Of a DNA stretch of 64,000 nt, positions 1 to 64,000 are shown piece after piece. The DNA comes from Escherichia phage 4E10. How positions within the stretch are numbered: the stretch's first letter is position 1; each line of letters begins with the position of its first letter. Where the stretch lies: the sequence record OQ689735.1; one strand, 5' to 3'. The notes below the pieces were generated by a model. The model did not search any database. It saw only the letters and a program-made list of their open reading frames with translations, and was not told the DNA's origin. The translations under genes and the position numbers were made by a program.

Positions 1-1266
1 AATAGCACCTTTAATACCAGAATCTTTGAGCATATCAGTCAAAATTCCTCGGTGGTATTTTTCCATTACTAAATTAGTTTTTGTCTTAACAATTTTATCA
101 AGTTCTTCTTGAAGCAGTGCTATTTCATCAGCATGGTCAATAAACTCAGAAGATGCTTTTTCTATAGCCGCTTTAACCTTTTTAGCTTTATCTACTGTCG
201 TGATTAGAGATTGCTTTTTATTGCGAATATCATTTGCCAACGACTGCTGGGTTTTAATATTATCTCGGTATTCATCAACAAGAACTTTTAAATTATCACG
301 GTGTGTTGAAAGCTGTTCAAACGAATGCGTGCATTCAGAAACTTTATCTTTAATTTTAGAAACAACTTTATCACCGGAACTCAATTGTGACAAACAGGTT
401 GGACATAATCCACCTTCGTGATACATATTAATGACTTTATTATACGAGTCAATTTTTGATTTAATTAAAACTGCTTCTTGACCGATTTTATTAAATGCAT
501 CAGTCGGGTCTTCGTCTAAAACAATATTAACTAATCTTTCGTTAGCTTCTTCTATTTCCGATTTTAGCGTTCTAGCTTCTTTTGCCAAATCATCATACAT
601 ATTTTGCAGACGAGTAAGGTTGTCACCCGTTAATTTTTTCTGGCGTTCAACGTTATCATTATATATTTTAATTTGTTGGATAATACTATCTTTTTTAACA
701 TCAAGCACTTGGTTTTGTGAATTTAATTCACGTATTAGTGCTTTATTAAGCTTATCCATTTCAGCTAATGTTCCTACCTCAAGCAGGTCTTCCACAAGCT
801 TTCTTCGTGCAGGGGTCGACAAACCCATGAAAGGGGTATACCCTGCTGTACCAAGGACAACAATCTGCTTGAAACTGGCATATGACATTCCGATAAGCTG
901 TTCAAATTCTGCTTGGAAATCTTTACTGCTGGCAGATTCATTAAGACGTGTACCGTTAACGGTGATTTCGAAAACGTTTGGTTTTTGTCCTCTTTTGATA
1001 TAGTACTTTTTCTCATCATATTCCATCCACAGTTCAACTAAAAGTTCTTTCTTATTTGTGCTGTTTATTAATTGACCTTTCTTTACATCACGAAATGGCT
1101 TACCAAAAAGCCCAAATGTGATGGCTTCTAACATAGTAGACTTACCACCGCCATTTCGTCCAGTAATAAGAGTTTTTTGAACCTTATCTAATTGAATGTC
1201 AATAGGATTTCCACCTACTGACATTATATTTTGATACCTAACTCGGTTTAGTTTAAAATTCTTCAC
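1..1266 (-). CDS. 46: Recombination endonuclease subunit gp46 (Rad50/SbcC-like ATPase), N-terminal ~420 aa; 3' end lies beyond window start
   Basis: Minus-strand frame from GTG at 1264-1266 reads MKNFKLNRVRYQNIMSVGG...GRNGGGKST (Walker A); positions 1-60 translate to KYHRGILTDMLKDSGIKGAI, matching recalled T4 gp46. AAGGA ribosome-binding site upstream. Not in ORF track because it is truncated. Confidence 0.9.
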   Translation of the reverse strand, partial: MKNFKLNRVRYQNIMSVGGNPIDIQLDKVQKTLITGRNGGGKSTMLEAITFGLFGKPFRDVKKGQLINSTNKKELLVELWMEYDEKKYYIKRGQKPNVFEITVNGTRLNESASSKDFQAEFEQLIGMSYASFKQIVVLGTAGYTPFMGLSTPARRKLVEDLLEVGTLAEMDKLNKALIRELNSQNQVLDVKKDSIIQQIKIYNDNVERQKKLTGDNLTRLQNMYDDLAKEARTLKSEIEEANERLVNIVLDEDPTDAFNKIGQEAVLIKSKIDSYNKVINMYHEGGLCPTCLSQLSSGDKVVSKIKDKVSECTHSFEQLSTHRDNLKVLVDEYRDNIKTQQSLANDIRNKKQSLITTVDKAKKVKAAIEKASSEFIDHADEIALLQEELDKIVKTKTNLVMEKYHRGILTDMLKDSGIKGAI

Positions 1267-1478
1267 AAAAGATTCCTTTTAATGTATCTTTTAGACCATT
1301 CTATCATATCATCATAATCTAAAAAGTATTCATCAAATTCAGCCATACAAACAACACCTTGTGCTGCTTTTGATGTGATATAAATTATTCCAACATATCT
1401 AGAATCTTCTTCGGTATAATCAATATTTGCTATGAATTCATCATTAATGTCAAATGTCGAAAACTTCACAGTATGCAT
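1263..1478 (-). CDS. Hypothetical small protein (46.1-like); start uncertain
   Basis: ORF track 1263..1526; an internal ATG at 1478 gives an MHTVKFSTFD start and avoids a long overlap with the upstream ORF. Confidence 0.35.
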   Translation of the reverse strand: MHTVKFSTFDINDEFIANIDYTEEDSRYVGIIYITSKAAQGVVCMAEFDEYFLDYDDMIEWSKRYIKRNLL

Positions 1479-1713
1479 CCTTAATACAAGATACAGCCAT
1501 ATCTTGTAATGATTTAGGTGTGTCATTATCTAAAATGTTGAAGTTAAAAGATACAGCCCAGTCAGTGCAGACTGTAACCTTTTTAATACAATTATCTTCA
1601 ACCTCTAACGGTTCAAACCAATATTCAATAATTTCTTTATGCCCAATATCATCTTTTACTTCGCATTCAAAATGCTGACTCATCATAACATTTTTAAATT
1701 CATCAAAAGTCAT
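1450..1713 (-). CDS. Hypothetical protein (46.2-like)
   Basis: ORF track, 87 aa, co-oriented and tightly packed between genes 47 and 46. Confidence 0.5.
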   Translation of the reverse strand: MTFDEFKNVMMSQHFECEVKDDIGHKEIIEYWFEPLEVEDNCIKKVTVCTDWAVSFNFNILDNDTPKSLQDMAVSCIKDAYCEVFDI

Positions 1714-2729
1714 TGTGTTGCCTCTACATATAGCTGGTTTGCATATTGAATAAGTGCTTCACGGTCAGAATCAGTGATGTCTGGAATTGCATTAATGTAT
1801 TCTTCCATCAACGTCTGAAGAGATTGAACTTCAACTTCTTCACTGTCATCTGACTCGACAGAGTTATCAATTTTTGACACAACTCGTAATGAATGCACAA
1901 CTTTTTCTAGTTCAGATTCGAACTTCGTTAGATTTTTGTCTACTTCAGTTACTATAACACGTACTGATAGATTTGTAAAATCTTTATAGTCAATTTTTCC
2001 TTTAAATGGATAATGAATTCTACGATGCCAGGTAGTGTTGTTTGGAATAAATTCCATTCGTTCTGTTTCTGTATCAAACATCCAGAACCCACGAGGGTCA
2101 TTCTCGTCACCTGCAGTTAGTGTCCATGGTGTCCCAATATATCTGACGTTAGCAGCCTCAGAGATAGTATGGAAGTGACCAGACCACACTTCTTTATAAG
2201 TCTTAAGGAAATCAGGTTCAAGACCATGAGATTTCATTCCTTTATAAAAATAAAATCCGTTCAGTTCCCAGTGACCAACGCAAAAAGAAGCAGATGAAGT
2301 TTTGATGTGTTCAAGAATTTCACCAGTATTTTCTTCACACATCCAAGGAATTAAATCAATTAAACATCCGTCAAAATCTACTGTAGTAGGCTTATCATAT
2401 ACTTTAACATTAGGATATTTAGCCAAAAGCTCAGTAGAGGCATTTGGAGTTAAAGTATTTTTAAAGTGCATATCATGGTTTCCTACAACAGTATGTAGGG
2501 TAATACCAGCATCATCAAGCATTTGAACTATTTCACGAGCGAACTCCATAGTTTTATGCGTGATTGCTTTTCGCACATCAAAAATATCGCCGTATTGAAT
2601 CCATGTAGTAATTCCATTTTTCTTAGAATATTCTATTGCTTGTTTAATTCCATCCAACTGAATGGATTGAACCCACTCATCATCGGCTTTAACGCCTAAA
2701 TGCCAATCACCTAAATTTAAAATTTTCAT
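1710..2729 (-). CDS. 47: Recombination nuclease gp47 (Mre11/SbcD-like)
   Basis: 339 aa starting MKILNLGDWHLG with metallophosphoesterase motifs (GDxHxG, GNHD); matches recalled T4 gp47. Confidence 0.93.
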   Translation of the reverse strand: MKILNLGDWHLGVKADDEWVQSIQLDGIKQAIEYSKKNGITTWIQYGDIFDVRKAITHKTMEFAREIVQMLDDAGITLHTVVGNHDMHFKNTLTPNASTELLAKYPNVKVYDKPTTVDFDGCLIDLIPWMCEENTGEILEHIKTSSASFCVGHWELNGFYFYKGMKSHGLEPDFLKTYKEVWSGHFHTISEAANVRYIGTPWTLTAGDENDPRGFWMFDTETERMEFIPNNTTWHRRIHYPFKGKIDYKDFTNLSVRVIVTEVDKNLTKFESELEKVVHSLRVVSKIDNSVESDDSEEVEVQSLQTLMEEYINAIPDITDSDREALIQYANQLYVEATQ

Positions 2730-2890
2730 ATATCAAGAACCGTCATTGAAATGCAAAATAAAATTATTGAAATAAACCCATCTGGTGTGCTAAAGAACCC
2801 AATCCAACATGCTCTAGTGAATAGATAAAATGCGAGAAAAAGTATCACATATCCAAGAAATATCATTATATCAAACTCCGTATAAAGCTA

Positions 2891-2906
2891 AAGGGCCGAA
2901 GCCCTT
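2891..2906 (-). terminator. UUCG-tetraloop hairpin after agt (weak terminator or RNA-stability element)
   Basis: AGGGC-TTCG-GCCCT on the minus transcript directly after the agt stop; no clear U-tract. Confidence 0.35.
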
Positions 2907-4108
2907 TATTTTGTAATAATGTCAAACTGTTCTTTAAAGCAGAAGCTTGAATCTTGATGCTGATACAAAAATTCATATGCTTTTTCTCGCTCACGGTCAT
3001 AAAGAGCTCGGTCAGATGACAGTTCTTTAATACGCTCAAATGTTGATTCCATATCATTTTCATCAAACCAAATGATACCGCTATCATGCGAGGTCAAAGG
3101 AGTATTATCAACACGGAATTTTAAATTTTCGCCAGTAGATTTCCAGAAAACAGGAATTGTTCCACATGCACCAAGCTCGAGATGAGTATATTCTAAAGAA
3201 CGTTGTAGATATTTTTTATCCAACTTACTCAACTGATAACCAAAACCGGATTTACTCATACGTTCAAGCATTTCGCTATTTACATAACGGTCAAGAATTT
3301 GCGTTGGCAAATTAGGAGCAATTTTAATTTGGTCTACTTGATGAAGACGATAATACTCGTATGGAATTCCTTTTTCTTTAATAGGAATGAACGCTGGAGA
3401 ACGTTCCAGACCTTCCATAATAGTACTTAGTCCTGCAGGTTTAAGATGTTTTTCATGAAAATCAAACATCTGATAAAAACCTTTCCATGTAGTCGTGCGA
3501 CCAATCCAACGGTTGATATTCATGTTAATTTCAGAAACATCTTTCCAGTAGGTTGACCGAACCTTCGCAATATCCATAGGAGGCTGAAAGTTATATACGG
3601 TCGGTGCTTCTTCAATATCATCAAACAGAGAAACAGTTTCTGGATACCATTCTTTCATCAGAACTTTATTAAAATCGCCATTATCAGAATGGCTAAAAAT
3701 AACATCAGCTCGACGAACAGTTTCTTCTAATCCCAAATTTCGACGCAAAGAAAGAGAAGAATGGTCATGTTGATAAACTACAACACGAACAGAAGGTTTA
3801 ATGTTATCAATAATTTTTTTATAGTTATTAATAGTGTCTTCTTCAACCGAAGTAGCAGGAACTGAATTGATAATTAGAATATCACAATCATTTACCAGCT
3901 TAAGTGTTTTATCATATTCTTTTGCCAATAAAACCGGAATTGAAAATGATTTATAATCATGCGCGCAATTACGAGTAAATGATTTATCTTTAGCATAAAC
4001 CAAAGTTACTTCATGACCATTCTTAATAAACCAATCACGTTGCTCAAGAGAAAATTTAGTTACACCACAACCTTCAAGACCTCGAGCCATAAAAATACAT
4101 ACTTTCAT
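2906..4108 (-). CDS. agt: DNA alpha-glucosyltransferase
   Basis: 400 aa, MKVCIFMARGLEGCGVTKFSLEQRDWF...; near-identical to recalled T4 Agt with scattered substitutions. Confidence 0.9.
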   Translation of the reverse strand: MKVCIFMARGLEGCGVTKFSLEQRDWFIKNGHEVTLVYAKDKSFTRNCAHDYKSFSIPVLLAKEYDKTLKLVNDCDILIINSVPATSVEEDTINNYKKIIDNIKPSVRVVVYQHDHSSLSLRRNLGLEETVRRADVIFSHSDNGDFNKVLMKEWYPETVSLFDDIEEAPTVYNFQPPMDIAKVRSTYWKDVSEINMNINRWIGRTTTWKGFYQMFDFHEKHLKPAGLSTIMEGLERSPAFIPIKEKGIPYEYYRLHQVDQIKIAPNLPTQILDRYVNSEMLERMSKSGFGYQLSKLDKKYLQRSLEYTHLELGACGTIPVFWKSTGENLKFRVDNTPLTSHDSGIIWFDENDMESTFERIKELSSDRALYDREREKAYEFLYQHQDSSFCFKEQFDIITK

Positions 4109-4174
4109 TTAATATCCTCTTTGTTTTGGTTTATTTTACCAAAAATTTATAAAGCAATATAGGAGCCGAAGCTC

Positions 4175-4291
4175 CTATCCACATAATACGCCATACAGAG
4201 GCTCGTTAGAACTTTTAAATTTTATGCGCTTATATTTTATAGTTCCTTCTGCTTTAGCTTTATCATGAGACTCTTTAAAGCGTCTCATCAT
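4175..4291 (-). CDS. Small basic protein (38 aa), below ORF-track size cutoff
   Basis: ATG at 4289-4291 preceded by AAGAGGAAA; translates MMRRFKESHDKAKAEGTIKYKRIKFKSSNEPLYGVLCG; followed by a GGAGC-CGAA-GCTCC hairpin. Confidence 0.3.
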   Translation of the reverse strand: MMRRFKESHDKAKAEGTIKYKRIKFKSSNEPLYGVLCG

Positions 4292-4351
4292 TTCCTCTTT
4301 AGAGGAACGAATTTTATTATAATCTATTTCAGAAGTCTGGGTGTTCATCTT

Positions 4352-4558
4352 TCATAATTGCCACCATTTTTTGACTTGATAAGAATCAACCCACACTTTC
4401 ATATTAGGGTCTGCTCTTACAATAGGAGGATTAACTTCTTTAATTGAACTATCATGGTATTCTTTTTCAGAAATTTTCACACAAAGATGACCATTCAAAG
4501 ATTCAGTAAATCCTGCATTAATTTTAAGACGCTTGAATTTTACGTGTGTAAGCATCAA
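4352..4558 (-). CDS. Hypothetical protein
   Basis: ORF track 68 aa; overlaps upstream ORF, start likely internal. Confidence 0.4.
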   Translation of the reverse strand: MMLTHVKFKRLKINAGFTESLNGHLCVKISEKEYHDSSIKEVNPPIVRADPNMKVWVDSYQVKKWWQL

Positions 4559-4841
4559 TCATATCCTCAATTTGCGATCTAGTAGTCTTCCAAAGAATAC
4601 TGATGAGTTCATCGTTATATGGCTGTTTTAGAATATCCCGACTTTTCTTGATAGCATATTCGTATTGAGCAAAATTATTGTTTTCAGCTGCGATCTGAGC
4701 GTGCTTATAAAGACGATTCAGTTCGCGTTTGTTTTTAGACAATAACTTATTTGCTTTTCTTTCTGCTTCAAGACGGTTCTTTTCTTCAATAGAAGAAATA
4801 AGCTTTTCCACTTCATCATTAATTTCGGGTTTATCAGTCAT
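4524..4841 (-). CDS. Hypothetical protein (predicted helical)
   Basis: ORF track 105 aa, co-directional and tightly packed. Confidence 0.5.
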   Translation of the reverse strand: MTDKPEINDEVEKLISSIEEKNRLEAERKANKLLSKNKRELNRLYKHAQIAAENNNFAQYEYAIKKSRDILKQPYNDELISILWKTTRSQIEDMIDAYTRKIQAS

Positions 4842-4842
4842 A

Positions 4843-5061
4843 TTATTTCTCTAATATAAAATAAAAATCATCATCTGTTAAATGATACCGATAGTTTAAT
4901 TCTACACCATTAGATTTAAAAGCGGTATCATACGGATTTTCTGGATCAATATCAATGTCAAGAGCTAAAACTTCCCTGAGATACATTTTAAGTAAATAGG
5001 GAATAGCTTCAACTTCAGGTATTTCTTCCAAGAATCCGGAGAGGTTAATCGTTAGCCTCAT
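4843..5061 (-). CDS. Hypothetical protein
   Basis: ORF track 72 aa immediately downstream of gene 55. Confidence 0.5.
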
Positions 5062-5602
5062 ATAAAAAATCCAAACTAGGAGAATCGTCTACAACACTTT
5101 TCTTTTCAGCCCCCGGTGTTCTATAGGTTGATTCTTCGTAATGCGTCATTTTATCGTAGATGTCTTGAATAAAAGTTTCATCTACTAACGCAACCATATC
5201 GTCGTCACGACTGTCATAGACATTGTGAACGAAGTAACTATATTTCTTTGCAACTTCCTTACGTTCTTTTTTAATACGTTGGACGAATGCATTAAAACAA
5301 GCTTGAGTTATATACGCATGTGGGTTTTTATATTTCGTTTCATCAAAATTATGAAGCCCCTTAATAGAAGCTTCTATACCATCTGCAATCATTTCTTGTT
5401 TCCAAGACTGGGTGTATCCTGAAAAGTTGAAACGTTTAGATAAGCCTTCTGCAATAAGCATAATGGCTAATCCGATAGTATCATTCTGACGAACTACTTT
5501 ATTTGGGTCTTTATTATTTGCTAATTCTGTTTTCCAATCAATAATAGCTTGTAAAAGCTCTTTATTGTTTACGTAATTATATTTAGGCTTAGTTTCTGAC
5601 AT
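5045..5602 (-). CDS. 55: Late-transcription sigma factor gp55
   Basis: 185 aa from ATG at 5602 (RBS GAGGTG): [30 protein letters not shown]...; matches recalled T4 gp55. Confidence 0.93.
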
Positions 5603-5680
5603 TTTCACCTCTTAGCTCAATTCATAGATCTATTATATCATAATATTTGAAGATCTATCTTAAAGCATAGAGGATATCAG

Positions 5681-5950
5681 TTATCTAAGTAAGCAGTATG
5701 CTTGGAACACTTTCTCCATCATCTTTTTAAATTCATGAATATCTATGTAATGATCATTAATATCAGCGCGATATAAAAAGTCTAAAAACTTTTTATGGGT
5801 ATTAGAATATTTACTTCCAGTTAATTCAGAAACATGGCTTTCCCAATATCCAACACCAGTTTTATTTGGGAAAAATGAAATTTTCATGTATTGGTCAACA
5901 TAGAAAATACCAAAATTTTCAATAGCAATAGAAATATTAATTAATTTCAT
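5681..5950 (-). CDS. Hypothetical protein
   Basis: ORF track 89 aa. Confidence 0.5.
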   Translation of the reverse strand: MKLINISIAIENFGIFYVDQYMKISFFPNKTGVGYWESHVSELTGSKYSNTHKKFLDFLYRADINDHYIDIHEFKKMMEKVFQAYCLLR

Positions 5951-6162
5951 ACATTCATCAACTTAGCCGCTTCAAGAGCTGCATCTAGTGAATCAAACTG
6001 GTCAACGTATTCAATCAATTCGCCATAATTGGCATATAACCACCATTGGCTAAATTCATACTCAAGGATGAATCCGTTTCCTTCAATTTGAGTTAAACCA
6101 ATGCCATTTGTATTTACTTCATACCCAGCAAGACGTAAATCGTTAATAAGAGCTTCGTTCAT
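5947..6162 (-). CDS. Hypothetical protein
   Basis: ORF track 71 aa; 4-bp overlap with neighbour typical of phage operons. Confidence 0.5.
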   Translation of the reverse strand: MNEALINDLRLAGYEVNTNGIGLTQIEGNGFILEYEFSQWWLYANYGELIEYVDQFDSLDAALEAAKLMNV

Positions 6163-6164
6163 AA

Positions 6165-6491
6165 TTATACCTTAGTAATTTTCAGGTCTGCAAATTTTTT
6201 CTTACGTTGATTTTTCATGCGACGAATAGTTTTATCGGAAATTTCATGCTTTTGATAAGCTTTAGATTCTACACCAAAAGCTTTAACATCAAATTCTGAC
6301 AAGATATATTGAACCAACAATTCACGGACAGTGTTGCGTCCAATCTTCTGATCATTCTGTTTCATCGTCTGATGAAGCTCTTTTTCCCATTTATCCAAAA
6401 TTTGAGGAGTTACAATATCGCCTTTTTCTAACAAAGAAACTACTTTATCATATGCGTAAGAATTGATGGCGTTTTTAATTTGAATAGTCAT
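6165..6491 (-). CDS. Hypothetical protein
   Basis: ORF track 108 aa. Confidence 0.55.
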   Translation of the reverse strand: MTIQIKNAINSYAYDKVVSLLEKGDIVTPQILDKWEKELHQTMKQNDQKIGRNTVRELLVQYILSEFDVKAFGVESKAYQKHEISDKTIRRMKNQRKKKFADLKITKV

Positions 6492-6525
6492 ACATTATCC
6501 TCAATTACGTTAAAATTTTATTATC

Positions 6526-6544
6526 CAAAAAGGGCCGAAGCCCT
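6526..6544 (-). terminator. Rho-independent terminator
   Basis: Minus strand AGGGC-TTCG-GCCCT followed by TTTTTGG. Confidence 0.6.
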
Positions 6545-6744
6545 TAGCTAAACTTTTTGGCACCCTTCCAGCCTTCATACATCATTGCGGCTGATATTAA
6601 TATTGCTCCTGAGCAACTTGAATATTTGTGATTCCAAAACCAGTTTAGAAAAACTTCGTCATCAATACCTTGGGCTATCATATTTTCAAAGAACTGACGA
6701 CGAGCTTCGGCAATTCGCTGCGATAATTTAGATTCAGGATTCAT
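6544..6744 (-). CDS. Hypothetical protein
   Basis: ORF track 66 aa; terminator hairpin directly after its stop. Confidence 0.5.
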   Translation of the reverse strand: MNPESKLSQRIAEARRQFFENMIAQGIDDEVFLNWFWNHKYSSCSGAILISAAMMYEGWKGAKKFS

Positions 6745-6876
6745 TTAAATTTCCCAATTGCCATTTTCATCAATAAATTTAATCCAGTCATTTACTGACC
6801 ACTTAGTTGTATCACCTTTTGGAGTAACATTTAAAGTGTATAACCCCTGCTTAAAAAGCATTCGTTTGATATTCAT
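6745..6876 (-). CDS. Small protein (~43 aa), below ORF-track cutoff
   Basis: ATG at 6874-6876 preceded by GAGGAAAAT; TAA overlaps the ATG of the downstream gene (TAAATG). Confidence 0.35.
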   Translation of the reverse strand: MNIKRMLFKQGLYTLNVTPKGDTTKWSVNDWIKFIDENGNWEI

Positions 6877-6883
6877 ATTTTCC

Positions 6884-7177
6884 TCAGCTGTAACGATAAC
6901 ACTCGTTTGATTTACGTTTAGCAACTCGTTGAGATGTATTATAATCTAATTCATCGTCGATGTAAACATCTTTTTTCAACTTTCTCACTTCATTACGTAA
7001 TTGACGATTTAATTCATTCTTAACCTCTGAATCAACACCTCGCATACGTCGCCATTTATCTGAACGAAAAATGTTTTCAACCATATCTTTATGACTTACA
7101 CCATCAGGAGCTTTACGCTTTCCGAAATAGTCATAATCACGTACTTTTAAATCTTTACGACGATACGTTTTACCCAT
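6884..7177 (-). CDS. Hypothetical basic protein
   Basis: ORF track 6884..7222; start trimmed to internal ATG (MGKTYRRKDLKV) to avoid overlap. Confidence 0.45.
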   Translation of the reverse strand: MGKTYRRKDLKVRDYDYFGKRKAPDGVSHKDMVENIFRSDKWRRMRGVDSEVKNELNRQLRNEVRKLKKDVYIDDELDYNTSQRVAKRKSNECYRYS

Positions 7178-7352
7178 GGAGTTTAATTTCCTTAGCAACT
7201 GAACTAAATACAGCACGGTCACAAATCATGTGTTTATGTAACTTAAGTATAATATAGCAAACTTCAAAACTATTTACATGAGTAACACGAACAGCATTAC
7301 CATTAATAAAATAATACTGTCCCTTTTTAATTTCTTTATCAACCACAACCAT
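7170..7352 (-). CDS. Hypothetical protein
   Basis: ORF track 60 aa, first gene downstream of the early promoter at 7383-7413. Confidence 0.45.
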   Translation of the reverse strand: MVVVDKEIKKGQYYFINGNAVRVTHVNSFEVCYIILKLHKHMICDRAVFSSVAKEIKLHG

Positions 7353-7382
7353 ATCAAATCCTCAAAGGCAATTCATATGTTA

Positions 7383-7413
7383 ATAATACCACGGTTTGAA
7401 CTTGTTGTAAACA
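7383..7413 (-). promoter_or_regulatory. T4-type early promoter
   Basis: Minus strand GTTTAC, 19 nt spacer, TGG-TATTAT. Confidence 0.55.
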
Positions 7414-7480
7414 ACTTTGTGAAAATATTTTAGGGAATGACAAGAAGGGAACGATAGCTTAGAATGGTAATATACAGAAT

Positions 7481-7505
7481 GCGAGAAAGAAAGGCCCAGA
7501 GGGCC
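7481..7505 (-). terminator. Rho-independent terminator downstream of nrdH
   Basis: Minus strand GGCCC-TCT-GGGCC followed by TTTCTTTCT. Confidence 0.5.
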
Positions 7506-7509
7506 CGTC

Positions 7510-7833
7510 TTAATCTTCTATGATATCTCTATCATATCCAAGTGAAATGAGAGTTTCTTTGAAGTGTTTAATGTTCTTTTGCCTAGAATCATTAATGAAA
7601 ATGACCGGATACCGAATATTAAGAGATGTGAATCCGGCGCGTTTGGCAAGAGATACAATCAGTGGACGATCATACTCAATCTTACCATTATTAGTAAGAA
7701 CTTTATAGAAAGTAAAAGGAGCATTGAGCTCCTTTAGAAGTTTTGTAACTGATTGACATCCAGGACAACGACCTACTTCATCTGGAATTCCATAGACTTC
7801 AATCTTATTCTTTAAGTTCGAGTTTTGTTCCAC
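7510..7833 (-). CDS. nrdH: Glutaredoxin/NrdH-like redoxin (CxxC thioredoxin fold)
   Basis: KIEVYGIPDEVGRCPGCQSVTKLL motif; ORF track extends to 7962 but a GTG at 7833 has an AAGGAA site 9 nt upstream. Start is uncertain. Confidence 0.55.
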   Translation of the reverse strand: MEQNSNLKNKIEVYGIPDEVGRCPGCQSVTKLLKELNAPFTFYKVLTNNGKIEYDRPLIVSLAKRAGFTSLNIRYPVIFINDSRQKNIKHFKETLISLGYDRDIIED

Positions 7834-8116
7834 GAGAAATAATTCCTTGGTAAGCCCAATAAGGAGGATTAACAGAATCCTCACCAGAGTTTTCTTCAGG
7901 AAAATAAACCTGGATAACGAAGCCGGATTCATCAAAGGTAAAATAAACCGTAGGCAGTTCACCTAACAAATCGGCACGAGCGTTGATTTCTTCGAGGTCT
8001 TGTTCACGTCCAGCCCAGAAGCTTGGGTTCAGACTACATTCATAGAAATAATAGTCATTACCGAACATATCAAAACCATTCCAACTCTCTACTACATACC
8101 GCTCAAAACTAATCAT
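7805..8116 (-). CDS. Hypothetical protein
   Basis: ORF track 103 aa. Confidence 0.5.
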   Translation of the reverse strand: MISFERYVVESWNGFDMFGNDYYFYECSLNPSFWAGREQDLEEINARADLLGELPTVYFTFDESGFVIQVYFPEENSGEDSVNPPYWAYQGIISRGTKLELKE

Positions 8117-8118
8117 AA

Positions 8119-8334
8119 TTAAGCCTTTTTATCAAGAACCGCATTCAGCTTGTTAGTAATTTTATCCAGACGCTCATTGAACTCACTAGAAGATAAGCCC
8201 TTTTCTGGAGAAATTAAACTAATCACGAAAAATACAACAATAAAAGGAATAAGAAAAATAGCTCCAACTGCCATAAACAGAAAGAACGTTACAGTTGTAA
8301 GAAAATCAGCTAAACCTTTACGAAATTTATACAT
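8119..8334 (-). CDS. Small membrane protein (one long hydrophobic segment)
   Basis: ORF track 71 aa; hydrophobic stretch TVTFFLFMAVGAIFLIPFIVVFFVISL. Confidence 0.5.
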   Translation of the reverse strand: MYKFRKGLADFLTTVTFFLFMAVGAIFLIPFIVVFFVISLISPEKGLSSSEFNERLDKITNKLNAVLDKKA

Positions 8335-8449
8335 ATTTTACCCTTAATTGATTAACCAAGCATTGATAAGCACTAAACTATATTGCGAATAAAATTCTGG
8401 ACCAAAATGAAAAATCATATCATTTATAGTGTCCATAATATAATTCAAT

Positions 8450-8920
8450 TTAATCATGTTTCCACACCCCATCGGTATTTGACCAAAGTCGCTGATTATC
8501 TGATCCTCGCCACAGCTTTTTAGTCGGAAGATTTTTCTCATACTTCCCATCAATAATAACATCAACATATTTAAGCATTTCTAGTTGTTTAATATCTTCA
8601 AACTTATATCCTGTCCACAACCAAATGCTTTTATTGGGATAAAGATTTTTAATAGTTTGAACCACAGAGTGAATCACGTCTCTGTTATCAGGATAGAGAG
8701 GGTCACCTCCGGTTATAGTCAATCCTTCTATATAATCATTATTCAAACATTCAATTAATTGTTCTAGTGTTTCACCAGTGAATGGAACACCATTTCTAGC
8801 ATTCCATGTTGATTTATTATAACACCCTTCGCATTTATGCAAACAACCTGTAACGAAAAGAACGGTCCTGCAGCCAGGACCATTAACAAAATCGCAAGGA
8901 TAAAATCTATCATAATTCAT
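8450..8920 (-). CDS. nrdG: Anaerobic ribonucleotide reductase activating protein (radical SAM)
   Basis: 156 aa with CxxxCxxC-type cluster (GCLHKCEGCYN); matches recalled T4 NrdG; overlaps nrdD by 4 bp. Confidence 0.9.
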   Translation of the reverse strand: MNYDRFYPCDFVNGPGCRTVLFVTGCLHKCEGCYNKSTWNARNGVPFTGETLEQLIECLNNDYIEGLTITGGDPLYPDNRDVIHSVVQTIKNLYPNKSIWLWTGYKFEDIKQLEMLKYVDVIIDGKYEKNLPTKKLWRGSDNQRLWSNTDGVWKHD

Positions 8921-10734
8921 TGGTGCTTAACCCTATGCATGATTTCTTTATTTTTGCCGAGATTAAATCCGCGTTCGTTCGGATTTCCCAAATAACCACA
9001 TGTTCTTCTTATTGTGTTCATCTTTTTAGGATCAGTTTCTCCACAAATAGAACAAACAAATCCATTTTCAGTAGGAGTCATTTCATGGGTACTTCCACAT
9101 GTAAAACATTTATCTACTGGCATGTTAACACCAAAATAATCTAAATGTTGTGCAGCATAATCCCATACGGCCTCAAGACCCTTTAAGTTATTTTTCATAT
9201 CAGGAAGTTCAACATAAGAAATGTGACCACCTGTCGCAATGAAATGATATGGCGCTTCACGAGAAATCTTTTCAAACGGAGTAATATTTTCTTCTACTGA
9301 AACATGGAAACTGTTAGTGTACCAACCTTTATCGGTAACATCCTTTACACTTCCATATTTTTCGGTATCAAGTTTACAGAAGCGATAACAAAGGTTTTCA
9401 GCAGGAGTAGAATACAAGCTAAAAGCAAAACCAGTTCTTTCAGTCCACTGCTTAAGACGAGCATTCATTTTAGTTAAAATTTCTTGTCCAATATCACGAC
9501 CGACAAGAATATTCAATTCGTGAATACCAATGTATCCTAAGGACACTGAACTTCTACCGTTTTTAAATAACTCAATTATATCATCATCAGGTTTAAGACG
9601 AACCCCGAATGCACCTTCTTGGTAAAGAATAGGAGCAACAGTAGCTTTAACTCCTTTTAAGGAACTAATTCTACACATCAATGCTTCAAAACATAAATCC
9701 ATTCGTTCATTGAACAATTCGATAAATTTCTGTTCATTGAACTGTGTTCCAATATAAGAATCTAATGCGATACGAGGAAGATTCAGTGTTACAACACCGA
9801 GATTATTACGTCCATCAAGAATTTCATTACCAGTCGAATCTTTCCATACGCTCAAGAAACTACGGCAACCCATTGGAGAAACAGGAATAGATGAGCCGGT
9901 GATAGCTTTATTGTTCTTAGCCGAAATGATGTCAGGATACATTCTTTTGCTTGCGCACTCTAAAGCAAGCTGCTTAATATCATAGTTCGGGTCGTCTTTA
10001 TAAAGATTAACACCTTCTTCAACGAACATAACAAGTTTAGGGAAAATAGGAGTTATCCCATCACGACCAAGACCTTTAATACGATTTTTCAGAATTGCTT
10101 TCTGAATCATTCGTTCAGTCCAGTCAGTTCCCGTACCAAATGTAATTGTTACAAAAGGAGTCTGTCCGTTTGAACTAAAGAGAGTATTTACTTCATATTC
10201 ATAAGCTTGGAATGCATCGTATACGTCTTTTTCTGTTTTAGATTGAGCATAATTCAACGCATCAGCAATTTGCCATTTTTCTGCATCCTCAATATGTTTT
10301 GCATAGGTGCGTTTAACATAAGGAGAAAGTACTTTATCTACATTCGCAAAAGTCGTTCCGCCATATTGATGGGAAGCAACCTGTGCAGTAATTTGTGCCA
10401 TAATTGCAGTAGCAACTCCAATTGATTTAGGAGTTTCAATCTGTGCATTACCTAGCTTAAATCCATTCTCAAGCATTCCTTTTAAATCTACTAAACAACA
10501 ATTAGTAAATGGAAGAGCAGGGGAATAATCAATATCATGGAAATGAATAATTCCGCTTTCATGCGCTTTCATAATAAAAGACGGGACCATATTTTTGGCA
10601 ATGTGTTTAGACACAATACCAGCCATAAGGTCCCGTTGAGTTGGAAAAACACGAGAATCTTTATTAGCATTCTCGTTTAAAAGGTCTTTATTAGTTTTAT
10701 GAATCAATCCTTCAATTTCTTTTTCAATTGTCAT
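8917..10734 (-). CDS. nrdD: Anaerobic ribonucleoside-triphosphate reductase, class III (glycyl radical enzyme)
   Basis: Continuous 605-aa ORF; C-terminal Cys cluster and RRTCGYLG glycyl-radical motif. No intron interrupts the frame. Confidence 0.95.
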   Translation of the reverse strand: MTIEKEIEGLIHKTNKDLLNENANKDSRVFPTQRDLMAGIVSKHIAKNMVPSFIMKAHESGIIHFHDIDYSPALPFTNCCLVDLKGMLENGFKLGNAQIETPKSIGVATAIMAQITAQVASHQYGGTTFANVDKVLSPYVKRTYAKHIEDAEKWQIADALNYAQSKTEKDVYDAFQAYEYEVNTLFSSNGQTPFVTITFGTGTDWTERMIQKAILKNRIKGLGRDGITPIFPKLVMFVEEGVNLYKDDPNYDIKQLALECASKRMYPDIISAKNNKAITGSSIPVSPMGCRSFLSVWKDSTGNEILDGRNNLGVVTLNLPRIALDSYIGTQFNEQKFIELFNERMDLCFEALMCRISSLKGVKATVAPILYQEGAFGVRLKPDDDIIELFKNGRSSVSLGYIGIHELNILVGRDIGQEILTKMNARLKQWTERTGFAFSLYSTPAENLCYRFCKLDTEKYGSVKDVTDKGWYTNSFHVSVEENITPFEKISREAPYHFIATGGHISYVELPDMKNNLKGLEAVWDYAAQHLDYFGVNMPVDKCFTCGSTHEMTPTENGFVCSICGETDPKKMNTIRRTCGYLGNPNERGFNLGKNKEIMHRVKHQ

Positions 10735-11204
10735 TTTAAACTCTTTCTAAGCTGCTTCTTGAATGAAGCTATTAATTGTGTTTTGGTGTCAGATTCATTA
10801 TATTCAAATCCTCTTTGAAGCATCTCGGCCATCATTTCCTCTTTTCCTAAACGAGAAAATTCCTTTGATTTATCTCCAACAAAGTTAGGGTGAATATTAT
10901 TTTGGGTGTAATCGGATTTTAAATAAGTAAGTAAATTTTCTAACCATTCAAGATAATCAACCCCTTGTCCCTTTAAGCCAGAACGATTAAATTTATGCTT
11001 CATTTGACCTTCTGCAGCATTGCAGAGATTACAAAGCAATCCACGTACCTTTCCTGCTTTTGGTCCATTTAATTCATGGTCATGGTCAAGGTGATTAGCT
11101 TGAACATCAGGATTTAATTCTCGTTGGCAAATTAAGCATTTACCATTTTGTGCATCATAAAATTTCTGTTTTTCTTCTTTATATAATTTGCCAGTCAATA
11201 ACAT
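10731..11204 (-). CDS. 49: Endonuclease VII (Holliday junction resolvase)
   Basis: 157 aa, MLLTGKLYKEEKQKFYDAQNGKCLICQRELNPDVQANHLDHDHELNGPKAG...; matches recalled T4 gp49. Confidence 0.95.
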   Translation of the reverse strand: MLLTGKLYKEEKQKFYDAQNGKCLICQRELNPDVQANHLDHDHELNGPKAGKVRGLLCNLCNAAEGQMKHKFNRSGLKGQGVDYLEWLENLLTYLKSDYTQNNIHPNFVGDKSKEFSRLGKEEMMAEMLQRGFEYNESDTKTQLIASFKKQLRKSLK

Positions 11205-11245
11205 AATAAACCCTTACCTTAAATAGATAAGGGTATTTATTATTT

Positions 11246-11731
11246 TCAAGTATTGTAAAACATTCGATGCAATCGCTTATATTGCCGAATCTTTTGGTCA
11301 GAAAAAGAAATTTGGGTTTCAAGCCATTCAATATATTCTGCCGCAGCTTGCATCAAATTTCCTTCATAGCCATCGTTATTTTCTTGTGCAGCTAATTTAG
11401 CTAATGCGTATGAAATACGTTCACCTTGAAAATCAGCTTTAGGCTTCTGAACAACTTGATTAGTTCGCTCTACAACTTCTTCAATTTCGCCATTTTCGAC
11501 TGATTCAGTATTCCACAAGCACCAATATGTAATTGGCTTATCGTAGATGTTAATAATCTTTCCATCAGAAAGTTCAATTTCAATAATTCCAGTGTCAGGC
11601 TCTATATCATCTTCACATTCTTTTGCAAGTTCACGAACTTTAAAGACAGTACCTGCACTAAGTTCCGGCCAGTAATTACACAGCCCTGTATCAGCACGAT
11701 TAATTCTAAACCACTTATCTACTGTAATCAT
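11246..11731 (-). CDS. pin: Protease inhibitor Pin-like protein
   Basis: 161 aa from ATG at 11731 (RBS GGAG): MITVDKWFRINRADTG...; position between gene 49 and nrdC matches T4 pin. Confidence 0.75.
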   Translation of the reverse strand: MITVDKWFRINRADTGLCNYWPELSAGTVFKVRELAKECEDDIEPDTGIIEIELSDGKIINIYDKPITYWCLWNTESVENGEIEEVVERTNQVVQKPKADFQGERISYALAKLAAQENNDGYEGNLMQAAAEYIEWLETQISFSDQKIRQYKRLHRMFYNT

Positions 11732-11853
11732 GTCCCATCTCCATATCAATTAAGTCATTTATCGTTGGTTCATTATATACTGTTTCTTCATCAGTGTAAA
11801 CCGGTTCTTCCGGCTCTGGCTCTACAGTTTCCCATCTAGCCGCCCACCAAGGT

Positions 11854-12048
11854 TTAACCCCGAAGCTTATTAAGTTCTTCATCATCAATCCAGGATTCTA
11901 GTCCTGTTGGCAGGTCACATTCAATTTCCCAAAGAAGTTCTTCAATTTTCTGAAGACGATCTAGTTCTTCGGCTGGAATAGTAACCATTGATGGAGTTCT
12001 TGATACACTAATATCGTAAATCATATTTACCCCAGTTTGACCATGCAA
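11854..12048 (-). CDS. Hypothetical protein
   Basis: ORF track 64 aa. Confidence 0.4.
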   Translation of the reverse strand: MHGQTGVNMIYDISVSRTPSMVTIPAEELDRLQKIEELLWEIECDLPTGLESWIDDEELNKLRG

Positions 12049-12242
12049 TCACCGTATTTCCACTTAGAAATAGACTTTTCACCATTAGAATAATAAACTT
12101 CGAGTTTAGCACGATTATTTTTAATTTGAATAACCTTGGCTGTCATCAAAGTTCCATACCCATAATAAACTGCAACTTCATCACCTACATATACCGCGCT
12201 TCCGCGGTAATCATGAATATAGTCAGTTCCTTCGAGCATCAT
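12027..12242 (-). CDS. Hypothetical protein
   Basis: ORF track 71 aa. Confidence 0.45.
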   Translation of the reverse strand: MMLEGTDYIHDYRGSAVYVGDEVAVYYGYGTLMTAKVIQIKNNRAKLEVYYSNGEKSISKWKYGDCMVKLG

Positions 12243-12502
12243 TTAAAGTATTCCCGCAATTGGTCAAATCCACCAATATGACTTCCATCAGGAGCAAATA
12301 CTTGAGGCATCGTCAAGCCAATTTGAGTATCACGACCCAATTTAGTCAGAAGCTCAGCAATTTTCTCATCATCAAAAACACCTTTTTCCGGCATAATGTT
12401 GATAAATTCAAACGACTGTTTCTTCACAGTCAAAAGACGTTTTGCATTATCGCAGTACACACATTTGTGGATGTTGCTATCATAACCATATACTTTAAAC
12501 AT
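12239..12502 (-). CDS. nrdC: Thioredoxin/glutaredoxin NrdC
   Basis: 87 aa, MFKVYGYDSNIHKCVYCDNAKRLL...; matches recalled T4 NrdC. Confidence 0.9.
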   Translation of the reverse strand: MFKVYGYDSNIHKCVYCDNAKRLLTVKKQSFEFINIMPEKGVFDDEKIAELLTKLGRDTQIGLTMPQVFAPDGSHIGGFDQLREYFK

Positions 12503-12503
12503 A

Positions 12504-12746
12504 TTATTCCTTAATTCCTAGTACTTGTTTAAAAGTCTCGTCGTAATCAAGACTTTGGCCCGTTTGTTCTTTATGTTTGTATATAATATCACTTACTTCT
12601 GATAGCATATTTTTATATGAACGAGTTAAAGCAGATTTAAGCACGCTGTATCTATCAGGAAATTTACCATGTTCATTATAATAAGCTATTGCTAATTCAC
12701 GGACTGCCTTTTCAGCAGTCTCCATATATTCTTTACGCTTTGTCAT
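12504..12746 (-). CDS. Hypothetical protein
   Basis: ORF track 12504..12887; start trimmed to internal ATG ([13 protein letters not shown]). Confidence 0.45.
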
Positions 12747-13047
12747 TTTCTTCTCGGTCAAATCGGTGTTTACAATGGCGACATTTATAACGAAGATTAC
12801 TAGTCTGCCAATGGACCAATTGCACCTGTTCAGTTCCACATTCAGGGCAATTAGGAACGTTTTTAGAAGCCCTTTCACGACGTTCAACCATGACCATTAC
12901 AGAATCCCAATTAACAGGAGGGCTATAATCATCACAACCATGAATCTTTCCACGCATTTCCAAATTGTCTTCTTCACCAGCCATAATAATTTTAATTAGA
13001 CTAGAATTACTTGAAGCTGCAATGTCTTCTAATAGACGCTTTTTCAT
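12733..13047 (-). CDS. Zinc-ribbon protein (CPECG...CRHC)
   Basis: ORF track 104 aa; four Cys in a CxxC-N-CxxC arrangement. Confidence 0.5.
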
Positions 13048-13973
13048 TTCAATACCTCAATAGCATTGCGTAAACCATTTGCTTTTGCATTAAGAGCTTT
13101 TAACAATTTGGTGTGTTCTGCAATTTGGGCTTCAACTTCAATCAAACGAGCATTGAGATATTCGCGTTCTTCGCTCAGGTTATCAACCTTTTCTACTTTA
13201 GGTTCTTTTACAACTGGCTTATACGTATTAGGGTTCTTCAGTTTAATTAGAATGCGTGAGCTGTATAACATTGAACCATTATCTTCGGTTTCATCATACA
13301 TTTCCACTACGTCCATAATTTTTAACATCATGCGAAGTTTATAAGACAACGAACGAATAGTTTTGTTGTGCTTATTAATTTCTTTAGCTGTCATGGTGCC
13401 GAGATTACGTGAGTAATAATAAGGAACCTGGATATTAATTAATACTGATGAACCACCTGGCTTGTGTGTTACTTCATCAGCAATAACCCAGTCCTTAACA
13501 TGAACTGTATTTGTACGGTCATCGCCTGCGGTAAATAGTTTACGAGCATGCTTAAAAAGCATATTCACTTGGTCATTGAATTGACAAGCGAATTTATCAG
13601 CAAATTTAGTTTCAGGAATGGTAGATAACCAATCAGCTAAATGGGTCTTTTTAACATCGTTAACAATAGTAAATTCAACCAAATCGGTTATAGATGTCGC
13701 AGATTTAATGAAGCTCGGCTTCATAAAGTTTTTAATGTTATCGCGAGCTACAGTAGAAGATAACATACGAGAACGTTTAAACCATTCAAGCAAATTGCCT
13801 AACGAATGAGAATAAGCATTTTGAGTATCTTTACAGATATGATTTTCCTGGCCAACATATTGAAGGAAATCACGAAGAATATTATTGATTACTGCTCTGT
13901 GTCCTATCTGATAATTACGATGTTTAGTAATAAGACTATCAAAATAATCAATATAATGTTTACGAGTTTTCAT
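13044..13973 (-). CDS. Paralog-family protein A (variable N-terminal domain plus C-terminal coiled coil)
   Basis: ORF track 13044..14012; likely start MKTRKHY at 13973; C-terminal heptad-rich segment [44 protein letters not shown]. Confidence 0.6.
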   Translation of the reverse strand: MKTRKHYIDYFDSLITKHRNYQIGHRAVINNILRDFLQYVGQENHICKDTQNAYSHSLGNLLEWFKRSRMLSSTVARDNIKNFMKPSFIKSATSITDLVEFTIVNDVKKTHLADWLSTIPETKFADKFACQFNDQVNMLFKHARKLFTAGDDRTNTVHVKDWVIADEVTHKPGGSSVLINIQVPYYYSRNLGTMTAKEINKHNKTIRSLSYKLRMMLKIMDVVEMYDETEDNGSMLYSSRILIKLKNPNTYKPVVKEPKVEKVDNLSEEREYLNARLIEVEAQIAEHTKLLKALNAKANGLRNAIEVLK

Positions 13974-14025
13974 GTTCTTCTCACTTGGTTGATGATTTAT
14001 ACTCCGAGCCATCCTTGGCTTTAAA

Positions 14026-15027
14026 TTACTTAATTAACTGTAAAGCTTGTTCCAAACGATCCAGGCGATTAACAGATTCTTCCCAAATCCTTTTAGCCTG
14101 CTCATATTCTTTCTGCGCTTTATTAGAAATTTCTAGAGCTTCTTTATAAGCTTTTTCTAATGCAATAACTTCTGGACGAATTTCTACCGATTTAGGCGAA
14201 TCATCAAGATTATCCATTAGTTCCTCAAGTGTAGTTTCTTCTTTAGGAGTATTCACAATTTCTTCACATTTTTGTTGGTAAATTTCTTTATCAGTTAGTG
14301 AATAAGCACACTTTACTTCACGAAGACTAACTACAATTTTATATCCTTCCCAACCGCATATATTCTTAAAAGGATAAGTATGAATATTTTCTACTGTTTC
14401 CATACAAAGTAGTGCAGTCTCTAATTGTCGAGTTATATCACTAGCAATTGAGAAAAATTTATTAATATTCTTTTGGTTAGCGTCTGGTGTAAAAAATTCA
14501 TAATTCACAAAAATAGCTGCTTTATTTTTATCAAGCTCATATTCTTTTATGATAATCATATCAGAAGCCCAAGGATGAATTTGACGATAATCGCCATAGC
14601 ATAATTTAGAAGCTGATTTTAGAATTTGCTTTTTGAAAAGTCTGAAATTACTAATCCAACGACGAGTAAAAATATTCTCAGGGTCTTCTTTAATATTAAG
14701 ATGATAAGAATTAACATCACCGAACCAATTATATCCTACTACATCTTTAGTTCGTTTAATTTCTTTCCCAAAATTACCAAGAATATCCCGATTAACCAAA
14801 TATGAAAGAAGACGAGACTCTTTAAAGGTTTTCTTGATAACATCTTTATCTACACGGCTAGAAATTTTACGAATTTCATGAATAAATTTAGTAGAAGAAA
14901 CAATACTTGCATCAACACTATTGAGCCATTGATTGATAATAGAAAGAACGATATTTTGGCCAAACATCGGTATAGCTTTATCATCAATAACGCTATTGAA
15001 TGATTTGATATATTCGTTACGAGTCAT
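14026..15027 (-). CDS. Paralog-family protein B
   Basis: ORF track 14026..15078; start MTRNEYIKSF at 15027 with GAGGAG site; C-terminal coiled coil ALEKAYKEALEISNKAQKEYEQAKRIWEESVNRLDRLEQALQLIK. Confidence 0.6.
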   Translation of the reverse strand: MTRNEYIKSFNSVIDDKAIPMFGQNIVLSIINQWLNSVDASIVSSTKFIHEIRKISSRVDKDVIKKTFKESRLLSYLVNRDILGNFGKEIKRTKDVVGYNWFGDVNSYHLNIKEDPENIFTRRWISNFRLFKKQILKSASKLCYGDYRQIHPWASDMIIIKEYELDKNKAAIFVNYEFFTPDANQKNINKFFSIASDITRQLETALLCMETVENIHTYPFKNICGWEGYKIVVSLREVKCAYSLTDKEIYQQKCEEIVNTPKEETTLEELMDNLDDSPKSVEIRPEVIALEKAYKEALEISNKAQKEYEQAKRIWEESVNRLDRLEQALQLIK

Positions 15028-15084
15028 ATTAATCTCCTCAGTAGAAAGTAAGAACATTATACCACATCCTTGTGGCAAAGTAAA

Positions 15085-16104
15085 CTAGTTCAGTGCATTT
15101 AGTGCATTGTTCAGTTTAGAACGTTGCTTTGTCAGATTTTGAACCCTTGACTGAGCTTGTTCTAACACCTTTTCAGCTTCTAGCACTTCATTGGTCGCTT
15201 TAACGAGTTCATCATCTACTGCCTTAAGAGACTTCTCAATCGCGTCAGCGTGCCATTTTTCTACAGGTTTAAAATTTGAATTTTCAGTAGGAAGAAAACT
15301 CACTTTATTAAGTTTACATGCATCTATATTGCTTGAGTTATACATCCAAAATTTAGGATCGTTTGATAAGTAATTAGATAAATTTAAGTTATCTTGCACT
15401 TCTTGCTTTTTCTCTTGTGGGACTTCGTCCTTTCTCAAAAAATCGTATTTAAATGAAACGACCATATCAAGTTCATACGTTGTTGTGTCTAATTTAAATC
15501 GCTCAAAACGAGGTAAAATCTTAGAATGAACACTAGCAACAACATCCATATACTTAAATGCTTCTGTCAACTGCGATTTAAGGCATTCGCAAATTGAAAG
15601 AGAATTTTTTGTATTAGGTTTAAAGCTAATTCGTGCAGTTCTATTATTTTCTTTTAATGGTCTTACTTCCATCTGAAGAGTATAACCATCAAATTTCAGG
15701 TTCTTTAAGTTAATGTCAGAACCTTTTAATCGACTAGCTGTCGACAAAATTTGCTTTAATTGTTTACGGAATAGAGCAATAAATCTCCATTCAAGACGGT
15801 AATGATTTGGATTAAAAAATCCTGTTGATAAATCAACCTTACTCTGACCAACGCCTTGAACAAATAGAGGATTTTTATAATCAATAGTTTTACAGAAATC
15901 GGTGAGCTGTTCACGAGCAGTCATTTGCGTAATATATCCAGCTTTATCAAAATGTCGCAACCATTCACTGCTATTCATATACTTAAAGTGAATGGAACTA
16001 TTAACTCTATCAGGGTCTAAATTATTTTGGCACAAAAATGTCATAACATTACGGGTATAGCTGGCATTACGAACCATATCTTCAATTTGAGAACGAGTTT
16101 TCAT
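15085..16104 (-). CDS. Paralog-family protein C
   Basis: 339 aa, ATG with AAGGAA site; starts MKTR like protein A; C-terminal coiled coil ELVKATNEVLEAEKVLEQAQSRVQNLTKQRSKLNNALNALN. Confidence 0.65.
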   Translation of the reverse strand: MKTRSQIEDMVRNASYTRNVMTFLCQNNLDPDRVNSSIHFKYMNSSEWLRHFDKAGYITQMTAREQLTDFCKTIDYKNPLFVQGVGQSKVDLSTGFFNPNHYRLEWRFIALFRKQLKQILSTASRLKGSDINLKNLKFDGYTLQMEVRPLKENNRTARISFKPNTKNSLSICECLKSQLTEAFKYMDVVASVHSKILPRFERFKLDTTTYELDMVVSFKYDFLRKDEVPQEKKQEVQDNLNLSNYLSNDPKFWMYNSSNIDACKLNKVSFLPTENSNFKPVEKWHADAIEKSLKAVDDELVKATNEVLEAEKVLEQAQSRVQNLTKQRSKLNNALNALN

Positions 16105-16112
16105 GGTATTCC

Positions 16113-17000
16113 TTAAGATTTAAGTAAATCAACAATTTTAATTAACTTTTCACGCTCAGATTTAGCTTTACTACTCAATCCAGATAGTCTAAAGATTTCA
16201 TCGTCATATTGTTGAATAGAAATATTCAGCTCTTCAATTTGCTTATTAAAATAATCAATTTGCTCAGAATGTTTTTCGTTACTACGAACTGGTACAGGTT
16301 TTGTAGGCAATTTAGTTGAACTGGATTCATCCGGGCGATAAATTAAAATACAACTTGAACCAATTGGACATTTTGCACCAGATGAATATTCTAATGTTCC
16401 AGATTCTTTTAAAACTTCAAAAGCTAAACAGAGATGATGACCCATATTGACATAATCAGTAGAGCGAGCTCTGATGTAATAATCATCTCCACGAGTACTA
16501 AATTTAAAGCATTTAAGGTCTTCTGTATTATTGGTCTTAAAAATCATTTGTTTATCTAGACCTTTAGCTAATCGAGCGCCTAATGCTAATAATCGTCGTT
16601 GATTTTCCCACAAATCTGCAATCATTTGGTCAAATGATAATTTTGGCATTAGTCGACCATAAAGGTCATATCCTTTATTATAATTACGAAGAATTTCACT
16701 CGCATTAATACGAGACAATGCTCCAATTTTATTAAGGGCTTTCATGATGCGATTAGATAAACTCATTCCAGATCCGTTTGTTCGCTGTAAATGTTTTTCT
16801 AATCCAAATCCAATATCAACTTTAAATTTATCTAAAATTTCAGCATGAACATCTCTGTCAATAACATTCAAATCCAAAGTTGGGTTAAATCTATGAAAAA
16901 ATTTATCTGGCTCTCCACGACGAAGTACAGTCCATTCATTCAATTTTTTATTAACTAAAGATTTAATTACTGTATTGACATTATTAATTACTACTGACAT
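16113..17000 (-). CDS. Paralog-family protein D
   Basis: ORF track 16113..17036; start MSVVINNVN at 17000 with GAGGAAAA site; C-terminal coiled coil. Confidence 0.6.
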   Translation of the reverse strand: MSVVINNVNTVIKSLVNKKLNEWTVLRRGEPDKFFHRFNPTLDLNVIDRDVHAEILDKFKVDIGFGLEKHLQRTNGSGMSLSNRIMKALNKIGALSRINASEILRNYNKGYDLYGRLMPKLSFDQMIADLWENQRRLLALGARLAKGLDKQMIFKTNNTEDLKCFKFSTRGDDYYIRARSTDYVNMGHHLCLAFEVLKESGTLEYSSGAKCPIGSSCILIYRPDESSSTKLPTKPVPVRSNEKHSEQIDYFNKQIEELNISIQQYDDEIFRLSGLSSKAKSEREKLIKIVDLLKS

Positions 17001-17007
17001 ATTTTCC

Positions 17008-17415
17008 TCACTCAATTTCAATTTTACTAAATACACAGAATATGATGGAAAAGACTATATAAGCACCGCATACAGATTGAACTAATACCATTCCAAAGAA
17101 CCAAACAATATTATCAAACCATGTCTGTTTTACGTCGAAAGGACGTAAACTTACAGTAATATTATCACCTTTTTCTATTGAAGAATACATCTCTGGGGAA
17201 ATATATTCACTAAATCTATAACCGTCTTTGAGTTCATATACGGCAATAAACGATAAACTAGACCCCTTTCCTTGAGTTCCTGTAAGGGTATTAACTACAG
17301 TAACATCATAATCTTTATAATGCATATAATCATTAATAGCATAATAACCATATGCAACTACTATACATAAACAACATATCAATAAATTCAATCTTTTAAT
17401 TATCAACTGTTTCAT
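17008..17415 (-). CDS. Two-TM membrane protein
   Basis: 135 aa with N- and C-terminal hydrophobic helices flanking an ~80-aa soluble domain. Confidence 0.55.
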   Translation of the reverse strand: MKQLIIKRLNLLICCLCIVVAYGYYAINDYMHYKDYDVTVVNTLTGTQGKGSSLSFIAVYELKDGYRFSEYISPEMYSSIEKGDNITVSLRPFDVKQTWFDNIVWFFGMVLVQSVCGAYIVFSIIFCVFSKIEIE

Positions 17416-17470
17416 AATAATCTCAATTAAAAGGGCTTAGAACCATTATACCATCCTTGGTATAAAGCGG

Positions 17471-17998
17471 TTATGCGAGTACCGTCTTTAACCGTTCTTC
17501 AAACTTCCGAAGAGTATTTTGGCGTTCAGCTCTTTGCTTTTTGTAAGTTTCAATACGCTCTGAAATGAGAGTGTATCGTTCATTTACTGATTCTTTCATA
17601 AAATCAGGAATTTCACGAGAAGCTTTAATCTCATCAAATTTATCAATAACAGCTTGCTCTTCAGCAATTAAGTTATCATACATTAAAATATCTTTCTTGA
17701 TGAACTCAATATCTTCTTGAGTTACACGAGATAATTTAGATGCTTTATCCTTTTTGTACTGTTCGTTAGTATCACGAGACCAGTGTAATGTACGATTTTT
17801 ATTCGTATTTTTGTAAATTTCTACAATACCAATTTCATCAATAATAACGATCCAATTCCAACGGGATTTGTAAATTTGTCCTCCATCAACAGTGATTTCA
17901 CCTCCGATTGAGATGTCATTAAAGAACTTGCTTTGTGCTTCAGATTTAAATTTACCATCGTTGTAATTTACCAGGTTGAAAATATCTTTAGCATTCAT
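17471..17998 (-). CDS. Hypothetical protein with C-terminal coiled coil
   Basis: ORF track 17471..18058; the N-terminal extension is translated promoter sequence; real start MNAKDIF at 17998 with GGAGGAACA site. Confidence 0.55.
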   Translation of the reverse strand: MNAKDIFNLVNYNDGKFKSEAQSKFFNDISIGGEITVDGGQIYKSRWNWIVIIDEIGIVEIYKNTNKNRTLHWSRDTNEQYKKDKASKLSRVTQEDIEFIKKDILMYDNLIAEEQAVIDKFDEIKASREIPDFMKESVNERYTLISERIETYKKQRAERQNTLRKFEERLKTVLA

Positions 17999-18026
17999 TT
18001 TGTGTTCCTCCGTAGTTGATAGTTGT

Positions 18027-18056
18027 ATAGTACCACAGAGGAACAGTCTTGTAAAC
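18027..18056 (-). promoter_or_regulatory. T4-type early promoter (conserved module)
   Basis: Minus strand GTTTAC, 18 nt, TGG-TACTAT, then conserved leader ACAACTATCAACTAC. Confidence 0.55.
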
Positions 18057-18058
18057 AA

Positions 18059-18361
18059 CTAAAAGAAACTTCTTTCACAATTTTTTCCACTAAACCATGC
18101 GCTGACCGCTTTCTTAGTCTCAGGAGCAGTGTTATCCATAAACCATTCAAAGGCAGCCTTTTTATGATTCTGGAGGGCTTCTCGGGCTTTAATCTGCTCA
18201 CGGTCTATTAACACTAATATATGAGCCTTTCTTGTCACCAAGGGCTTCTTATGATTCTTGGAGTATTCCCAGTCATTTGTCCAACGCATTGTCGTTGCGA
18301 ACTGATGAACCGCGTCTTTAATTTTAGTTTCATAAATTTCACGAGCCTTTGAGTATAACAT
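18059..18361 (-). CDS. Hypothetical protein
   Basis: ORF track 18059..18373; ATG at 18361 with GGAGGT site. Confidence 0.5.
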   Translation of the reverse strand: MLYSKAREIYETKIKDAVHQFATTMRWTNDWEYSKNHKKPLVTRKAHILVLIDREQIKAREALQNHKKAAFEWFMDNTAPETKKAVSAWFSGKNCERSFF

Positions 18362-18462
18362 CACTACCTCCATTCACCAGTTTAATTCTAGTCATCTTTT
18401 TGATGGCAGTCCATATAATCTATTTCTGAACTGCCTTTTTGTCATAGAAGTCCTCTTATGAA

Positions 18463-19431
18463 TTATTTCAGAAGAGTAACCTCAGCGATTTCTTCCCAAC
18501 CGTTTTTGTCGGTCATAATAAAGTCAGCAAGATAAAGAGCAGTACGCAGTGAAACATTGCGTAAACGATTAACATTGACTTTCATCCATGATAATGCTTT
18601 ATAAGTTTCTTCATCAGAAAGACCGCGCTTTTGCATCATGTCAGTTGAAAGAATAACATCTTCAACCCTGACCATAATTTCTTCATTAGTGTGAACACCC
18701 AAATCTAAATAAACTGAGCGGGACACTAATGCTTGTAAATGTGGAGCAAGTTTAGTACCACGGTCTAATTCGCGGTCAATGTCAACGTTTGTGATAAAAA
18801 CAATCGTTCCTTTAAATTCAAACTCACGCTCAATGCCTTTTTCTTCTAAGTAAGAAGATGCAGTGCTCCAGCAGACTTTACGGGTCTCTCCAGTGTCCAG
18901 AGCGGCTTTTAGAAGATTAAGAATATCCATATCAGAGAAAACATCCACATCATCAATCAAAAGGACAGAATTCTCTTCACGATTATTCCAAAGCTGCTCA
19001 TAAAGACCGATACCGGAGATTTTACCGTTAATGCTTTTATATTCAATGTATCCAATATCATTTGCTTTATTTAAAGCTTTATCTAAAGAATACGTTTTAC
19101 CAATACCTGCTGCACCAGAGATAATTAATGAACGAATGTTTCCGTTAATAATACCATTCGTCATCATTCCCATAACATTAAATCTTTTATTAATGCGGGT
19201 TTTCATATCTTCATACGATTCTTTAACTTCTTCAACTTTTACACCATCATATGAAATGTCTGATTTGTAAACCCAAACACCGCGACGTTTACCGTCAATT
19301 TCAACAAAAACTTTACCATCTCCTTGTGCATCTACCGGAGCATTATCTGGGAACCATTCGCCTAAAAGCTCAAAAGTTCCAGAGATTTCTTTACCGAAGT
19401 AGATACCCTTATTGATAGTTACAGTTTTCAT
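18463..19431 (-). CDS. AAA+/P-loop ATPase
   Basis: Walker A GAAGIGKTYSL and Walker B VLLIDDVD; ATG at 19431 with GGAG site (ORF track starts at an upstream TTG). Confidence 0.7.
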   Translation of the reverse strand: MKTVTINKGIYFGKEISGTFELLGEWFPDNAPVDAQGDGKVFVEIDGKRRGVWVYKSDISYDGVKVEEVKESYEDMKTRINKRFNVMGMMTNGIINGNIRSLIISGAAGIGKTYSLDKALNKANDIGYIEYKSINGKISGIGLYEQLWNNREENSVLLIDDVDVFSDMDILNLLKAALDTGETRKVCWSTASSYLEEKGIEREFEFKGTIVFITNVDIDRELDRGTKLAPHLQALVSRSVYLDLGVHTNEEIMVRVEDVILSTDMMQKRGLSDEETYKALSWMKVNVNRLRNVSLRTALYLADFIMTDKNGWEEIAEVTLLK

Positions 19432-19468
19432 TTTATTCTCCAAATCTGTATCAGTAGTTGATAGTTGT

Positions 19469-19498
19469 ATAGTACCATAAAGCTTTATGATTGTAAAC
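19469..19498 (-). promoter_or_regulatory. T4-type early promoter (conserved module), upstream of the AAA ATPase gene
   Basis: Minus strand GTTTAC, 18 nt, TGG-TACTAT, conserved leader. Confidence 0.55.
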
Positions 19499-19522
19499 CG
19501 TTTTGTGAAAAATTTTTGAAAT

Positions 19523-19546
19523 AAAAAAGGGAGCCCGAAGGCTCCC
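19523..19546 (-). terminator. Strong rho-independent terminator downstream of the nucleotidyltransferase gene
   Basis: Minus strand GGGAGCC-TTCG-GGCTCCC followed by TTTTTT. Confidence 0.7.
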
Positions 19547-19548
19547 TA

Positions 19549-20562
19549 TCATTTATAATAACTTCGGTGGTTTTCAAGATAGACCTTCTCAAGGAAGTCA
19601 TCCCAGAAACTCATGTCTACTGTTTTAGGCATACCGTTCTTAGAAGCTTCAGTAGATGCTGCTTCTACTTGATCGACCACATCTTCTAAAAACTCTTGAA
19701 CCGTTTTAAATGGATGCTTACCCAACTTCACGTCGAGAATAAATGGAGCGTCTTGAAGTGGATAAATCAAGTCGCCAGTTTTGTAAATTTCCAATAGTTG
19801 AAGTCCACCACGACAGGCATGACTCAGAGCTTTCCAGTCAATGCCTTCATTGGCTTCGGCCTTACGAGCACGTTCACCATATTCAGCATCTAATTTGTTC
19901 AGTGACTGCTTAAGCTCAATAAGAGAAAGCGTTGTCTGATATTTACGACCCAATACAGTGTAGAACGTTTGTGGACCTGTTTTCTCATGATTATGGAATA
20001 CCCATTCACAAAATTCGTTCTCTGGAAGACGATGCTTAATATCTTCAACTTTAGTTCGACGCTGCTTAATGGAACCGTCTTCTTGGTAATCAACCCATTG
20101 CTCAGGGATTTGATTAACTACTTTCAATACATCACGTAATGCGGCCAAACGAGAACCCTTAACACCGTATTTAGAAGCTTGCTTGCGAACATATCCTAAA
20201 TAGGATTTCATGTTAGTCGTATAAAAACGAGAACGGTTGTCTTGAATAAACTTCCACACATCAGGCAAATCGGATTTAACCACTAGTTCAGGTGGAGTGT
20301 GAAGCATATCCAATGCTACAGTTTCACCATCTGCTGCTAATTTAAAGAAATACTTAAGACTGTATAGTTCATGGTCAATATCATCTTTAGTGTTTTTAGA
20401 TGATGTGTTGTTAGTGTTTTTACTCATATGCTCTTTAACATTTCCAATAAGAATATCGCGAGCAGGAGGAACAAAGATTTCTTTAAAATCTACATCAGAT
20501 TCTGGAGTAGAAGTTCCATAAAGATGACTACCAAAATAGCTTTTCATTACTGTTTTCATCAT
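19549..20562 (-). CDS. Pol-beta-superfamily nucleotidyltransferase-fold protein
   Basis: N-terminal GSHLYGTSTPESDVDF fits the hG[GS]x9-13Dh[DE] nucleotidyltransferase signature; 337 aa; strong terminator directly downstream. Confidence 0.65.
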   Translation of the reverse strand: MMKTVMKSYFGSHLYGTSTPESDVDFKEIFVPPARDILIGNVKEHMSKNTNNTSSKNTKDDIDHELYSLKYFFKLAADGETVALDMLHTPPELVVKSDLPDVWKFIQDNRSRFYTTNMKSYLGYVRKQASKYGVKGSRLAALRDVLKVVNQIPEQWVDYQEDGSIKQRRTKVEDIKHRLPENEFCEWVFHNHEKTGPQTFYTVLGRKYQTTLSLIELKQSLNKLDAEYGERARKAEANEGIDWKALSHACRGGLQLLEIYKTGDLIYPLQDAPFILDVKLGKHPFKTVQEFLEDVVDQVEAASTEASKNGMPKTVDMSFWDDFLEKVYLENHRSYYK

Positions 20563-21020
20563 TCAGCCTTATATTCAATAACAGGACATACTTTAGCTTT
20601 ACGCGCTTTTAAAAATTCGACGATAATAGATTTCTTGGGTTGAATAGGAGGTAAACCTTTATACGCCCTATCAATATTTTCTACATGTAAAGCATAATCC
20701 TTTTTCCATTTATAATCTTTATATTTTTCATGCAGTTGTGCAGGAATAACAAATGAACCGATAATAAGTAAAACAAGCAAAATGGCAAGTATAAATGCCG
20801 ATGGAAGAAGAGTCCATAAACTACCGAAAATAAGCCAACGTTGTAGGCTTTCTGCACAAATAATTGTTAGCCCTACGAGTATAGCACATCCAAAAATAGA
20901 AACGAAAAATGTAGGAATGGCAATAGACCAAAAATATGCGCATAGTGTCTTAGGTCGTTGCCATTCATCGTTAAACAATTTGAATAATTTATAATGCCAA
21001 GAGTTTTCATTAATAATCAT
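20559..21020 (-). CDS. Multi-pass membrane protein
   Basis: 153 aa with about three hydrophobic segments. Confidence 0.5.
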   Translation of the reverse strand: MIINENSWHYKLFKLFNDEWQRPKTLCAYFWSIAIPTFFVSIFGCAILVGLTIICAESLQRWLIFGSLWTLLPSAFILAILLVLLIIGSFVIPAQLHEKYKDYKWKKDYALHVENIDRAYKGLPPIQPKKSIIVEFLKARKAKVCPVIEYKAE

Positions 21021-21022
21021 AA

Positions 21023-21544
21023 TTATCCTTTCATTGAAGGCGTAACGGTTGTTAAATACTTAATCATAGCTTCAGCTTCTGATTTTGATAATGAAATTTC
21101 TCCATTGTTTTGACGAATAGAAATAAAATCCGGATGACGGTCACCACCAGCTTTTAAAACACACATATAAGTATCAGTTTCACCTTCAATATTTGAAATG
21201 ATTGAAGCAGTTCCACATGAATGCGGTTTTTGATAAATCAATGCAGCTTTTCTTCCGCCATTTGACTGCTCATAGGCTTTTAATACATCAAGCAAATCAG
21301 TTCTTTTATCAATAGCTAAAATGTTATTTTCATCTTCAATGTTAAATCCTTCGGATACTTCATAAAGTGTTACCCATAAATCACCAATGTCAATAACAGC
21401 ATTTACTTTTCCACGGCTTTCAAGAGTATGACAAATTTTCTTGATTTCGTCATAACTCATTTTAATAATATCATCTCCTTGACTAAGGAAGATGTCATTT
21501 TTAAATTCAACACGAATTAAACCGCTTCCACTTGAAATAAACAT
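21023..21544 (-). CDS. Hypothetical protein (paralog of 21551-22093)
   Basis: 173 aa; C-terminus EAMIKYLTTVTPSMKG resembles the neighbour's AIALKTYLDSVIPTMISK. Confidence 0.5.
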   Translation of the reverse strand: MFISSGSGLIRVEFKNDIFLSQGDDIIKMSYDEIKKICHTLESRGKVNAVIDIGDLWVTLYEVSEGFNIEDENNILAIDKRTDLLDVLKAYEQSNGGRKAALIYQKPHSCGTASIISNIEGETDTYMCVLKAGGDRHPDFISIRQNNGEISLSKSEAEAMIKYLTTVTPSMKG

Positions 21545-21550
21545 ATTTCC

Positions 21551-22093
21551 TCACTTTGAAATCATAGTTGGAATGACAGAATCAAGATAAGTCTTTAGCG
21601 CAATAGCTTCGTCTTTGGTAAATGTGACAATATGTGCTCGAGAATCATCATTTTGGCGAACAAGTACGACATCGCCATCTTCATAAGAAGTCTTGACATC
21701 CAAAGTCGTAGTATAATTTGCAGCTACTGGATTAATAATGCTAGCACCGCGATCTTTAGCCCATTGAAGTTTAGCCTTTTCGGGTGTTTCGACTGTTTCA
21801 GATTCCAAGAATTCTTTCACCTTGGCAACGAATGTTGCCCAATTGTTGATAGAAAGACACGCAAGTTCAGTTTCAATATTACCACCGTGAGTGCCACGAT
21901 AAAAACGAACTTGGAGGTCGTCTGTAATATTAGTTACACAGGTAACTCCTGAGGGAGCATAAGATAAAATCGCAGGCAATTCCATAGGAAGAATAGTAAT
22001 ACTATCGTCTTCCTGCGTCAGAACGTATACATTACCACGTTTTTCGATAACCAGGTCACCGAACAAATCAGTTGTTTCAATTACAGCTTTCAT
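21551..22093 (-). CDS. Hypothetical protein (paralog of 21023-21544)
   Basis: ORF track 21551..22105; ATG at 22093. Confidence 0.5.
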   Translation of the reverse strand: MKAVIETTDLFGDLVIEKRGNVYVLTQEDDSITILPMELPAILSYAPSGVTCVTNITDDLQVRFYRGTHGGNIETELACLSINNWATFVAKVKEFLESETVETPEKAKLQWAKDRGASIINPVAANYTTTLDVKTSYEDGDVVLVRQNDDSRAHIVTFTKDEAIALKTYLDSVIPTMISK

Positions 22094-22094
22094 A

Positions 22095-22280
22095 TTATTT
22101 ACCAATTAAAGTTTCAATATAAGAATCAAGATTTACTTTAGCTTCTTCCATAAGAGTTTTGTATTTAATCTTGCTGGCATGTCCAGAAAAAGCTGATTCA
22201 TCAATAATTGTTGACGTATGAACAGCTTTACTATACGTCTCAATTAATTCTCTTAATTTAAAAGCCTGCTCACTTGTCAT
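22095..22280 (-). CDS. Small helical protein (small-paralog family)
   Basis: ORF track 61 aa. Confidence 0.45.
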   Translation of the reverse strand: MTSEQAFKLRELIETYSKAVHTSTIIDESAFSGHASKIKYKTLMEEAKVNLDSYIETLIGK

Positions 22281-22412
22281 TACATACTCCTCTGAATCAT
22301 ATCAATAATGTTGTTCACCAGATTATAAGTAAACATTGGGTAATTATATTGAATCATCACATACACAACAAACAAAACTTTCATTCTCTTCTCCTTGGCA
22401 GTTGACAAGATT

Positions 22413-22442
22413 ACTATACCATAACCTTGCCAACTTGTAAAC
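22413..22442 (-). promoter_or_regulatory. T4-type early promoter
   Basis: Minus strand GTTTAC, 18 nt, TGG-TATAGT. Confidence 0.5.
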
Positions 22443-22444
22443 CA

Positions 22445-22618
22445 TTAAATGACGTTTTCGATAAAATTCTGAAGCTTTGTATGAGCATCAACCATGATTT
22501 TCAATTCTTCTTTAGCGAAAGCCGTACCTCTTTCCCGAGCAGAATACTCATAGTCAGAAACTGCATTAGCATATTCTTCAATTAGCTTCATTAAAAACAT
22601 CTGCTTTTCAGTTTTCAT
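22445..22618 (-). CDS. Small helical protein (57 aa), below ORF-track cutoff
   Basis: ATG at 22618 preceded by AGGTGGAATA, the same initiation motif as the gene at 22805-23008. Confidence 0.4.
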   Translation of the reverse strand: MKTEKQMFLMKLIEEYANAVSDYEYSARERGTAFAKEELKIMVDAHTKLQNFIENVI

Positions 22619-22802
22619 TATTCCACCTAATCATTTCAAGATATTGAACTAACTTAGCTTTAGATTTATCCAAATCCCTTTTAGCTGATTCTATACCATC
22701 GTATGAATATCCTTCACAATGCTCAACTGCTAATTGGTATGAATCTATTTCAATATCATGCGCTAATTTAATGATTTTTTCAAACTGTTCACGTGTTAGC
22801 AT
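22608..22802 (-). CDS. Small helical protein (small-paralog family)
   Basis: ORF track 64 aa. Confidence 0.5.
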   Translation of the reverse strand: MLTREQFEKIIKLAHDIEIDSYQLAVEHCEGYSYDGIESAKRDLDKSKAKLVQYLEMIRWNNEN

Positions 22803-22804
22803 AA

Positions 22805-23008
22805 TTAAACTCTCGTATTATGATCGATAATTTCATCAAGAAACATATCTAACGCTTCTAAAGCATTATCAACTTTAGTTTCAAGTTCATCAATGCCTTT
22901 ATTTGCAATGCCTGATGAAAACCAAGCAAAGTCACTAAGTTCCTCATCTGCTTTACGAATTAAAGCTACCAATTCCTTAATTTTATCCGCTTGTTCGATA
23001 CTAATCAT
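22805..23008 (-). CDS. Small acidic helical protein (small-paralog family)
   Basis: ORF track 22805..23044; ATG at 23008 with GGTGGAATA site; TAATG overlap with upstream gene. Confidence 0.5.
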   Translation of the reverse strand: MISIEQADKIKELVALIRKADEELSDFAWFSSGIANKGIDELETKVDNALEALDMFLDEIIDHNTRV

Positions 23009-23196
23009 TATTCCACCACATATGAAAGAGAGAATATTGCACATGCCATGTGAGTTGCAACTTCATCACACATATTATAGCGTTTCTTAAGAAGTTCTAC
23101 AAGTTCTTCACTAGTAACTTCATCCATGTCGACGAAAAAATCACCATTAATGATGACGTAGATATTTCCTTCTTGATTGAGTGCTTCAATTTTCAT
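23008..23196 (-). CDS. Small hypothetical protein
   Basis: ORF track 23008..23343 includes translated promoter; real start [10 protein letters not shown] at 23196 with AAGAGGAGAA site. Confidence 0.45.
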
Positions 23197-23224
23197 GATG
23201 TTCTCCTCTTTATCCGATAGTTGT

Positions 23225-23254
23225 ATAGTACCACAGCTCAAACGGAAAGTAAAC
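23225..23254 (-). promoter_or_regulatory. T4-type early promoter (conserved module)
   Basis: Minus strand GTTTAC, 18 nt, TGG-TACTAT, conserved leader. Confidence 0.55.
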
Positions 23255-23264
23255 CGGTAAAATG

Positions 23265-23285
23265 AAAAAGTCTCCCGAAGGAGAC
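23265..23285 (-). terminator. Rho-independent terminator
   Basis: Minus strand GTCTCC-TTCG-GGAGAC followed by TTTTTC. Confidence 0.65.
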
Positions 23286-23290
23286 TAATG

Positions 23291-23677
23291 TTATTCGAGG
23301 GAAAGAAGATACTTACTCTGGTAAAACATTCCAGTAATATCATCTATCGTGCTTTGGATGGCTGGAGGCATTTCTTTATAAATGCTGTTAGATTGGTCTA
23401 GTATGCGATCAATCATTTTAATTGTGTCGGTAGGAAGTTTACTGGCATCTGGAATTGAAGGTGTGTATTTTCTACCAGAATACCCCAAATATTGCTCACC
23501 AAATTTATCAATCAAATCTGGTAACTCGGAGAAAATAAAATCGTATGCTTTGTGTCTAGCATAATTTTTAGTTTCAAAATGTGCAGAATGAAAATAAGCT
23601 TGTGCAGCCATTAATAAACCTAAGTATTCATCTGCCTTTGAAGGTTTTCCACTTTGTGAAAAGTCGCTGAATTTCAT
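23291..23677 (-). CDS. Hypothetical protein (rI.-1 position)
   Basis: 128 aa immediately downstream of rI; terminator after its stop. Confidence 0.5.
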
Positions 23678-23967
23678 TCAGTCTCCAATTTAATGTTCAT
23701 AATTTTAGCGTATGATTGTGCCATCTCCGCGCCTCGTTCTATACATTCAAAATCAGAAGAGCACGGGTCATTTTTATAGGTCGTTCTCATAAAACTATAG
23801 AATTGTTCAGACGATTCTACGCTTTTATTTTCAAAAAGCATATAAACGTGCCTAATACCAGATTCCATAAATTTATCAAAATGAGGATCGACATTCGCTT
23901 CAATCGATGGAGATAAAACAAATGACAATCCTAGCATGGCAAATAGTGCCGTTGCTTTTAAGGCCAT
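23674..23967 (-). CDS. rI: Lysis-inhibition regulator rI (signal-anchored periplasmic protein)
   Basis: 97 aa, MALKATALFAMLGLSFVLSPSIEANVDPHFDKFMESG...; matches recalled T4 RI. Confidence 0.9.
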   Translation of the reverse strand: MALKATALFAMLGLSFVLSPSIEANVDPHFDKFMESGIRHVYMLFENKSVESSEQFYSFMRTTYKNDPCSSDFECIERGAEMAQSYAKIMNIKLETE

Positions 23968-23979
23968 AAAGGCCTCCTA

Positions 23980-24192
23980 TCATTTTTGTCCTGTATTTAC
24001 TTTATGCCGATGCACGGCCTTAACTTTATCAAGGTATTTTTCAAAATTTCGCAATCTAGTATAGTCTGCCGGAGATTGGTTGAGTGATACTTCTCGACGC
24101 AAAGCTGAAATGATATTTCCAACTTCCCTACGAATTTCATCTAATTGAAGAACAGTAAGATTGCGAAGTTGCTTTTCAGTTAATTGTAGCAT
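23980..24192 (-). CDS. Hypothetical protein
   Basis: ORF track 70 aa. Confidence 0.5.
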
Positions 24193-24234
24193 ATATACCC
24201 CTTTAGTTAGATAAACCTATTTATAACTTTTGCA

Positions 24235-24816
24235 CTAACCGAGCTTTTTAGTTAATTCATTCCAATGTTTTCTGCACAAAGAAACATAAATTTCATCACC
24301 AATACAGATTTGATTACCTTCTTTAACAGGCGTTCCATCTTCCATTAATCGAGCTGTCATAATCGCTTTTTTACCACAATGACAAACTGCCTTTAGTTCA
24401 ATAAGTTTATCTGCAATCGCCAAAAGCTCTTTAGAACCTTCAAATAATTTTCCAGCGAAATCAGTCCTTAGCCCATAAGCCATAACAGGAACATTATATG
24501 TATCAACAATTCGGCTTAATTGATGCACCTGTTCAGTTTTTAAAAACTGAGCTTCATCTACAAATACACAATGAATATCTTTTTGTGCTTCAGCCCATTT
24601 GTAGAACTCAAAAATATCCATATCATCCGTAATAATATTCGCTTCCTGTTTAATTCCAATGCGAGAAACGACTTCACAGACAGAATCGCGAGTATCAATA
24701 GCAGGCTTAAGAACTAATACACCCATTCCGCGTTCTTTATAATTATGCGCAGCAGTCAAAAGAGAAGCAGATTTTCCAGCATTCATTGCCGCATAAGTAA
24801 AAATTAAACTCGCCAT
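24235..24816 (-). CDS. tk: Thymidine kinase
   Basis: 193 aa, MASLIFTYAAMNAGKSASLL (P-loop) and zinc-ribbon Cys; matches recalled T4 Tk. Confidence 0.93.
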   Translation of the reverse strand: MASLIFTYAAMNAGKSASLLTAAHNYKERGMGVLVLKPAIDTRDSVCEVVSRIGIKQEANIITDDMDIFEFYKWAEAQKDIHCVFVDEAQFLKTEQVHQLSRIVDTYNVPVMAYGLRTDFAGKLFEGSKELLAIADKLIELKAVCHCGKKAIMTARLMEDGTPVKEGNQICIGDEIYVSLCRKHWNELTKKLG

Positions 24817-24825
24817 ATCACCTTC

Positions 24826-25011
24826 TTAAAGCGTATTCACATAAGCTATTAATTCGTTTTCTTTCTTATCAAACCGATCAGCAAATTCTTCTTGCTGATC
24901 GGGAGATAGCGGGCCATATTCATCATAAAAGGTGTTTGCTTCTGTATGCTCATCTAGAAGTTCATGGATAAGCTCAAACAATTTATCTTTTTGTTCTTTG
25001 CTTAGGCTCAC
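24826..25011 (-). CDS. Small acidic helical protein (small-paralog family)
   Basis: ORF track 61 aa, MSLSKEQKDKLFELIHELLDEH. Confidence 0.5.
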   Translation of the reverse strand: MSLSKEQKDKLFELIHELLDEHTEANTFYDEYGPLSPDQQEEFADRFDKKENELIAYVNTL

Positions 25012-25180
25012 AGTATGTCAATCCCCAAAAGTTTTAAAATGACTCGTTTCTGATTCATAACCGCTACGATTGAATGACCGTTGGGGTCTTTTTGACCTGA
25101 TCCAATTATAAATCCTTTTTGCGCAGAAAGTTCAATCAAAACATCAAGTTCACGTAATAATTGATATTTTAAATCATCAT

Positions 25181-25408
25181 TCATTTTGGTTTACCTTCTT
25201 TAACGAAATCAGGATAAGGATAAAATCCTGAATAAAATCCTTCACCTTTATGATTGATGCATCCTTTATTAGAACAATAGCACCAATAATCGAAATCACA
25301 AGCCATTTCATCGTTGCATAAAGCAAAAACAACCGGCCACTTACACTTTTCACAGTGGGCATTTTTAAGAATACTAGTTTGGCTCATAACCATGTAACCT
25401 TTAAGCAA
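25181..25408 (-). CDS. Cys-rich small protein (putative zinc binding)
   Basis: ORF track 75 aa; CEKCKW...CNDEMACDFDYWCYCSNKGC. Confidence 0.45.
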   Translation of the reverse strand: MLKGYMVMSQTSILKNAHCEKCKWPVVFALCNDEMACDFDYWCYCSNKGCINHKGEGFYSGFYPYPDFVKEGKPK

Positions 25409-25596
25409 TATTCTTCTACATGTTGTTTACGACCTTTCCTATCAATAAAGGTATATTCAACGAATGTTCCAATATAGTCTTTATCTACATCATGTGGACT
25501 ATTAATTGGGCATTTAGTACGGCAAATGCGTTCCCATTGACGAATAATTACTGCTTTGTTTTTAGGATCAAACGGATGCGGGTAATGTACTTTCAT
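25384..25596 (-). CDS. Hypothetical protein
   Basis: ORF track 70 aa. Confidence 0.45.
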   Translation of the reverse strand: MKVHYPHPFDPKNKAVIIRQWERICRTKCPINSPHDVDKDYIGTFVEYTFIDRKGRKQHVEEYCLKVTWL

Positions 25597-26047
25597 AATC
25601 CACCACTATTAAATCAATATCAGGAGTAAACATACCGATTAATTTAGAAACCTTATCCCAATCGCCGCCAGCAATACCACAACCTATGCGTGGAATGTAA
25701 ATTACCGGTTTAAACAAAAGGATTTCTGCCTGTAGATTTAATTCTATCATGCAGTTTACTAAAGCACCATAATCAAGATTAGGACCCGGTTCGTATTGCG
25801 TATACAAATTATAGCATATACCAAATCCCGTAGGATTATGTTTAAAAACAATAGACATATCGCCTAATTTATCACGAGAACCGTACTCGGTAGTGGTTTT
25901 ATCTATTTCTAAAATTTTGGGATAGGCTCTTGCTAATTGACCTGCTACGCCAGAGCCCATTGTGTGGAAGCAATTGCACCCGTGCGCAATAATATTACCT
26001 TGAAGAAATAGGGCGACAATATCGCCCTTGATATATTTTACAATCAT
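25568..26047 (-). CDS. Macro-domain (ADP-ribose binding/processing) protein
   Basis: GDIV...IAHGCNCFHTMGSGVAGQLARAYP and IYIPRIGCGIAGGDW resemble the two conserved macro-domain loops; 159 aa. Confidence 0.6.
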   Translation of the reverse strand: MIVKYIKGDIVALFLQGNIIAHGCNCFHTMGSGVAGQLARAYPKILEIDKTTTEYGSRDKLGDMSIVFKHNPTGFGICYNLYTQYEPGPNLDYGALVNCMIELNLQAEILLFKPVIYIPRIGCGIAGGDWDKVSKLIGMFTPDIDLIVVDYESTLPASV

Positions 26048-26385
26048 CTAGTACTCAATCCTCGATTATAAGAATCTACCAAACGGTCAACCATTGAATG
26101 ACAAGCGGCTTTATCTTTCTCCTCCGCAACTGAACATTCTAATGTATTCCACTTTTTAGCATATCGTTTTAATAATGTATCGTTTTTGTATCTGCTTGAT
26201 TTATCTCTTTCTCCGTCTTTATATGCATATATTAATTTCTGTGCAAATTCAGCTTGGCATGCTTTATTTTTCCCACAATAATCTGCCGCAGTGCGGTTTA
26301 CATACTCTCTAATTTCAGTATATGATGTATCTGCTAACGCAGAAAATGAAATTAATCCTATACATAAAACCAAAATTTTAGTCAT
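26044..26385 (-). CDS. Secreted small protein (signal peptide)
   Basis: N-terminus MTKILVLCIGLISFSALA then polar, Cys-containing domain; 113 aa. Confidence 0.5.
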   Translation of the reverse strand: MTKILVLCIGLISFSALADTSYTEIREYVNRTAADYCGKNKACQAEFAQKLIYAYKDGERDKSSRYKNDTLLKRYAKKWNTLECSVAEEKDKAACHSMVDRLVDSYNRGLSTR

Positions 26386-26923
26386 TTACTATTTCCAAAA
26401 GTTTATTATTTTTAAGGTAATTAGCCTTTTCTAGGACTTCAGAAGCATATTTAGAACCTGCTTTAACATTCCATCCCGAATTATAAGAGGATATCGCCTT
26501 TCTTATATCGCCCTTATGTATATTTAACCAATAAGAAAGTTCAATGTACGCCCAGGAAGCTGAATTGGACCGTTTATTCAACATTCTTTTTATTTCAGTA
26601 TCGGTCATATTATAACCAAGTTCCTTAACTCTCGCTCGCATTGTCGGCAAATAATTTTGGAACATTCCATAGGCATGATGCTTTGGTTTAGATTTTAAAT
26701 TAACTCCGGCAGAGCTTTCTTGCCATAAAATAGCAGCCATTATATGACCTAATCCGCTCTTGTGGATATTTTTGTGTGTTTTATATTTTCCATCCTTAGA
26801 AAATTGTTCCCCGAATTGATACGCGTAACGCATGTTATCGAGTTGGACATTACTGAAAGTATGCTCGGAGCTATGTGCCATCATTGAAATGGCCAATAGA
26901 CCAGCGAGTAGTGCTTTTCTCAT
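26378..26923 (-). CDS. Secreted lytic transglycosylase-like protein (SLT domain)
   Basis: Signal peptide MRKALLAGLLAISMMAHS; SLT-like motifs ES (WQESSAG), GMFQ and YNSG. Confidence 0.6.
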   Translation of the reverse strand: MRKALLAGLLAISMMAHSSEHTFSNVQLDNMRYAYQFGEQFSKDGKYKTHKNIHKSGLGHIMAAILWQESSAGVNLKSKPKHHAYGMFQNYLPTMRARVKELGYNMTDTEIKRMLNKRSNSASWAYIELSYWLNIHKGDIRKAISSYNSGWNVKAGSKYASEVLEKANYLKNNKLLEIVND

Positions 26924-26930
26924 GCTTACC

Positions 26931-27392
26931 TCATTGAGTTTTAATTACTGCTTTAGAAGCCTTTCCTGGTAAACGACGACTGTTGATAATTGCCATTCTA
27001 CATTGAAGTGACGGGTCTTTGAACTTCGCATTAGGTTTACAAACTGTAAATCCAAGCCAAAGATTTCCATCTGTGATTTCTAAACGTCCAGGACGATATT
27101 CAACCCCATCAATAAAATTCTCGTCAATGTCAGGACGCGGAGGCATACTCAGGAATTCATTAACTTCTAAAACATGGTCTTTTATTTTGTGGAATAATTC
27201 AAAAACATATGTCTCATCAATCTCCCGTTGAATTGCACGATCAAGAAGATGCTGAGAATATTTTAGATGAAACGATGAGACCCCTGCTGCTTTTGATGCC
27301 TCACGAATCTCATTGTTAATTTGACGAAACTCCGACTCAAAGTGACGACGAAGCTTATTTCGACGGATAAAAACTTCTGTATTGATAGTCAT
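26931..27392 (-). CDS. regB: Endoribonuclease RegB
   Basis: 153 aa, MTINTEVFIRRNKLRRHFESEFRQINNEIREA...; matches recalled T4 RegB; early promoter directly upstream. Confidence 0.93.
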   Translation of the reverse strand: MTINTEVFIRRNKLRRHFESEFRQINNEIREASKAAGVSSFHLKYSQHLLDRAIQREIDETYVFELFHKIKDHVLEVNEFLSMPPRPDIDENFIDGVEYRPGRLEITDGNLWLGFTVCKPNAKFKDPSLQCRMAIINSRRLPGKASKAVIKTQ

Positions 27393-27419
27393 GTTATTCT
27401 CCTCTTAACTGATAGAAAA

Positions 27420-27449
27420 ATTATACCACAGTCAAGAGGAAAAGTAAAC
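27420..27449 (-). promoter_or_regulatory. T4-type early promoter upstream of regB
   Basis: Minus strand GTTTAC, 18 nt, TGG-TATAAT. Confidence 0.6.
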
Positions 27450-27451
27450 AG

Positions 27452-27730
27452 TTATTCTTTAAATCTAATCAATTTATTCATAGACTTTGAAACTTCTGCA
27501 CGGACCTCATGTAAGTTTTTAAGCTGTTCAAGACGCTGCTCATAATAAGCAATTTCATCTTCTTCGAGACAGTCCTGTGAATCTTCTTTAAGATAGCGTG
27601 CATAGTCCTGGAAAGCGTTACGGATTACTTCCTGGAAATCATCAAGACTTTGAATTTTCTTAGGAGCAGCAGATACACGACGAGGGGCAGTATAATACTC
27701 ATAACCAAACCCTGCGCTTAATTGAGCCAT
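27452..27730 (-). CDS. Hypothetical small protein
   Basis: ORF track 27452..27772; ATG at 27730 ([13 protein letters not shown]...); TAATG overlap with upstream gene. Confidence 0.5.
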
Positions 27731-27996
27731 TAGTATTTTTCCTCTGGTTGGAACACTGCACGACAAGCCCACATACTGGCTTCTTTGAGTTTCGTTTTAG
27801 CAATAGTTAACTGATCGAGGCTTTCAGCATAATTCTTTGCGAATTCATAGTCTTCACAATTATCTAGTGCTTCCCAGAATTCGTCATATAAAGCGTCAAA
27901 GATAAGTCCTAAACGAACTTCAGCATCTTTGATAGCATTCACTTTACCGATTTTCTCTTCAGTATGTGGCTTATAACCCTTAATGTCTTCAATCAT
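27730..27996 (-). CDS. Hypothetical small protein; candidate Acb2-like nucleotide sponge by position only
   Basis: ORF track 27730..28032; ATG at 27996 with GAGGAAG site ([17 protein letters not shown]...). The Acb2 call is inferred from position relative to regB, not from sequence I can recall. Confidence 0.5.
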
Positions 27997-28210
27997 ATTT
28001 GACTTCCTCACCAGTACATAAATCGTATTCAACTAAACGAATAGGTTCATGAATGCCATATCCCTGAACAGAAATTTCTGTCGTAGGATAAATTCCACTA
28101 ATATCACCCATATTCCACGCTTCATTAAATTGCTGTTCGCCTGAATTACTAAACCATTCTGCGAAAGCATTTAGCACATCTTTAGAACCTTCAATAATTA
28201 TCTTTGCCAT
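27989..28210 (-). CDS. Hypothetical protein
   Basis: ORF track 73 aa. Confidence 0.5.
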   Translation of the reverse strand: MAKIIIEGSKDVLNAFAEWFSNSGEQQFNEAWNMGDISGIYPTTEISVQGYGIHEPIRLVEYDLCTGEEVKYD

Positions 28211-28572
28211 TACAGACTCTCAGTAAAGGTACGAGCAATAACGTCGCGCTGCTGTTCCGGAGTCAGAGAGTTAAAGCGAACTGCATAACCGGATACACGG
28301 ATGGTCAGCTGCGGATATTTTTCCGGATGCTTAACTGCATCTTCCAGAGTTTCACGACGCAGAACGTTAACGTTCAGGTGTTGACCACCTTCAATTTTAA
28401 CTGTAGGTTGTGGCTCAATTTCAATTTCACGGGCATGCAAACCATAGAAAATTTCTGGGTCTACAAAAGAGTCCTCTTTAAAGGTTTTAGAGACAATAAT
28501 TCGTGCTTGAATACCATCTTCAAAATAAATAGTACCTTTATGTGTGCCTTCAAGAATTTGATATGCTTTCAT
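28210..28572 (-). CDS. Autonomous glycyl-radical cofactor (GrcA/YfiD-like; T4 Y06I homolog)
   Basis: C-terminal [59 protein letters not shown] is essentially the E. coli GrcA glycyl-radical domain. Confidence 0.85.
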
Positions 28573-28579
28573 ATAAACC

Positions 28580-28906
28580 TCAATTAGAAAATAAATTTAT
28601 CCAAGATTGTTCTTTAATTAAAAATGGCTCAGAATCATATGCCATTAAACTTTGCGTAATTAATCCTTTAAAAGGTCCATCAATAAATTCCATGGTAAAA
28701 TATGGAATTTTATTCATTAGCCGTGCATTAGGAGCAGTGCACAAAACTCTGCATCCTTTGAATACGCCTTTTTGTAATTTGTATTGCTTGGGATAAAATT
28801 CGCTCAAAATGTTATTATTTGCCAAAATTTCAAAATGATTTACCAATTTATTTTTAATAGTTTTTGGCGAAAAATAAAGATATTCGAAAAGCTGTGTATC
28901 TGTCAT
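28580..28906 (-). CDS. Hypothetical protein
   Basis: ORF track 28580..28960; start trimmed to [12 protein letters not shown]. Confidence 0.45.
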
Positions 28907-29493
28907 CATTGCATTCCGATTACGAAAAACTGCGGACGAGTAATACCACCAATGCAACATTTACTATTACAGCAGTAGTGTACAGTGTCAATATGGACAC
29001 TATAAATCTTATCCATATCAGGAGATTTGACAGGCTCATCAATTATATACAAAATTCGCGAAAGCGATAAACCTCTGAACTTGCTTCCTTTATTACCAAT
29101 AAAACTGCGCACAGAATCAGTAAATAAACGAAAACGTATATCATCATTAGAATAACGCGAAAATTCCTTTTTGATGTTATTTGCAGAAATTTTAGCGTAA
29201 GCTGAAGTATTAGAAAGAACAATAACTGTTCCGCCATCATACAGCCAATTAGCAGCAAAGTTAGTCACAGCAATTGATTTGCCGGATTGACGTCCACCAT
29301 CTATGCGAAGTGTGCAGTACTGTTTGAGTAAGTCTTCAAATGGCGGGGTATATTCGTTTTTACAAATTTCTTCTACTCTAGCATCAGAATGGTGTGTAAA
29401 AGCATTCATCAGGGATAGATAAGGACCAGTTAAAAATGTTCTCATTTTATTCTCTCTAAATTTGGGCCATTCCGTGGCGCATGAATTGTCCAT
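28906..29493 (-). CDS. Small P-loop NTPase
   Basis: Walker A GGRQSGKS and Walker B-like ILYIIDEP; start (29493 or 29445) uncertain. Confidence 0.5.
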   Translation of the reverse strand: MDNSCATEWPKFRENKMRTFLTGPYLSLMNAFTHHSDARVEEICKNEYTPPFEDLLKQYCTLRIDGGRQSGKSIAVTNFAANWLYDGGTVIVLSNTSAYAKISANNIKKEFSRYSNDDIRFRLFTDSVRSFIGNKGSKFRGLSLSRILYIIDEPVKSPDMDKIYSVHIDTVHYCCNSKCCIGGITRPQFFVIGMQ

Positions 29494-29586
29494 TTCTGTA
29501 TTTACCCATTACCGCACTCAGGCTCGACCTTATTACAGGTTGGCGGGAATCCCTCACAAAATCATGAGGTCCAGGTTGTTCCCATA

Positions 29587-30060
29587 TTATTTGAATGATT
29601 TGACGTACTGAATAGAACCTTTACTATTCACAAAGGCAATTTTACCATTTTTGTTATACATGGTAGCAGTACGCTGATAGCCATAAGTTTGTTTACCAGA
29701 TTGATAACCAACTAATGCAAAATTATCTTCGCCCATTTTATTCTGCTTAGCGCGGATACGTTCATGACCGTGCGCCATAAGAACCTTAGCGTCGCCAGTT
29801 GCAATGGATCTACGAGTTTTTTCATCTTCAACTGTATTAACAAAGTCGTCAAATGAATCAAATTTAGCATGAGATTTATTATACAGTTTTCCATCTACTG
29901 CATAATTATATCCCTGTACATCCATCTCAACTTCTGTACCATCATCCAATACAGCAGTGATTTTTTGACCTTTTTTAAATTTCAAAAGATCAGTAAAAGA
30001 TTCAGCAATAATTTGAGAATTAATAGCTGCTTCAGTAATAAATTCTTGATATGTTTTCAT
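29587..30060 (-). CDS. Internal (head-packaged) protein with capsid targeting sequence
   Basis: N-terminus MKTYQEFITEA is the T4 internal-protein capsid targeting sequence; 157 aa. Confidence 0.7.
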   Translation of the reverse strand: MKTYQEFITEAAINSQIIAESFTDLLKFKKGQKITAVLDDGTEVEMDVQGYNYAVDGKLYNKSHAKFDSFDDFVNTVEDEKTRRSIATGDAKVLMAHGHERIRAKQNKMGEDNFALVGYQSGKQTYGYQRTATMYNKNGKIAFVNSKGSIQYVKSFK

Positions 30061-30069
30061 ATGTTTCCT

Positions 30070-30486
30070 TTAAATGTAAATATTTTTACCGTAATACTTG
30101 TACCAATGTGGTTTCATTAAAATTTTTTCATCAAGTCGTTGTTGACTCAATTTAATAGCTGATTTGCATGGATTATAATCATTTTTCCATTCTGCTGGAA
30201 TATCGCTGATGTCAGGAACTTCAGTATCTTTTATACTAAACCCGCGTTTTAAGCATTCCGTTATAATGTCTGATTGACGCTTTCGCAAAAATTCTAACTT
30301 ATCGTAAAAGAAAGTAACATGACCAGAACCTAAAATAAACTCGGAAGATATTTTAAAATCTTTAACCCGCTTACCATTTGCCACATGTTTACGAACTATA
30401 CCAAAAACACGCGGCAATTCACGGTATTCTGCGATTAAATGTTGATCAGCAAGTTCAGATACTAAAGTCAAATTAATACGAGTCAT
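30070..30486 (-). CDS. denV: Endonuclease V (pyrimidine-dimer DNA glycosylase)
   Basis: 138 aa, [29 protein letters not shown]...WYKYYGK; matches recalled T4 DenV. Confidence 0.93.
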
Positions 30487-30510
30487 TTTATCCCTCCAAG
30501 TAACTGTGAA

Positions 30511-30541
30511 TATACTATCACAATTCTAGGAGAAAGTAAAC
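30511..30541 (-). promoter_or_regulatory. T4-type early promoter upstream of denV
   Basis: Minus strand GTTTAC with TAGTAT -10 candidate. Confidence 0.45.
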
Positions 30542-30545
30542 AACT

Positions 30546-31076
<531 letters not shown>

Positions 31077-31532
31077 TTAAAAGAGGTTGTTCATTATTCG
31101 GTAAAGTGAAGGACCCATCACATATTGCCACTGAGTACGAGGAATAAGAGCAAAAGCGTCCATCTCTGGAATCATAACGCCATCTTTATTTTCAAAATAA
31201 GACTCGCAGCGGCAATTTCTAAACATCTCATGCTCTACTGGAATCGTATAGTAAAATAGCTGTAAGTCTTTATTACTAGAATATTTAAATACACCTAGAT
31301 CTTCTAGAAGGTCTGGATTATAATTGCTAAAACCGGTCTCTTCTAAACATTCTCTTCGTGCTGCATCTAATGCGCTTAAATCAGAATTTTCTACACGGCC
31401 CTTTGGAATATCCCAGCGATGTGCCATCATTCCAGGCTTACGAGAACCAGTAACTCGTCCCATAAATAGGTCTTTATCTTCTGTCATAAAGATAATACCA
31501 GCTGATAATGTTTTCATTTTAATTTCCTGCAT
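31077..31532 (-). CDS. nudE: Nudix hydrolase
   Basis: Nudix box GRVENSDLSALDAARRECLEETGF; 151 aa. Confidence 0.85.
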   Translation of the reverse strand: MQEIKMKTLSAGIIFMTEDKDLFMGRVTGSRKPGMMAHRWDIPKGRVENSDLSALDAARRECLEETGFSNYNPDLLEDLGVFKYSSNKDLQLFYYTIPVEHEMFRNCRCESYFENKDGVMIPEMDAFALIPRTQWQYVMGPSLYRIMNNLF

Positions 31533-32002
31533 TCAGTGATAAAGTTATTTAAATTTTGAGTATATTTCTTTTCATCAAAAATCTTTTGCTGCCTACGTAA
31601 CCGCCATGGCATTTCAATGAACATGTACCATATTCCTGATAGTATTGCTGCTGTAAAAATATTAACAAGTATGGTTAAAAGAGCCCAATCTCCTATTCTA
31701 TCCATTGGATTTTTTATAAAAAAGTAAAACACAAACGATGATATAGGAAGACTAATGATATACCACAGAATCATAATCTTATTTGTAAACCAATCAGCAT
31801 TTGTTAACTTAGCGCGACCGTTTTGAATACATACGAACTTATCATCTGTTATAGTAGATGGCTTAGCTGCTTGATATCCCATTCTAAACTCCCTAATCAA
31901 CAAATTTTTCATATCTTCTGAACAACCATTCCAGTCAACTCTATCAACTGAAATGCCATCATCCCCATCATCTAAATCATACCAGCGAGTTTTTAAAATC
32001 AT
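31514..32002 (-). CDS. Membrane protein (e.2 position)
   Basis: 162 aa with two hydrophobic helices. Confidence 0.5.
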   Translation of the reverse strand: MILKTRWYDLDDGDDGISVDRVDWNGCSEDMKNLLIREFRMGYQAAKPSTITDDKFVCIQNGRAKLTNADWFTNKIMILWYIISLPISSFVFYFFIKNPMDRIGDWALLTILVNIFTAAILSGIWYMFIEMPWRLRRQQKIFDEKKYTQNLNNFITECRKLK

Positions 32003-32361
32003 TTAATTTTCCTACAATCACTCACAAACTCTTTCATTGATTCGTTTTCAATATAAGACATATAGCTATTATATTCCTTTAATTGTATTTTGTAATCCTT
32101 TTTTCTTTGCCAATTTATTTTAAAATTATCATAATGAAAATATAGTATGGTGCCAAAGAATGAAAATAATGAAATCGCTATAGTATAATGAAGTTCACTC
32201 CAAACCTCTGTTATAATTGCTGAACCATCGACGTTTAAAATAAAACAGTCAATCATTAATCCAATAAGACTACCCGCAAGAGCTGCAAATACTGACACGG
32301 CAAGAATTAACAGTGCCTCAAGAAACGAATATTTGACTTTATTTAGTTTTGGCTTTTGCAT
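31999..32361 (-). CDS. Membrane protein (e.3 position)
   Basis: 120 aa with two hydrophobic helices. Confidence 0.5.
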   Translation of the reverse strand: MQKPKLNKVKYSFLEALLILAVSVFAALAGSLIGLMIDCFILNVDGSAIITEVWSELHYTIAISLFSFFGTILYFHYDNFKINWQRKKDYKIQLKEYNSYMSYIENESMKEFVSDCRKIK

Positions 32362-32756
32362 CGTGATTCCTTAACAAATTTCATAATTTCATTAAATTCA
32401 TACATATCTAGCTTAAGCTGGTGTTCCTTTTTAATCTTTTTACACCGGGCTTTCCAATCACGTACACGTTTACGATAGTGTCTTCCTTGATACCAGTATC
32501 CTATCCAATTTACAGGTATTAATAAAAGCGGAACTACCAATGGAAGAATTAGTGTTGCTCCAAATATTACACCAGATTCAATATCAGTCATAACGTCTAT
32601 AATCATTCCAGCAATCAGCAGAATCACAAATGATACAGCTACCACAGGACCTATTAACACATCAGTAGAAATTATCTGACGCTTTAATTCATACTTCAAC
32701 GGTTTACTTGGAAGGTATAGTGATGGCTTTGACATATTCTCTACATTCCTTAACAA
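32343..32756 (-). CDS. Membrane protein (e.4 position)
   Basis: 137 aa with two hydrophobic helices and basic C-terminus. Confidence 0.5.
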   Translation of the reverse strand: MLRNVENMSKPSLYLPSKPLKYELKRQIISTDVLIGPVVAVSFVILLIAGMIIDVMTDIESGVIFGATLILPLVVPLLLIPVNWIGYWYQGRHYRKRVRDWKARCKKIKKEHQLKLDMYEFNEIMKFVKESRCKSQN

Positions 32757-33312
32757 ATTTTTCTAATAATAAATCGCTTTCAAAATTGGGATTTTCTACG
32801 AATTTATCAAAAAGATCATCAACAATAGTTAAGATATTCTTTTTACTAAGAATACGTTTATTTTCATGCTTCGTTTCAGAATCAACTATAAGAGTAAAGA
32901 AATATTTCTTGCCCTGAAATTTTACAGTAGTATCAATATAGAATAAATTTGACTTTTGTAAATTACGTTTAAACCATTCATCACTTAAACTATAAACGCC
33001 AAGATAATCATAATTGTCGTTTAAATAACAGACCGTCCATTCAGGAGAAACAAAATCAGTAAATTCAACATCAAAATCGCATGTTAATAAATGAATTGAT
33101 TCAATACTGTTAATAAGTATTCCAGGACGTATTAAAGACTTTTTACCTCTAGAAAATCTTCCAGAAAGACTTTCATCAGTTTCATATGAAGAACCCCAAT
33201 AATAATTACGTCCTTCTGCCATACGTTTAAGAGCATTTAATAATTGGTCTGGAACATCAACCTGTCTTTGAAACTCTTCAAACATTGAATTGAAATCACT
33301 TTGCATTTTCAT
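32704..33312 (-). CDS. Hypothetical protein
   Basis: ORF track 202 aa. Confidence 0.5.
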   Translation of the reverse strand: MKMQSDFNSMFEEFQRQVDVPDQLLNALKRMAEGRNYYWGSSYETDESLSGRFSRGKKSLIRPGILINSIESIHLLTCDFDVEFTDFVSPEWTVCYLNDNYDYLGVYSLSDEWFKRNLQKSNLFYIDTTVKFQGKKYFFTLIVDSETKHENKRILSKKNILTIVDDLFDKFVENPNFESDLLLEKFVKECREYVKAITIPSK

Positions 33313-33332
33313 TCCTATTTACTCCAAGTAAT

Positions 33333-33348
33333 AGGGGCCGAAGCCCCT
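33333..33348 (-). terminator. UUCG-tetraloop hairpin (weak terminator)
   Basis: Minus strand AGGGGC-TTCG-GCCCCT; U-tract weak. Confidence 0.4.
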
Positions 33349-33353
33349 TATCA

Positions 33354-33947
33354 TTATTTCAGAGAATTAATGTATTCCTGAACATCGGCAGAGGTAGTTT
33401 CAACCCCAGAAATATTACCGTTAAAGGTTTCAACTCGAGCAAGAGTATCTTCAATATCAACCTTAGTCAGTGCTGCAATTTCAACTACATCATCAGCAGT
33501 ACTAATTCCAAGGGCATTCGCGGCGCGAGTTTCACGGATATATTCCAATTTAACTGCAAGTTCTTGGCGAGCATCATCCAATTCAACTACTTTCTTAGCG
33601 ATTTCAATTCGCATTTCAGCATAACCATCAGCTTTAGTAGTCAACTGCTCAGCTGTTCGACGATATAGTAAACCGAGTTTAGCATGCATTGTTACATCTT
33701 GACCTTCGGAAAGAAGCTTGCGAATTTCACGCTCTTTTGATTCGGCCTGCTTATTCTTTTCGACAATAAGTTCACGAATACGCTTTTCTTCATTAATAGA
33801 TTTAACGGAAGCAGTTTTTAGATCTTTAATCTTATCAAGTAGTTTTGCTGCCGCAGCAGTATACTGTTCTTCGACAGATAGATTTTTAGCCATAGCAGAA
33901 CCAAGTTTAGTGCGAATAAACTCAACAATTTTCTTCAGTGTGTTCAT
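33354..33947 (-). CDS. Coiled-coil protein
   Basis: 197 aa, Ala/Glu/Lys-rich helical; early promoter upstream, hairpin downstream. Confidence 0.55.
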
Positions 33948-33989
33948 AGTATTTCCTTAGGTTGATTAAGATTTAAAATCCGTGAGAGT

Positions 33990-34019
33990 ATTATACCCTG
34001 TTATTTGAGAGATGTAAAC
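33990..34019 (-). promoter_or_regulatory. T4-type early promoter
   Basis: Minus strand GTTTAC, 18 nt, TATAAT. Confidence 0.55.
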
Positions 34020-34355
34020 TTATTCTTCGTCTATTTCATCGATAAAGACATCAATGGCCTCGATAACGGCATCATTGATAACCAATAAAGTAAAATCATC
34101 GTCAGTGCCTTTAGAATATTCTAAAGCATTGATATATGCTTGGTTGGCAAGTTCCCAAGCCTTTTTAAAATAAGGAGCTTCATCATCAGGGCCAACGAAA
34201 CGTACACCTTCAAAGATACGGTTAGCATAATCTAATACCCATTGTACAGGCATGTTTTGAGAACGTTCGTTAAACTCTTCAAAGTCCTTAGATTCAAAAA
34301 GTTCTTCAGGGTAATTATTTCTATTACAAAAAGCTTTACTAAAGTTACGTTTCAT
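34020..34355 (-). CDS. Hypothetical acidic protein
   Basis: ORF track 111 aa; early promoter at 34381-34410. Confidence 0.5.
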   Translation of the reverse strand: MKRNFSKAFCNRNNYPEELFESKDFEEFNERSQNMPVQWVLDYANRIFEGVRFVGPDDEAPYFKKAWELANQAYINALEYSKGTDDDFTLLVINDAVIEAIDVFIDEIDEE

Positions 34356-34380
34356 AATGTTCTCCTCAAATTATGGGCTC

Positions 34381-34410
34381 ATAATATCTCAATCATGAGC
34401 CCGTGTAAAC
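34381..34410 (-). promoter_or_regulatory. T4-type early promoter with embedded 8-bp inverted repeat
   Basis: Minus strand GTTTAC, 18 nt, TATTAT; the spacer contains GGGCTCAT...ATGAGCCC. Confidence 0.5.
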
Positions 34411-34686
34411 TTATTTCATATTATTGAAATATTCTTCTGCGATTTCGTCGTTATCATGGTAAACTTTAGAAGACAATTTAACATAACCTTCAGCAGTGAA
34501 CATGTTAATCACAACCTTTACAGTATACCACTGACCGTCTTCATTGCCCATTACCGCATAAGTTTCAAACATCGGATGATCAGGACCGATAACTTTAATA
34601 TCATTCACTGTACGACCGAAATCTTCTGAAACACATTTCATAAAGAAGTTGAACAGTTCGCCGTAATTATCCATTTCGTTCTCCAA
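34411..34686 (-). CDS. Hypothetical protein
   Basis: ORF track 91 aa; early promoter at 34718-34747. Confidence 0.5.
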   Translation of the reverse strand: MENEMDNYGELFNFFMKCVSEDFGRTVNDIKVIGPDHPMFETYAVMGNEDGQWYTVKVVINMFTAEGYVKLSSKVYHDNDEIAEEYFNNMK

Positions 34687-34717
34687 GTTGTTTTCTGTAT
34701 CAGTAGTTGATAGTTGT

Positions 34718-34747
34718 ATAGTACCATGGAAGAACGGGGATGTAAAC
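34718..34747 (-). promoter_or_regulatory. T4-type early promoter (conserved module)
   Basis: Minus strand GTTTAC, 18 nt, TGG-TACTAT, conserved leader. Confidence 0.55.
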
Positions 34748-34875
34748 AGTTTTGTGAAAATTTTTTTAAAAAATTTTAGGGAATTCTAGGGTCAGGAGGG
34801 GCAATTAAAAGGTAGGATAATATATTATAAAGGGTATAAACTAAATGATGCCTAGAGAGGCCCGGAAAGGCCTAG

Positions 34876-34911
34876 ATACCAAAAAGCCCCAACCTTTCGG
34901 TCGGGGCTAAG
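34876..34911. repeat. 36-bp perfect direct repeat, copy 1
   Basis: ATACCAAAAAGCCCCAACCTTTCGGTCGGGGCTAAG, identical to 35435-35470. Confidence 0.85.
34880..34908 (-). terminator. Rho-independent terminator (repeat copy 1), with a second hairpin at 34858-34873
   Basis: Minus strand AGCCCCGACC-GAAAGG-TTGGGGCT followed by TTTTTGG. Confidence 0.65.
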
Positions 34912-34915
34912 AATG

Positions 34916-35389
34916 TTATTTGATTTGTTTAGCAGACCAAATGCGGTCTTTAATAATTTTTTGGATGTCTTCAACATACTCAAGAGAGTGAGCATGTGGG
35001 TTATCTTTGAAACTATAAGCACGAGCTAGCTTTTGGCCTTCAGTTTTGATTACTAAAAGCTCTTTAAGGATAGCTTCATATTTGGAGATAATTCCTTTAA
35101 CAATATTTTTTTCTTGTGCAGCTTTAGGATCTGCTTTAGGAGCAGGTTTACCCGAAGCCTTTGCAAAAGCAGCGCCAGTAGCAACTAGACTTTTCCAGGC
35201 CATACTAACCGCATTTCCTGTAAATCCTTCTGCTTTCATGTCGCGAGCAAATTGGAATCGCGATTCGTCAGAAGCATCTTTATAAGAATATTTACCCGCT
35301 GCAATGGCTGCTTTTGCAACAGCTTGAATTTCGGTGCTAGATGCTTCATTTAACACCGCTTCATTTAAAAATTGAGTATATGATTTCAT
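34916..35389 (-). CDS. Internal-protein-like protein with capsid-targeting-sequence-like N-terminus
   Basis: N-terminus MKSYTQFLNEAVLNEA resembles the capsid targeting sequence of ipI (MKTFKEFTS) and of 29587-30060; Ala/Lys-rich; late promoter upstream and terminator downstream. Confidence 0.6.
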   Translation of the reverse strand: MKSYTQFLNEAVLNEASSTEIQAVAKAAIAAGKYSYKDASDESRFQFARDMKAEGFTGNAVSMAWKSLVATGAAFAKASGKPAPKADPKAAQEKNIVKGIISKYEAILKELLVIKTEGQKLARAYSFKDNPHAHSLEYVEDIQKIIKDRIWSAKQIK

Positions 35390-35429
35390 CTTATTTCCTG
35401 TTTTAATTCGTGGATTTAATATACTACTA

Positions 35430-35437
35430 TATTTATA
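35430..35437 (-). promoter_or_regulatory. Late promoter for the gene at 34916-35389
   Basis: Minus-strand TATAAATA about 40 nt upstream of the ATG, immediately after a terminator. Confidence 0.55.
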
Positions 35438-35470
35438 CCAAAAAGCCCCAACCTTTCGGTCGGGGCTAAG
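35435..35470. repeat. 36-bp perfect direct repeat, copy 2
   Basis: Identical to 34876-34911; the pair flanks the gene at 34916-35389. Confidence 0.85.
35439..35466 (-). terminator. Rho-independent terminator (repeat copy 2) closing the candidate ncRNA locus
   Basis: Identical hairpin and U-tract to copy 1. Confidence 0.65.
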
Positions 35471-35776
35471 CCTTGCGGCAACCTTGTCGGGGTTCCACCT
35501 GCTAAGGCAAGTGTTTGTACGAAACGCCGGGATTCGAACCCGGTTATTAAGCAGTTGACGCTACTCAATATTTTTAAAAGGCCATATCTCGACCATATCC
35601 GAACGTTCCGTCAAAAACGCTACTCGACTTACGGCAAAGATATTTCCTCGAATCGATAATTCGGTGCGCCGTTTCTGCTGTGATGTAAGAGGGCATCAAT
35701 AAACGCAAAGATTATTAACGCAATTCCTTACTCAGGGAACATCAGTCCGACGACTTACCGGTAGCGACCCGGTTTC
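35471..35776 (-). ncRNA. Candidate stable structured RNA locus (tRNA-like T-arm and acceptor elements); possibly analogous to T4 small stable RNAs
   Basis: 306 bp with no ORF of 60 aa or more on either strand, between a CDS stop and a terminator; minus strand contains CCGGG-TTCGAAT-CCCGG followed by CGTTTCG, which can pair with CGGAACG about 60 nt upstream. Confidence 0.35.
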
Positions 35777-36127
35777 TTAATATTCTTTTAAAGCATCAAT
35801 CTGTTTACGGCGTTCACGCCATAAATCAATTGCTTCATACGCGGATTCAGCATTTCGAATTGGACGGCATTTATATAAAGACTTGTGATTTTGATATTGC
35901 GTAGATAACGGAATTTTATCTAAAAGGTCTTTACGTTCAAAGTATTCGTAACCATCTAAGCCAAATGAACGATTTTTGAGAAATTGCCAATGACCATATT
36001 CGTTTTCGACATAAACATAATCCGCGTGTTGATAAAGCAAATTAATTACACGTTCAGAAATAATAGTGTCATTGTGATTAAAATAAAATGTTAAATCATG
36101 AACTACTAAATAAACATTACCTTTCAT
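35777..36127 (-). CDS. Hypothetical protein
   Basis: ORF track 116 aa, immediately downstream of tRNA-Arg. Confidence 0.5.
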   Translation of the reverse strand: MKGNVYLVVHDLTFYFNHNDTIISERVINLLYQHADYVYVENEYGHWQFLKNRSFGLDGYEYFERKDLLDKIPLSTQYQNHKSLYKCRPIRNAESAYEAIDLWRERRKQIDALKEY

Positions 36128-36143
36128 ATTTTCCTCACTTAAT

Positions 36144-36219
36144 TGGTCGAGGCAGTAGGGATCGAACCTACGACCTAGGACTTAGAAGGTCCTTGCTCTT
36201 CCTTCTGAGCTATGCCCCG
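36144..36219 (-). tRNA. tRNA-Arg (anticodon TCT)
   Basis: Hand-folded cloverleaf: 7-bp acceptor, D-stem GCTC/GAGC, anticodon stem AGGAC/GTCCT, loop CTTCTAA, T-loop TTCGATC, CCA encoded. Confidence 0.8.
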
Positions 36220-36223
36220 TAAT

Positions 36224-36299
36224 TGGGGTGACCGATGGGAGTCGAACCCATGACTACGAGAATCACAATCTCGAGTTCTACCAACTGAACTACGGCCAC
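36224..36299 (-). tRNA. tRNA-His (anticodon GTG); no encoded G-1
   Basis: Perfect D, anticodon (CGAGA/TCTCG) and T stems; loop TTGTGAT; discriminator C73; residue -1 is U rather than G. Confidence 0.65.
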
Positions 36300-36412
36300 A
36301 TTAATACCTACTCCAACAATCAAGATGTCTTCACACGAAATTAAGAGAAGAGTGATCAGTTCAACCCTATAATCGCGTCAAGTAGATATTAATGTGACAG
36401 TTGTCACAAATT

Positions 36413-36487
36413 TGGCGGACGTGATAGGATTCGAACCTATAACCAATCGCTTAACAGGCGATCGCTCTGCCATTGAGCTACACATCC
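36413..36487 (-). tRNA. tRNA-Asn (anticodon GTT)
   Basis: Clean cloverleaf: anticodon stem ATCGC/GCGAT, loop CTGTTAA, T-loop TTCGAAT, discriminator G, CCA encoded. Confidence 0.75.
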
Positions 36488-36491
36488 AAAT

Positions 36492-36578
36492 TGGTGGGGA
36501 GTGATGGAGTCGAACCACCCGAGTCGCAATGACAATGAATTTACAGTCCACACCGCTACCTCTACGGGATAACTCCCC
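36492..36578 (-). tRNA. tRNA-Tyr (anticodon GTA), long variable arm
   Basis: 87 nt; acceptor GGGGAGT/ACTCCCC; loop CTGTAAA; anticodon stem has two G-U pairs; variable-arm stem GTC/GAC. Confidence 0.6.
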
Positions 36579-36591
36579 TTAATTCTTAATT

Positions 36592-36666
36592 TGGTGGCCC
36601 TGGGTGGAATTGAACCACCATCTGGCGATTATGAGTCGCTTGCTTGAACCTTCCAGCTACAGGGCC
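36592..36666 (-). tRNA. tRNA with CAT anticodon (Ile-lysidine type by T4 analogy, or elongator Met)
   Basis: Acceptor GGCCCTG/CAGGGCC, loop CTCATAA, T-arm GGTGG-TTCAATT-CCACC; sits where T4 has tRNA-Ile. Confidence 0.7.
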
Positions 36667-36667
36667 T

Positions 36668-36743
36668 TGGTGCTGATTGACGGAATCGAACCGCCGACCT
36701 TCTCATTACAAGTGAGTTGCTCTACCTACTGAGCTAAATCAGC
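36668..36743 (-). tRNA. tRNA-Thr (anticodon TGT)
   Basis: Cloverleaf with loop CTTGTAA, T-loop TTCGATT, CCA encoded. Confidence 0.8.
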
Positions 36744-36748
36744 AAAAC

Positions 36749-36838
36749 TGGCGGAGGCGATAGGATTTGAACCTATGAGTCGCCGGAGCGACTGCCGGTT
36801 TTCAAGACCGGTGCATTAAACCACTCTGCCACGCCTCC
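36749..36838 (-). tRNA. tRNA-Ser (anticodon TGA), long variable arm
   Basis: 90 nt, GGAGGCGTGGCAGAGTGG...CCGGT-CTTGAAA-ACCGG; matches recalled T4 tRNA-Ser. Confidence 0.85.
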
Positions 36839-36840
36839 AG

Positions 36841-36914
36841 TCTCCATACAAGGATTTGAACCTTGGACCTCCTGATCCCAAATCAGGCGCTCTACCAAAC
36901 TGAGCTACACGGAG
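36841..36914 (-). tRNA. tRNA-Pro (anticodon TGG); 3' CCA not encoded
   Basis: Loop TTTGGGA; acceptor CTCCGTG/TATGGAG; only 2 nt separate it from tRNA-Ser, consistent with the known T4 Pro-Ser dimeric precursor. Confidence 0.8.
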
Positions 36915-36924
36915 TAAATTAAAT

Positions 36925-36998
<74 letters not shown>

Positions 36999-37003
36999 AA
37001 ATT

Positions 37004-37090
37004 TGGTGCGAGAAGTGGGACTCGAACCCACAAGGAAATCATTCCGCAGCATTTTAAGTGCTGTGCCTTTACCAATTTGACCATTCTCGC
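37004..37090 (-). tRNA. tRNA-Leu (anticodon TAA), long variable arm
   Basis: GCGAGAATGGTCAAATTGGTAAAGGCACAGCACTTAAAATGCTG...; matches recalled T4 tRNA-Leu. Confidence 0.85.
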
Positions 37091-37091
37091 G

Positions 37092-37164
37092 CTGGGAATA
37101 AAGGACTCGAACCTTTGCATCCTGGAATCAAAATCCAGTGCCTTACCAACTTGGCTAATTCCCA
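37092..37164 (-). tRNA. tRNA-Gln (anticodon TTG); 3' CCA not encoded
   Basis: Loop TTTTGAT with stem CTGGA/TCCAG; U1-A72; abuts tRNA-Leu with a 1-nt spacer (Gln-Leu dimeric precursor as in T4). Confidence 0.8.
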
Positions 37165-37233
37165 ATTATTAACAAAGGCTCTCTAACAAGAACCCTTGAT
37201 GATAGAGGGTATTAATCAGTGCGATATGAGTTA

Positions 37234-37260
37234 ATAATAACAAATAATTCTTAAAGCATA
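37234..37260 (-). promoter_or_regulatory. Candidate MotA-dependent middle promoter for the tRNA cluster
   Basis: Minus strand TATGCTTTA (MotA-box-like) then 12 nt then TATTAT, about 70 bp upstream of tRNA-Gln. Confidence 0.4.
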
Positions 37261-37261
37261 T

Positions 37262-37555
37262 TTACCATTTATGATGATACATACTTACGATGCATTCAAG
37301 ACCCAAAAGATTCTTGAAAATATCATATTCAAGAGGACCTTTTTCTGTTTCAATAAAGAAATCAAAATTTACTGTATTAAATTTACGGTCTTCCTTCACT
37401 AATTTAACCTGAGAAGATGAACGGTCAATGTAAACCTTTTCAACTTCAAAACATGTTAAAATGCCATAATCATCAATCAAGGCTTTAGCTGCTTCTTGAT
37501 CATATTTATATCCATTTTCAATGGATGATACTTTCGCATAAAGAATCATTATCAA
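37262..37555 (-). CDS. Hypothetical protein
   Basis: ORF track 97 aa. Confidence 0.5.
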   Translation of the reverse strand: MIMILYAKVSSIENGYKYDQEAAKALIDDYGILTCFEVEKVYIDRSSSQVKLVKEDRKFNTVNFDFFIETEKGPLEYDIFKNLLGLECIVSMYHHKW

Positions 37556-37932
37556 CCTTCATCAACAATAGTGTGCGTATTGGCATTTACAATTTGCCAC
37601 CAATCAAAGCGATTAGAACCATAATCTGGTTTGTTTTCATTTTCTTTGATAATGTCACGGAGTTCATCTTCGGTAGCGGCTTTCGCTATTAAATCAGCAT
37701 ATCCACCACGAGGATAATAATTATCACCTGCAAAAAGTAAAAAGTTTGGTTTAATGTTATTGAACTCTTCAAGAGTAATAACTTTTCCTGACGGTTGAAC
37801 AATCTCTACATATTTATATCCCAATTTTTGAGCAGCATCTACTGCTTCAAGCAAAGTATCATGAGCCCATCCAATTTGACAACCTGGCTTTTCAGATGGA
37901 TTAGCCTGATAATCCGCATACACTTTGTACAT
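37552..37932 (-). CDS. Hypothetical protein
   Basis: ORF track 37552..37971; ATG at 37932 (MYKVYADYQ) with AAGGTG site. Confidence 0.5.
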   Translation of the reverse strand: MYKVYADYQANPSEKPGCQIGWAHDTLLEAVDAAQKLGYKYVEIVQPSGKVITLEEFNNIKPNFLLFAGDNYYPRGGYADLIAKAATEDELRDIIKENENKPDYGSNRFDWWQIVNANTHTIVDEG

Positions 37933-37933
37933 T

Positions 37934-38119
37934 CTATTCACCTTTAGAAATTTTATCCATAACGATAGCAATTAAACCAATTAAAAATGCTACTACAAGT
38001 GAAAACACATTTTCTGCTGTAGTCAATAATCCGCATATAAATCCAACAAACATTGAAAAACTAAAAGCAGAAGCAGAAATTGCAATAGCAACATTTCGAA
38101 TTAATTCACAACGTTTCAT
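37934..38119 (-). CDS. Small membrane protein
   Basis: 61 aa with two hydrophobic helices; early promoter upstream. Confidence 0.45.
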   Translation of the reverse strand: MKRCELIRNVAIAISASAFSFSMFVGFICGLLTTAENVFSLVVAFLIGLIAIVMDKISKGE

Positions 38120-38147
38120 TTTATTCTCCTCGGTAGTTGATAGGGTA

Positions 38148-38177
38148 ATAGTATCACAACTAAAACCCTATGTAAAC
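38148..38177 (-). promoter_or_regulatory. T4-type early promoter (variant of conserved module)
   Basis: Minus strand GTTTAC, 18 nt, TACTAT. Confidence 0.5.
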
Positions 38178-38195
38178 AACTTTGTGAAATATTTA

Positions 38196-38483
38196 TTACA
38201 AAAGATTTTTAGCAATAATCTTGAGATGTGCCGCAGAAATGTGTTTAGCTTTAAACAACGCAGTTTCTTCAGCAGGAGAGATAATGATTGTAGCACCATC
38301 CTTTTTAGCAGACCACCCATCACCTAGGTAAACAGTACCTTTGATTTCTTCGCCATCAACCAAGCTAATCATTGGTTTACCTTCTCGTCCTTTATTTGCT
38401 TTAATAACTTCAGAAGTAAGAGTAGCTTCAGTAATAGTAGAAACCGGGGTAGTTGTAGAAGTAAACTCTTTGAAAGTTTTCAT
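38196..38483 (-). CDS. ipI: Internal protein I (head-packaged; anti-restriction in T4)
   Basis: 95 aa, MKTFKEFTSTTTPVSTITEATLTSEVIKANKGREGKPMISLVDGEEIKG...; matches recalled T4 IPI. Confidence 0.9.
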   Translation of the reverse strand: MKTFKEFTSTTTPVSTITEATLTSEVIKANKGREGKPMISLVDGEEIKGTVYLGDGWSAKKDGATIIISPAEETALFKAKHISAAHLKIIAKNLL

Positions 38484-38513
38484 TTTATTTTCCTAATTAA
38501 TTTTGATGAGATA

Positions 38514-38543
38514 ATAGTATCACTACCTCATCAGCATGTAAAC
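38514..38543 (-). promoter_or_regulatory. T4-type early promoter upstream of ipI
   Basis: Minus strand GTTTAC, 18 nt, TACTAT. Confidence 0.5.
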
Positions 38544-38555
38544 AACTTTGTGAAA

Positions 38556-39240
<685 letters not shown>

Positions 39241-39241
<1 letters not shown>

Positions 39242-39966
39242 TATAGTACCTTTAGTGTATTTTTAATTTTAGAAAAAAGTTCTTCAAGAGAACCATCGTT
39301 TGTAATTACTAAATCGCCATCACGAATTGGCAATCCAGCTTCTGTAATATGTGTATCATTGGATTTTTGACCAGGACGAACTACATGAATTACTGTAGCA
39401 CCCATCGCCCTAGCCGCATCCATTTCATGATCTTGACGAGTATCAGGAACGATATAATAATCATAACCTGAGTTAAATTTATCAAGATAATCTAAAGCAA
39501 ATAATTTTACCCAGTACATGCGGTCGAAGTTATTAACAATCAAATCCGTACCTAGGGCTTGCATCAGACGACGGACTGACCATTGATCTTCAATATTATT
39601 TATAACGTCAATAATCTTGTTAAATGCTACGGAATTAACTGATTCTTGTCCTTCGTCATCAAAAACAAACACACCTTTAATTGGGCTTTTACCATTAAGA
39701 TAGCAAAATGCTTGTTCCATAATCGTGATTACTTCTGATTTAGTCAGATTTAAATTAGTCTCACGATCATAGTCAATTCCTTCAAACTCTTTACGAGTTA
39801 AGCAAGGATAGTCGGTGTTTACTGCAAATACTCCCCATGCATAAGCCAATGCATCCTTAATAGGACCAGCAAGTTGGTATTTAACTGCAGAATAATTGCT
39901 CATGATAAAATCAGCAGTAGTATCTTTTCCACTACGCTTTACACCGCTTAAAAAGATTAGTTTCAT
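39241..39966 (-). CDS. 1: Deoxynucleoside monophosphate kinase gp1
   Basis: 241 aa from ATG at 39966 (RBS GAGGAG): MKLIFLSGVKRSGKDTT (P-loop). Confidence 0.93.
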
Positions 39967-40015
39967 GTGTTTCTCCTCAAATTTAATTAAGATTATAACA
40001 CACAAAACTGAAGCA

Positions 40016-40546
40016 TTAAACTTCTGCTATAATTTTGCCATCTTTTTCTACTTGAAAATACGTATAAGGAATCGTTGCTGTGCATACTAAAGCTGGATCT
40101 GAATCTTCCGTATAGCTAAATTCTACTTCAGACAAGTCAGAAACCCAAGGCTTATAAAAATTTATTGACATCACGATTTCAGTTTTGCTATTATCTAAGA
40201 TGTAAAGCGTAATGTATTCAGGACCTGTTTTTTGAGCAGTATTTTCACCTGTAAGATAGTTGCTAGTTCCTAGCATCCATTCATACATTCCTATCCACGA
40301 CTTAAGTTCTTCATCAACTATAAATCTCACGATGAGTGGATCGTACTCAAATGTAGCACCTGGACGTTGTGCTCGGCCCAGTCCAAACGGCCCAGTCACG
40401 GTATCAGTAACAGGTATTCTAATTCCTGGAATAGGAACTGACTGAGCATTTAAAGTAAAAGCAGATGTAGTATTACTATGTGGTATTGATACTACAAAGT
40501 TAGTTGTATTTGCTTGGTTAAAAATTTGTTGCAGTGCTTGCGACAT
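40016..40546 (-). CDS. 3: Tail completion / sheath stabiliser gp3
   Basis: 176 aa from ATG at 40546 (RBS GAGGAA): MSQALQQIFNQANTT... Confidence 0.88.
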   Translation of the reverse strand: MSQALQQIFNQANTTNFVVSIPHSNTTSAFTLNAQSVPIPGIRIPVTDTVTGPFGLGRAQRPGATFEYDPLIVRFIVDEELKSWIGMYEWMLGTSNYLTGENTAQKTGPEYITLYILDNSKTEIVMSINFYKPWVSDLSEVEFSYTEDSDPALVCTATIPYTYFQVEKDGKIIAEV

Positions 40547-40652
40547 ATATTCCTCATAATGCTTTATAAATGTTGGTGGTATAATGGGTCTAAGTCCCTT
40601 CCATTCAATTCCAATTAGAACAAACAACAGAAAAGAATGGAAGATAATAGAA

Positions 40653-41477
40653 TTAGATATTTGACCAGACTTTGTTTGCAGAGAAACGTTTTCCTTTTGA
40701 AACGAACTGCTGAAGTGGCATCAACACAACGTTCGCCCAGTCTTTCGGGGCGATTTCAACAAGGCTACCCATAATATTACCAGGTATATATGCCTTAATC
40801 ATTTGGTCTGCACCCCTAAATCCTTTCACTTGACTCCAATCAATTTTTAATTTCGTTTTATTAGTAATAGTAGGTGTATTTGAATATTGCTTTAAAAGCT
40901 CTTCTAGAAATTGCTGACGAGCTTTAGGTGGAATATAGTGCAAGTTTAATCCATACATTAAATTATGCTTACCTAAACCAAGGTAAATTATTAAAGGAAA
41001 TTTATCCCAGTAAGGAAGAGTTTCCTTGTGTTTAGCATCATAAGCAAAAGCATATATTCGTCCCGGCTGCGGGCGAACAACTTTATGTCCTTTTACTTGC
41101 TTAATAGTTTCGGCAAACCACTTTCTGGTTTTATTATTAATTGCTGCGCCTTCATTACGAATTTTATCACGCAATGTTTGTCTGAATGAATTTATCATAA
41201 GCAGTTGTCTTTCTTGCTTATTGAGTTTATTCATTGGTTTTGATTCAAGCTTTTGAATCTTTTCAGCCGTTTTAATTCCCGAAGCATATTTTGACATTGC
41301 TGAAGTAAACGTAGAGTATTTGATTCCTCTTTCTTCAGCAAATTGCTTTCCTGTCATTCCTTTTGCTTTGGCCTTTTTATATTCAAGACCTATCTGAATC
41401 CATTTCTTTTCGTTTAATGATTGCTTAACCTTTGGAACTTGGGGAGTGCTTTCATTAATTATTTGAAAAATAGCCAT
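40653..41477 (-). CDS. 2: DNA end-protector protein gp2
   Basis: 274 aa, [17 protein letters not shown]...; TAATG overlap with gene 4. Confidence 0.9.
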
Positions 41478-41929
41478 TATGCCCCCTTAAAGCCAAGAGC
41501 TCGTAATCCATCTTCTGTTAGAATTCTAAATTTTATTCCACGCTTTTCAGCTAAAGATTGCGCTGCTTTCCATTTGTCAGTATTAACTGAATATGTATAA
41601 ATTTCATTCATAAATCTTTTCTTCGCTGCGGTTGTTAGATGTGCTGGTTTAACTGGTGGTTGTGTTTCTTTTTTAGGTTTTATTTCAATAAAAAATTCTT
41701 GTCCAGAAGAATCTTTCATCCAAATATCCATGAAGTATCTACGTTTTTTCCCTTCTGCATTACAAAAATAAGGAATTACTGCTGTTTCACTACCCCATGC
41801 AATAATTTCTGGATTTTTATCTAACCATTCAAAAAAGAATTTTTCCCAATTTGATCTATACGTAATTTTTTTAGGGTCACCTCTATACTTTGATATATTT
41901 TTAGGAACCCATTTTCCAGAATATGCCAT
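41477..41929 (-). CDS. 4: Head completion protein gp4
   Basis: 150 aa, [48 protein letters not shown]... Confidence 0.9.
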
Positions 41930-41940
41930 TGGATTCTCCT

Positions 41941-41948
41941 TATAAATA
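41941..41948 (+). promoter_or_regulatory. Late promoter (-10 TATAAATA) for gene 53
   Basis: Exact TATAAATA 29 bp upstream of the gene 53 ATG. Confidence 0.65.
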
Positions 41949-41955
41949 GATAATA

Positions 41956-41963
41956 TATTTATA
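41956..41963 (-). promoter_or_regulatory. Late promoter (-10 TATAAATA, minus strand) for gene 4
   Basis: Plus-strand TATTTATA is minus-strand TATAAATA, 27 bp upstream of the gene 4 ATG; divergent from the gene 53 promoter. Confidence 0.6.
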
Positions 41964-41976
41964 AACAGGAGGGCCC

Positions 41977-42567
41977 ATGCTCTTTACATTTTTTGATCCG
42001 ATTGAATATGCGGCCAAAACGGTGAATAAAAACGCGCCGACTATTCCTATGACAGATATTTTTAGAAACTATAAAGACTATTTTAAACGCGCTCTTGCGG
42101 GATACCGCTTACGTACTTATTATATCAAAGGTTCACCACGCCCGGAAGAATTAGCAAATACTATATATGGAAATCCACAGTTGTATTGGGTTTTATTGAT
42201 GTGTAATGATAATTATGATCCGTATTATGGATGGATTACTTCACAAGAAGCAGCTTATCAAGCATCTATACAAAAATACAAAAATGTAGGTGGAGACCAA
42301 ATAGTATATCATGTGAATGAGAACGGTGAAAAATTTTATAATTTAATATCATACGATGATAATCCATATGTTTGGTATGATAAAGGCGATAAAGCTAGAA
42401 AATATCCTCAATATGAAGGAGCACTTGCTGCGGTCGATACGTATGAAGCTGCTGTTCTTGAAAATGAAAAACTTCGTCAAATAAAAATAATAGCAAAATC
42501 AGACATCAATTCATTTATGAACGACCTTATACGTATAATGGAGAAATCTTATGGAAATGATAAGTAA
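41977..42567 (+). CDS. 53: Baseplate wedge protein gp53
   Basis: 196 aa, MLFTFFDPIEYAAKTVNKNAPTIPMTDIF...; matches recalled T4 gp53; late promoter upstream. Confidence 0.93.
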   Translation: MLFTFFDPIEYAAKTVNKNAPTIPMTDIFRNYKDYFKRALAGYRLRTYYIKGSPRPEELANTIYGNPQLYWVLLMCNDNYDPYYGWITSQEAAYQASIQKYKNVGGDQIVYHVNENGEKFYNLISYDDNPYVWYDKGDKARKYPQYEGALAAVDTYEAAVLENEKLRQIKIIAKSDINSFMNDLIRIMEKSYGNDK

Positions 42568-44278
42568 TAACCTTAATTGGTTTGTCGGTGTTGTTGAAGA
42601 TAGAATGGACCCATTAAAATTAGGTCGTGTTCGTGTTCGTGTGGTTGGTCTACATCCACCTCAAAGAGCACAAGGTGATGTAATGGGTATTCCAACTGAA
42701 AAATTACCATGGATGTCAGTTATTCAACCTATAACTTCTGCAGCAATGTCTGGAATTGGAGGTTCTGTTACTGGACCGGTAGAAGGAACTAGAGTTTATG
42801 GTCATTTTTTAGACAAATGGAAAACTAACGGAATTGTCCTTGGCACATATGGTGGAATAGTTCGCGAAAAACCGAATAGACTTGAAGGATTTTCTGATCC
42901 AACTGGACAGTATCCTAGACGTTTAGGAAATGATACTAACGTATTAAACCAAGGCGGAGAAGTAGGATATGATTCGTCTTCTAATATTATCCAAGATAGT
43001 AATCTAGACACTGCAATAAATCCCGATGATAGACCACTATCAGAGATTCCAACCGATGATAATCCAAATATGTCAATGGCTGAAATGCTTCGCCGTGATG
43101 AAGGATTAAGACTAAAAGTTTATTGGGATACCGAAGGATATCCGACAATTGGTATTGGTCATCTTATCATGAAACAGCCAGTTCGTGATATGGCTCAAAT
43201 TAATAAAGTTTTATCAAAACAAGTTGGTCGTGAAATTACTGGAAACCCAGGTTCTATTACAATGGAAGAAGCGACGACTTTATTTGAGCGTGATTTGGCT
43301 GATATGCAACGTGACATTAAATCACATTCTAAAGTAGGACCAGTCTGGCAAGCTGTCAACCGTTCTCGTCAAATGGCGTTAGAAAATATGGCATTTCAGA
43401 TGGGTGTTGGTGGTGTAGCTAAATTTAACACAATGTTAACTGCTATGTTAGCAGGAGATTGGGAAAAAGCATATAAAGCTGGTCGTGATTCATTGTGGTA
43501 TCAACAAACAAAAGGCCGTGCATCCCGTGTTACCATGATTATTCTTACGGGAAATTTGGAATCATATGGTGTTGAAGTGAAAACCCCAGCTAGGTCTCTA
43601 TCAGCAATGGCTGCTACTGTAGCTAAATCTTCTGACCCTGCTGACCCTCCTATTCCAAATGACTCGAGAATTTTATTCAAAGAACCAGTTTCTTCATATA
43701 AAGGTGAGTATCCTTATGTGCATACGATGGAAACTGAAAGTGGGCATATCCAAGAATTTGATGATACTCCTGGGCAAGAACGATATAGATTAGTTCATCC
43801 AACTGGAACTTATGAAGAAGTATCACCATCAGGAAGAAGAACAAGAAAAACTGTTGATAATTTGTATGATATAACCAACGCTGATGGTAATTTTTTGGTA
43901 GCCGGTGATAAAAAGACTAACGTCGGTGGGTCAGAAATTTATTACAACATGGATAATCGTCTTCACCAAATAGATGGAAGCAATACAATATTTGTACGTG
44001 GCGATGAAACTAAGACGGTTGAAGGTAATGGAACTATCCTAGTTAAAGGTAATGTTACTATTGTAGTTGAAGGTAATGCTGACATTACAGTTAAAGGAGA
44101 TGCTACCACTTTAGTTGAAGGTAATCAAACCAATACAGTAAATGGAAATCTTTCTTGGAAAGTTGCCGGGACAGTTGATTGGGACGTTGGTGGTGATTGG
44201 ACAGAAAAAATGGCATCTATGAGTTCTATTTCATCTGGTCAATACACAATTGATGGATCGAGGATTGACATTGGCTAA
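42551..44278 (+). CDS. 5: Baseplate hub / tail-associated lysozyme gp5 (OB fold, lysozyme domain, C-terminal beta-helix)
   Basis: 575 aa; internal lysozyme domain MAEMLRRDEGLRLKVYWDTEGYPTIGIGHLI; C-terminal VxGxxxxx octapeptide repeats. Confidence 0.95.
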   Translation: MEMISNNLNWFVGVVEDRMDPLKLGRVRVRVVGLHPPQRAQGDVMGIPTEKLPWMSVIQPITSAAMSGIGGSVTGPVEGTRVYGHFLDKWKTNGIVLGTYGGIVREKPNRLEGFSDPTGQYPRRLGNDTNVLNQGGEVGYDSSSNIIQDSNLDTAINPDDRPLSEIPTDDNPNMSMAEMLRRDEGLRLKVYWDTEGYPTIGIGHLIMKQPVRDMAQINKVLSKQVGREITGNPGSITMEEATTLFERDLADMQRDIKSHSKVGPVWQAVNRSRQMALENMAFQMGVGGVAKFNTMLTAMLAGDWEKAYKAGRDSLWYQQTKGRASRVTMIILTGNLESYGVEVKTPARSLSAMAATVAKSSDPADPPIPNDSRILFKEPVSSYKGEYPYVHTMETESGHIQEFDDTPGQERYRLVHPTGTYEEVSPSGRRTRKTVDNLYDITNADGNFLVAGDKKTNVGGSEIYYNMDNRLHQIDGSNTIFVRGDETKTVEGNGTILVKGNVTIVVEGNADITVKGDATTLVEGNQTNTVNGNLSWKVAGTVDWDVGGDWTEKMASMSSISSGQYTIDGSRIDIG

Positions 44279-44312
44279 TATACTTCCAATGAGCGCTGAT
44301 TTAGGAGAATCC

Positions 44313-44807
44313 ATGGAAGGTTCTTCTATCGACGTCACCTTTACCGCTCAATTAGAAACAGGTGAAACGTTAGTATCTATAAATATAACTAGTTATGAAG
44401 AAACTCCTGGGGTTTTAGTAGAAGAAAATCGCTTATATGGAACATATGAATCTGTATTTGGTTTCGGAAATGACGCGTTGAAATATCGTTTAGGCGATGA
44501 ATTTAAAACTGCTGCTTCATGGGAAGAACTTCCTACTGATTCTGATACTCAGTTGTATTTGTGGAAAGCTCCTCAAAACCTCCAGAAGACATTCACTTAC
44601 GAAGTAACATTAATATATGACTACCAAGAACAAAGTGAATCTGGGGGTTCTGGCAGTAATTCTAGGTCATCTTCTGATACTACTGAACCGACAGATCCTC
44701 CTGCTCCAGTAAGAAAAACTCTAGTTAAAAATTACACAAAAACTATAGTTGGAAATTGGAGTCGTTGGGCTAATAAATTGAGAAGCTATGTGTATGAGAG
44801 GCCATAA
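44313..44807 (+). CDS. 5.1: gp5.1-like hypothetical protein
   Basis: ORF track 44250..44807; ATG at 44313 with GGAG site chosen; start uncertain. Confidence 0.55.
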
Positions 44808-45101
44808 ATGTCAGGATTAAGTTATGATAAGTGTGTTACTGCTGGCCATGAAGCGTGGCCTCCAACAGTTGTGAATGCCACACAAAGTAAAGTATTCACT
44901 GGAGGAATTGCTGTTCTAGTAGCAGGCGATCCAATTACAGAACATACAGAAATTAAAAAGCCGTATGAAACACATGGCGGAGTGACACAACCTAGAACTT
45001 CTAAGGTATATGTCACTGGAAAGAAAGCTGTTCAAATGGCTGATCCAATATCATGCGGTGATACTGTGGCTCAGGCATCATCTAAAGTATTCATTAAATA
45101 G
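44808..45101 (+). CDS. 5.4: PAAR-repeat baseplate spike tip protein gp5.4
   Basis: 97 aa, [43 protein letters not shown]... Confidence 0.9.
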
Positions 45102-45109
45102 GATTTAAA

Positions 45110-47092
45110 ATGGCAAATACCCCTGTAAATTATCAATTAACAAGAACAGCAAATGCTATTCCCGAGATATTCGTCGGGGGTACGTTTGCTGAAATAAAAC
45201 AAAACCTCATTGAATGGCTTAATGGCCAAAATGAATTTTTGGATTATGATTTTGAAGGCTCAAGATTAAACGTTCTGTGTGACCTTTTGGCTTATAATAC
45301 GCTGTACATTCAACAGTTTGGTAATGCTGCTGTGTATGAAAGCTTTATGCGTACTGCTAACTTACGAAGTTCAGTTGTTCAAGCTGCACAAGATAACGGA
45401 TATTTACCTACTTCAAAATCAGCTGCTCAAACTGAAATTATGCTAACTTGTACAGACGCATTGAATAGAAATTACATTACAATTCCTCGCGGAACTCGCT
45501 TTTTAGCATATGCAAAAGATACTTCTGTTAATCCATATAACTTCGTTTCTACTGAAGACGTTATTGCTATTCGTGATAAAAATAACCAATATTTTCCGCG
45601 TTTAAAATTAGCCCAGGGACGTATAGTAAGAACTGAAATCATTTATGATAAATTAACGCCTATTATCATTTATGATAAAAATATTGATAGAAACCAGGTT
45701 AAATTATATGTTGATGGAGCGGAATGGATTAACTGGACGAGAAAGTCAATGGTTCATGCTGGTTCTACATCAACAATTTATTATATGCGTGAAACTATTG
45801 ATGGAAACACTGAATTCTATTTTGGCGAAGGTGAAATTTCTGTTAATGCTTCTGAAGGAGCTTTGACTGCTAATTATATTGGAGGTCTTAAACCTACTCA
45901 GAACTCTACGATTGTTATTGAGTACATCAGTACTAATGGTGCTGACGCGAATGGCGCAGTCGGATTTTCATACGCAGATACATTAACAAATATAACTGTC
46001 ATCAATATTAATGAAAATCCAAACGATGACCCAGATTTTGTTGGGGCAGATGGCGGCGGTGATCCAGAAGATATTGAACGTATTCGTGAATTGGGTACTA
46101 TTAAACGCGAGACCCAGCAACGCTGCGTAACTGCGACGGATTATGATACATTCGTTTCAGAGAGATTTGGTTCTATTATTCAAGCAGTTCAGACTTTCAC
46201 TGATTCTACTAAACCTGGTTATGCATTTATTGCTGCTAAACCTAAATCAGGGCTATATTTAACTACTGTACAGCGCGAAGATATTAAAAATTATCTCAAA
46301 GACTATAATTTAGCTCCTATTACACCGTCAATTATTTCTCCTAATTATCTTTTTATTAAGACTAATTTAAAAGTCACATATGCTTTAAATAAGCTGCAAG
46401 AATCCGAACAGTGGCTCGAAGGTCAAATAATTGATAAAATTGATCGTTATTATACCGAAGATGTAGAAATTTTTAACTCATCTTTCGCTAAATCTAAGAT
46501 GTTGACATATGTAGATGATGCAGACCATTCTATCATTGGTTCATCAGCGACAATTCAAATTGTTCGTGAAGTACAAAACTTCTATAAAACGCCTGAAGCA
46601 GGTATTAAATACAATAATCAAATAAAAGATCGTTCTATGGAATCTAATACGTTTTCATTTAATTCCGGACGAAAGGTTGTAAATCCTGACACTGGTTTAG
46701 AAGAAGATGTATTATATGACGTTCGCATAGTATCAACAGACCGAGATTCTAAAGGAATTGGTAAAGTTATTATTGGTCCATTTGCTTCTGGCGATGTTAC
46801 AGAAAATGAAAACATTCAGCCATATTCAGGCAACGATTTTAACAAATTAGCAAATTCTGATGGACGCGACAAATACTATGTTATCGGTGAAATAAATTAT
46901 CCAGCTGATGTGATTTATTGGAATATCGCTAAAATTAATTTAACATCTGAAAAATTTGAAGTTCAGACTATTGAATTATATTCTGATCCAACCGATGATG
47001 TTATCTTTACTCGCGATGGTTCACTGATTGTATTTGAAAATGACTTACGTCCACAATACTTAACTATCGATTTGGAGCCTATATCACAATGA
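45110..47092 (+). CDS. 6: Baseplate wedge protein gp6
   Basis: 660 aa, same length and position as T4 gp6; N-terminus MANTPVNYQLTRTANAIPEIF. Confidence 0.92.
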   Translation: MANTPVNYQLTRTANAIPEIFVGGTFAEIKQNLIEWLNGQNEFLDYDFEGSRLNVLCDLLAYNTLYIQQFGNAAVYESFMRTANLRSSVVQAAQDNGYLPTSKSAAQTEIMLTCTDALNRNYITIPRGTRFLAYAKDTSVNPYNFVSTEDVIAIRDKNNQYFPRLKLAQGRIVRTEIIYDKLTPIIIYDKNIDRNQVKLYVDGAEWINWTRKSMVHAGSTSTIYYMRETIDGNTEFYFGEGEISVNASEGALTANYIGGLKPTQNSTIVIEYISTNGADANGAVGFSYADTLTNITVININENPNDDPDFVGADGGGDPEDIERIRELGTIKRETQQRCVTATDYDTFVSERFGSIIQAVQTFTDSTKPGYAFIAAKPKSGLYLTTVQREDIKNYLKDYNLAPITPSIISPNYLFIKTNLKVTYALNKLQESEQWLEGQIIDKIDRYYTEDVEIFNSSFAKSKMLTYVDDADHSIIGSSATIQIVREVQNFYKTPEAGIKYNNQIKDRSMESNTFSFNSGRKVVNPDTGLEEDVLYDVRIVSTDRDSKGIGKVIIGPFASGDVTENENIQPYSGNDFNKLANSDGRDKYYVIGEINYPADVIYWNIAKINLTSEKFEVQTIELYSDPTDDVIFTRDGSLIVFENDLRPQYLTIDLEPISQ

Positions 47093-50000
47093 CAGTAAAA
47101 GCACCTTCAGTCACTAGTCTCAGAATTTCCAAGTTATCCGCAAATCAGGTGCAAGTACGCTGGGATGACGTTGGTGCTAATTTCTACTATTTTGTAGAAA
47201 TCGCTGAGACAAAAACAAACTCGGGGGAAAATCTCCCGAGTAATCAATACAGATGGATTAACTTAGGATATACTGCAAATAACAGCTTCTTTTTTGATGA
47301 TGCTGACCCGTTGACATCATACGTTATTAGAGTAGCTACAGCTGCACAAGATTTTGAGCAGTCTGATTGGATTTATACCGAAGAGTTTGAAACTTTTGCT
47401 ACAAATGCTTATACATTTCAAAACATGATTGAAATGCAATTAGCCAATAAATTCATTCAGGAAAAATTTACTCTTAATAATTCTGATTATGTTAATTTTA
47501 ACAATGACACTATAATGGCTGCATTGATGAATGAATCATTTCAATTCAGCCCATCATATGTTGATGTTTCATCAATAAGCAATTTTATTATTGGCGAAAA
47601 TGAGTATCATGAAATACAAGGTTCTATTCAGCAAGTATGTAAGGATATTAACCGAGTTTATTTGATGGAATCAGAAGGGATTTTATACCTTTTTGAGCGT
47701 TATCAACCTGTAGTTAAAGTATCCAATGATAAAGGACAAACTTGGAAAGCTGTAAAGCTCTTCAATGACCGCGTAGGATATCCTTTATCTAAGACAGTAT
47801 ATTACCAATCTGCGAACACAACATACGTTCTAGGATACGACAAGATTTTCTATGGCCGCAAATCTACTGATGTCAGATGGTCAGCTGACGATGTCAGATT
47901 TAGTTCGCAGGATATAACATTCGCTAAACTTGGCGATCAATTACATTTAGGATTTGATGTAGAAATTTTTGCCACTTACGCGACTTTACCAGCGAATGTA
48001 TATCGCATTGCAGAAGCTATTACTTGCACCGATGATTACATTTACGTTGTCGCCAGAGACAAAGTTAGATACATAAAAACGAGTAATGCACCTATAGATT
48101 CTGATCCATTATCTCCAACATATTCGGAAAGGCTTTTTGAACCTGATACTATGACTATAACTGGAAATCCTAAAGCAGTATGCTATAAAATGGATTCTAT
48201 CGGTGATAAAGTTTTTGCTCTTATTATTGGCGAAGTTGAAACATTAAATGCTAATCCTAGAACATCAAAAATAATTGATTCTGCTGATAAAGGAATATAT
48301 GTTTTAAATCATGACACAAAAACATGGAAAAGAGTTTTTGGCAACACTGAAGAAGAAAGAAGACGTATTCAACCAGGGTATGCGAATATGTCAACTGACG
48401 GTAAATTAGTTTCGCTATCTTCGAGTAATTTTAAATTTTTAAGTGATAATATTGTTAATGACCCTGAAACTGCATCAAAATACCAGTTAATCGGTGCCGT
48501 TAAATATGAATTTCCTCGTGAATGGTTAGCTGATAAGCATTATCATATGATGGCATTTATAGCAGATGAAAAATCTGATTGGGAAACTTTTACACCTCAG
48601 CCAATGAAATACTATGCAGAACCATTCTTTAACTGGTCTAAAAAATCTAACACACGTTGTTGGATAAACAACTCTGATAGAGCTGTAGTAGTTTATGCTG
48701 ATTTAAAATACACTAAAGTTATTGAAAATTTTCCAGAAACATCTCCAGACAGATTAGTTCATGAATACTGGGATGACGGCGATTGCACTATAGTAATGCC
48801 AAATGTTAAATTCACTGGATTTAAAAAATATGCATCTGGGATGCTTTTTTATAAAGCCTCCGGTGAAATTATTTCTTACTATGATTTTAATTATCGTGTT
48901 AGAGATACAGTAGAAATTATTTGGAAGCCAACTGGAGTATTTTTAAAGGCATTTTTACAAAACCAAGAACATGAAACTCCTTGGTCGCCTGAAGAAGAGC
49001 GTGGATTAGCTGACCCTGATTTAAGACCATTAATTGGCACAATGATGCCTGATTCTTATTTGTTGCAGGATTCGAATTTTGAAGCATTTTGCGAAGCATA
49101 TATTCAATATCTTTCTGATGGATATGGAACTCAGTATAACAATTTACGAAATTTAATTCGTAACAAATATCCACGAGAAGAGCATGCATGGGAATATTTG
49201 TGGTCAGAGATATATAAAAGAAACATTTATTTAAATGCTGACAAACGTGATGCTGTTGCAAGATTTTTCGAATCACGTAGCTATGATTTTTATTCTACTA
49301 AAGGAATTGAAGCATCATACAAATTTCTTTTTAAAGTTCTTTATAATGAAGAGGTTGAAATTGAAATTGAATCTGGGGCTGGTACTGAATATGATATAAT
49401 TGTTCAATCTGATTCTTTGACCGAAGACTTAGTAGGGCAAACGATTTATACAGCTACAGGAAGATGTAATGTTACTTATATAGAAAGAAGCTATTCTAAT
49501 GGTAAATTGCAATGGACCGTAACTATTCATAATCTTTTGGGAAGATTAATTGCTGGTCAAGAAGTTAAAGCAGAAAGACTTCCTAGTTTTGAAGGCGAAA
49601 TTATTCGTGGAGTTAAAGGAAAGGATTTGCTTCAAAATAATATAGACTATATTAATAGAAGTCGATCATATTATGTAATGAAAATTAAATCCAATTTGCC
49701 TTCTTCCCGCTGGAAATCTGACGTTATTCGTTTTGTTCATCCAGTAGGATTTGGATTTATAGCAATTACCCTTTTAACGATGTTTATTAATGTTGGTTTA
49801 ACTCTTAAACATACAGAGACTATAATTAATAAATACAAAAACTACAAATGGGATTCTGGATTGCCTACTGAATATGCTGATAGAGTAGCTAAATTGACTC
49901 CGACTGGTGAAATTGAGCATGATTCGGTAACAGGCGAAGCAATTTATGAACCTGGCCCAATGGCTGGCGTAGAATATCCTCTTCCTGATGACTATAATGC

Positions 50001-50187
50001 TGAAAATAACAATTCAATATTTCAAGGTCAATTGCCGTCTGAACGACGCAAATTAATGAGTCCTCTATTTGACGCATCTGGAACAACATTTGCGCAATTT
50101 AGAGATTTAGTTAATAAACGTCTAAAAGATAATATAGGAAATCCAAGAGACCCTGAAAATCCAACACAGGTTAAAATAGATGAATGA
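47089..50187 (+). CDS. 7: Baseplate wedge protein gp7
   Basis: 1032 aa, same length and order as T4 gp7. Confidence 0.92.
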   Translation: MTVKAPSVTSLRISKLSANQVQVRWDDVGANFYYFVEIAETKTNSGENLPSNQYRWINLGYTANNSFFFDDADPLTSYVIRVATAAQDFEQSDWIYTEEFETFATNAYTFQNMIEMQLANKFIQEKFTLNNSDYVNFNNDTIMAALMNESFQFSPSYVDVSSISNFIIGENEYHEIQGSIQQVCKDINRVYLMESEGILYLFERYQPVVKVSNDKGQTWKAVKLFNDRVGYPLSKTVYYQSANTTYVLGYDKIFYGRKSTDVRWSADDVRFSSQDITFAKLGDQLHLGFDVEIFATYATLPANVYRIAEAITCTDDYIYVVARDKVRYIKTSNAPIDSDPLSPTYSERLFEPDTMTITGNPKAVCYKMDSIGDKVFALIIGEVETLNANPRTSKIIDSADKGIYVLNHDTKTWKRVFGNTEEERRRIQPGYANMSTDGKLVSLSSSNFKFLSDNIVNDPETASKYQLIGAVKYEFPREWLADKHYHMMAFIADEKSDWETFTPQPMKYYAEPFFNWSKKSNTRCWINNSDRAVVVYADLKYTKVIENFPETSPDRLVHEYWDDGDCTIVMPNVKFTGFKKYASGMLFYKASGEIISYYDFNYRVRDTVEIIWKPTGVFLKAFLQNQEHETPWSPEEERGLADPDLRPLIGTMMPDSYLLQDSNFEAFCEAYIQYLSDGYGTQYNNLRNLIRNKYPREEHAWEYLWSEIYKRNIYLNADKRDAVARFFESRSYDFYSTKGIEASYKFLFKVLYNEEVEIEIESGAGTEYDIIVQSDSLTEDLVGQTIYTATGRCNVTYIERSYSNGKLQWTVTIHNLLGRLIAGQEVKAERLPSFEGEIIRGVKGKDLLQNNIDYINRSRSYYVMKIKSNLPSSRWKSDVIRFVHPVGFGFIAITLLTMFINVGLTLKHTETIINKYKNYKWDSGLPTEYADRVAKLTPTGEIEHDSVTGEAIYEPGPMAGVEYPLPDDYNAENNNSIFQGQLPSERRKLMSPLFDASGTTFAQFRDLVNKRLKDNIGNPRDPENPTQVKIDE

Positions 50188-51184
50188 TTCAAGTGTTATC
50201 TATCGTGCGATAGTTACTTCAAAATTTAGAACAGAAAAAATGTTGAATTTTTATAATTCAATTGGAAGTGGTCCGGATAAAAACACTATCTTTATCACAT
50301 TTGGAAGATCAGAACCGTGGTCATCAAATGAAAATGAGGTGGGCTTTGCTCCACCTTATCCAACTGATTCTGTATTGGGTGTAACTGACATGTGGACTCA
50401 TATGATGGGAACTGTAAAGGTTCTTCCATCTATGCTTGATGCAGTTATTCCTCGTAGAGATTGGGGAGATACTAGATATCCGGATCCATACACATTTAGA
50501 ATTAACGATATTGTAGTGTGTAACTCAGCTCCTTACAATGCTACTGAATCAGGCGCAGGCTGGTTAGTATATCGTTGTTTAGATGTTCCTGATACCGGAA
50601 CGTGTTCAATAGCATCTTTAACTAATAAGGATGAATGTCTTAAGTTAGGTGGAAAATGGACTCCTTCTGTTAGGTCAATGACTCCTCCTGAAGGTCGAGG
50701 AGACGCTGAAGGAACAATCGAACCCGGCGACGGTTATGTTTGGGAATATCTTTTTGAGATTCCGCCTGATGTATCTATAAATAGATGCACGAATGAATAT
50801 ATCGTAGTTCCTTGGCCTGAGGAATTAAAAGAAGACCCGGCTAGATGGGGGTATGAAGATAATCTCACTTGGCAACAAGATGATTTTGGATTAATTTACC
50901 GTGTTAAGGCAAATACTATCCGTTTTAAAGCATATTTAGATTCAGTTTACTTTCCTGATGCTGCATTACCGGGAAATAAAGGATTTAGACAAATATCAAT
51001 AATCACCAATCCTCTTGAAGCTAAAGTTCATCCAAATGACCCAAACGTTAAAGCTGAAAAGGATTATTATGATCCGGAAGATTTAATGAGGCATTCGGGC
51101 GAAATGATTTATATGGAAAATAGGCCACCTATTATCATGGCAATGGATCAAACAGAAGAAATCAATATTCTGTTTACATTTTAA
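50180..51184 (+). CDS. 8: Baseplate wedge protein gp8
   Basis: 334 aa; terminator hairpin downstream. Confidence 0.9.
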   Translation: MNDSSVIYRAIVTSKFRTEKMLNFYNSIGSGPDKNTIFITFGRSEPWSSNENEVGFAPPYPTDSVLGVTDMWTHMMGTVKVLPSMLDAVIPRRDWGDTRYPDPYTFRINDIVVCNSAPYNATESGAGWLVYRCLDVPDTGTCSIASLTNKDECLKLGGKWTPSVRSMTPPEGRGDAEGTIEPGDGYVWEYLFEIPPDVSINRCTNEYIVVPWPEELKEDPARWGYEDNLTWQQDDFGLIYRVKANTIRFKAYLDSVYFPDAALPGNKGFRQISIITNPLEAKVHPNDPNVKAEKDYYDPEDLMRHSGEMIYMENRPPIIMAMDQTEEINILFTF

Positions 51185-51189
51185 CTTAA

Positions 51190-51212
51190 GGGAGCCCATG
51201 GGCTCCCTTTTT
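51190..51212 (+). terminator. Rho-independent terminator after gene 8
   Basis: Plus strand GGGAGCC-CATG-GGCTCCC followed by TTTTTCTTT. Confidence 0.7.
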
Positions 51213-51215
51213 CTT

Positions 51216-51223
51216 TATAAATA
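51216..51223 (+). promoter_or_regulatory. Late promoter for gene 9
   Basis: TATAAATA immediately after the gene 8 terminator, 25 bp before the gene 9 ATG. Confidence 0.65.
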
Positions 51224-51247
51224 CTATAAACTCATAAGGAAACCGCT

Positions 51248-52114
51248 ATGTTCATTCAAGAACCAAAGAAATTGATTGATACCGGCGAAATTGGTAACGC
51301 TTCTACTGGTGATATCTTATTCGACGGTGGTAATAAAATTAATAGTGATTTTAACGCAATTTATAATGCGTTTGGCGATCAGCGCAAAATGGCAGTAGCA
51401 AATGGCACTGGAGCAGATGGCCAAATTATTCATGCTACGGGATATTATCAAAAACATTCTATAGCAGAGTACGCAACTCCAGTAAAAGTTGGCACTAGGC
51501 ATGATATTGATACCTCTACTGTAGGTGTTAAAGTTATCATTGAAAGAGGCGAACTTGGTGACTGCGTTGAATTTATTAACTCAAATGGATCTATATCAGT
51601 TACTAATCCTTTAACGATTCAAGCAATTGATTCAATTAAAGGTGTTTCAGGCAATTTAGTAGTAACTAGCCCATATAGTAAAGTAACTTTACGCTGTATT
51701 TCATCTGATAATTCTACGTCTGTTTGGAATTATTCTATTGAAAGTATGTTTGGACAAAAGGAATCACCAGCTGAAGGTACATGGAATATTTCTACATCCG
51801 GGTCAGTTGATATTCCACTATTTCATCGTACTGAATACAATATGGCTAAATTGCTAGTTACATGCCAATCGGTAGATGGAAGAAAAATTAAAACAGCAGA
51901 AATAAATATTCTTGTAGATACTGTTAATTCAGAGGTAATTTCTTCTGAATATGCTGTCATGCGGGTTGGAAATGAAACCGAAGAAGACGAAATCGCTAAT
52001 ATTGCATTTAGTATTAAAACAAATTATGTAACAGCGACTGTAAGTTCTTCTATTGTTGGCATGAGAGCGGCAGTTAAAGTTATCGCTACGCAGAAAATCG
52101 GGGTGGCTCAATAA
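51248..52114 (+). CDS. 9: Baseplate protein gp9 (long tail fibre socket)
   Basis: 288 aa, MFIQEPKKLIDTGEIGNASTGDILFDGGNKINSDFNAIYNAFGDQ; TATAAATA late promoter upstream. Confidence 0.9.
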   Translation: MFIQEPKKLIDTGEIGNASTGDILFDGGNKINSDFNAIYNAFGDQRKMAVANGTGADGQIIHATGYYQKHSIAEYATPVKVGTRHDIDTSTVGVKVIIERGELGDCVEFINSNGSISVTNPLTIQAIDSIKGVSGNLVVTSPYSKVTLRCISSDNSTSVWNYSIESMFGQKESPAEGTWNISTSGSVDIPLFHRTEYNMAKLLVTCQSVDGRKIKTAEINILVDTVNSEVISSEYAVMRVGNETEEDEIANIAFSIKTNYVTATVSSSIVGMRAAVKVIATQKIGVAQ

Positions 52115-53919
52115 TGAAACAAAATATTAATATCGGTAATGTTGTAGATGATGGTACCGGTGACTACCTGCGTAAAGGTGGTATAAAAATAAATGAAAAC
52201 TTTGATGAGCTTTATTATGAACTCGGTGATGGTGATGTTCCATATTCAGCCGGTGCCTGGAAAACTTATAACGCTTCATCTGGGCAAACATTAACAGCAG
52301 AATGGGGAAAATCATACGCTATTAATACTTCGTCTGGGAGAGTAACACTACAACTTCCTAAAGGAACTGTTAATGATTACAACAAGGTAATTAGAGCTAG
52401 AGACGTATTCGCTACATGGAACATCAATCCAGTTACGCTAGTAGCTGCTTCTGGCGATACGATTAAAGGGTCGTCATCATCGGTTGAAATTAATATTCAA
52501 TTCAGTGATTTGGAGTTAGTTTATTGTGCTCCAGGACGCTGGGAATATGTCAAAAATAAGCAAATTGACAAAATTACCAGTTCAGACATTAGTAATGTAG
52601 CTCGTAAAGAATTTTTAGTTGAAGTTCAAGGACAAACTGACTTTTTAGATGTTTTCAATGGAACTAGTTATAATGTTAATAACATCCGAGTAAAACACCG
52701 CGGTAATGAATTATATTATGGCGATGTATTTAGTGAAAACAGTGACTTTGGCTCTCCTGGGGAAAATGAAGGAGAATTGATTCCTCTTGATGGATTTAAT
52801 ATTAGGTTAAGACAGCCTTGTAATATTGGTGACACTGTTCAAATTGAAACATTTATGGATGGTGTATCACAATGGAGAAGTTCATATACAAGACGCCAAA
52901 TAAAAGTATTAGATTCAAAATTAACGTCAAAAACTTCTTTAGAAGGAAGCATTTATGTTACTGATTTATCGGCGATGAAATCAATTCCATTCTCCGCATT
53001 TGGATTAATTCCTGGTGAACCAATTAATCCGAACTCTCTTGAGGTTCGTTTTAATGGAATTTTGCAGCAGCAGGCTGGAACAGCTGGATATCCTCTGTTT
53101 TTGTGTGAAGGCGCTAATTCAGATACGCAAGAAGGATGTATATCTCTTGGTGGCGAATGGAAAGAATCAAACACCGATTATTCTATAGAATATGAAGACG
53201 GAAAACCTATCAGTCTTTTATTTGATAGAAAATTTGAATCCGGTGACATTATCGTTATAACATGGTTCAATAATGATTTAGGAACTCTTTTAGAAAAAGA
53301 TGACATTATTGAATTGACTGATGACCGTTATGTTAGTAAAGGATCATCTACTGAAGTTACTGGTGATGTGGCCTTAACAGATTTTGATAAAATCGGTTGG
53401 CCAAATGTTGAAAAAGTTGATTCTTATACTAGAACGTATAATTCAATATCATCTATTTTCGACAGCATTTATCCTGTTGGTTCAATTTATGAAAATGCTA
53501 TAAACCCAAATAATCCGGTGACTTATATGGGATTTGGTTCATGGAAATTATTTGGTAAAGGACAAGTTTTAGTAGGATGGAATGATGATGTTACGGATCC
53601 AAACTTTGCTTTAAACAATAATGATTTAGATTCTAGCGGAAATCCTTCACATACGGCAGGTGGAACGGTTGGAACAACATCAGTAACGCTTGAAAACGCA
53701 AATCTTCCTGCAACTAAAACCGACGAAAGAGTTTTAATTGAAGACGAAAATGGATCGGTTATTATTGGAGGTTGCCAATATGACCCAGATGAAACTGGTC
53801 CTATATATACAAAATATCGTGAAGATTACGCAACAACAAACTCTTCACATACTCCTCCTGCTAATATTAGTAATATTCAACCGTCTATTACTGTATACCG
53901 TTGGATAAGGATTGCATAA
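52114..53919 (+). CDS. 10: Baseplate protein gp10
   Basis: 601 aa, [23 protein letters not shown]... Confidence 0.9.
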
Positions 53920-54578
53920 TGAGTTTACTTAATAATAAAGCGGGAGTTATTTCCCGCTTAGCAGATTTTCTTGGTTTTAGAACTAAGAAAAATGATATTT
54001 CGGTTATGAATAATCAGCCAGTAGGTGCTGTAACAATTTCACAAATAGCAAAAGGGTTTTATGACCCAAATGTAGAATCTGCTATTAATGATGTTAGAAA
54101 TATGGCAGAGCAACAGGTTGGAGCTGTATTAGTTAATATAAGTGGCGTATCTCCTACTGGCGTGCAGCAAACAGACTATTGGTCATTTGAAGGAACTGTC
54201 AATGATACTTCAGCCAAACCAGGTGACCCGGTTATTGTTAACATGTTTGGCATTCCTGTTAAAGCTACTAATGGAATGACTTCAATCGAATTTACTAGTG
54301 CCGTTAGAACAGCTCTGCAGGAAATGGTTGCAAAATTTATTGCAATTGATTCATTTGAAGACCATCCTACCATAGGAAATAAAATACAAGTTAAGTATTT
54401 AGATAATCAAGAACATATCTTAGAACAATACTCTGATAAAGGAATTACTTTCAAACAAGAAATAATTTCTCCTTCTAAACCTGGGTATGGAACTTGGCAA
54501 TTATTAGGTGCGCAAACTGTTACGCTAGATAGTCACACACAACCTACAGTATTTTATTATTTTGAGAGAATAGCATGA
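53919..54578 (+). CDS. 11: Baseplate protein gp11 (short tail fibre attachment)
   Basis: 219 aa from ATG at 53919: [20 protein letters not shown]...; TAATG overlap with gene 10. Confidence 0.9.
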
Positions 54579-56125
54579 GTAACAATACATATCAGCACGT
54601 ATCAAATGAATCAAAATATGTTAAATTCGATCCTACTGGATCGAATTTTCCTGACACTGTCACGACAGTGCAGTCTGCATTATCAAAAATAAGTAATATC
54701 GGCGTAAATGGTATTCCTGATGCAACTATGGAAGTTAAAGGAATAGCAATGATTGCGTCAGAGCAAGAGGTTTTAGATGGAACTAATAATTCTAAAATCG
54801 TTACACCCGCTACATTAGCAACAAGATTATTGTATCCAAATGCTACTGAAACTAAATATGGTTTAACGCGCTATTCAACAAATGAAGAAACATTAGAAGG
54901 CTCAGATAATAATTCATCAATAACGCCGCAAAAACTGAAATACCATACTGACGATGTGTTCCAAAATAGATATTCGTCTGAGTCATCAAATGGAGTTATT
55001 AAAATATCATCTACACCTGCAGCTTTAGCTGGAGTTGATGATACTACGGCAATGACTCCATTAAAAACGCAAAAACTTGCAATAAAATTAATTTCACAAA
55101 TAGCTCCTTCCGAAGATACTGCATCAGAATCTGTGAGAGGTGTAGTTCAATTATCTACTGTTGCGCAAACTCGTCAAGGAACTCTCCGCGAAGGATATGC
55201 AATTTCTCCGTATACCTTTATGAATTCTGTTGCAACACAAGAATATAAGGGTGTTATACGTTTAGGAACACAATCGGAAATTAACAGTAATTTAGGAGAT
55301 GTTGCAGTAACAGGCGAAACATTAAATGGTCGAGGAGCTACTGGTTCTATGCGCGGTGTAGTAAAATTAACGACGCAAGCCGGTATTGCCCCCGAGGGTG
55401 ATGGCTCTGGAGCATTAGCATGGAACGCAGATGTAATTAATACACGCGGTGGACAAACTATTAATGGTTCTTTAAATTTAGACCATCTTACAGCAAATGG
55501 AATTTGGTCGCGCGGCGGTATGTGGAAAAATGGTGATCAACCTGTTGCCACTGAAAGATATGCGTCTGAAAGGGTTCCAGTTGGAACTATTATGATGTTT
55601 GCGGGTGATTCTGCACCTCCAGGTTGGATTATGTGCCATGGTGGAACCGTGTCAGGAGATCAATATCCTGATTATAGAAACACAGTTGGAACAAGATTTG
55701 GTGGTGATTGGAATAACCCTGGCATTCCTGATATGCGAGGTCTTTTCGTCAGAGGAGCTGGCACAGGAGGTCATATTTTAAATCAACGAGGACAAGATGG
55801 TTATGGAAAGGATAGACTTGGCGTAGGATGTGACGGAATGCATGTTGGCGGTGTTCAAGCACAACAAATGTCATACCATAAACATGCTGGTGGCTGGGGA
55901 GAATACCAAAGACATGAAGCTCCATTTGGCGCGTCCGTTTATCAAGGATATCTTGGAACTAGAAAATATGCCGACTGGGATAACGCTTCATACTTCACTA
56001 ATGATGGATTTGAATTAGGTGGACCGAGAGATGCCCTTGGTACACTTAATCGTGAAGGATTAATTGGTTATGAAACTAGACCATGGAATATATCATTAAA
56101 CTATATTATTAAAATTCATTACTAA
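54575..56125 (+). CDS. 12: Short tail fibre protein gp12
   Basis: 516 aa with the gp12-type N-terminus ([28 protein letters not shown]) and repeats; somewhat shorter than I recall for T4 gp12 (about 527 aa). Confidence 0.9.
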
Positions 56126-56134
56126 GGATTACAA

Positions 56135-57592
56135 ATGATTGAATTAAAAGAGTTACCTTTTGTTGATAGCGTTCCTGGCGAAGGTCAGGAACGTATTTCA
56201 TGGATTAAAAATGGTGAAGAAATATTAGGAGCTAGTACTAAGTATGGAAACGATGGGTCAATGAATAGACCAACTGTTTCCGTGTTTAAAAACGTCGAGG
56301 TTCTCGACGAAAATGTAGGAATTCTTAAAACTGCCATTGAAACATCTCAGGAAGATATTAAAACTATTCAAGGCATTTTAGATGTATCAGGAGATATAGA
56401 AGCGCTATCACAGATCAGCGTTAATAAAAATGATATATCAAGTTTAAAGACGCTCACAAGTGAACATACTGATATATTAAATGGTACAAATACTACGGTT
56501 GATAATATTCTTTCTGATATTGGTCCATTTAATTCGCAAGCAAATTCAGTTTATAGAACGATTAGAAATGATTTGCTGTGGATTAAAAGGGAACTAGGAC
56601 AATATGCTGGACAAGATATTAATGGTCTTCCTGTTGTAGGAAATAGCAGCACGGGGATGAAGCACCGTATCATTAATAATACAGATGCTATAACTTCCCA
56701 AGGAATACGTCTAAGTGATTTGGAAGAAAAATTTATTGAATCTGATGTAGGTTCGCTTACAATCGAAGTAGGAAATCTTAGACAGGAATTAGGACAAAGA
56801 CCGCCTTCATTTAGTGAAAGTATATATTCGCGTGTGCATAATTTAGATCAATCACAAATTAATCTTAATTCCGAAATTAAATCTATCAAAACTTCTATTG
56901 GATATCCAGGAAATACTTCAATAATCACAGATGTTAACACTAATACACGAGAAATTTCAGCTTTAACTGATGAGCTAAATAAAAGCGGAGGTGTTAAACA
57001 GCGATTAACTGTCATTGAAACATCAATTGGCTCAGATGATATTCCTTCTAGTATTAAAGGTAAAATTAAAGATAATACAACATCTATTGAGTTTTTAAAT
57101 GGAATTGTTGGTGAAAACACTTCATCTGGACTACGAGCAAACGTTTCGTGGTTAAACCAAATTGTTGGAACTGATTCTAGCGGTGGACAACCTTCTCCTC
57201 CTGGGTCTCTTTTAAATAGAGTTTCAACTGTTGAAACTTCCGTTAATAGACTGAATAATGATGTTCAAAACTTGCAAGTTGAAATTGGTAATAACAATTC
57301 CGGAATTAAAGGACAGGTTGTAACATTAAATAAATTAGTAAATGGAACAAATCCAAATGGTTCAACTGTCGAAGAACGTGGATTAACTAATTCAATAAAA
57401 GCTAATGAAACTAACATTTCTTCTATTAATCAAGAAATGCGTAGTATTAAAAGTAATGTATCTTCATTACAGGCGGATGTTCAGACTTTACAGGAAGCAG
57501 GTTATATTCCTGAAGCTCCAAAAGATGGTCAAGCTTACGTTCGTAAAGACGGCGAATGGGTATTACTTTCTACCTTTTTATCACCAGCATAA
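56135..57592 (+). CDS. wac: Fibritin (whisker antigen control)
   Basis: 485 aa coiled coil ending in the foldon [30 protein letters not shown]. Confidence 0.95.
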
Positions 57593-57595
57593 CAT

Positions 57596-59326
<1,731 letters not shown>

Positions 59327-59367
59327 TAAATATTATAAACTAATTAAAGCCCAGATTAGGAGAAATC

Positions 59368-62508
<3,141 letters not shown>

Positions 62509-62536
62509 TATTAAAGCATATTAAAGAGGATTAAAA

Positions 62537-64000
62537 ATGACTTTATTATCTCCGGGCATTGAGCTCAAAGAAACTACGGTTCAAAGCACCGTGGTTAATA
62601 ACTCTACTGGTACAGCAGCTTTGGCCGGTAAATTCCAGTGGGGTCCTGCTTTTCAAATTAAACAGGTTACAAATGAAGTAGATTTAGTTAATACTTTTGG
62701 TCAACCTACAGCTGAAACTGCTGACTATTTTATGTCTGCAATGAATTTCTTACAATACGGAAATGATTTGCGAGTTGTGCGTGCTGTCGATAGAGATACC
62801 GCTAAAAACTCATCTCCGATTGCCGGTAATATTGAATACACTATTTCTACCCCAGGTAGTAACTACGCGGTTGGAGATAAAATCACGGTTAAGTATGTTT
62901 CAGAAGATGTTGAAACAGAATGTAAAGTTACCGAAGTAGATGCTGATGGAAAAATTAAGAAAATTAATATTCCTACCGCAAAAATTATCGCTAAAGCGAA
63001 AGAAGTAGGCGAATATCCAGCATTAGGTTCTAACTGGACCGCGGAAATTTCTTCGTCTTCATCTGGTTTAGCTGCAGTAATAACTCTTGGAAAAATTATT
63101 ACTGATTCTGGTATTTTATTAGCTGAAATTGAAAATGCCGAAGCTGCCATGACAGCTGTTGACTTTCAAGCAAATCTCGAAAAATATGGAATTCCAGGAG
63201 TAGTAGCTCTTTATCCAGGCGAGTTGGGCGATAAAATCGAAATTGAAATCGTATCTAAAGCTGACTACGCAAAAGGTGCTTCTGCATTACTTCCAATTTA
63301 TCCAGGCGGCGGAACACGCGCATCTACTGCCAAAGCAGTGTTTGGGTATGGACCACAAACTGATTCACAATACGCTATTATAGTTCGTCGCAATGATGCT
63401 ATTGTTCAAAGCGTTGTTCTTTCAACGAAGCGTGGTGAAAAAGATATTTACGATAGTAACATCTATATTGACGACTTTTTCGCAAAAGGTGGTTCAGAAT
63501 ATATTTTCGCAACTGCACAAAACTGGCCAGAAGGCTTCTCTGGAATTTTAACTCTGTCTGGTGGATTATCATCAAATGCTGAAGTAACAGCAGGAGATTT
63601 GATGGAAGCTTGGGACTTCTTTGCTGACCGTGAATCTGTTGATGTTCAGTTGTTTATTGCGGGTTCTTGTGCCGGTGAATCTTTAGAAACAGCATCTACT
63701 GTCCAAAAACACGTCGTTTCAATTGGGGATGCTCGCCAAGATTGCTTAGTACTGTGCTCGCCACCGCGTGAAACTGTAGTTGGAATTCCTGTAACTCGTG
63801 CTGTTGATAACTTAGTCAATTGGAGAACTGCAGCAGGTTCATACACTGATAATAACTTTAATATCAGTTCAACCTACGCAGCAATTGATGGTAACTACAA
63901 GTATCAGTATGACAAATATAATGATGTAAATCGTTGGGTTCCATTAGCAGCTGATATTGCTGGTTTATGCGCGAGAACCGATAACGTTTCTCAGACTTGG
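62537..64000 (+). CDS. 18: Tail sheath protein gp18, N-terminal part; continues beyond window end
   Basis: ATG at 62537 with AAGAGGA site; translates MTLLSPGIELKETTVQSTVVNNSTGTAALAGKFQWGPAF...; not in ORF track because truncated. Confidence 0.9.
   Translation, partial: MTLLSPGIELKETTVQSTVVNNSTGTAALAGKFQWGPAFQIKQVTNEVDLVNTFGQPTAETADYFMSAMNFLQYGNDLRVVRAVDRDTAKNSSPIAGNIEYTISTPGSNYAVGDKITVKYVSEDVETECKVTEVDADGKIKKINIPTAKIIAKAKEVGEYPALGSNWTAEISSSSSGLAAVITLGKIITDSGILLAEIENAEAAMTAVDFQANLEKYGIPGVVALYPGELGDKIEIEIVSKADYAKGASALLPIYPGGGTRASTAKAVFGYGPQTDSQYAIIVRRNDAIVQSVVLSTKRGEKDIYDSNIYIDDFFAKGGSEYIFATAQNWPEGFSGILTLSGGLSSNAEVTAGDLMEAWDFFADRESVDVQLFIAGSCAGESLETASTVQKHVVSIGDARQDCLVLCSPPRETVVGIPVTRAVDNLVNWRTAAGSYTDNNFNISSTYAAIDGNYKYQYDKYNDVNRWVPLAADIAGLCARTDNVSQTW

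What the first reader, a model, noticed from the sequence alone, without database searches (positions are those of the whole stretch)
27452..27996. Two small early proteins at the position where T4 encodes the Acb2 nucleotide sponge; Acb1 homolog also present
In T4 the gene after regB (vs.4) encodes Acb2, a cyclic-oligonucleotide sponge, and 57B encodes Acb1. This window has a clear 57B/Acb1 homolog at 38556-39014 and two proteins of about 90 aa (27452-27730, 27730-27996) in the vs.3/vs.4 position. I cannot assign which, if either, is Acb2 from memory of the sequence.
Basis: inference. Interest (0 to 1): 0.45.

Follow-up and report, generated by a model that had tools for sequence, protein, structure and literature searches.

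The report
Two adjacent T4 immune-signal sponge genes
The two small genes next to regB in this T4-like phage are near-identical copies of two already characterised T4 proteins, Acb2 (Vs.4), which soaks up the cyclic dinucleotide alarm signals of CBASS, and TadIV-1 (Vs.3), which soaks up the N7-cADPR signal of type IV Thoeris, so the finding is correct but ordinary.

Summary
Two back-to-back ORFs lie at the stated coordinates, both on the minus strand, in a Tequatrovirus (T4-like) genome.

- **Acb2/Vs.4:** 27730-27996(-), 88 aa, is 87/88 identical to T4 Vs.4 (PDB 7UQ2). It matches Pfam Acb2_Tad1_hairpin and keeps every published cGAMP-contact and hexamer-interface residue.
- **TadIV-1/Vs.3:** 27452-27730(-), 92 aa, is not Acb2 and shows no detectable homology to it. 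It is 89/92 identical to T4 Vs.3, described in April 2026 as a dimeric sponge for N7-cADPR that blocks type IV Thoeris. It is the active long form, with R17, R18 and K24 intact.
- **Acb1/57B:** 38556-39014(-) is 151/152 identical to T4 Acb1, with its HxT/HxT catalytic tetrad intact.

The phage therefore carries T4's full known anti-signalling set. The 'endoribonuclease' label on Vs.3 homologues, including PDB 9WIW, looks like a propagated misannotation. Everything here is already known; function is inferred from near-identity and was not assayed. The only loose end is Vs.5, a 73-aa protein of unknown function whose gene overlaps the start of acb2; I could not assign it.

The parts
27730..27996 (-). 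acb2 (vs.4): 88-aa cyclic-dinucleotide sponge, anti-CBASS
   Evidence: phmmer against PDB: 7UQ2 'Vs.4', E 8.1e-56, 87/88 identical; weaker match to PaMx33 Acb2 'p26' (8IXZ, 8H2J). Pfam PF24729 Acb2_Tad1_hairpin, E 9.2e-20. PHROG 717, E 3.8e-32, the PHROG that Jenson et al. name as the Vs.4 family. The only difference from T4 is C50Y, in the indel-rich hairpin tip. Y8, H11, T12, K23, L29, F33, A66, A73, S74, A77, R79 and F82 are all kept.
27452..27730 (-). tadIV-1 (vs.3): 92-aa N7-cADPR sponge, anti-type IV Thoeris
   Evidence: 89/92 identical to T4 Vs.3 (differences A21V, I36V, E64T, written window residue then T4 residue) and 76% identical to UPEC07 TadIV-1. phmmer against PDB: 9WIW, E 2e-38; 9WIW is apo TadIV-1 of phage UPEC07 (PMC13243611). 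PHROG 2037, E 3e-40. Long form with the N-terminal loop; R17, R18 and K24 are present.
38556..39014 (-). acb1 (57B): 152-aa cyclic-oligonucleotide phosphodiesterase, anti-CBASS
   Evidence: Pfam PF23474 Acb1, E 1.1e-59. PDB 7T26 Acb1, E 1.4e-61. 151/152 identical to T4 57B. The HxT/HxT tetrad H44, T46, H113, T115 is present.
27989..28210 (-). vs.5: 73-aa protein of unknown function; its stop overlaps the acb2 start (context; possible third member of the cassette)
   Evidence: ORF. PHROG 1986, unknown function, E 3.6e-43. No Pfam or NCBIfam match. AF2 model mean pLDDT 64.5 with no significant fold match.
26931..27392 (-). regB endoribonuclease (positional landmark downstream of tadIV-1)
   Evidence: Pfam REGB_T4, E 1.7e-68. 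PHROG 1323 endoribonuclease.
27420..27448 (-). Promoter-like site between tadIV-1 and regB (TTTACT, 17 nt, TATAAT, with TG). It would drive regB, not the sponge genes.
   Evidence: Consensus scan, 10/12 matches. Sequence identical in T4. Consensus match only; the number of such sites in the region is no higher than in shuffled sequence.

Best explanation
The window comes from a T4-like (Tequatrovirus) phage. The two ORFs are its orthologues of T4 vs.4 and vs.3, two unrelated small helical proteins that each disarm a host abortive-infection system by binding its nucleotide second messenger instead of degrading it.

**Acb2/Vs.4, 27730-27996(-).** It should assemble into a hexamer with three pockets, each formed between two subunits. 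Y8 and F82 stack on the bases of 3',3'-cGAMP and related cyclic dinucleotides, and H11, K23 and R79 make the polar contacts. Holding the signal (Kd about 30-80 nM for the T4 protein) keeps CBASS effectors such as CapV below their activation threshold. Like T4 Acb2, it probably does not bind cyclic trinucleotides. Those fall to Acb1/57B at 38556-39014(-), which hydrolyses cGAMP, cUA and cAAA. As in T4, carrying Acb2 should also make the phage visible to the Panoptes decoy-nucleotide system.

**TadIV-1/Vs.3, 27452-27730(-).** It should form a homodimer of two-helix hairpins. Its flexible N-terminal loop (R17, R18) together with K24 captures N7-cADPR made by the type IV Thoeris TIR protein (Kd about 216 nM for the T4 protein). 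That prevents activation of the caspase-like effector.

**What is shown and what is inferred.** Shown here: identity, gene order, retention of the functional residues, purifying selection, and overlapping stop/start codons. Inferred from the experiments on the T4 proteins: oligomeric states, ligand binding and anti-defence phenotypes. Early expression from a shared upstream promoter, and translational coupling of vs.5-vs.4-vs.3, are inferred from the overlaps and from T4 literature, not demonstrated.
For: Acb2:
- 87/88 identity to T4 Vs.4 / PDB 7UQ2; Pfam PF24729; PHROG 717.
- Jenson et al. (PMC10097602) report the hexamer with 3 cGAMP, Kd about 30 nM, contacts Y8/F82/H11/K23/R79 and interface residues L29/A66/A73/A77. 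All are unchanged here.
- T4-Acb2 binds cyclic dinucleotides but not cA3 or cAAG. The residues blamed for this (Y37, A57, L60, D61, T64) are unchanged (PMC10312549).
- Panoptes is activated by T4 Acb2 (PMC12657218).

TadIV-1:
- 89/92 identity to T4 Vs.3; match to 9WIW at E 2e-38.
- Chen et al. (PMC13243611) report that T4 Vs.3 is necessary and sufficient against type IV Thoeris, sequesters and releases intact N7-cADPR, has KD about 216 nM, and that the crystallised homologue (UPEC07 TadIV-1) is a dimer. Only long (~90 aa) forms are active, and R17/R18/K24 are important in the T4 protein.
- The window protein is 92 aa and has all three residues.

Acb1:
- 151/152 identity to T4 57B with the tetrad intact.

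Selection and synteny:
- pN/pS is 0.02 for vs.4 and 0.11 for vs.3.
- The acb2-tadIV-1 pair, with overlapping stop/start, recurs in phage NHEP11 and in Dhakavirus AnYang.
- tblastn finds TadIV-1 homologues in 695 phage records and Acb2 homologues in 1237.
Against: - No binding or infection experiment exists for this exact allele. Acb2 carries C50Y, and TadIV-1 differs from the T4 protein at positions 21, 36 and 64 (A, I and E here; V, V and T in T4).
- Position 21 lies in the N-terminal stretch that corresponds, in the alignment, to the part of the UPEC07 loop implicated in ligand binding, so a quantitative effect on affinity cannot be excluded.
- The N7-cADPR binding mode of TadIV-1 is itself unresolved: there is no ligand density, only Boltz-2 models.
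- I found no convincing promoter upstream of vs.8 or vs.5 in this window, and the region upstream of vs.8 differs from T4, so the transcription unit and its timing are not established here.
- Chen et al. note that phage T2 encodes a functional TadIV-1 yet is still sensitive to type IV Thoeris. Presence of the gene therefore does not guarantee the phenotype.
Confidence: 0.93

Rival explanations
1. The 92-aa protein at 27452-27730(-) is an endoribonuclease related to RegB, as many GenBank records and the PDB entry 9WIW label its homologues.
For: PDB 9WIW carries the molecule name 'Endoribonuclease'. Other records show 'endoribonuclease (x2)'.
Against: - Pfam REGB_T4 hits the true RegB at E 1.7e-68 but does not hit this protein at all.
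- In the teqhal record the same RegB-derived label is also attached to the orthologues of vs.1, vs.7 and vs.8, which is the pattern of a propagated annotation error.
- The paper that deposited 9WIW describes it as apo TadIV-1, a non-enzymatic sponge that releases intact N7-cADPR on denaturation. The word 'endoribonuclease' does not occur in its text.
Confidence: 0.02
2. The two genes are tandem paralogues, so both are Acb2-type cyclic-nucleotide sponges, with Vs.3 a diverged duplicate of Vs.4.
For: The two proteins are similar in size (92 and 88 aa), adjacent, and have overlapping stop/start codons. Both are built on a two-helix hairpin, and both are nucleotide sponges.
Against: - BLASTP finds no alignment at E <= 100, and profile-profile hhalign gives a probability of 3%.
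- Pfam Acb2_Tad1_hairpin hits Vs.4 but not Vs.3.
- Chen et al. report a dimer rather than a hexamer, a pocket made by a flexible N-terminal loop, and no suppression of the Escherichia albertii CBASS. They saw only a slight effect on the Yersinia CBASS and no detectable in vitro binding of its signal.
Confidence: 0.03
3. The alleles in this phage are functionally altered. C50Y in Acb2, or the A21/I36/E64 residues of TadIV-1, change ligand range or abolish activity, so the T4 functions cannot simply be transferred.
For: The substitutions are real. Residue 21 lies in the N-terminal stretch that corresponds, in the alignment, to the part of the UPEC07 loop shown to matter for binding. Published sponge families show functional diversity among homologues.
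Against: - Residue 50 of Acb2 is in a segment that varies in sequence and length among homologues, and it is not among the residues reported as contacts or interfaces.
- At TadIV-1 positions 36 and 64, the window carries the same residues (I, E) as the active UPEC07 homologue.
- All 'long' homologues tested by Chen et al., including ones far more divergent than this, were active.
- Strong purifying selection acts on both genes.
Confidence: 0.05

Closest known systems
T4 Vs.4 / Acb2 (PDB 7UQ2; Jenson et al. 2023, PMC10097602; family named Acb2 by Huiting et al. 2023)
   Same: 87/88 identical. Same length, and the same genomic position between vs.5 and vs.3. All cGAMP-contact residues (Y8, H11, K23, R79, F82) and hexamer-interface residues (L29, F33, A66, A73, A77) are identical, as are the residues that exclude cyclic trinucleotides.
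   Different: A single substitution, C50Y, in the variable hairpin tip. No functional difference is expected.
T4 Vs.3 / TadIV-1 (Chen et al., Nat Commun 2026, PMC13243611; homologue structure PDB 9WIW from phage UPEC07)
   Same: 89/92 identical to the T4 protein. Long form (92 aa) with the N-terminal loop; R17, R18 and K24 conserved. Same position immediately upstream of regB.
   Different: Three substitutions relative to T4 (A21 for V, I36 for V, E64 for T). Relative to UPEC07 TadIV-1 (76% identity) it lacks a 9-residue insertion in the loop, exactly as T4 does.
T4 gp57B / Acb1 (Hobbs et al. 2022, PMC9117128; PDB 7T26/7T27)
   Same: 151/152 identical to T4 57B. HxT/HxT tetrad H44, T46, H113, T115 intact. 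Same position between 57A and ipI.
   Different: One substitution, F145 for L, near the C-terminus.
PaMx33 Acb2 (p26; PDB 8H2J, 8IXZ and others)
   Same: Same family and fold. Weak but full-length sequence match, E about 0.03.
   Different: Only about 24% identical to T4 Acb2. PaMx33 Acb2 has a second pocket that binds cyclic trinucleotides, which T4-type Acb2, and by inference this protein, lacks.

Membership tests
Acb2 (Vs.4) cyclic-dinucleotide sponge | Sequence membership: significant match to the solved Vs.4/Acb2 proteins and to Pfam PF24729 / PHROG 717 | tested here: met
   7UQ2 E 8.1e-56, 87/88 identical. PF24729 E 9.2e-20, 71 bits against a cutoff of 27. PHROG 717 E 3.8e-32.
Acb2 (Vs.4) cyclic-dinucleotide sponge | Cyclic-dinucleotide pocket residues Y8, F82 (base stacking) and H11, K23, R79 (polar contacts), plus S74 and T12 | tested here: met
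   All identical to T4 Vs.4. The residue list comes from PMC10097602.
Acb2 (Vs.4) cyclic-dinucleotide sponge | Hexamer assembly (interface residues L29, F33, A66, A73, A77) | tested here: inconclusive
   All interface residues are identical, so a hexamer is expected. The oligomeric state itself was not modelled or measured here.
Acb2 (Vs.4) cyclic-dinucleotide sponge | Tight, non-degradative binding of 3',3'-cGAMP and inhibition of CBASS effectors | not testable with these tools
   Needs ITC and a CapV assay. Shown only for the T4 protein.
TadIV-1 (Vs.3) N7-cADPR sponge | Sequence membership: homology to T4 Vs.3 and to UPEC07 TadIV-1 | tested here: met
   97% identical to T4 Vs.3 and 76% to the 9WIW sequence. 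9WIW E 2e-38. PHROG 2037 E 3e-40.
TadIV-1 (Vs.3) N7-cADPR sponge | Long form (>80 aa) carrying the N-terminal flexible loop; short ~70-aa forms are inactive | tested here: met
   92 aa with the full N-terminal 23 residues, aligned to T4. The 69-aa AnYang homologue lacks this stretch. The criterion comes from PMC13243611.
TadIV-1 (Vs.3) N7-cADPR sponge | Ligand-binding residues R17, R18, K24 (T4 numbering) | tested here: met
   All three are present at the same positions. Their importance was shown by mutation in T4 TadIV-1.
TadIV-1 (Vs.3) N7-cADPR sponge | Homodimer that sequesters and releases intact N7-cADPR and blocks type IV Thoeris | not testable with these tools
   Needs SEC-MALS, a PsCaspase reporter assay and plaque assays. 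Sequestration and Thoeris inhibition were shown for the T4 protein; the dimer was shown for the UPEC07 homologue.
Acb1 (57B) cyclic-oligonucleotide phosphodiesterase | Pfam Acb1 match and the HxT/HxT catalytic tetrad (H44, T46, H113, T115) | tested here: met
   PF23474 E 1.1e-59. 151/152 identical to T4 57B. Tetrad visible in the alignments; definition from PMC9117128.
RegB-type endoribonuclease (database label attached to Vs.3 homologues) | Match to the RegB family model (Pfam PF10715 REGB_T4) | tested here: not met
   No REGB_T4 hit for the 92-aa protein at E <= 0.1, while the neighbouring true RegB scores E 1.7e-68. The label also sits on unrelated neighbouring genes.

The most novel reading that the evidence does not exclude
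vs.5-vs.4-vs.3 may be a three-gene anti-signalling cassette, linked by overlapping stop/start codons, in which the uncharacterised 73-aa Vs.5 at 27989-28210(-) is a third anti-defence protein, either another small sponge or a direct inhibitor.

- Vs.5 has no family assignment and no confident fold, and it travels with acb2 and tadIV-1 across Tequatrovirus and related genera.
- It is truncated by a 1-nt indel in the T4 reference sequence, so anyone working from that annotation (58 aa) would not have seen the full-length protein.
- A weaker alternative is that the window-specific substitutions shift ligand range.
Probability: 0.1. Interest if true: 0.45.

Novelty: already known. Interest (0 to 1): 0.12.

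Why it matters
For this window the result is an annotation gain rather than a discovery. The two 'hypothetical proteins' beside regB can be named acb2 and tadIV-1, and 57B can be named acb1.

Practical consequences:
- The phage should evade cGAMP-type CBASS and type IV Thoeris, and should be sensed by Panoptes. That bears on host-range prediction and on the choice of phages for therapy.
- The 'endoribonuclease' label carried by Vs.3 homologues in GenBank and in PDB 9WIW should not be propagated further.
- Two unrelated second-messenger sponges sit in adjacent, overlapping genes, and this pairing is conserved across several Straboviridae genera. That makes the small neighbouring genes of unknown function (vs.5, vs.7, vs.8) reasonable candidates for anti-defence screens.

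Tried and rejected
- **Vs.3 as a RegB-like endoribonuclease.** Rejected: no REGB_T4 match, and the label is a propagated annotation.
- **Vs.3 and Vs.4 as tandem paralogues.** Rejected at the sequence level: BLASTP finds nothing, and hhalign gives a probability of 3%.
- **Weak Pfam hit of Vs.3 to Tex_N.** E 0.0015, 18.7 bits against a cutoff of 32. Dismissed as below threshold. The parvalbumin/oncomodulin hits in the PDB (E 0.07-0.7) were dismissed as helical, acidic composition matches.
- **Vs.5 as a third sponge.** Nothing usable came out:
  - The homology search returned only 5 close relatives.
  - No Pfam or NCBIfam family matched, and PHROG 1986 has no known function.
  - The AF2 model has mean pLDDT 64.5.
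  - Foldseek against BFVD and the PDB gave no hit at E <= 0.001. The best BFVD hits are uncharacterised phage proteins that look like sequence relatives.
- **Non-coding features.** The Rfam scan of 26500-30600 found none.
- **Promoter for the vs.8-vs.3 block.** No convincing sigma-70 consensus lies upstream of vs.8 in this window, and the count of promoter-like sites equals that of shuffled sequence. The transcription unit is left unresolved.
- **Literature on 'vs.3'.** Searches combined with regB, and for vs.5/vs.6, found nothing. The decisive paper was reached through the PDB code 9WIW.

Full report
**Where the window comes from and what is at the coordinates**

The 1.4-kb stretch around the finding matches 696 phage records. 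Nearly all are Tequatrovirus (T4-like) phages of Escherichia and Shigella. The best match is Escherichia phage ECO95 1-6-1 at 99.9%, and T4 itself is about 98% identical over 27380-28220.

All genes in this region lie on the minus strand. ORF listing and direct reading of the sequence give, in the direction of transcription:

| Gene | Coordinates | Length |
|---|---|---|
| vs.6 (GrcA-like) | 28210-28572 | 120 aa |
| vs.5 | 27989-28210 | 73 aa |
| first ORF of the finding | 27730-27996 | 88 aa |
| second ORF of the finding | 27452-27730 | 92 aa |
| promoter-like site | 27448-27420 | n/a |
| regB | 26931-27392 | 153 aa |

regB is confirmed by Pfam REGB_T4 at E 1.7e-68. The order is the same as T4's vs.6-vs.5-vs.4-vs.3-regB.

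**Are these real genes?**

Yes.
- T4, T4T, teqhal and T4_ev151 all annotate the same two CDSs.
- Against T4, vs.4 has 11 nucleotide differences, 10 of them synonymous (pN/pS 0.02). vs.3 has 13 differences, scored as 9 synonymous and 4 non-synonymous steps, giving 3 amino-acid changes (pN/pS 0.11).
- Each ATG is preceded by a GAGGAA motif.
- The genes are joined by overlapping stop/start codons: ATGATTGA for vs.5/vs.4 and TAATG for vs.4/vs.3. This suggests translational coupling, which is an inference.

**27730-27996(-) is Acb2 (Vs.4)**

phmmer against all PDB sequences gives 7UQ2 'Vs.4' at E 8.1e-56, with 87 of 88 residues identical. The PaMx33 Acb2 entries (8H2J, 8IXZ and related) appear as weak full-length matches. 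Pfam PF24729 'Acb2/Tad1 hairpin domain' scores 71 bits against a cutoff of 27. PHROG 717, which Jenson et al. name as the Vs.4 family, scores E 3.8e-32.

Jenson et al. (PMC10097602) showed that T4 Vs.4:
- is a hexamer holding three cGAMP molecules, with Kd about 30 nM;
- contacts the ligand through Y8/F82 stacking and through H11, K23 and R79;
- depends on interface residues L29, A66, A73 and A77 for both hexamer formation and binding.

Every one of these residues, plus T12, F33 and S74, is unchanged in the window protein. The single difference, C50Y, falls in the hairpin-tip segment, which varies in sequence and length among homologues.

Cao et al. (PMC10312549) showed that T4-Acb2 binds cyclic dinucleotides but not cA3 or cAAG. 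They attributed this to Y37, A57, L60, D61 and T64, and those residues are also unchanged here. T4 Acb2 is additionally the trigger of the Panoptes decoy-nucleotide defence (PMC12657218), so the same liability is expected for this phage.

**27452-27730(-) is TadIV-1 (Vs.3), not Acb2**

The protein has no Pfam family. The only hit, Tex_N, is below threshold. It belongs to PHROG 2037, which has no known function. Against the PDB it matches 9WIW at E 2e-38.

Searching the literature for that code led to Chen et al., Nat Commun 2026 (PMC13243611). Their findings:
- T4 Vs.3 was identified by a phage-mating screen as the sole T4 inhibitor of type IV Thoeris and renamed TadIV-1.
- It sequesters the TIR-made signal N7-cADPR with KD about 216 nM and releases it intact on denaturation.
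- It did not suppress type II Thoeris, Kongming or the Escherichia albertii CBASS.
- It gave only a slight effect on type I Thoeris and on the Yersinia CBASS, and no binding of their signals was detected in vitro.
- The UPEC07 homologue crystallises as a dimer of two-helix hairpins whose first 32 residues are disordered.
- Truncation and mutation show that this N-terminal loop is needed. Only the 'long' (~90 aa) homologues are active, and R17, R18 and K24 matter in the T4 protein.

The window protein is 89/92 identical to T4 Vs.3, with A21, I36 and E64 where T4 has V, V and T. It is 92 aa and retains R17, R18 and K24. At positions 36 and 64 it carries the residues of the active UPEC07 protein.

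It shows no detectable homology to the neighbouring Acb2: BLASTP finds nothing, and hhalign gives a probability of 3%. The two sponges are therefore not recognisable duplicates.

**The 'endoribonuclease' label**

9WIW and several GenBank records call Vs.3 homologues 'endoribonuclease'. In phage teqhal the same RegB-derived note is attached to the orthologues of vs.1, vs.3, vs.7 and vs.8. Pfam REGB_T4 does not match Vs.3. This is a propagated misannotation.

**Acb1**

38556-39014(-) matches Pfam Acb1 at E 1.1e-59 and PDB 7T26 at E 1.4e-61. It is 151/152 identical to T4 57B, which Hobbs et al. identified as Acb1. [quoted passage not shown] All four residues are present. It sits between 57A and ipI, as in T4.

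**Distribution and synteny**

tblastn finds TadIV-1 homologues in 695 phage records. These come from phages of Enterobacteriaceae such as Escherichia, Shigella, Yersinia and Salmonella, and the weakest hits cover only residues 25-92, which is the short form. Acb2 homologues occur in 1237 records from a wider host range.

The acb2-tadIV-1 pair with overlapping stop/start recurs in two more distant phages:
- Phage NHEP11: Acb2 of 81 aa and TadIV-1 of 99 aa.
- Dhakavirus AnYang: Acb2 of 92 aa, and a short 69-aa Vs.3 lacking the loop.

The Acb2 assignments in both were confirmed by Pfam.

**What remains open**

Function is transferred from T4 by near-identity; nothing was assayed. I could not identify a promoter for the vs.8-to-vs.3 block in this window. 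The upstream region also differs from T4: an Ip4-like gene lies between denV and vs.8, and ipII/ipIII are absent.

Vs.5, the 73-aa protein whose gene overlaps the acb2 start, stays unassigned:
- The homology search returned only 5 close homologues.
- No family matched.
- The AF2 model is of low confidence, mean pLDDT 64.5.
- There were no significant fold matches.

**Verdict**

It resolves into three proteins that are already characterised experimentally in T4 and are 97-99% identical here. Novelty: already known. Interest: low. The residual value lies in correct naming (acb2, tadIV-1, acb1), in flagging the endoribonuclease misannotation, and in pointing to Vs.5 as an untested neighbour.

Noticed in passing
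window 27989-28210 (-); L003 (T4 NC_000866.4) 5382-5558: The T4 reference record annotates vs.5 as 58 aa, because it has a 1-nt deletion relative to the window (alignment A3, around column 63). That shifts the frame after residue 17. The window, teqhal, T4_ev151 and the resequenced T4T (HM137666) all encode the same 73-aa Vs.5, whose end overlaps the acb2 start. The reference vs.5 is probably a sequencing error or a strain-specific frameshift.
   Followed up: yes
window 27989-28210 (-): Vs.5 (73 aa) overlaps acb2 by stop/start and is conserved, but has no Pfam or NCBIfam family. It falls in PHROG 1986 (unknown function). The AF2 model has mean pLDDT 64.5, and Foldseek found no significant match. 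It is an untested candidate for another anti-defence protein.
   Followed up: partly
window 27452-27730 (-); PDB 9WIW; L001 (phage teqhal): Vs.3/TadIV-1 homologues are widely labelled 'endoribonuclease', including the PDB entry 9WIW. In teqhal the same RegB-derived label also sits on the vs.1, vs.7 and vs.8 orthologues. None of this is supported by a REGB_T4 match, so it is a propagated annotation error.
   Followed up: yes
window 29587-30060 (-) and 30070-31040 (-): Gene content between e (lysozyme, 30546-31040) and vs.8 differs from T4. ipII and ipIII are absent between e and denV (30070-30486). A 157-aa ORF, whose orthologue is annotated in teqhal as a putative Ip4 internal head protein, lies between denV and vs.8. 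vs.8 is 195 aa here against 219 aa in T4.
   Followed up: no
window 28210-28572 (-): vs.6 encodes a GrcA-like autonomous glycyl-radical cofactor (Pfam Gly_radical E 2.8e-18). It lies immediately upstream of the vs.5-acb2-tadIV-1 block, and its stop overlaps the vs.5 start.
   Followed up: no
window 38196-38483 (-): The gene just downstream of acb1 is ipI, 94/95 identical to T4. From my own knowledge, not tested here, it encodes the internal protein IPI*, which inhibits the GmrSD restriction enzyme. A second pair of anti-defence genes would therefore be adjacent in this window.
   Followed up: partly
window 25568-26047 (-): The tk.4 orthologue (159 aa) is annotated in relatives as a macro-domain / ADP-ribose-binding ('A1pp phosphatase') protein. 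It lies only about 1.4 kb downstream of the N7-cADPR sponge gene. Any link to ADP-ribose-derived signalling was not examined.
   Followed up: no
window 27393-27451 (-): The 59-nt vs.3-regB spacer is identical to T4. It contains a promoter-like TTTACT-17-TATAAT site, followed by the regB Shine-Dalgarno sequence AAGAGGAGAA. That sequence includes the GGAG motif which RegB itself cleaves, according to the T4 record's note on regB.
   Followed up: partly

Follow-up and report, generated by a model that had tools for sequence, protein, structure and literature searches.

The closest described relatives of the gene analyzed here are YfiD (GrcA) of Escherichia coli and Y06I of phage T4, which are named as two validated spare-part proteins in the passages of PMC8683613 that cite Wagner et al. 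2001 (BBRC 285:456). According to these passages, both proteins receive a glycyl radical from the pyruvate formate-lyase (PFL)-activating enzyme, form a complex with O2-cleaved PFL, and restore its activity. Residues 1-60 of YfiD are disordered in solution and matter for the binding of cleaved PFL, with a fourfold lower radical installation upon their removal, and residues 61-127 copy PFL 693-759 with a beta strand, the loop that bears the radical, and a helix at the C-terminus (PMC8683613). A role in nucleotide metabolism was suggested in a 2006 comparative paper from the shared Gly_radical domain (PMC1524935). Exchange between a phage-borne metabolic gene and its host counterpart has been described for cyanophage psbA, in which patches of host-like sequence and GC in the phage copy were attributed to intragenic recombination (PMC3900582).

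The DNA analyzed is a stretch of 64,000 nucleotides from Escherichia phage 4E10 (OQ689735.1), hereafter the window. A first-pass annotation made from the sequence had described one of its genes as a spare glycyl-radical domain homologous to GrcA/YfiD and had called it notable rather than new. The description is supported by the analysis, as the gene is orthologous to Y06I and rescue is reported for the T4 protein in PMC8683613, and the judgment on novelty was correct since the gene is already known. What goes beyond that annotation is that the identity with GrcA reaches synonymous nucleotide sites and ends abruptly at codon 60.

Location and layout of vs.6

The window belongs to the genome of a T4-like phage (Tequatrovirus), and the 22-kb region around vs.6 is 95-96% identical to phages such as PhiZZ23 and PE37. 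The order of the neighboring genes, determined by tblastn of T4 proteins, is tk, tk.4, vs, vs.1, regB, vs.3, vs.4, vs.5, vs.6, vs.7, and vs.8, and the cluster of regB and vs.3 to vs.8 has the same order and strand in the window as in T4. The previously annotated boundaries of the open reading frame were exact. It is the sole GrcA-like reading frame within the window and encodes a product of 120 aa with a computed mass of 13.8 kDa. The features of the gene are as follows:

28210..28572, minus strand: vs.6 (Y06I) coding sequence, 120 codons plus TAA, ATG start (ORF listing, T4 NP_049730, Pfam, PHROG)
28578..28581, minus strand: Shine-Dalgarno GAGG, 5 nt upstream of the vs.6 ATG, overlapping the vs.7 TGA stop
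28396..28572, minus strand: 5' phage-type half, codons 1-59, GC3 0.18, without nucleotide similarity to E. coli grcA
28220..28394, minus strand: tract of probable host origin, gene positions 179-353, codons 60-117, structured glycyl-radical domain
28273..28299, minus strand: RVSGYAVRF motif, residues 92-100, invariant in the alignment and aligned to the PFL and GrcA radical loop
28288..28290, minus strand: GGT codon of Gly95, predicted radical site, equivalent to GrcA G102 and PflB G734 in the alignments
28210..28219, minus strand: last 10 nt of vs.6 (G AGT CTG TAA), phage-specific, outside the putatively converted tract, overlapping the vs.5 start region

The final A of the vs.6 TAA is also the A of the vs.5 ATG, giving a stop/start overlap of one base. 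A scan of 27300..30300 for promoters and terminators returned sites no more numerous than in shuffled sequence, and an Rfam scan of 26000..31000 returned no relevant match.

Several observations were made on the neighboring genes. Two genes downstream of vs.6 lies the vs.4 homolog (27733..27996, minus strand), with 99% identity to T4 Vs.4 and a match to Pfam Acb2_Tad1_hairpin (E = 1.4e-19); its product is the known anti-CBASS cyclic-nucleotide sponge Acb2. The vs.5 reading frame (27989..28210, minus strand) encodes 73 aa and matches PHROG 1986 over its full length. T4 Vs.5 is annotated with 58 aa, and its alignment to the window changes frame near 28159; a 1-nt indel is seen in the DNA alignment, and the T4 reference vs.5 may contain a frameshift or sequencing error. 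At 29587..30486 (minus strand), the order after vs.8 is an internal-protein-like gene with a weak ipII match followed by denV, compared to denV, ipII, and ipIII in T4. The product of the internal-protein-like gene starts with MKTYQEFI, which we take to be a capsid-targeting signal; denV of the window is 78% identical to that of T4, and the region is a variable internal-protein locus. The tk.4 homolog (25583..26047, minus strand), a phosphatase with an A1pp motif in T4, is 57% identical to its T4 counterpart while its neighbors reach 97-99%, and looks like a locally replaced or fast-evolving gene.

Family membership of the Vs.6 protein

The only Pfam domain above the cut-off in Vs.6 was Gly_radical (PF01228), with E = 2.8e-18 and 66.8 bits against a gathering threshold of 22.2, and the match spans the last 41 of 106 profile positions. 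PHROG 1209 covered the full length of the protein, residues 1-120, with E = 1.2e-62. Among structures, Vs.6 aligned over residues 22-120 with E. coli GrcA (PDB 6OWR, E = 8.6e-42), and its C-terminus aligned to residues 697-759 of PFL (1H16, E = 5e-26). Its identity to these solved structures is enough to establish how the C-terminal domain folds. The best NCBIfam model was TIGR04365 "spare_glycyl" (E = 3.7e-45), for which the score of 153.3 bits lies below the curated GrcA equivalog cut-off of 170 because the N-terminal half of Vs.6 has diverged. In its structural features, the protein agrees with the autonomous glycyl-radical cofactors of the GrcA type (TIGR04365, IPR011140).

The C-terminal 60 residues, earlier described as almost identical to E. 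coli GrcA, are in fact identical at 60 of 60 positions, and over the last 63 residues the count is 61 of 63. This 60-residue stretch is near-invariant across the GrcA proteins of Enterobacterales. Compared to the C-terminus of PflB, the last 63 residues of Vs.6 are identical at 49 positions, radical loop included. The RVSGYAVRF glycyl-radical site that had been pointed out lies at residues 92-100 with G95 as its glycine, which aligned with GrcA G102 and PflB G734; loss of this glycine or its flanks from the alignment to GrcA and the PFL C-termini had been named as what would speak against the annotation, and both are kept. All quantitative comparisons with grcA were made with a database-fetched E. 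coli gene, while a GrcA sequence with Y38 was used in the protein alignment; residue 38 is F in strain SK1144 and in 6OWR.

The N-terminal halves were compared as profiles of nine phage and ten bacterial sequences with hhalign, which gave a probability of 95.8% and E = 8.2e-9 at 28% identity over 61 columns. By this measure, the N-terminal halves of Vs.6 and bacterial GrcA are still homologous. Between Tequatrovirus and Mosigvirus, the dN/dS of the vs.6 5' half is about 0.12-0.2, a ratio that indicates purifying selection on the N-terminal half. Several phage records label the protein as a full-length pyruvate or 2-ketobutyrate formate-lyase. This label was rejected, as Vs.6 has only 120 residues compared to the ~760-residue barrel with Cys418/Cys419, and the TIGR01255 score was 88.9 bits against a cut-off of 994.

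Vs.6 of the window and T4 Vs.6 (NP_049730) are identical at 119 of 120 residues, with R73 in the window and H73 in T4, and the gene order is the same, which bears out the T4 counterpart Y06I named in the first-pass annotation. The T4 reference annotates NP_049730 (vs.6) at the corresponding place as "autonomous glycyl radical cofactor GrcA". Vs.6 can safely be equated with Y06I, since no other GrcA-like protein was found annotated in the examined stretch of T4, its mass is ~14 kDa, and its RefSeq name is that of GrcA. Judged by identity and position, the gene is the ortholog of T4 Vs.6/Y06I, and as such already known.

Mosaic of vs.6 with E. coli grcA

At the level of DNA, gene positions 179-353 of vs.6 are identical to E. 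coli grcA at 174 of 175 nt, including an exact run of 157 nt. By BLAST, 28210..28394 (185 nt) was 98.4% identical to grcA in 5426 of 5426 complete E. coli genomes, while the vs.6 5' half had no nucleotide match to grcA in the same 5426 genomes. Aligning the DNA of the window, T4, and E. coli with one another places the switch at codon 60, which is 6-7 residues inside the structured domain as defined for YfiD. The GC content climbs from about 0.3 to 0.49 within vs.6, and GC3 amounts to 0.18 in the 5' half, 0.42 in the tract, and 0.43 in E. coli grcA. The differences from E. coli grcA are concentrated in the final ~10 nt of vs.6, where they recur in other Tevenvirinae. The chance of 174 matches in 175 positions at a per-site probability of 0.8 is about 5e-16, and the host-specific, domain-sized tract is a statistically unambiguous, real feature.

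Two further candidates were rejected. As donors of the tract, pflB and tdcE are only ~83 and ~79% identical, respectively, compared to 98% for grcA. Longer host tracts seemed to occur in some Mosigvirus (BLAST matches to grcA 155-384), but base by base the left boundary was unchanged, and BLAST had extended through weak similarity.

Klebsiella-type tracts and homologs in other phages

Orthologs of vs.6 occur in the same neighborhood in Jiaodavirus (Mineola, Nispero, and KPV15), which are T4-like phages of Klebsiella. Their 5' half is 72% identical to that of the window and has phage codon usage (GC3 0.23). Their tract, with a GC3 of 0.60, matches K. pneumoniae grcA at 94-97% identity and E. 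coli grcA at about 87%, and it starts at the left boundary seen in the window. A shared crossover zone would lie at the edge of the conserved EGGQHLNV block. The E. coli and K. pneumoniae tracts differ at 22 diagnostic sites. Of these, the window and T4 have all 22 in the E. coli state, while the Klebsiella base was found at 18 of 22 sites in Nispero and at 16 of 22 in Mineola.

Across the phage collection, about 505 records were >=95% identical to the E. coli tract and 77 records were 95-99% identical to the Klebsiella tract. The grcA tracts of Salmonella, Enterobacter, and Citrobacter had no match above 95% in this collection. A general matching of the tract to the host was accordingly rejected as a claim; the matching is limited to the sampled T4-like phages of E. 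coli and Klebsiella. In Karamvirus KMB17, the tract has a GC3 of 0.22 and about 75% identity to any bacterial grcA. The tracts of Karamvirus KMB17, Krischvirus kaaroe, Aeromonas phage 44RR2.8t, and the T5-like phages have phage-like or intermediate codon usage and only ~75% bacterial identity, and look like unconverted or long-ameliorated states.

The distribution of the two tract types suggests that gene conversion from host to phage took place independently at least twice. It seems fairly probable that the structured-domain half of vs.6 was overwritten at least twice in the same crossover zone, by E. coli DNA in Tequatrovirus and Mosigvirus and by Klebsiella DNA in Jiaodavirus.

Some of the homologs differ in their coding state or annotation. 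In KPV15, the vs.6 homolog (325..686 of the extracted locus) has 362 nt and a 1-nt deletion near codon 42 that leads to two annotated reading frames; this points to either a pseudogene or an error in sequencing, and the Klebsiella-type tract of the homolog is intact. Tequintavirus (T5-like, with Salmonella and E. coli as hosts) have a gene for a GrcA-like protein of 122 aa at 320..688 of the extracted loci, with the same radical loop, a very different N-terminal half, and a tract ~75% identical to any bacterial grcA. In the records, this protein is labeled as 2-ketobutyrate formate-lyase or as acetyltransferase-related. The homolog of the E. coli phage Krischvirus kaaroe is longer, with 138 aa (170..586 of the extracted locus), and contains LLDAVEH as in GrcA of Klebsiella and Salmonella, not the LEDAVKH of E. 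coli; a close nucleotide match of the kaaroe homolog to any host was not found. Among the sources of host grcA, CP125156.1 (K. pneumoniae, 5.37 Mb) and NZ_AP026896.1 (Aeromonas caviae, 4.94 Mb) are "plasmid" records with sizes typical of chromosomes.

Age and direction of the transfer

Bacterial divergence was assessed with 80 grcA genes and one K. pneumoniae copy. Within the tract, the dS between the window and E. coli is 0.023, and the tracts of T4 and Mosigvirus RPN187 have zero synonymous differences from E. coli. The corresponding values between E. coli and other bacteria are 0.047 for cryptic Escherichia, 0.41 for Citrobacter, 0.62 for K. pneumoniae, and 1.07 for Salmonella. These distances place the transfer later than the split of E. 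coli from its sister genera. The divergence of bacterial grcA tracks taxonomy in both halves of the gene, and the codon usage of the tract is that of the host, from which it follows that the transfer went from host to phage.

Tequatrovirus and Mosigvirus are separated by a dS of 0.36-0.45 in the 5' half and of 0.02-0.15 in the tract, which is 3-15 times lower, and the raw differences in the two parts differ with a Fisher p = 0.001. The tract therefore entered, or was refreshed, after these genera split, either by independent entry in each genus or by a single entry followed by phage-phage recombination. As the tract has only 175 nt, independent conversions and one conversion spread by phage-phage recombination are indistinguishable. 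On the preferred reading, vs.6 is an old full-length phage homolog of grcA, in which positions 179-353 were recently overwritten with E. coli grcA DNA, probably by homologous recombination.

Two other origins of the host-like half were weighed. The sharp step in GC and codon usage inside one gene would also arise as an artefact if host reads had been merged into the phage contig through faulty assembly or contamination. However, the T4 reference genome has the same in-frame junction, the E. coli-like sequence recurs at >=95% identity in independent phage records, about 505 of them, and the 5' half of grcA is present in none of these, so that we give an artefact no credence. That an ancestor of the T-even phages acquired grcA once, long ago, and that the 3' half has been conserved since then without recent exchange with the host, is in line with the left boundary shared by Tequatrovirus, Mosigvirus, and Jiaodavirus and with the near-invariance of the 60 encoded residues across Enterobacterales. 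Yet constraint on the protein cannot fix synonymous sites, and in Karamvirus and Krischvirus these same codons are saturated with synonymous changes, with dS above 2. The tract is specific to E. coli (dS 0.02 compared to 1.07 between Salmonella and E. coli), Klebsiella phages hold Klebsiella states at 16-18 of the 22 diagnostic sites, and the Tequatrovirus-Mosigvirus dS falls 3-15-fold from the 5' half to the tract, all of which speaks against an undisturbed ancient gene. We consider such an acquisition highly improbable compared to recent overwriting by host DNA.

Proposed function

We hold, at a probability of roughly 85%, that vs.6 (Y06I) of Tequatrovirus encodes an autonomous cofactor of the GrcA/YfiD type with PFL repair as its mechanism, and that the part encoding its structured domain was recently overwritten by the host gene. 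During infection, the phage would produce the 13.8-kDa Vs.6, whose N-terminal half would recognize host PFL cleaved by oxygen at G734, and whose C-terminal domain (residues about 54-120) would stand in for the lost PFL C-terminus. The host PFL-activating enzyme PflA, a radical-SAM enzyme, would install the radical on G95, from which it would move to PflB C419, and pyruvate could again be turned into acetyl-CoA plus formate. Fermentative energy and carbon flow would thereby be maintained in the micro-aerobic infected cell. Activation by the PFL-activating enzyme (PFL-AE) and rescue in vitro are reported for the T4 protein, which is 99% identical to Vs.6 of the window. The benefit to the phage in vivo, a pyruvate-to-acetyl-CoA flux kept up in micro-aerobic infection, is inferred, and no in vivo phenotype of a vs.6 mutant was found in the literature.

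The first-pass annotation had also noted that the phage carries nrdD and nrdG, and both were recovered within the window by Pfam:

8917..10734, minus strand: nrdD, anaerobic ribonucleotide reductase, a separate glycyl-radical enzyme (Pfam NRDD 1.1e-171, Gly_radical 1.2e-25)
8450..8920, minus strand: nrdG, radical-SAM activase of NrdD (Pfam Fer4_12 9e-49, Radical_SAM 9e-8)

With these two genes in the same genome, ~18 kb from vs.6, Vs.6 could serve as a spare part or partner for NrdD of the phage, another enzyme that oxygen cleaves at the glycyl radical, and not for host PFL; the role in nucleotide metabolism suggested in PMC1524935 agrees with this. Such a role is very unlikely, as the sequence of Vs.6 does not significantly resemble the NrdD radical loop: the best BLASTP match between Vs.6 and NrdD of the window had E = 2.6 and lay away from the loop, while the Vs.6 domain equals GrcA at 60 of 60 residues and the PflB C-terminus at 49 of 63. 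The T4 protein is moreover reported to work with PFL and PFL-AE, and a homolog is also found in T5-like phages. Slightly less remote, and still unlikely, is a decoy or modulator that redirects host fermentation in vivo by soaking up PflA or by occupying PflB or TdcE in their cleaved or intact form. Purifying selection acts on the diverged N-terminal half (dN/dS about 0.12-0.2), and as this region governs the binding of cleaved PFL in YfiD, the phage protein could bind differently; the literature search, which returned no phage phenotype in vivo, is compatible with such a role as well. Against it, Vs.6 keeps the radical glycine, its catalytic domain does not differ from that of the functional host protein at any residue, and the T4 protein is reported to reconstitute activity, not to inhibit it. 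Repair of host PFL is thus the function preferred here.

Implications of the mosaic

T-even phages degrade the host DNA and contain modified cytosine in their own. To our knowledge, they are usually described as having almost no DNA in common with their hosts. The gene vs.6 itself is ordinary for a T4-like phage, and what is new here is its DNA mosaic with host grcA. In the literature searched, no paper was found on the nucleotide identity of vs.6 and grcA or on host-specific variants, which is not proof of their being unpublished. If true, the mosaic would represent ongoing host-to-phage gene conversion in strictly lytic T-even phages, for which a description elsewhere was not found. The overwriting may in that case persist because the spare part stays matched to PflA and PflB of the infected host.

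The tract can serve as a natural marker for the frequency and homology length of recombination between virulent phages and their hosts, and as a dated example of a phage metabolic gene "refreshed" from the host. It also offers a ready experimental system. T4 Vs.6/Y06I is, according to PMC8683613, one of only two biochemically validated glycyl-radical spare parts. Within Vs.6, the half identical to the host has the chemistry, whereas the phage-specific half corresponds to the region that recognizes damaged PFL in YfiD.

Comparison with known systems

The nearest known system is T4 Vs.6, which has the same length, is encoded in the same slot near regB with vs.5 and vs.7 as neighbors, and shares the mosaic with E. 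coli grcA at the nucleotide level. It differs by H73, where the window has R73 as in E. coli GrcA, and by three synonymous changes in the last third of the gene. E. coli GrcA (YfiD) is likewise a small stand-alone glycyl-radical protein with the same two-part layout and identical C-terminal 60 residues. Vs.6 is 7 residues shorter than GrcA, however, and its N-terminal half is only ~28% identical and has neither the conserved LNSFWLLD nor the Cys residues found in bacterial GrcA. Unlike grcA, vs.6 belongs to an operon of a lytic phage in which stop and start codons overlap. The glycyl-radical domain of PflB (PDB 1H16) and TdcE has the radical loop RVSGYAVRF in common with Vs.6, but PflB aligns only with the last ~63 residues, and the N-terminal half of Vs.6 has no match in it. 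Cyanophage psbA resembles vs.6 as a phage-borne host metabolic gene with host-like patches. In contrast to psbA, vs.6 belongs to a strictly virulent T-even coliphage with modified DNA, and its host-like sequence is one tract of 175 nt that coincides with one structural domain and is near-identical to grcA of the infected species.

Follow-up and report, generated by a model that had tools for sequence, protein, structure and literature searches.

A predicted terminator brackets a putative internal-protein gene that is variably present in T4-like phages

In the window analysed here, a 64,000-nt stretch of Escherichia phage 4E10 (OQ689735.1) that belongs to the genus Tequatrovirus (best match RB18 at 96%; 747 phage records match), a single gene, hereafter gene A, is enclosed by two copies of a 36-nt predicted terminator in the intergenic region between rnaC and e.8. 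We consider it likely that gene A constitutes a late unit encoding an injected protein and bracketed by the terminator of the preceding operon, and that the two terminator copies are either converted by one another or crossed over with loss of gene A. The 559-bp indel that distinguishes the window from genomes with an empty site has its boundaries exactly at the repeat, and the sequence of the repeat varies from genus to genus in both copies together.

Gene A and its flanking repeats

According to the curated annotations of T4, RB6 and RB18, the minus-strand gene order in this region is 57B, ipI, tRNA.4 to tRNA.2, the tRNA cluster, rnaD, rnaC, the slot that holds gene A in the window, e.8, e.7 and e.6. 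The tRNA cluster of the window comprises 11 tRNAs (37164-36144). We placed rnaC and rnaD by projecting their RB6 and T4 annotations onto the window, whose flank is 98.3% identical to that of T4. The slot and its surroundings contain the following features, listed in the order of minus-strand reading.

35518 to 35782, minus strand: stable RNAs rnaC (about 35518-35656) and rnaD (about 35662-35782), at the distal end of the tRNA operon
35435 to 35470, minus strand: proximal copy of the 36-nt repeat, predicted terminator of the tRNA/rnaD/rnaC operon; the sole copy in T4, T2 and T6
35430 to 35437, minus strand: T4-type late promoter motif TATAAATA, which begins two bases past the U-run and overlaps 3 nt of the proximal repeat
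35394 to 35399, minus strand: ribosome-binding site AGGAAA, read from the sequence, 4 nt 5' of the ATG
34916 to 35389, minus strand: gene A, a 157-aa ORF of the RB32ORF132c family (phrog_2280), encoding a putative internal, capsid-packaged protein
35360 to 35389, minus strand: CTS-like propeptide MKSYTQFLNE, residues 1-10 of gene A, with LNE/A as the predicted gp21 cleavage site (the slash marks the cut)
34876 to 34911, minus strand: distal copy of the 36-nt repeat, predicted terminator of gene A, starting 4 nt past the stop codon
34718 to 34746, minus strand: early-type promoter of e.8, TTTACA-17-TACTAT, with an A/T-rich tract before it; unchanged in empty-site genomes
34411 to 34686, minus strand: e.8 (phrog_2678), the conserved flank downstream of the slot

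The first-pass annotation, made from the sequence alone, had described a capsid-targeting-sequence gene that lies with its late promoter between two perfect 36-bp repeats, each carrying a terminator, and our analysis bears out every part of this description. The window contains exactly two copies of the 36-mer ATACCAAAAAGCCCCAACCTTTCGGTCGGGGCTAAG, one at 34876-34911 and the other at 35435-35470, both in the same orientation, with a start-to-start period of 559 nt; 36 nt is the maximal exact repeat, the bases beyond it differing at either side, and no extra copy was found in the 64-kb window at up to 3 mismatches. A chance repeat is ruled out, as 100 shuffled sequences contained 0 matches, and so is an assembly artefact, as hundreds of independent genomes have the identical architecture. 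Each copy is predicted to form, on the minus strand, a hairpin with a 10-bp stem (7 G-C pairs) and a GAAA loop, followed by UUUUUGGU; the layout is AGCCCCGACC-GAAA-GGTTGGGGCU, then UUUUGGU, and GCCCC...GGGGC is contained within the repeat. The predicted energy of this hairpin is -20.3 kcal/mol (z about -3.3), a stability equalled by 1 of 200 shuffles. With its GC-rich hairpin and U-tract, the 36-mer is thus predicted to be a textbook strong intrinsic terminator on the minus strand. Since the proximal copy lies 48 nt past the 3' end of rnaC, we assign it as the putative terminator of the tRNA/stable-RNA operon. In an Rfam scan of the region only tRNAs passed, with no family for rnaC, rnaD or the 36-nt repeat.

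Between the two copies we found TATAAATA, a ribosome-binding site and a single 157-aa ORF. The overlap of the promoter motif with the repeat corresponds to the first 3 nt of the right copy in plus-strand reading, that is, to its last 3 nt on the minus strand, and the junction of the proximal terminator with the promoter reads UUUUUGG-UAUAAAUA. The end of TATAAATA is separated by 43 nt from the downstream ATG of gene A. TATAAATA is present at the matching position in Tequatrovirus, Dhakavirus and Jiaodavirus, Mosigvirus having AATAAATA, and the arrangement of a T-tract followed by GTATAAATA is kept in Dhakavirus and Jiaodavirus. The motif is not enriched in the window (8 occurrences on the minus strand versus about 7.7 expected, which is the chance level), and its significance derives from its position and its conservation across genera.

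Gene A is annotated as RB32ORF132c in RB18 and RB51. The N-terminus of the predicted protein, MKSYTQFLNE/A, matches the capsid targeting sequence (CTS) of T4 IpII and IpIII, MKTYQEFIAE/A, including the (L/I)-x-E cleavage motif; the CTS of these T4 proteins has been defined experimentally (on the concept, see PMC9026906 and PMC3012670). As read from the sequence, LNE/A occurs twice, at residues 8-11 and again at 13-16. Homologues of gene A were found in Tequatrovirus, Mosigvirus, Dhakavirus, Jiaodavirus (Klebsiella) and Yersinia phages. They have in common the CTS, whose motif is conserved among the homologues of four genera (LTE/Q in place of LNE/A in Mosigvirus and Dhakavirus), and a conserved domain of about 60 aa at the N-terminus; in distant homologues, a different sequence takes the place of the C-terminal half. 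The AlphaFold model of protein A (mean pLDDT 73.7) is all-helical, with two modules and a Lys/Pro/Ala-rich linker. Foldseek comparison of this model with PDB and BFVD gave no informative fold match, a PDB sequence search was uninformative, and protein A has no Pfam match; a Pfam tag on P0013 was not reproduced on repeat search. PHROGs places the protein in phrog_2280 (function class unknown), and every source labels the product hypothetical. We located no virion proteomics for gene A homologues in the literature, nor any mention of RB32ORF132c or RB69ORF149c as cassette genes. Given its IpII/IpIII-type CTS, protein A is most likely synthesised late, incorporated into the core of the prohead, processed by the gp21 protease behind Glu10 and delivered to the host together with the DNA. 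In that case it would be an accessory internal protein, probably with an anti-defence role.

Empty and occupied sites among relatives

In T4, T2, T6, RB6, GEP001 and N2, the left flank is joined to the right flank through one 36-mer and gene A is absent, the e.8-side flank lying on one side of the 36-mer and the rnaC trailer on the other. Gene A is thus missing from all three classical T-even laboratory phages (T2, T4 and T6). The single 36-mer of T4, T2, T6 and RB6 is identical to the copies of the window, and that of N2 is a Lutter-type variant. The 36-mer itself occupies 1-3 places per genome in 814 records. Searches of the phage collection, counted per record and not per independent isolate, placed the interior of gene A at 494 places in 494 records, one per record, and roughly two thirds of the sequenced Tequatrovirus-like records carry the gene. 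The T4 junction was matched by 685 records, of which 60, taken at even spacing, were sorted by state: about 7 sites (about 12%) were empty, about 24 held gene A only and at least 13 held a second gene, B, the remaining records being too divergent to classify.

Gene B, annotated as RB69ORF149c and RB14ncORF136c, encodes a 187-aa protein that begins with MKTYAEFLTE/A, as compared with MKTYQEFIAE in T4 IpII and IpIII. Its interior was found at 165 places in 165 records, where gene B is either appended to gene A or substitutes for it: OE5505, Nami and PhAPEC2 have gene B behind gene A, and G4498, FL12 and RB69 have gene B alone. The junction between the terminator of gene A and gene B reads ...GGGGCTTTTT/AGTTTGA. 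The hairpin of gene B is unlike the 36-mer, with CCCTATC-TAAAT-GATAGGG followed by CTTTTT/GGTATCTAGG. GGGCTTTTT flanks unit B, and the junctions of unit B fall in GGGCTTTTT. In the B-only genomes G4498 and FL12, one terminator is present, which connects the rnaC flank to the AGTTTGA tail known from A+B genomes; this is the product expected from a crossover between the bracket copies of an A+B genome. The identity of gene B between Tequatrovirus and Mosigvirus is 96%, equal to that within Tequatrovirus, and e.8 of RB69 is 93-95% identical to Tequatrovirus versus 85-87% to other Mosigviruses. Judged by these identities, gene B and its adjoining flank crossed genus boundaries recently, that is, gene B is a case of recent exchange between genera by recombination.

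The four states of the site (empty, A, B and A+B), assigned by ORF analyses in a slot comparison that sampled about 25 genomes and left out Mosigvirus left-flank identities, are all present in Tequatrovirus and in Mosigvirus, the latter being exemplified by VIPECOMC06 (empty), O157tp3 (A), RB69 (B) and PhAPEC2 (A+B). Two records, 'T4_ev240' and 'T4_ev151', carry cassettes and were left out as evidence. Dhakavirus has the same bracket layout with its own terminator, AGGCCCTTCCGAAAGGTTGGGCCTTTTTTG; the bracket encloses a different, non-CTS gene in MX01 and both gene A and this other gene in QL01, and FB has an empty site. Empty sites were thus found in three genera, each with that genus's own terminator, as illustrated by vB_VIPECOMC06, whose empty site has the Mosigvirus-type terminator. 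Within Tequatrovirus, empty sites sit on differing rnaC-flank haplotypes: the T4 flank shares 98.3% identity with the A-bearing window and only 88.9% with T2, and the T2 flank shares 99% with OE5505 (A+B) and 98.7% with G4498 (B).

It had been proposed from the window that the repeats delimit a cassette that recombination could excise, exchange or duplicate. The gene-less, single-copy sites of T4, T2, T6, RB6, GEP001 and N2 agree with removal, and the comparison of T4-like genomes displays both presence or absence and replacement at the repeat boundaries, with breakpoints in the terminator. The simple alternative, in which all relatives would have one repeat copy and identical gene content, does not hold, as about 494 records carry gene A. 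Duplication did not find such backing, as no tandem duplication of gene A (494 of 494 records single-place) or of gene B (165 of 165) was seen.

The two terminator copies vary together. In Tequatrovirus both copies read GCCCCGACC...GGTTGGGGC, in Mosigvirus both read GCCCCTTCC...GGTTGGGGC, and in Dhakavirus both read GGCCCTTCC...GGTTGGGCC, including a compensatory C-G to G-C swap. A genus-specific variant common to both copies indicates, at the level of sequence comparison, that the terminator copies undergo concerted evolution. As gene A has diverged as much as its neighbours, the bracket would be older than the split of the genera, and the shared substitutions then need either gene conversion between the copies or a bracket formed anew in every lineage. 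Independent re-creation per genus, without homogenisation, could alternatively account for the shared variants; either way, by conversion or by re-creation, the two terminators interact recombinationally. Homogenisation does not appear to be continuous, since copies differ within genomes: the two copies of Lutter differ at 4 positions and the distal copy of O157tp3 has another loop. In Jiaodavirus, the two terminators around gene A are unrelated.

Proposed recombination at the repeats and competing explanations

Gene A lies in the same slot in four genera, and its identity between Tequatrovirus and Mosigvirus (74.5-76%) is close to that of the neighbouring ORF116 (71-74%), suggesting that it is old and vertically inherited. 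From this distribution, gene A looks ancestral at the site in Tevenvirinae and repeatedly lost, and repeated loss at the repeat would be the simplest reading of the haplotype pattern. Overall, the data speak for an ancestral gene that was deleted repeatedly rather than for a mobile gene that inserted. Because T-even phages recombine too freely, flank haplotypes cannot strictly count deletions, and part of the empty-site pattern could reflect a single old deletion that was reassorted.

The mechanism that we propose starts from a self-contained late unit placed after the operon terminator and composed of the late promoter, the ribosome-binding site, gene A and a terminator copy. The T4 recombination and replication machinery would act on the direct repeats, through UvsX-type recombination or replication slippage. 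Non-crossover exchange (gene conversion) would keep the terminator copies alike within a lineage, and crossover or copy-choice between the copies would remove the 559-bp unit, leaving the single terminator of the T4, T2 and T6 state. Unit B would have been appended behind the terminator of gene A, with its junctions in GGGCTTTTT. Mixed infections would then redistribute the alleles and cassette B via the conserved flanks, possibly helped by nearby homing endonucleases. Laboratory evolution of T4 has yielded deletions and tandem amplifications at 6-10-bp microhomologies (Srikant et al. 2022, PMC9391042), and GGGC/GCCC motifs are found at T4 deletion endpoints according to Mosig 1998, as cited in PMC2839356. 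A perfect 36-bp direct repeat with 559 bp spacing that doubles as a hairpin offers a much better substrate than these short motifs. Like the known short-homology deletions of T4 (PMC9391042; Mosig et al. 1998), the deletions proposed here leave one copy of the direct repeat; unlike them, they involve 36 bp and are deduced from natural variation, the earlier ones being laboratory events at 2-10-bp repeats.

The opposite direction of change, in which the empty T4-type site is ancestral and a mobile cassette composed of promoter, gene A and terminator, for instance a minicircle, integrated at the resident terminator, is in our view unlikely. Homologous integration at a terminator would automatically duplicate that terminator on the two sides of the cassette, and integration into each genus's own terminator would yield genus-specific variants on both sides. 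The perfect identity of the window copies, to each other and to the single copy of T4, T2, T6 and RB6, agrees with such an event, as do the formation of minicircles by PeSL-flanked ORFs in RB49 and phi1 (PMC2839356) and the behaviour of cassette B as a recent, horizontally spread insertion. However, the constant slot of gene A in four genera and its ORF116-like divergence fit vertical descent, the gene was never seen at another locus or doubled (494 places in 494 records), empty sites are a minority distributed over three genera, each with its own terminator, and Jiaodavirus carries gene A between unrelated terminators.

It is quite improbable that the repeats are passive, that is, an old duplication of the terminator kept for its function, with the indels arising from ordinary flank recombination in mixed infection. 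Both copies do look like functional terminators at sensible positions, the element is not dispersed (two copies in the window), and exchange of occupied and empty alleles needs nothing but flank homology, which amounts to 93-99%. Yet terminator function does not need an identical stem, loop and tail, as illustrated by the quite different hairpin of gene B, and flank recombination can spread but cannot create deletions that end in the repeat, which occur in three genera with three terminator variants. Moreover, the genus-specific substitutions common to both copies need exchange between the copies. We regard as highly improbable a last possibility, in which SegB-type homing endonucleases encoded in the tRNA cluster co-convert neighbouring markers and the repeats are incidental. 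T4 segB lies about 0.35 kb from rnaC, PMC4122927 cites a role of SegB in the preferential inheritance of the T4 tRNA region, and endonuclease genes adjoin tRNA-Arg in N2, VIPECOMC06, T6, ZCEC15 and G8. Nevertheless, the endonucleases do not track the state of the site, since ZCEC15 and G8 combine gene A with an endonuclease and RB6 is empty without one, and co-conversion explains neither the location of the endpoints in the repeats nor the co-variation of the copies. We discarded an integron-like system that has its own recombinase, as the adjoining ORFs match only families of unknown function.

Relation to known internal-protein loci and PeSLs

The classical internal-protein (IP) loci are those of ipI, beside 57B, and of ipII/III, beside denV and e, and the rnaC-e.8 intergenic site of gene A lies outside both. 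The window carries its own ipI at 38196-38483, whose product shares its N-terminus with T4 IpI; between ipI and gene A lie tRNA.4 to tRNA.2 and the tRNA cluster. The denV-adjacent IP locus of the window holds a different CTS gene (29587-30060). The parallel drawn in the first-pass annotation with the hypervariable IP loci of T-even phages is therefore apt in principle and inexact in two respects, namely the locus, which is rnaC-e.8, and the element, which combines a GC-rich terminator with a late promoter.

We raise tentatively the possibility that rnaC-e.8 is a third, previously unrecognised locus for injected proteins in Tevenvirinae, with a gene-converted terminator, and that A and B are new anti-defence effectors. 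If this were the case, the locus would have been overlooked because T2, T4 and T6 all lack gene A, its array would be organised by an element unlike that of the other IP loci, namely a tRNA-operon terminator that was duplicated at the array's other end and stayed identical by conversion on the time scale of genera, it would represent a late-gene, terminator-based analogue of PeSLs, and A and B might inhibit further variants of type IV restriction. Internal proteins are the earliest phage proteins to face host defences, and each of Ip1-3 is an injected inhibitor of a different GmrSD type IV restriction enzyme (PMC12373910). On the strength of their predicted CTS, A and B are candidate injected counter-defence proteins, and part of the variation in host range between T4-like phages used in therapy may be due to them. 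The rnaC-e.8 slot qualifies the view that T-even genomes have IP genes at two loci and nowhere else (PMC2839356). The locus also offers a natural case of a regulatory element, a terminator, that doubles as a recombination joint for accessory genes, and the co-variation of its copies in three genera is a testable signature of ongoing gene conversion.

At the protein level, protein A resembles IpI, IpII and IpIII in its N-terminal MK(T/S)Y..F(I/L).E/A and in being encoded, like them, by a small, non-essential, strain-variable gene with its own promoter. By contrast, it has no similarity in sequence or fold to these proteins past the propeptide, and its genomic locus is another one. ORFs A and B may be among the '>30 IP variants' counted in earlier IP surveys.

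The PeSLs of RB49, phi1 and other T4-like phages (PMC2839356; Comeau 2014, PMC4122927) are, like the 36-mer and its promoter, composites of terminator and promoter motifs that flank accessory ORFs and contain the endpoints of indels and replacements. In both cases, the cassettes can be regarded as integron-like units that would depend on general phage recombination only. PeSLs differ from the 36-mer in being dispersed and multi-copy, in their sigma-70-like early promoters, in their location in hyperplastic regions and in the experimental demonstration of minicircles; the 36-mer, known from sequence, is present in two copies at one locus (three with gene B, the third having a different stem) and is associated with a late promoter. 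The 36-mer therefore shares with PeSLs and with the elements of Repoila and colleagues the stem-loop and the position of indel endpoints. It departs from them in dispersal, its two copies lying at one locus within 64 kb, and in promoter type, as no early-promoter -35/-10 pair was found in or overlapping it.

Repoila and colleagues reportedly described sequences of about 70 bp, combining an early promoter and an inverted repeat, 5' and 3' of IP ORFs. The summary of Repoila et al. 1994 given by Arbiol et al. 2010 (PMC2839356) presents these as PeSL-like elements at the two variable T-even IP loci and as T4 early promoters with weak AT-rich stem-loops, confined to ipI and ipII/III. Both these elements and the 36-mer are short regulatory repeats that bracket single non-essential CTS genes, in slots where the number and identity of the genes vary and where recombination between repeats is the proposed means of shuffling. 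They are unlike in that the present repeat is a GC-rich terminator, is identical at 36 of 36 positions, is linked to a late promoter and occupies a third locus. The window also contains repeats of the early-promoter type: its ipI is surrounded by 54-nt repeats (38137-38190 and 38503-38556) that are 80% identical and have the form GTTTACA...palindrome...GATACTAT.

Allelic divergence, broken copies and replacement in the slot

Within Tequatrovirus, gene A falls into two deep allelic lineages that share only 85.9% nucleotide identity, whereas the flanking e.8 is 97% identical, which suggests fast or diversifying protein evolution. Alleles were compared between the window (34916-35389) and the relatives' sequences L012 (Nami, 1305-1778), L011 (ZCEC15) and L018 (G8). 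In several genomes, A and/or cassette B, the second capsid targeting sequence (CTS) gene found in the slot of some relatives, are frameshifted or truncated: OE5505 (L003, 2042-3203), where both are broken, RB69 (L014, 1509-2071), where ORF148c and ORF149c are the two parts of a divided B, and T4_ev240 (L024, 1606-1899). The broken copies fit dispensable genes under fluctuating selection, although some of the lesions may be sequencing errors. RB69 e.8 (L014, 1006-1269) shares 93-95% identity with Tequatrovirus e.8, but only 85-87% with that of other Mosigviruses (L008 and L017), and is thus a local mosaic, consistent with co-transfer with cassette B.

In Dhakaviruses, the slot carries a gene encoding a hydrophobic, non-CTS protein:

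L021 (MX01), 1050-1604: 184-aa protein (MKLLKYLSWVLLVPLDF...)
L010 (QL01), 704-1258: the same 184-aa protein

In MX01, gene A was removed via a microhomology of ~8 nt (TAACTTAG) located in the two ribosome-binding regions, a deletion that has placed the 184-aa protein gene under the late promoter of A.

Hairpin and terminator-like sequences

A small conserved hairpin lies just downstream of the distal terminator, between it and the e.8 promoter:

34859-34872: GGCCC-GGAA-AGGCC, plus strand as written

It is also found in empty-site genomes, with variable sequence (GGTCTGGAAAGGCTT in T4, GACAAGGAAAGGCC in RB6). Elsewhere, ~100 Klebsiella phages (Slopekvirus, records H107-H114; e.g. KP27, 64126-64158) have, beside baseplate genes, a sequence of 33 nt that matches the terminator at 88% identity, probably a similarly designed but unrelated terminator.

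Classical internal protein loci

Direct repeats also bracket ipI (38196-38483, minus strand), in the window as in T4:

38137-38190 and 38503-38556: 54-nt repeats, 80% identical

Both contain the motif of a T4 early promoter, with a palindrome inside. The e.8 promoter, at 34707-34760, is a weaker third copy (65%). A second CTS-bearing gene is present on the denV side:

29587-30060, minus strand: 157-aa ORF with the N-terminus MKTYQEFITE|A, Pfam DUF7412 (E = 6e-96)

With denV directly upstream, this ORF occupies the position of T4 ipII/ipIII, and is an internal protein variant at the classical second locus.

Polymorphism of the tRNA operon

Two features of the tRNA operon differ between the window and T4:

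35777-36127, minus strand: 116-aa ORF (phrog_3355, RB69ORF150c family), between tRNA-Arg and rnaD
36144-37164, minus strand: tRNA cluster of 11 genes

The 116-aa ORF is lacking in T4 and RB6, where tRNA-Arg and rnaD abut, and is a further presence/absence polymorphism within the operon. The cluster exceeds the 8 genes of T4 by tRNAs for His, Asn and Tyr, and segB is absent from it. Homing-endonuclease or other ORFs interrupt the tRNA clusters of RB18, T4, N2, ZCEC15, G8, T6 and OE5505, differing in kind and position.

Follow-up and report, generated by a model that had tools for sequence, protein, structure and literature searches.

The 157-aa protein encoded on the minus strand of Escherichia phage 4E10 ([GenBank:OQ689735.1]), at positions 34916-35389, is probably an unannotated internal protein (Ip) of the T4 type, that is, one that is packaged in the head and injected. 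Positions are those of the window, meaning the whole stretch of 64,000 nucleotides that was analysed, which comes from a Tequatrovirus (T4-like) phage. A preliminary description of this DNA had proposed an internal protein from the resemblance of the N-terminus, MKSYTQFLNEAVLNEA, to a capsid targeting sequence (CTS), and the comparisons below support that reading at the level of sequence. The family is probably a further member of the known Ip class and shows nothing unexpected for that class. Packaging of the protein in the head by means of the targeting sequence appears quite likely. By analogy with other Ips, the chances that the protein has an anti-defence role are roughly even; that its target would be a type IV restriction enzyme can be put forward only tentatively, as the less probable case, and the link to GmrSD is an analogy only.

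Identity and distribution of the gene

The open reading frame has exactly the limits, strand and length first given for it. [quoted passage not shown] The predicted precursor (17.2 kDa, pI 9.5) is rich in Ala (17.2%) and Lys (13.4%), in agreement with the earlier characterization. A 2.2-kb stretch around the gene matches 753 phage records at up to 96% identity. By tblastn, the gene itself is present in 511 phage records, 467 of them full length and mostly at least 95% identical, and phage vB_EcoM_NBG2 encodes an identical protein. Among six orthologues, dN/dS is 0.02-0.14, which indicates purifying selection and therefore a functional protein-coding gene. The feature at 34916-35389 is a real gene.

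In nearly all of the 511 records the gene is annotated as 'hypothetical', and PHROG 2280, which matches the protein over residues 1-157 (E=2.2e-60), is a family without assigned function. Calling the protein unrecognised was thus fair. Sequence searches of Pfam, NCBIfam and PDB returned no match, and no paralogue was found within the window. A HMMER profile search of the whole library gave 13 matches, all of them T4-like phages or fragments; the intact relatives belong to T4-like phages of Klebsiella, Yersinia, Serratia and Cronobacter or to metagenome contigs. One depositor labels the homologue in a Klebsiella phage (KPKp) 'Internal head protein', a label that derives from BLAST/Artemis annotation, not from experiment.

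A repeat-flanked cassette with its own late promoter

The gene lies between two copies of a 36-nt exact direct repeat, 559 bp apart and found nowhere else in the window. Each copy consists of a hairpin (10-bp stem, GAAA loop, -20.3 kcal/mol) and TTTTTGGTAT. The upstream copy (35435..35470, minus strand) holds the intrinsic-terminator hairpin of rnaC at 35444-35467; the downstream copy (34876..34911, minus strand; hairpin at 34885-34908) is the gene's own terminator. The upstream border, outside the cassette, is the homologue of rnaC (species 1 RNA; 35518..35656, minus strand), recognised by near-identical alignment to the annotated T4 rnaC. Rfam has no family for rnaC, and an Rfam search of the cassette found nothing. 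The annotations of RB32 and RB14 list this ORF as 'hypothetical', with a 34 bp imperfect direct repeat flanking it.

The claim that the gene has its own late promoter was borne out at the sequence level by an exact match to the T4 late-promoter box, TATAAATA, at 35430..35437 (minus strand), 41 nt 5' of the ATG and overlapping the 3' end of the upstream repeat. The window as a whole shows no enrichment of such boxes (13 against an expectation of 10.7); this copy counts because it directly follows a terminator and is conserved across genera. It is kept in RB32, fD1, RB27, Bas37 and Klebsiella phage KpV477, and Mosigvirus RPN187 has AATAAATA instead. The order of terminator, late box, about 40 nt, Shine-Dalgarno sequence and ATG is kept in RB32, fD1, RB27 and Bas37, and also, with a different hairpin, in the Klebsiella Jiaodavirus KpV477.

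T4 represents the empty site: it has a single hairpin copy and nothing between rnaC and e.8, so that alignment reveals a clean 559-bp indel. PST is likewise empty. In three genera the order is the same, with the tRNA cluster and rnaC followed by the 157-aa gene and then by e.8/e.6. In view of this synteny, the gene has probably been at the rnaC-e.8 site for a long time, and recombination between the repeats probably removed it from T4. The cassette resembles the mobile promoter/stem-loop (PeSL) cassettes of T4-like phages, which are single accessory genes between repeated motifs of stem-loop and promoter (PMC2839356; PMC4122927). PeSL repeats can mediate insertion, deletion and shuffling (Arbiol 2010, PMC2839356; Comeau 2014, PMC4122927). 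Membership in this group was considered and rejected: PeSLs carry an early promoter and a stem-loop on both sides, whereas this cassette has a GC-rich terminator and a promoter that is of the late type and lies upstream only. The two are analogous only.

Targeting sequence and predicted processing

Codons 1-15 (35345..35389, minus strand) are predicted to encode a propeptide, made up of the CTS MKSYTQFLNE and two tandem putative sites for the prohead protease gp21, LNE10/A and LNE15/A, so that the processed reading would be MKSYTQFLNE/AVLNE/ASS (slashes mark predicted cleavage). The prediction draws on motif search, comparison with Ips, the mutational map of the CTS, conservation in distant homologues and a low model confidence (pLDDT 55-63).

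There are three lines of evidence for this leader. First, the CTS of IPIII is MKTYQEFIAE, and mutagenesis assigned targeting mainly to residues 4 and 7 and processing to residues 8 and 10 (PMC9026906). The 157-aa protein keeps all four positions, as Y4, F7, L8 and E10, which upholds the resemblance first noted; the two proteins then used for comparison are also as described, namely IPI (MKTFKEFTS, 38196-38483) and the protein at 29587-30060 (MKTYQEFITEA), which is Ip4. Second, MKT[YF].EF is common to 12 of 12 known Ip N-termini (T4 IPI, IPII and IPIII; RB32 Ip4, Ip5, Ip7 and Ip9; PST IpV and IpVI; Bas37_0260 and Bas37_0261; fD1 g146). The allele in the window departs conservatively from the canonical T3 and E6, having S3 and Q6. 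When the pattern was widened post hoc to admit these two residues (^MK[ST][YF].[EQ]F), it matched 3 of the 595 Met-started ORFs of at least 40 aa in the six frames of the window, namely IPI, Ip4 and the 157-aa ORF, with a roughly estimated chance expectation of about 0.002; orthologues that begin with MKTYNEFLNE fit the strict form. Third, homologues from phages of Klebsiella, Yersinia, Serratia and Cronobacter, with identity as low as about 25-40%, still carry the motif M..[FY]..F[LV].E[AG], including those with a swapped C-terminal domain. In full-length distant relatives this motif stands immediately ahead of the first folded helix, and all distant homologues have aromatic residues at positions 4 and 7. 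That a short leader is retained while the proteins otherwise diverge is the strongest argument from sequence for a functional leader.

Prediction of prohead-protease cleavage, one of the checks proposed at the outset, yielded two sites of the gp21 type L-x-E/A, L8-N9-E10/A11 and L13-N14-E15/A16. Known gp21 sites likewise end in Glu, such as ITE-6 and LTE-619 in Alt (PMC5694885) and LIE-9 in gp21 (PMC9026906; PMC5694885).

Predicted fold and domains

The AF2 model of the protein is all-helical, with a mean pLDDT of 77. Residues 1-17 are modelled as a flexible leader, 18-75 as a three-helix domain, 76-87 as an Ala/Pro/Lys linker and 88-154 as a helical hairpin. The N-domain (residues 16-75; 35165..35344, minus strand), with the conserved pattern AGKYSYKD..DESRFQFARDMKAEGF.GN.V..AWKS, was delimited by alignment, by a pLDDT of 80-90 and by tblastn matches that span residues 4-72, and it is common to the homologues in Klebsiella, Yersinia and Serratia phages. 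In the linker (residues 76-87; 35129..35164, minus strand) the pLDDT falls to 54 and no secondary structure is predicted. The C-domain (residues 88-157; 34919..35128, minus strand) is basic (pI 9.6), and in the Klebsiella and Yersinia phage homologues a different, unrelated domain takes its place. Fold and profile searches with the 157-aa protein returned no function and no hint of an inhibitor.

Shortened alleles of 61-111 aa also occur (KpV477, 2495-2731; P0006, P0008, P0014, P0016 and P0025). Their leader and N-domain are intact, and the reading frame closes within the linker or shortly beyond it; in KpV477 the remainder of the gene runs on in another frame. These alleles may reflect repeated frameshifting or errors of sequencing, or they may encode functional proteins reduced to the N-domain.

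Detection in virions

Yersinia phage fD1 ([GenBank:HE956711]) encodes an orthologue, g140, that is 99.4% identical to the 157-aa protein. LC-MS/MS of purified fD1 virions lists g140 as particle-associated at a strict threshold (Table S3, PMC8309999), and the known head proteins g129 (Ip4) and g146 (IPI-like) are listed likewise (PMC8309999). The preparation is of low specificity, with 113-137 of the 277 gene products listed (41-49%), including rIIA and gp57A (PMC8309999). Presence in the virion, by which the internal-protein proposal was to be judged, is therefore borne out in part: the orthologue is on the list, but the list is a permissive one. We consider that this detection raises the odds of packaging modestly, about threefold as a likelihood ratio. 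The fD1 search covered fully tryptic peptides only; the N-terminal peptides predicted from gp21 cleavage are AVLNEASSTEIQAVAK or ASSTEIQAVAK. The orthologue ORF129 was not detected in CsCl-purified virions of SH7, an absence that is uninformative because that survey was shallow (14 proteins) and recovered no Ip at all. For HY01 virions, five gel bands were analysed, and the hypothetical protein among them goes unnamed in the text. There is no virion proteome for fPS-2.

The protein might instead be a late cytoplasmic one that is not packaged, its leader being inherited from a cassette ancestor or serving another purpose and the fD1 signal being carry-over. The many non-structural proteins in the fD1 preparation and the absence of the orthologue from the SH7 survey would fit such a protein. 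We give it only a small chance, since the exact targeting and processing positions are conserved between genera, whereas the remainder of the protein diverges or is exchanged, and since the 10-residue CTS alone suffices to package foreign proteins (PMC9026906). A CTS-bearing protein made late should, for the latter reason, enter the proheads.

Even less probable, and in our estimate very much so, is that the protein belongs to the prohead core or scaffold as an accessory component and is broken down by gp21 into small peptides at maturation, as gp22, gp67 and gp68 are, with nothing functional injected. The model, all-helical with a coiled-coil-like C-domain, is compatible with such a component, as is an extra internal L-K-E motif at residues 108-110. 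This motif, however, lies inside a confidently predicted helix. Moreover, mature fD1 virions yielded tryptic peptides that passed the strict threshold (PMC8309999), and the gene is dispensable and missing from T4, which has the same head.

Comparison with known internal proteins

IPI, IPII and IPIII of T4 resemble the 157-aa protein in having a CTS and an L/I-x-E/A site, in being small, basic, rich in Lys and dispensable, and in being encoded by variable cassettes. All the traits by which T4-type Ips are defined at the sequence level are present and conserved in it. Beyond the first 10-11 residues there is no similarity to them, and the locus is different. The predicted fold also differs, being all-helical with two domains, whereas IPI* is a compact alpha/beta protein (PMC3012670). 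Known Ips likewise have nothing in common with each other except the leader.

Ip4 to Ip10 of the T-even phages were reportedly described by Repoila in 1994. RB32 Ip4, Ip5, Ip7 and Ip9 and PST IpVI have leaders like that of the 157-aa protein, and RB32 Ip7 and Ip9 are, according to the RB32 annotation notes, repeat-flanked cassettes that may be present or absent, like the gene described here. The genes for Ip4-Ip10 lie at the ipI locus (57B to tRNA.4) or at the ipII/III locus (e to denV); the 157-aa gene lies between rnaC and e.8. The annotators of RB32 and RB14 systematically flagged similarity to named Ips and left the 157-aa ORF unflagged. Of the named Ips, IPI-IPIII, Ip4-Ip7 and Ip9 were compared by sequence; the distinction from Ip8 and Ip10-13 is a presumed one. 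More than 30 IP variants are known from Comeau 2007, as cited in PMC2839356, and the 157-aa family may already be among them, going by that secondary mention.

On ECOR17 IPIII is required, and a form expressed without the CTS is active too. Ip1, Ip2 and Ip3 each block a different GmrSD type IV restriction enzyme, and ip4-10 were tested against GmrSD variants without a match (PMC12373910). The targets of Ips extend beyond GmrSD: Bas37_0260, which is PST IpVI or Ip6, is described in the HIDEN-SEQ preprint as an injected inhibitor of McrBC (10.1101/2025.11.20.689424). This CTS-bearing protein comes from the same phage, Bas37 (KarlGJung), as the orthologue bas37_0244, whose numbering was confirmed by counting TA sites.

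According to the same preprint, 29 of 34 TA sites in bas37_0244 were disrupted and the gene was called non-essential (10.1101/2025.11.20.689424). Relative to K-12, its disruption caused no significant change on CFT073 (log2FC -0.11) or CFE299 (-0.30), and the authors do not name it among their hits (10.1101/2025.11.20.689424). Disruption of Bas37_0260 costs fitness on K-12 BW25113 (McrA, McrBC, Mrr), whereas disruption of bas37_0244 does not. In that setting, bas37_0244 is therefore dispensable in the face of McrBC, McrA and Mrr.

Given these data, it is worth weighing a packaged protein with no dedicated host target, whose role would be that of an unspecific, basic and Lys-rich companion of the DNA in the head, either neutralising charge or aiding packing and ejection. 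We regard this as improbable, although several observations are compatible with it. The predicted mature form has a pI of 9.6 and 14% Lys, and by solid-state NMR only the lysines of internal proteins contact DNA phosphates (PMC3012670). There is no host-specific phenotype of bas37_0244 in the comparison of K-12, CFT073 and CFE299, and the gene is under strong purifying selection, whereas a rapid arms race would be expected to diversify the protein surface. However, many relatives, including T4 and PST, do without the gene. Every Ip with a tested function had a specific target (PMC12373910; 10.1101/2025.11.20.689424), and the conserved N-domain, folded in the model, suggests a specific interaction.

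Our preferred reading, an injected internal protein, would work as follows. The gene would be transcribed late, as a single-gene message from its own TATAAATA promoter, bounded on both sides by rnaC terminator hairpins. The first 10 residues of the 17-kDa precursor would serve as the CTS and dock on the scaffolding core of the prohead, as the motif and, in part, the fD1 mass spectrometry suggest. Cleavage by gp21 after Glu10 and/or Glu15 would then leave a basic, two-domain helical protein of about 15.5-16 kDa in the head together with the DNA. As with other Ips, this protein may be ejected with the DNA and act ahead of all phage gene expression. On the analogy of Ip1-3 with GmrSD variants and of Ip6 with McrBC, it would most probably bind and block a defence enzyme that only some hosts possess.

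Internal proteins are the first phage molecules to act in the infected cell. Every Ip tested since 2022 (Ip1, Ip2, Ip3 and Ip6) has proved to inhibit, specifically, a host nuclease directed against modified phage DNA. The 157-aa family occurs in roughly two thirds of the sequenced genomes of T4-like coliphages, including therapy candidates and typing phages such as AR1, PP01, HP3, wV7 and RB32. T4 itself lacks it, and this probably explains why the family has received no study.

The rnaC-e.8 site as a possible third internal-protein locus

At rnaC-e.8, RB14 carries a different ORF of 187 aa (RB14ORF136, 7100-7663 of the RB14 sequence examined), which begins with MKTYAEFLTEA and is found in 165 phage records. 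The 187-aa gene occurs instead of the 157-aa gene or in tandem with it. Tandem arrangements are found in Bas37 (where the 187-aa gene is bas37_0243, 2529-3092 of the Bas37 sequence examined), HP3.1, EC.W14-2 and ChristianSchoenbein, and each of the two genes is then followed by a hairpin ending in TTTTTGGTAT. The matching site in the window is the junction near 34876-34911. RB14ORF136 resembles the 157-aa protein in its leader, its layout (N-domain, Pro/Lys linker and helical C-terminus) and its locus. The PHROG 2280 profile matches both proteins over their full length, as well as a Klebsiella phage homologue; BLASTP and hhalign comparisons of the 157-aa and 187-aa proteins detected similarity only in the first 10-11 residues.

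Because it holds zero, one or two leader-bearing cassettes, the rnaC-e.8 site behaves like the classical ip loci and, judged by sequence comparison, as a third internal-protein locus. T4-like phages have been described as having 'two highly variable IP loci' (Arbiol 2010, PMC2839356), and rnaC-e.8 is neither of them. A broader proposal would be that rnaC-e.8 is the third Ip locus of the Tevenvirinae, holding zero to two PHROG-2280 cassettes whose injected products counter defences other than GmrSD and McrBC. We offer it as a speculation that is rather more likely to fail than to hold.

In the Bas37 transposon library, only 1 of 48 TA sites in bas37_0243 was hit, and the gene was called 'Essential', a call that the authors do not discuss (10.1101/2025.11.20.689424). 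The same method also produces known false essentials, namely inh, hoc and wac. If both the call and the broader proposal hold, a member of the class can become indispensable in some phage-host pairs. The 157-aa family and its neighbour at the same site are two abundant candidates for injected anti-defence factors, and recognition of them enlarges the map of places in which such factors may be sought.

Other features near the gene

Several neighbouring features of the window are of interest in their own right. About 1 kb downstream of the 157-aa gene lies the orthologue of e.6 (33354-33947, minus strand), corresponding to bas37_0240 in Bas37. In the HIDEN-SEQ data, bas37_0240 is strongly depleted on the uropathogenic strain CFT073 (log2FC -6.49, adjusted p 0) and not on CFE299, and the authors built a deletion plasmid for it. 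The e.6 orthologue is a candidate host-specific anti-defence gene.

On the other side, a 116-aa ORF (35777-36127, minus strand; PHROG 3355, no known function) lies between tRNA-Arg and rnaD. These two are adjacent in T4, which makes this ORF another indel. Its orthologues are SH7 gp130 and bas37_0245, the latter non-essential in Bas37. The tRNA cluster (36144-37164, minus strand) has 11 genes, compared with 8 in T4, and includes tRNAs for His, Asn and Tyr and one with a CAU anticodon; no segB homing endonuclease lies inside it. ARAGORN assigns the CAU-anticodon tRNA to Met, whereas T4 annotates its own CAU-anticodon tRNA as Ile.

At the position of T4 ipII and ipIII, the window has a single gene, Ip4 (region 29587-30486, minus strand). 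The order is e, then denV (30070-30486), then Ip4 (29587-30060), which starts 10 nt past the denV stop codon without an exact TATAAATA before it. Upstream of ipI (38484-38560, minus strand) there is an element resembling a T4 early-type promoter, TTTACA-17-TACTAT, and no exact late box. The early-type element before ipI contrasts with the clean late promoter of the 157-aa gene.

Follow-up and report, generated by a model that had tools for sequence, protein, structure and literature searches.

Alignment to T4 and comparative folding show that the locus at 35471-35776 (minus strand) of the 64,000-nt stretch of Escherichia phage 4E10 analysed here (OQ689735.1; the window) corresponds to the two small stable RNAs of the T4-type tRNA operon, rnaD and rnaC, together with a structured 3′ trailer, followed by a terminator. 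The whole stretch is that of a T4-like myovirus (Tequatrovirus). Both RNAs are already known from T4, rnaD as species 2 RNA and rnaC as species 1 RNA; their presence at the end of the T4 tRNA operon has been recognised since the 1970s, and they are textbook T4 features. Their occurrence in a T4-like genome is unremarkable, and it is an orphan function of about fifty years that keeps them of interest. Our explanation of the locus taken whole, comprising identity, biogenesis, fold and a function assigned at low confidence, is in our judgement very probably correct. An earlier note on this DNA had proposed a single processed stable RNA and suggested that it might correspond to the small stable RNAs associated with the tRNA region of T4. 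That correspondence was borne out by alignment with annotated T4 rnaD and rnaC, and a tRNA-like stable RNA is indeed predicted, but the locus comprises two independent RNAs and a structured trailer rather than one RNA. From 5′ to 3′, the layout is as follows.

35663-35780, minus strand: rnaD (species 2 RNA) homologue, about 118 nt, with ends transferred from the T4 annotation; its 5′ end shares bases with the stop codon (35777-35779) of an upstream 116-aa ORF
35657-35662, minus strand: spacer between rnaD and rnaC, 6 nt, GAAUUA, from alignment to T4
35518-35656, minus strand: rnaC (species 1 RNA) homologue, 139 nt, from alignment to T4
35471-35517, minus strand: 3′ trailer, not part of mature rnaC as annotated in T4; it carries a conserved hairpin, CACUUGC-CUUA-GCAGGUG (35513-35496)
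35439-35467, minus strand: intrinsic terminator of the tRNA operon, with a 10-bp stem containing 7 G-C pairs, and a T-run

Base-for-base alignment of the locus gave approximately 97% identity to annotated T4 rnaD and rnaC. In the T4 record (NC_000866), rnaD (71053-71171, 'small, stable RNA; species 2 RNA') lies downstream of the T4 tRNA cluster and is followed by rnaC (70908-71046, 'small, stable RNA; species 1 RNA'). The rnaC homologue aligned to T4 rnaC over 139/139 nt with 3 substitutions (nhmmer profile E = 2.4e-46), all of which are structure-neutral in the fold described below (C-G to U.G, an unpaired position, and U-A to U.G), and it lies on the same strand as its T4 counterpart, downstream of the tRNA cluster and rnaD and upstream of the operon terminator. 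The rnaD homologue (118 nt versus 119 nt in T4) differs by one indel and two mismatches, located at the 5′ end. A 451-nt query around the locus matched 737 phage records, with ECO95, slur02/04 and wV7 the nearest at 99.6-100% identity; the locus is present in 809 phage records, the PG7 homologue of rnaC has matches in 761, and rnaC and rnaD are annotated at the corresponding place in some GenBank records.

The order and strand of the two RNAs, their place at the 3′ end of the tRNA operon, the trailer and the terminator are all shared with T4. ARAGORN, and Rfam with its gathering thresholds, called eleven minus-strand tRNA genes at 36144-37164, placing the locus downstream of a tRNA cluster and beside a strong terminator (hairpin and T-run at 35467-35439), as the earlier note had claimed. 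In contrast to T4, where rnaD is preceded by tRNA-Arg, the 116-aa ORF (phrog_3355) lies directly before rnaD here and separates it from tRNA-Arg (36144-36219); the 5′ end given for rnaD in 4E10 is a transfer from T4, in which a tRNA and not an ORF precedes the RNA. The base after the rnaD 3′ end (35662, the first spacer base) is G here (CACC-G, versus CACC-A in T4), and in 4E10 a 157-aa ORF cassette with a second terminator copy comes after. T2L-type clusters carry extra tRNAs and two ORFs replacing segB (PMC2330249), and this is the arrangement found in the 4E10 stretch.

The absence of coding capacity, also part of the earlier claim, was upheld. The ORFs overlapping the locus are mechanical TTG-start frames of 24-50 aa, two on each strand, and none starts with ATG. 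The coding check covered the two minus-strand frames of 44 and 50 aa (35574-35708 and 35416-35568), which are what a small-protein reading would rest on; both run into stops or frameshifts in relatives, the 44-aa frame being interrupted in T4 too, so that neither is a conserved ORF. Substitutions track base pairing and not codon position, and translation of either frame into a functional protein is barely credible.

The minus-strand T-arm CCGGG-UUCGAAU-CCCGG that had drawn attention to the locus is present at 35543-35527, with CGUUUCG directly after it (35526-35520). GGTTCRANYCC, the T-loop motif, has 12 matches in the window versus 0.2 expected, of which ten are in called tRNAs, one is here and one is due to chance; this last, at 61591-61601, was rejected as a chance match inside a 610-aa ORF. 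The earlier note had paired the 7-nt strand with CGGAACG upstream. That sequence is present at 35610-35604 and could form 8 bp with one G.U, but covariation picks the rnaC 5′ end (CGAUUCG) as the partner. The note was right that an anticodon arm and a CCA are lacking: the arm at the anticodon-arm place, P5, has 10 bp and a 6-nt loop, and U-ACA is encoded after the acceptor strand. The elements of rnaC are listed from 5′ to 3′.

35649-35655, minus strand: P1 5′ strand, CGAUUCG, pairing with 35526-35520 and beginning 1 nt inside the T4-annotated 5′ end
35579-35648, minus strand: long composite arm P2a-P2b-P2c-P3a-P3b, 26 bp with a 6-nt loop, UUGACG; found independently by RNAfold
35609-35614, minus strand: loop L3, UUGACG, partner in the loop-loop contact
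35604-35610, minus strand: CGGAACG, which belongs to L3 and P3b in the supported model
35545-35570, minus strand: arm P5, 10 bp with the 6-nt loop L5, CGUCAA (35555-35560), at the anticodon-arm place
35527-35543, minus strand: T-arm, 5-bp stem and 7-nt loop UUCGAAU
35520-35526, minus strand: P1 3′ strand, CGUUUCG, followed by U-A, the annotated 3′ end

Homologues of rnaC were collected by phage-database searches and pattern scans, giving 27 distinct sequences of 138-141 nt from nine genera (Tequatrovirus, Mosigvirus, Gaprivervirus, Dhakavirus-like, Karamvirus, Kanagawavirus, Winklervirus, Tegunavirus and Marfavirus). Two acceptor models were compared on an alignment (A3) of 20 class-A sequences from eight genera, which are 139-141 nt long with a mean column identity of 91%. 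The comparative model shows rnaC as a tRNA-derived four-way cloverleaf in which the place of the D-arm is taken by the 26-bp arm and that of the anticodon arm by the 10-bp arm. The full model has nine elements (P1, P2a, P2b, P2c, P3a, P3b, P5, the T-arm and the loop-loop contact) and 54 pairs, with 95.3% of cells paired and compensatory change in 17 pairs. None of 500 shuffles matched it on any measure, and slid controls gave 37-44% of cells paired and at most 3 pairs changed on both sides. The minimum free energy of rnaC is -47.7 kcal/mol (z = -3.96), and RNAfold alone recovers the nested helices. The folding and covariation check that the earlier note had proposed thus found structural covariation in rnaC, in the 17 pairs changed on both sides.

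Support is distributed over the helices. Compensatory change was seen in 8 of the 10 pairs of P5, and within the long arm in three pairs of P2b, one of P2c and one of P3b. The T-arm is 100% paired with two compensatory pairs (CCGGG/CCCGG, CCUGG/CCAGG and CUUGG/CCAAG), and its loop is not conserved in the Kanagawavirus and Winklervirus copies (UGCAUGC, UGCAUUC), a divergence which weakens a strict tRNA-elbow mimicry model. Two further candidates were dropped: a CUUUU...GAG hairpin upstream of P5, the 3′ strand of which sits in the strongly covarying P5, and a D-loop-like role for the GG at 35594-35593, which pairs in P2c with compensatory support. Loops L3 and L5 are Watson-Crick complementary at 6/6 positions in 27/27 sequences, as UUGACG/CGUCAA in most, UUGAUG/CAUCAA in Yersinia phage TG1 and UUGGCG/CGCCAA in four Klebsiella-phage copies, so that the pairing is preserved across two independent double changes in two lineages. 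Because the loops are complementary and covary, L3 and L5 most likely kiss, which would close the body of rnaC into a compact, nuclease-resistant ring without a free anticodon; the contact could instead be intermolecular, forming a dimer. Six-nucleotide kissing-loop complexes are formed by the HIV-1 DIS and by ColE1 RNA I/RNA II, with which rnaC shares two fully complementary 6-nt hairpin loops; unlike in those systems, both loops lie within one molecule, and the contact, whether intra- or intermolecular, is a predicted one. The class-B copies (Kosakonia 305, L013 and the Klebsiella phages) have a long-arm sequence unrelated to that of class A and the same length, helices and loops, and the Marfavirus copy, also of class B, keeps this architecture and length.

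The acceptor stem is where the two models diverge. In P1, 72.9% of cells are paired; two U.U mismatches are conserved in it, and in T4-type sequences an internal alternative helix is the stronger of the two. Its third pair is A-U in 11 and G-C in 9 of the 20 aligned sequences, and in TG1 the two U.U mismatches are replaced by U-A and C-G, giving a perfect 7-bp stem. Mature rnaC as annotated in T4 extends past this stem by 1 nt at the 5′ end and by 2 nt at the 3′ end. In the competing model a class-II-like tRNA of about 95 nt would lie within the 3′ two-thirds of rnaC, with the internal ACGGAACG (35611-35604) paired to CGUUUCGU and a 45-nt 5′ leader retained. This internal helix has 8 bp in T4-type sequences, is perfect in phage PG7, the copy of which is called tRNA-Met by both ARAGORN and GenBank, and has 93.8% of its cells paired (ACGGAACG/CGUUUCGU); a weak Rfam tRNA-Sec match also spans exactly the embedded region. 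However, none of its pairs is changed on both sides, and its variable position is an A.C mismatch in 8 of 20 sequences, the same 3′ column covarying instead with the 5′ terminus (A-U to G-C). TG1 has three mismatches in the internal helix and a perfect terminal stem, the helix overlaps the covarying P3b and L3 loop, forcing it costs 9 kcal/mol (-38.7 versus -47.7), and the mature 5′ end of T4 rnaC lies 45 nt upstream of it. An embedded tRNA is, on this comparison, very unlikely.

With P1 as its acceptor stem, rnaC resembles a canonical tRNA in having a 7-bp acceptor stem directly next to a T stem of 5 bp that carries a 7-nt UUCGAAU loop, a discriminator-like U, a four-way junction and, in other genera, a location in the tRNA array. 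It differs in its length of 139 nt, the tandem U.U in the acceptor stem, and the lack of a variable loop, of a 5-bp/7-nt anticodon arm and of a D-arm with its loop GG, the Gs being paired in P2c. Downstream of the acceptor strand every copy reads U and then NCA; in the window N is A, so that UACA and not CCA is encoded, and a true CCA is found in the Klebsiella-phage copies only. ARAGORN and Rfam at gathering thresholds called no tRNA within the locus, which was the outcome of the Infernal/Rfam check proposed in the earlier note, and the best tRNA-clan match there was to tRNA-Sec (16.6 bits, E = 1.8, non-significant against a gathering score of 47). In other phages rnaC is sometimes labelled a tRNA by ARAGORN and in several GenBank records, as with the tRNA-Met of PG7.

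The tRNA-like domain of tmRNA likewise joins an acceptor stem to a T-arm, lacks an anticodon arm and belongs to a stable RNA of RNase P-type processing, but rnaC has no G3.U70 (3:70 being A-U or G-C), tag reading frame or pseudoknot ring; ARAGORN called no tmRNA, and the Rfam tmRNA match of 10 bits was confined to the T-arm. The bacterial Y-RNA-like YrlA and the MHV68 tRNA-like RNAs are non-decoding RNAs with a tRNA-like module that are processed by tRNA enzymes. They resemble rnaC as non-decoding RNAs with such a module that have no use in translation; however, no Ro-binding helix was identified in rnaC, their hosts and sequences are unrelated to those here, and no Y RNA family matched in Rfam at E <= 10. 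Even at permissive thresholds, Rfam gave chance-level matches only for both RNAs, indicating that neither rnaC nor rnaD has a curated Rfam family. No match to either RNA was found in E. coli genomes, which argues against a host homologue. A pattern scan of one genome each of 185,579 bacterial and archaeal species returned seven chance matches, none of which was kept by nhmmer; a loose gapped pattern hit 81 viral and at least 80 metagenome loci, nearly all by chance, with nhmmer retaining T4-like contigs only, and an rnaC pattern found 13 loci on viral contigs.

Given its place among the tRNA genes of other phages, the tRNA calls that it sometimes receives and its 3′ flank of U and NCA, rnaC is considered a descendant of a tRNA. 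That it might be one or more decaying, functionless tRNA pseudogenes would be suggested by the T-arm and acceptor remnants, the degenerate CCA (ACA) and the silence of tRNA finders on it in the window. This is highly improbable in view of the length of 139-141 nt and 91% column identity kept in the 20 class-A sequences, the architecture shared by class B including the Marfavirus copy, and the compensatory changes in helices that are not those of a tRNA and in the loop-loop contact; compensatory change at constant length and identity points to purifying selection on the structure of rnaC.

Judged by their distribution among genomes, rnaC and rnaD are modules that can occur apart. In Tequatrovirus, Mosigvirus and Gaprivervirus, the rnaD-rnaC pair is invariably preceded by the last tRNA or ORF and followed by the terminator. 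Phage JS98 lacks rnaC and keeps both rnaD and the trailer, the trailer hairpin being conserved even there, and Karamvirus, Kanagawavirus, Winklervirus and Tegunavirus have rnaC without rnaD, either within the tRNA array or, in TG1, at the array edge. The constant position of the pair in the first three genera, a trailer hairpin kept even without rnaC, and a non-essential region (PMC2330249) would all suit elements that act purely in cis, as scaffolds for processing, stability or termination at the 3′ end of the tRNA operon, the stable RNAs being by-products with no function in trans. However, in the four genera that lack rnaD, rnaC precedes further tRNA genes or other conserved sequence and not a T4-type trailer and terminator, the covarying 139-nt fold with its loop-loop contact far exceeds the needs of a processing signal, and the RNAs accumulate as discrete species in T4 (PMC9697503). 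A purely cis-acting role is thus unlikely.

In T4, RNase P generates the 5′ end of species 1 RNA, and the involvement of RNase P and RNase E is described in the T4 literature of the 1970s-80s. In T4 the primary transcript, a tRNA precursor of approximately 1.75 kb, spans the cluster and terminates after the species I gene, and the tRNA region is described as non-essential (PMC2330249); rnaC and rnaD were classed as late RNAs by northern blot and RNA-seq, RNAC being confirmed by northern blot (PMC9697503). No promoter motif was found directly upstream of rnaD in the window, and late-promoter motifs lie upstream of the tRNA cluster at 37503-37510 and 37811-37818. Both RNAs are probably transcribed by read-through from the tRNA cluster and the 116-aa ORF, and would be cut out of the operon transcript. 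Since the termini of rnaC form an acceptor/T-arm minihelix, rnaC may be released like a tRNA, its 7-bp acceptor-like stem stacked on the canonical T-arm presenting the geometry used by RNase P and the 3′ trimming enzymes and making it a putative RNase P substrate. The 5′ cut of rnaC, with trimming of the 6-nt spacer, would also yield the 3′ end of rnaD, 1 nt past its closing helix, and the closed kissing-loop body would account for the stability of rnaC.

The structure of rnaD was examined on 13 distinct sequences. The RNAalifold consensus has 25 pairs (97.2% paired, 6 compensatory pairs) and consists of a 5′ hairpin, an invariant closing helix formed by GUCGUCG with CGGCGCAC, and a long irregular stem; the folding energy is unremarkable (z = -1.64). 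Two of its elements vary between relatives.

35757-35773, minus strand: rnaD 5′ hairpin H1, ACCGG-GUCGCUA-CCGGU; its closing pair changes from A-U to G-C in three Mosigvirus-type sequences (L014, L015, L023)
35693-35721, minus strand: rnaD apical hairpin, a variable module with four unrelated sequence types among relatives

The swapping of this apical module between lineages is what might be seen for a target-recognition module, and both RNAs contain invariant single-stranded stretches (GUUCCCUG and CACAGCAGAAAC in rnaD, GGCCUU and an A-rich linker in rnaC), which would suit trans-acting sRNAs that base-pair with phage or host mRNAs. We nevertheless regard such sRNAs as rather a long shot: the two most conserved loops of rnaC pair with each other, the folding of rnaD is not exceptional, and T4 has no characterised trans-acting sRNA (PMC3014915).

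According to reviews, what RNAC and RNAD do is unknown (PMC3014915). Our tentative suggestion, which has a real though minor chance of being right, is that rnaC may be a non-decoding tRNA mimic that shows its acceptor/T-arm side to some factor of host or phage that binds tRNAs, acting as decoy or recruiter, both RNAs being host-dependent accessory elements that are not part of core replication. In line with an accessory role are the non-essential nature of the region (PMC2330249) and a mutation restoring an rnaD pair on strain ECOR34, described below. In a related and somewhat more doubtful proposal, rnaC, closed into a ring by an intramolecular kissing contact, might work in trans on a factor that recognises tRNAs, whether as decoy or as adaptor; examples would be an anticodon nuclease of the host or some other defence aimed at tRNAs, and enzymes that process or modify tRNAs. 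The apical hairpin of rnaD would be a second host-range determinant. If the decoy or host-range reading were true, the 50-year-old orphan RNAs of T4 would be counter-defence or host-adaptation RNAs. Testable handles are provided by the covariation-based fold of rnaC, with an acceptor stem formed by its termini and a compensated loop-loop contact, by the separability of the two RNAs, rnaC behaving as a member of the tRNA array in other genera, and by the placement of a published convergent adaptive SNP on a base pair of the rnaD apical hairpin. This SNP arose in phage BW-1 evolved on ECOR34 (position 164264, T to C; PMC12685909). It maps into the apical hairpin, where the A-to-G change on the RNA strand converts a C.A mismatch to a C-G pair, and restoration of the pair under ECOR34 selection points toward rnaD as a host-range determinant. 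The change gives BW-1 the stem that is present in a relative.

rnaC and rnaD, the homologues of species 1 and species 2 RNA, are modules that are independent of each other. Phage JS98 (locus L005, 1495-1730) retains rnaD and the trailer, the 3′ stretch that follows rnaC in the window, and rnaC is absent; rnaC is found without rnaD, among tRNA genes, in Karamvirus, Kanagawavirus, Winklervirus and Tegunavirus phages (loci L002, L003, L019-L021). The hairpin of the trailer and the adjoining GGAACCCCGACAAGGU are kept in every relative that has a trailer, JS98 included, and this conservation suggests that they act on their own as a signal for processing or stability.

Sequence elements of the RNA modules and a motif elsewhere
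35496-35513, minus strand: conserved trailer hairpin CACUUGC-CUUA-GCAGGUG, followed by GGAACCCCGACAAGGU
35704-35713, minus strand: rnaD apical loop, AAUCUUUGCG, with the shared motif AUCUUUGC
35632-35642, minus strand: rnaC P2b/P2c region, UAUCUUUGCCG, with the shared motif AUCUUUGC
61591-61601, minus strand: isolated T-loop-like motif GGTTCAAACCC, within a 610-aa plus-strand ORF (60673-62505)

Klebsiella/Marfavirus copies of rnaC (L022, L028, L034, L038) encode U-CCA 3′ of the acceptor strand, matching the canonical tRNA 3′ end; in every other copy this strand is followed by U-ACA or U-UCA. In Kanagawavirus/Winklervirus copies (L003, L006, L016, L017, L020) the T stem is retained but the T-loop reads UGCAUGC or UGCAUUC, not UUCGAAU, so not every copy needs the canonical loop sequence. 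The isolated GGTTCAAACCC was rejected as a T-loop, being a chance match inside the 610-aa ORF. A conserved stretch beginning GGTGAAATTTGGTAGACACGACTGGAATAGCTTGTTTGAAACCCTGG lies 3′ of rnaC in Kanagawavirus-type loci (L003 at approximately 1660-1800; also L004, L006, L013 and L016). Its start resembles a tRNA-Leu D-arm, ARAGORN made no call in the stretch, and it may represent a tRNA that has degenerated or been interrupted.

A convergent adaptive SNP has been reported in phage BW-1 (PMC12685909). The site (position 386 of the BW-1 locus L213, position 164264 of OR125554.1) is in the rnaD apical hairpin, where the SNP changes a C.A mismatch to C-G (CACAG-UUUUA-CUAUG to CUGUG), and the sequence of the relative L008 equals the BW-1 hairpin after the SNP. 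The apical loop (AAUCUUUGCG) has the motif AUCUUUGC in common with the P2b/P2c region of rnaC (UAUCUUUGCCG), a sharing that may be due to chance.

Features flanking rnaC and rnaD
35467-35444 and 34908-34885, minus strand: stems of the two near-identical terminator-region copies, TTAGCCCCGACCGAAAGGTTGGGGCTTTTTGGTAT
35430-35437, minus strand: late-promoter motif TATAAATA, terminator/157-aa ORF region
34916-35389, minus strand: 157-aa ORF, phrog_2280, function unknown, no Pfam
35777-36127, minus strand: 116-aa ORF, phrog_3355, function unknown, no Pfam
36300-36412, minus strand: 113-nt non-coding gap, tRNA-Asn to tRNA-His, within the tRNA cluster

Within 34885-35470, the 157-aa ORF is flanked on each side by a copy of the terminator region (TTAGCCCCGACCGAAAGGTTGGGGCTTTTTGGTAT), the two copies being almost identical. 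Because T4 has a single terminator and no ORF at this site, whereas the window has both copies and the ORF, the 157-aa ORF looks like a cassette inserted through terminator duplication. The 116-aa ORF occupies the interval between tRNA-Arg and rnaD, which is empty in T4, and overlaps through its stop codon the 5′ end of rnaD as defined in T4. PMC2330249 describes T2L-type trna ORFs, of which this is probably one. The 113-nt gap contains an inverted repeat, GTGACAACTGTCAC.
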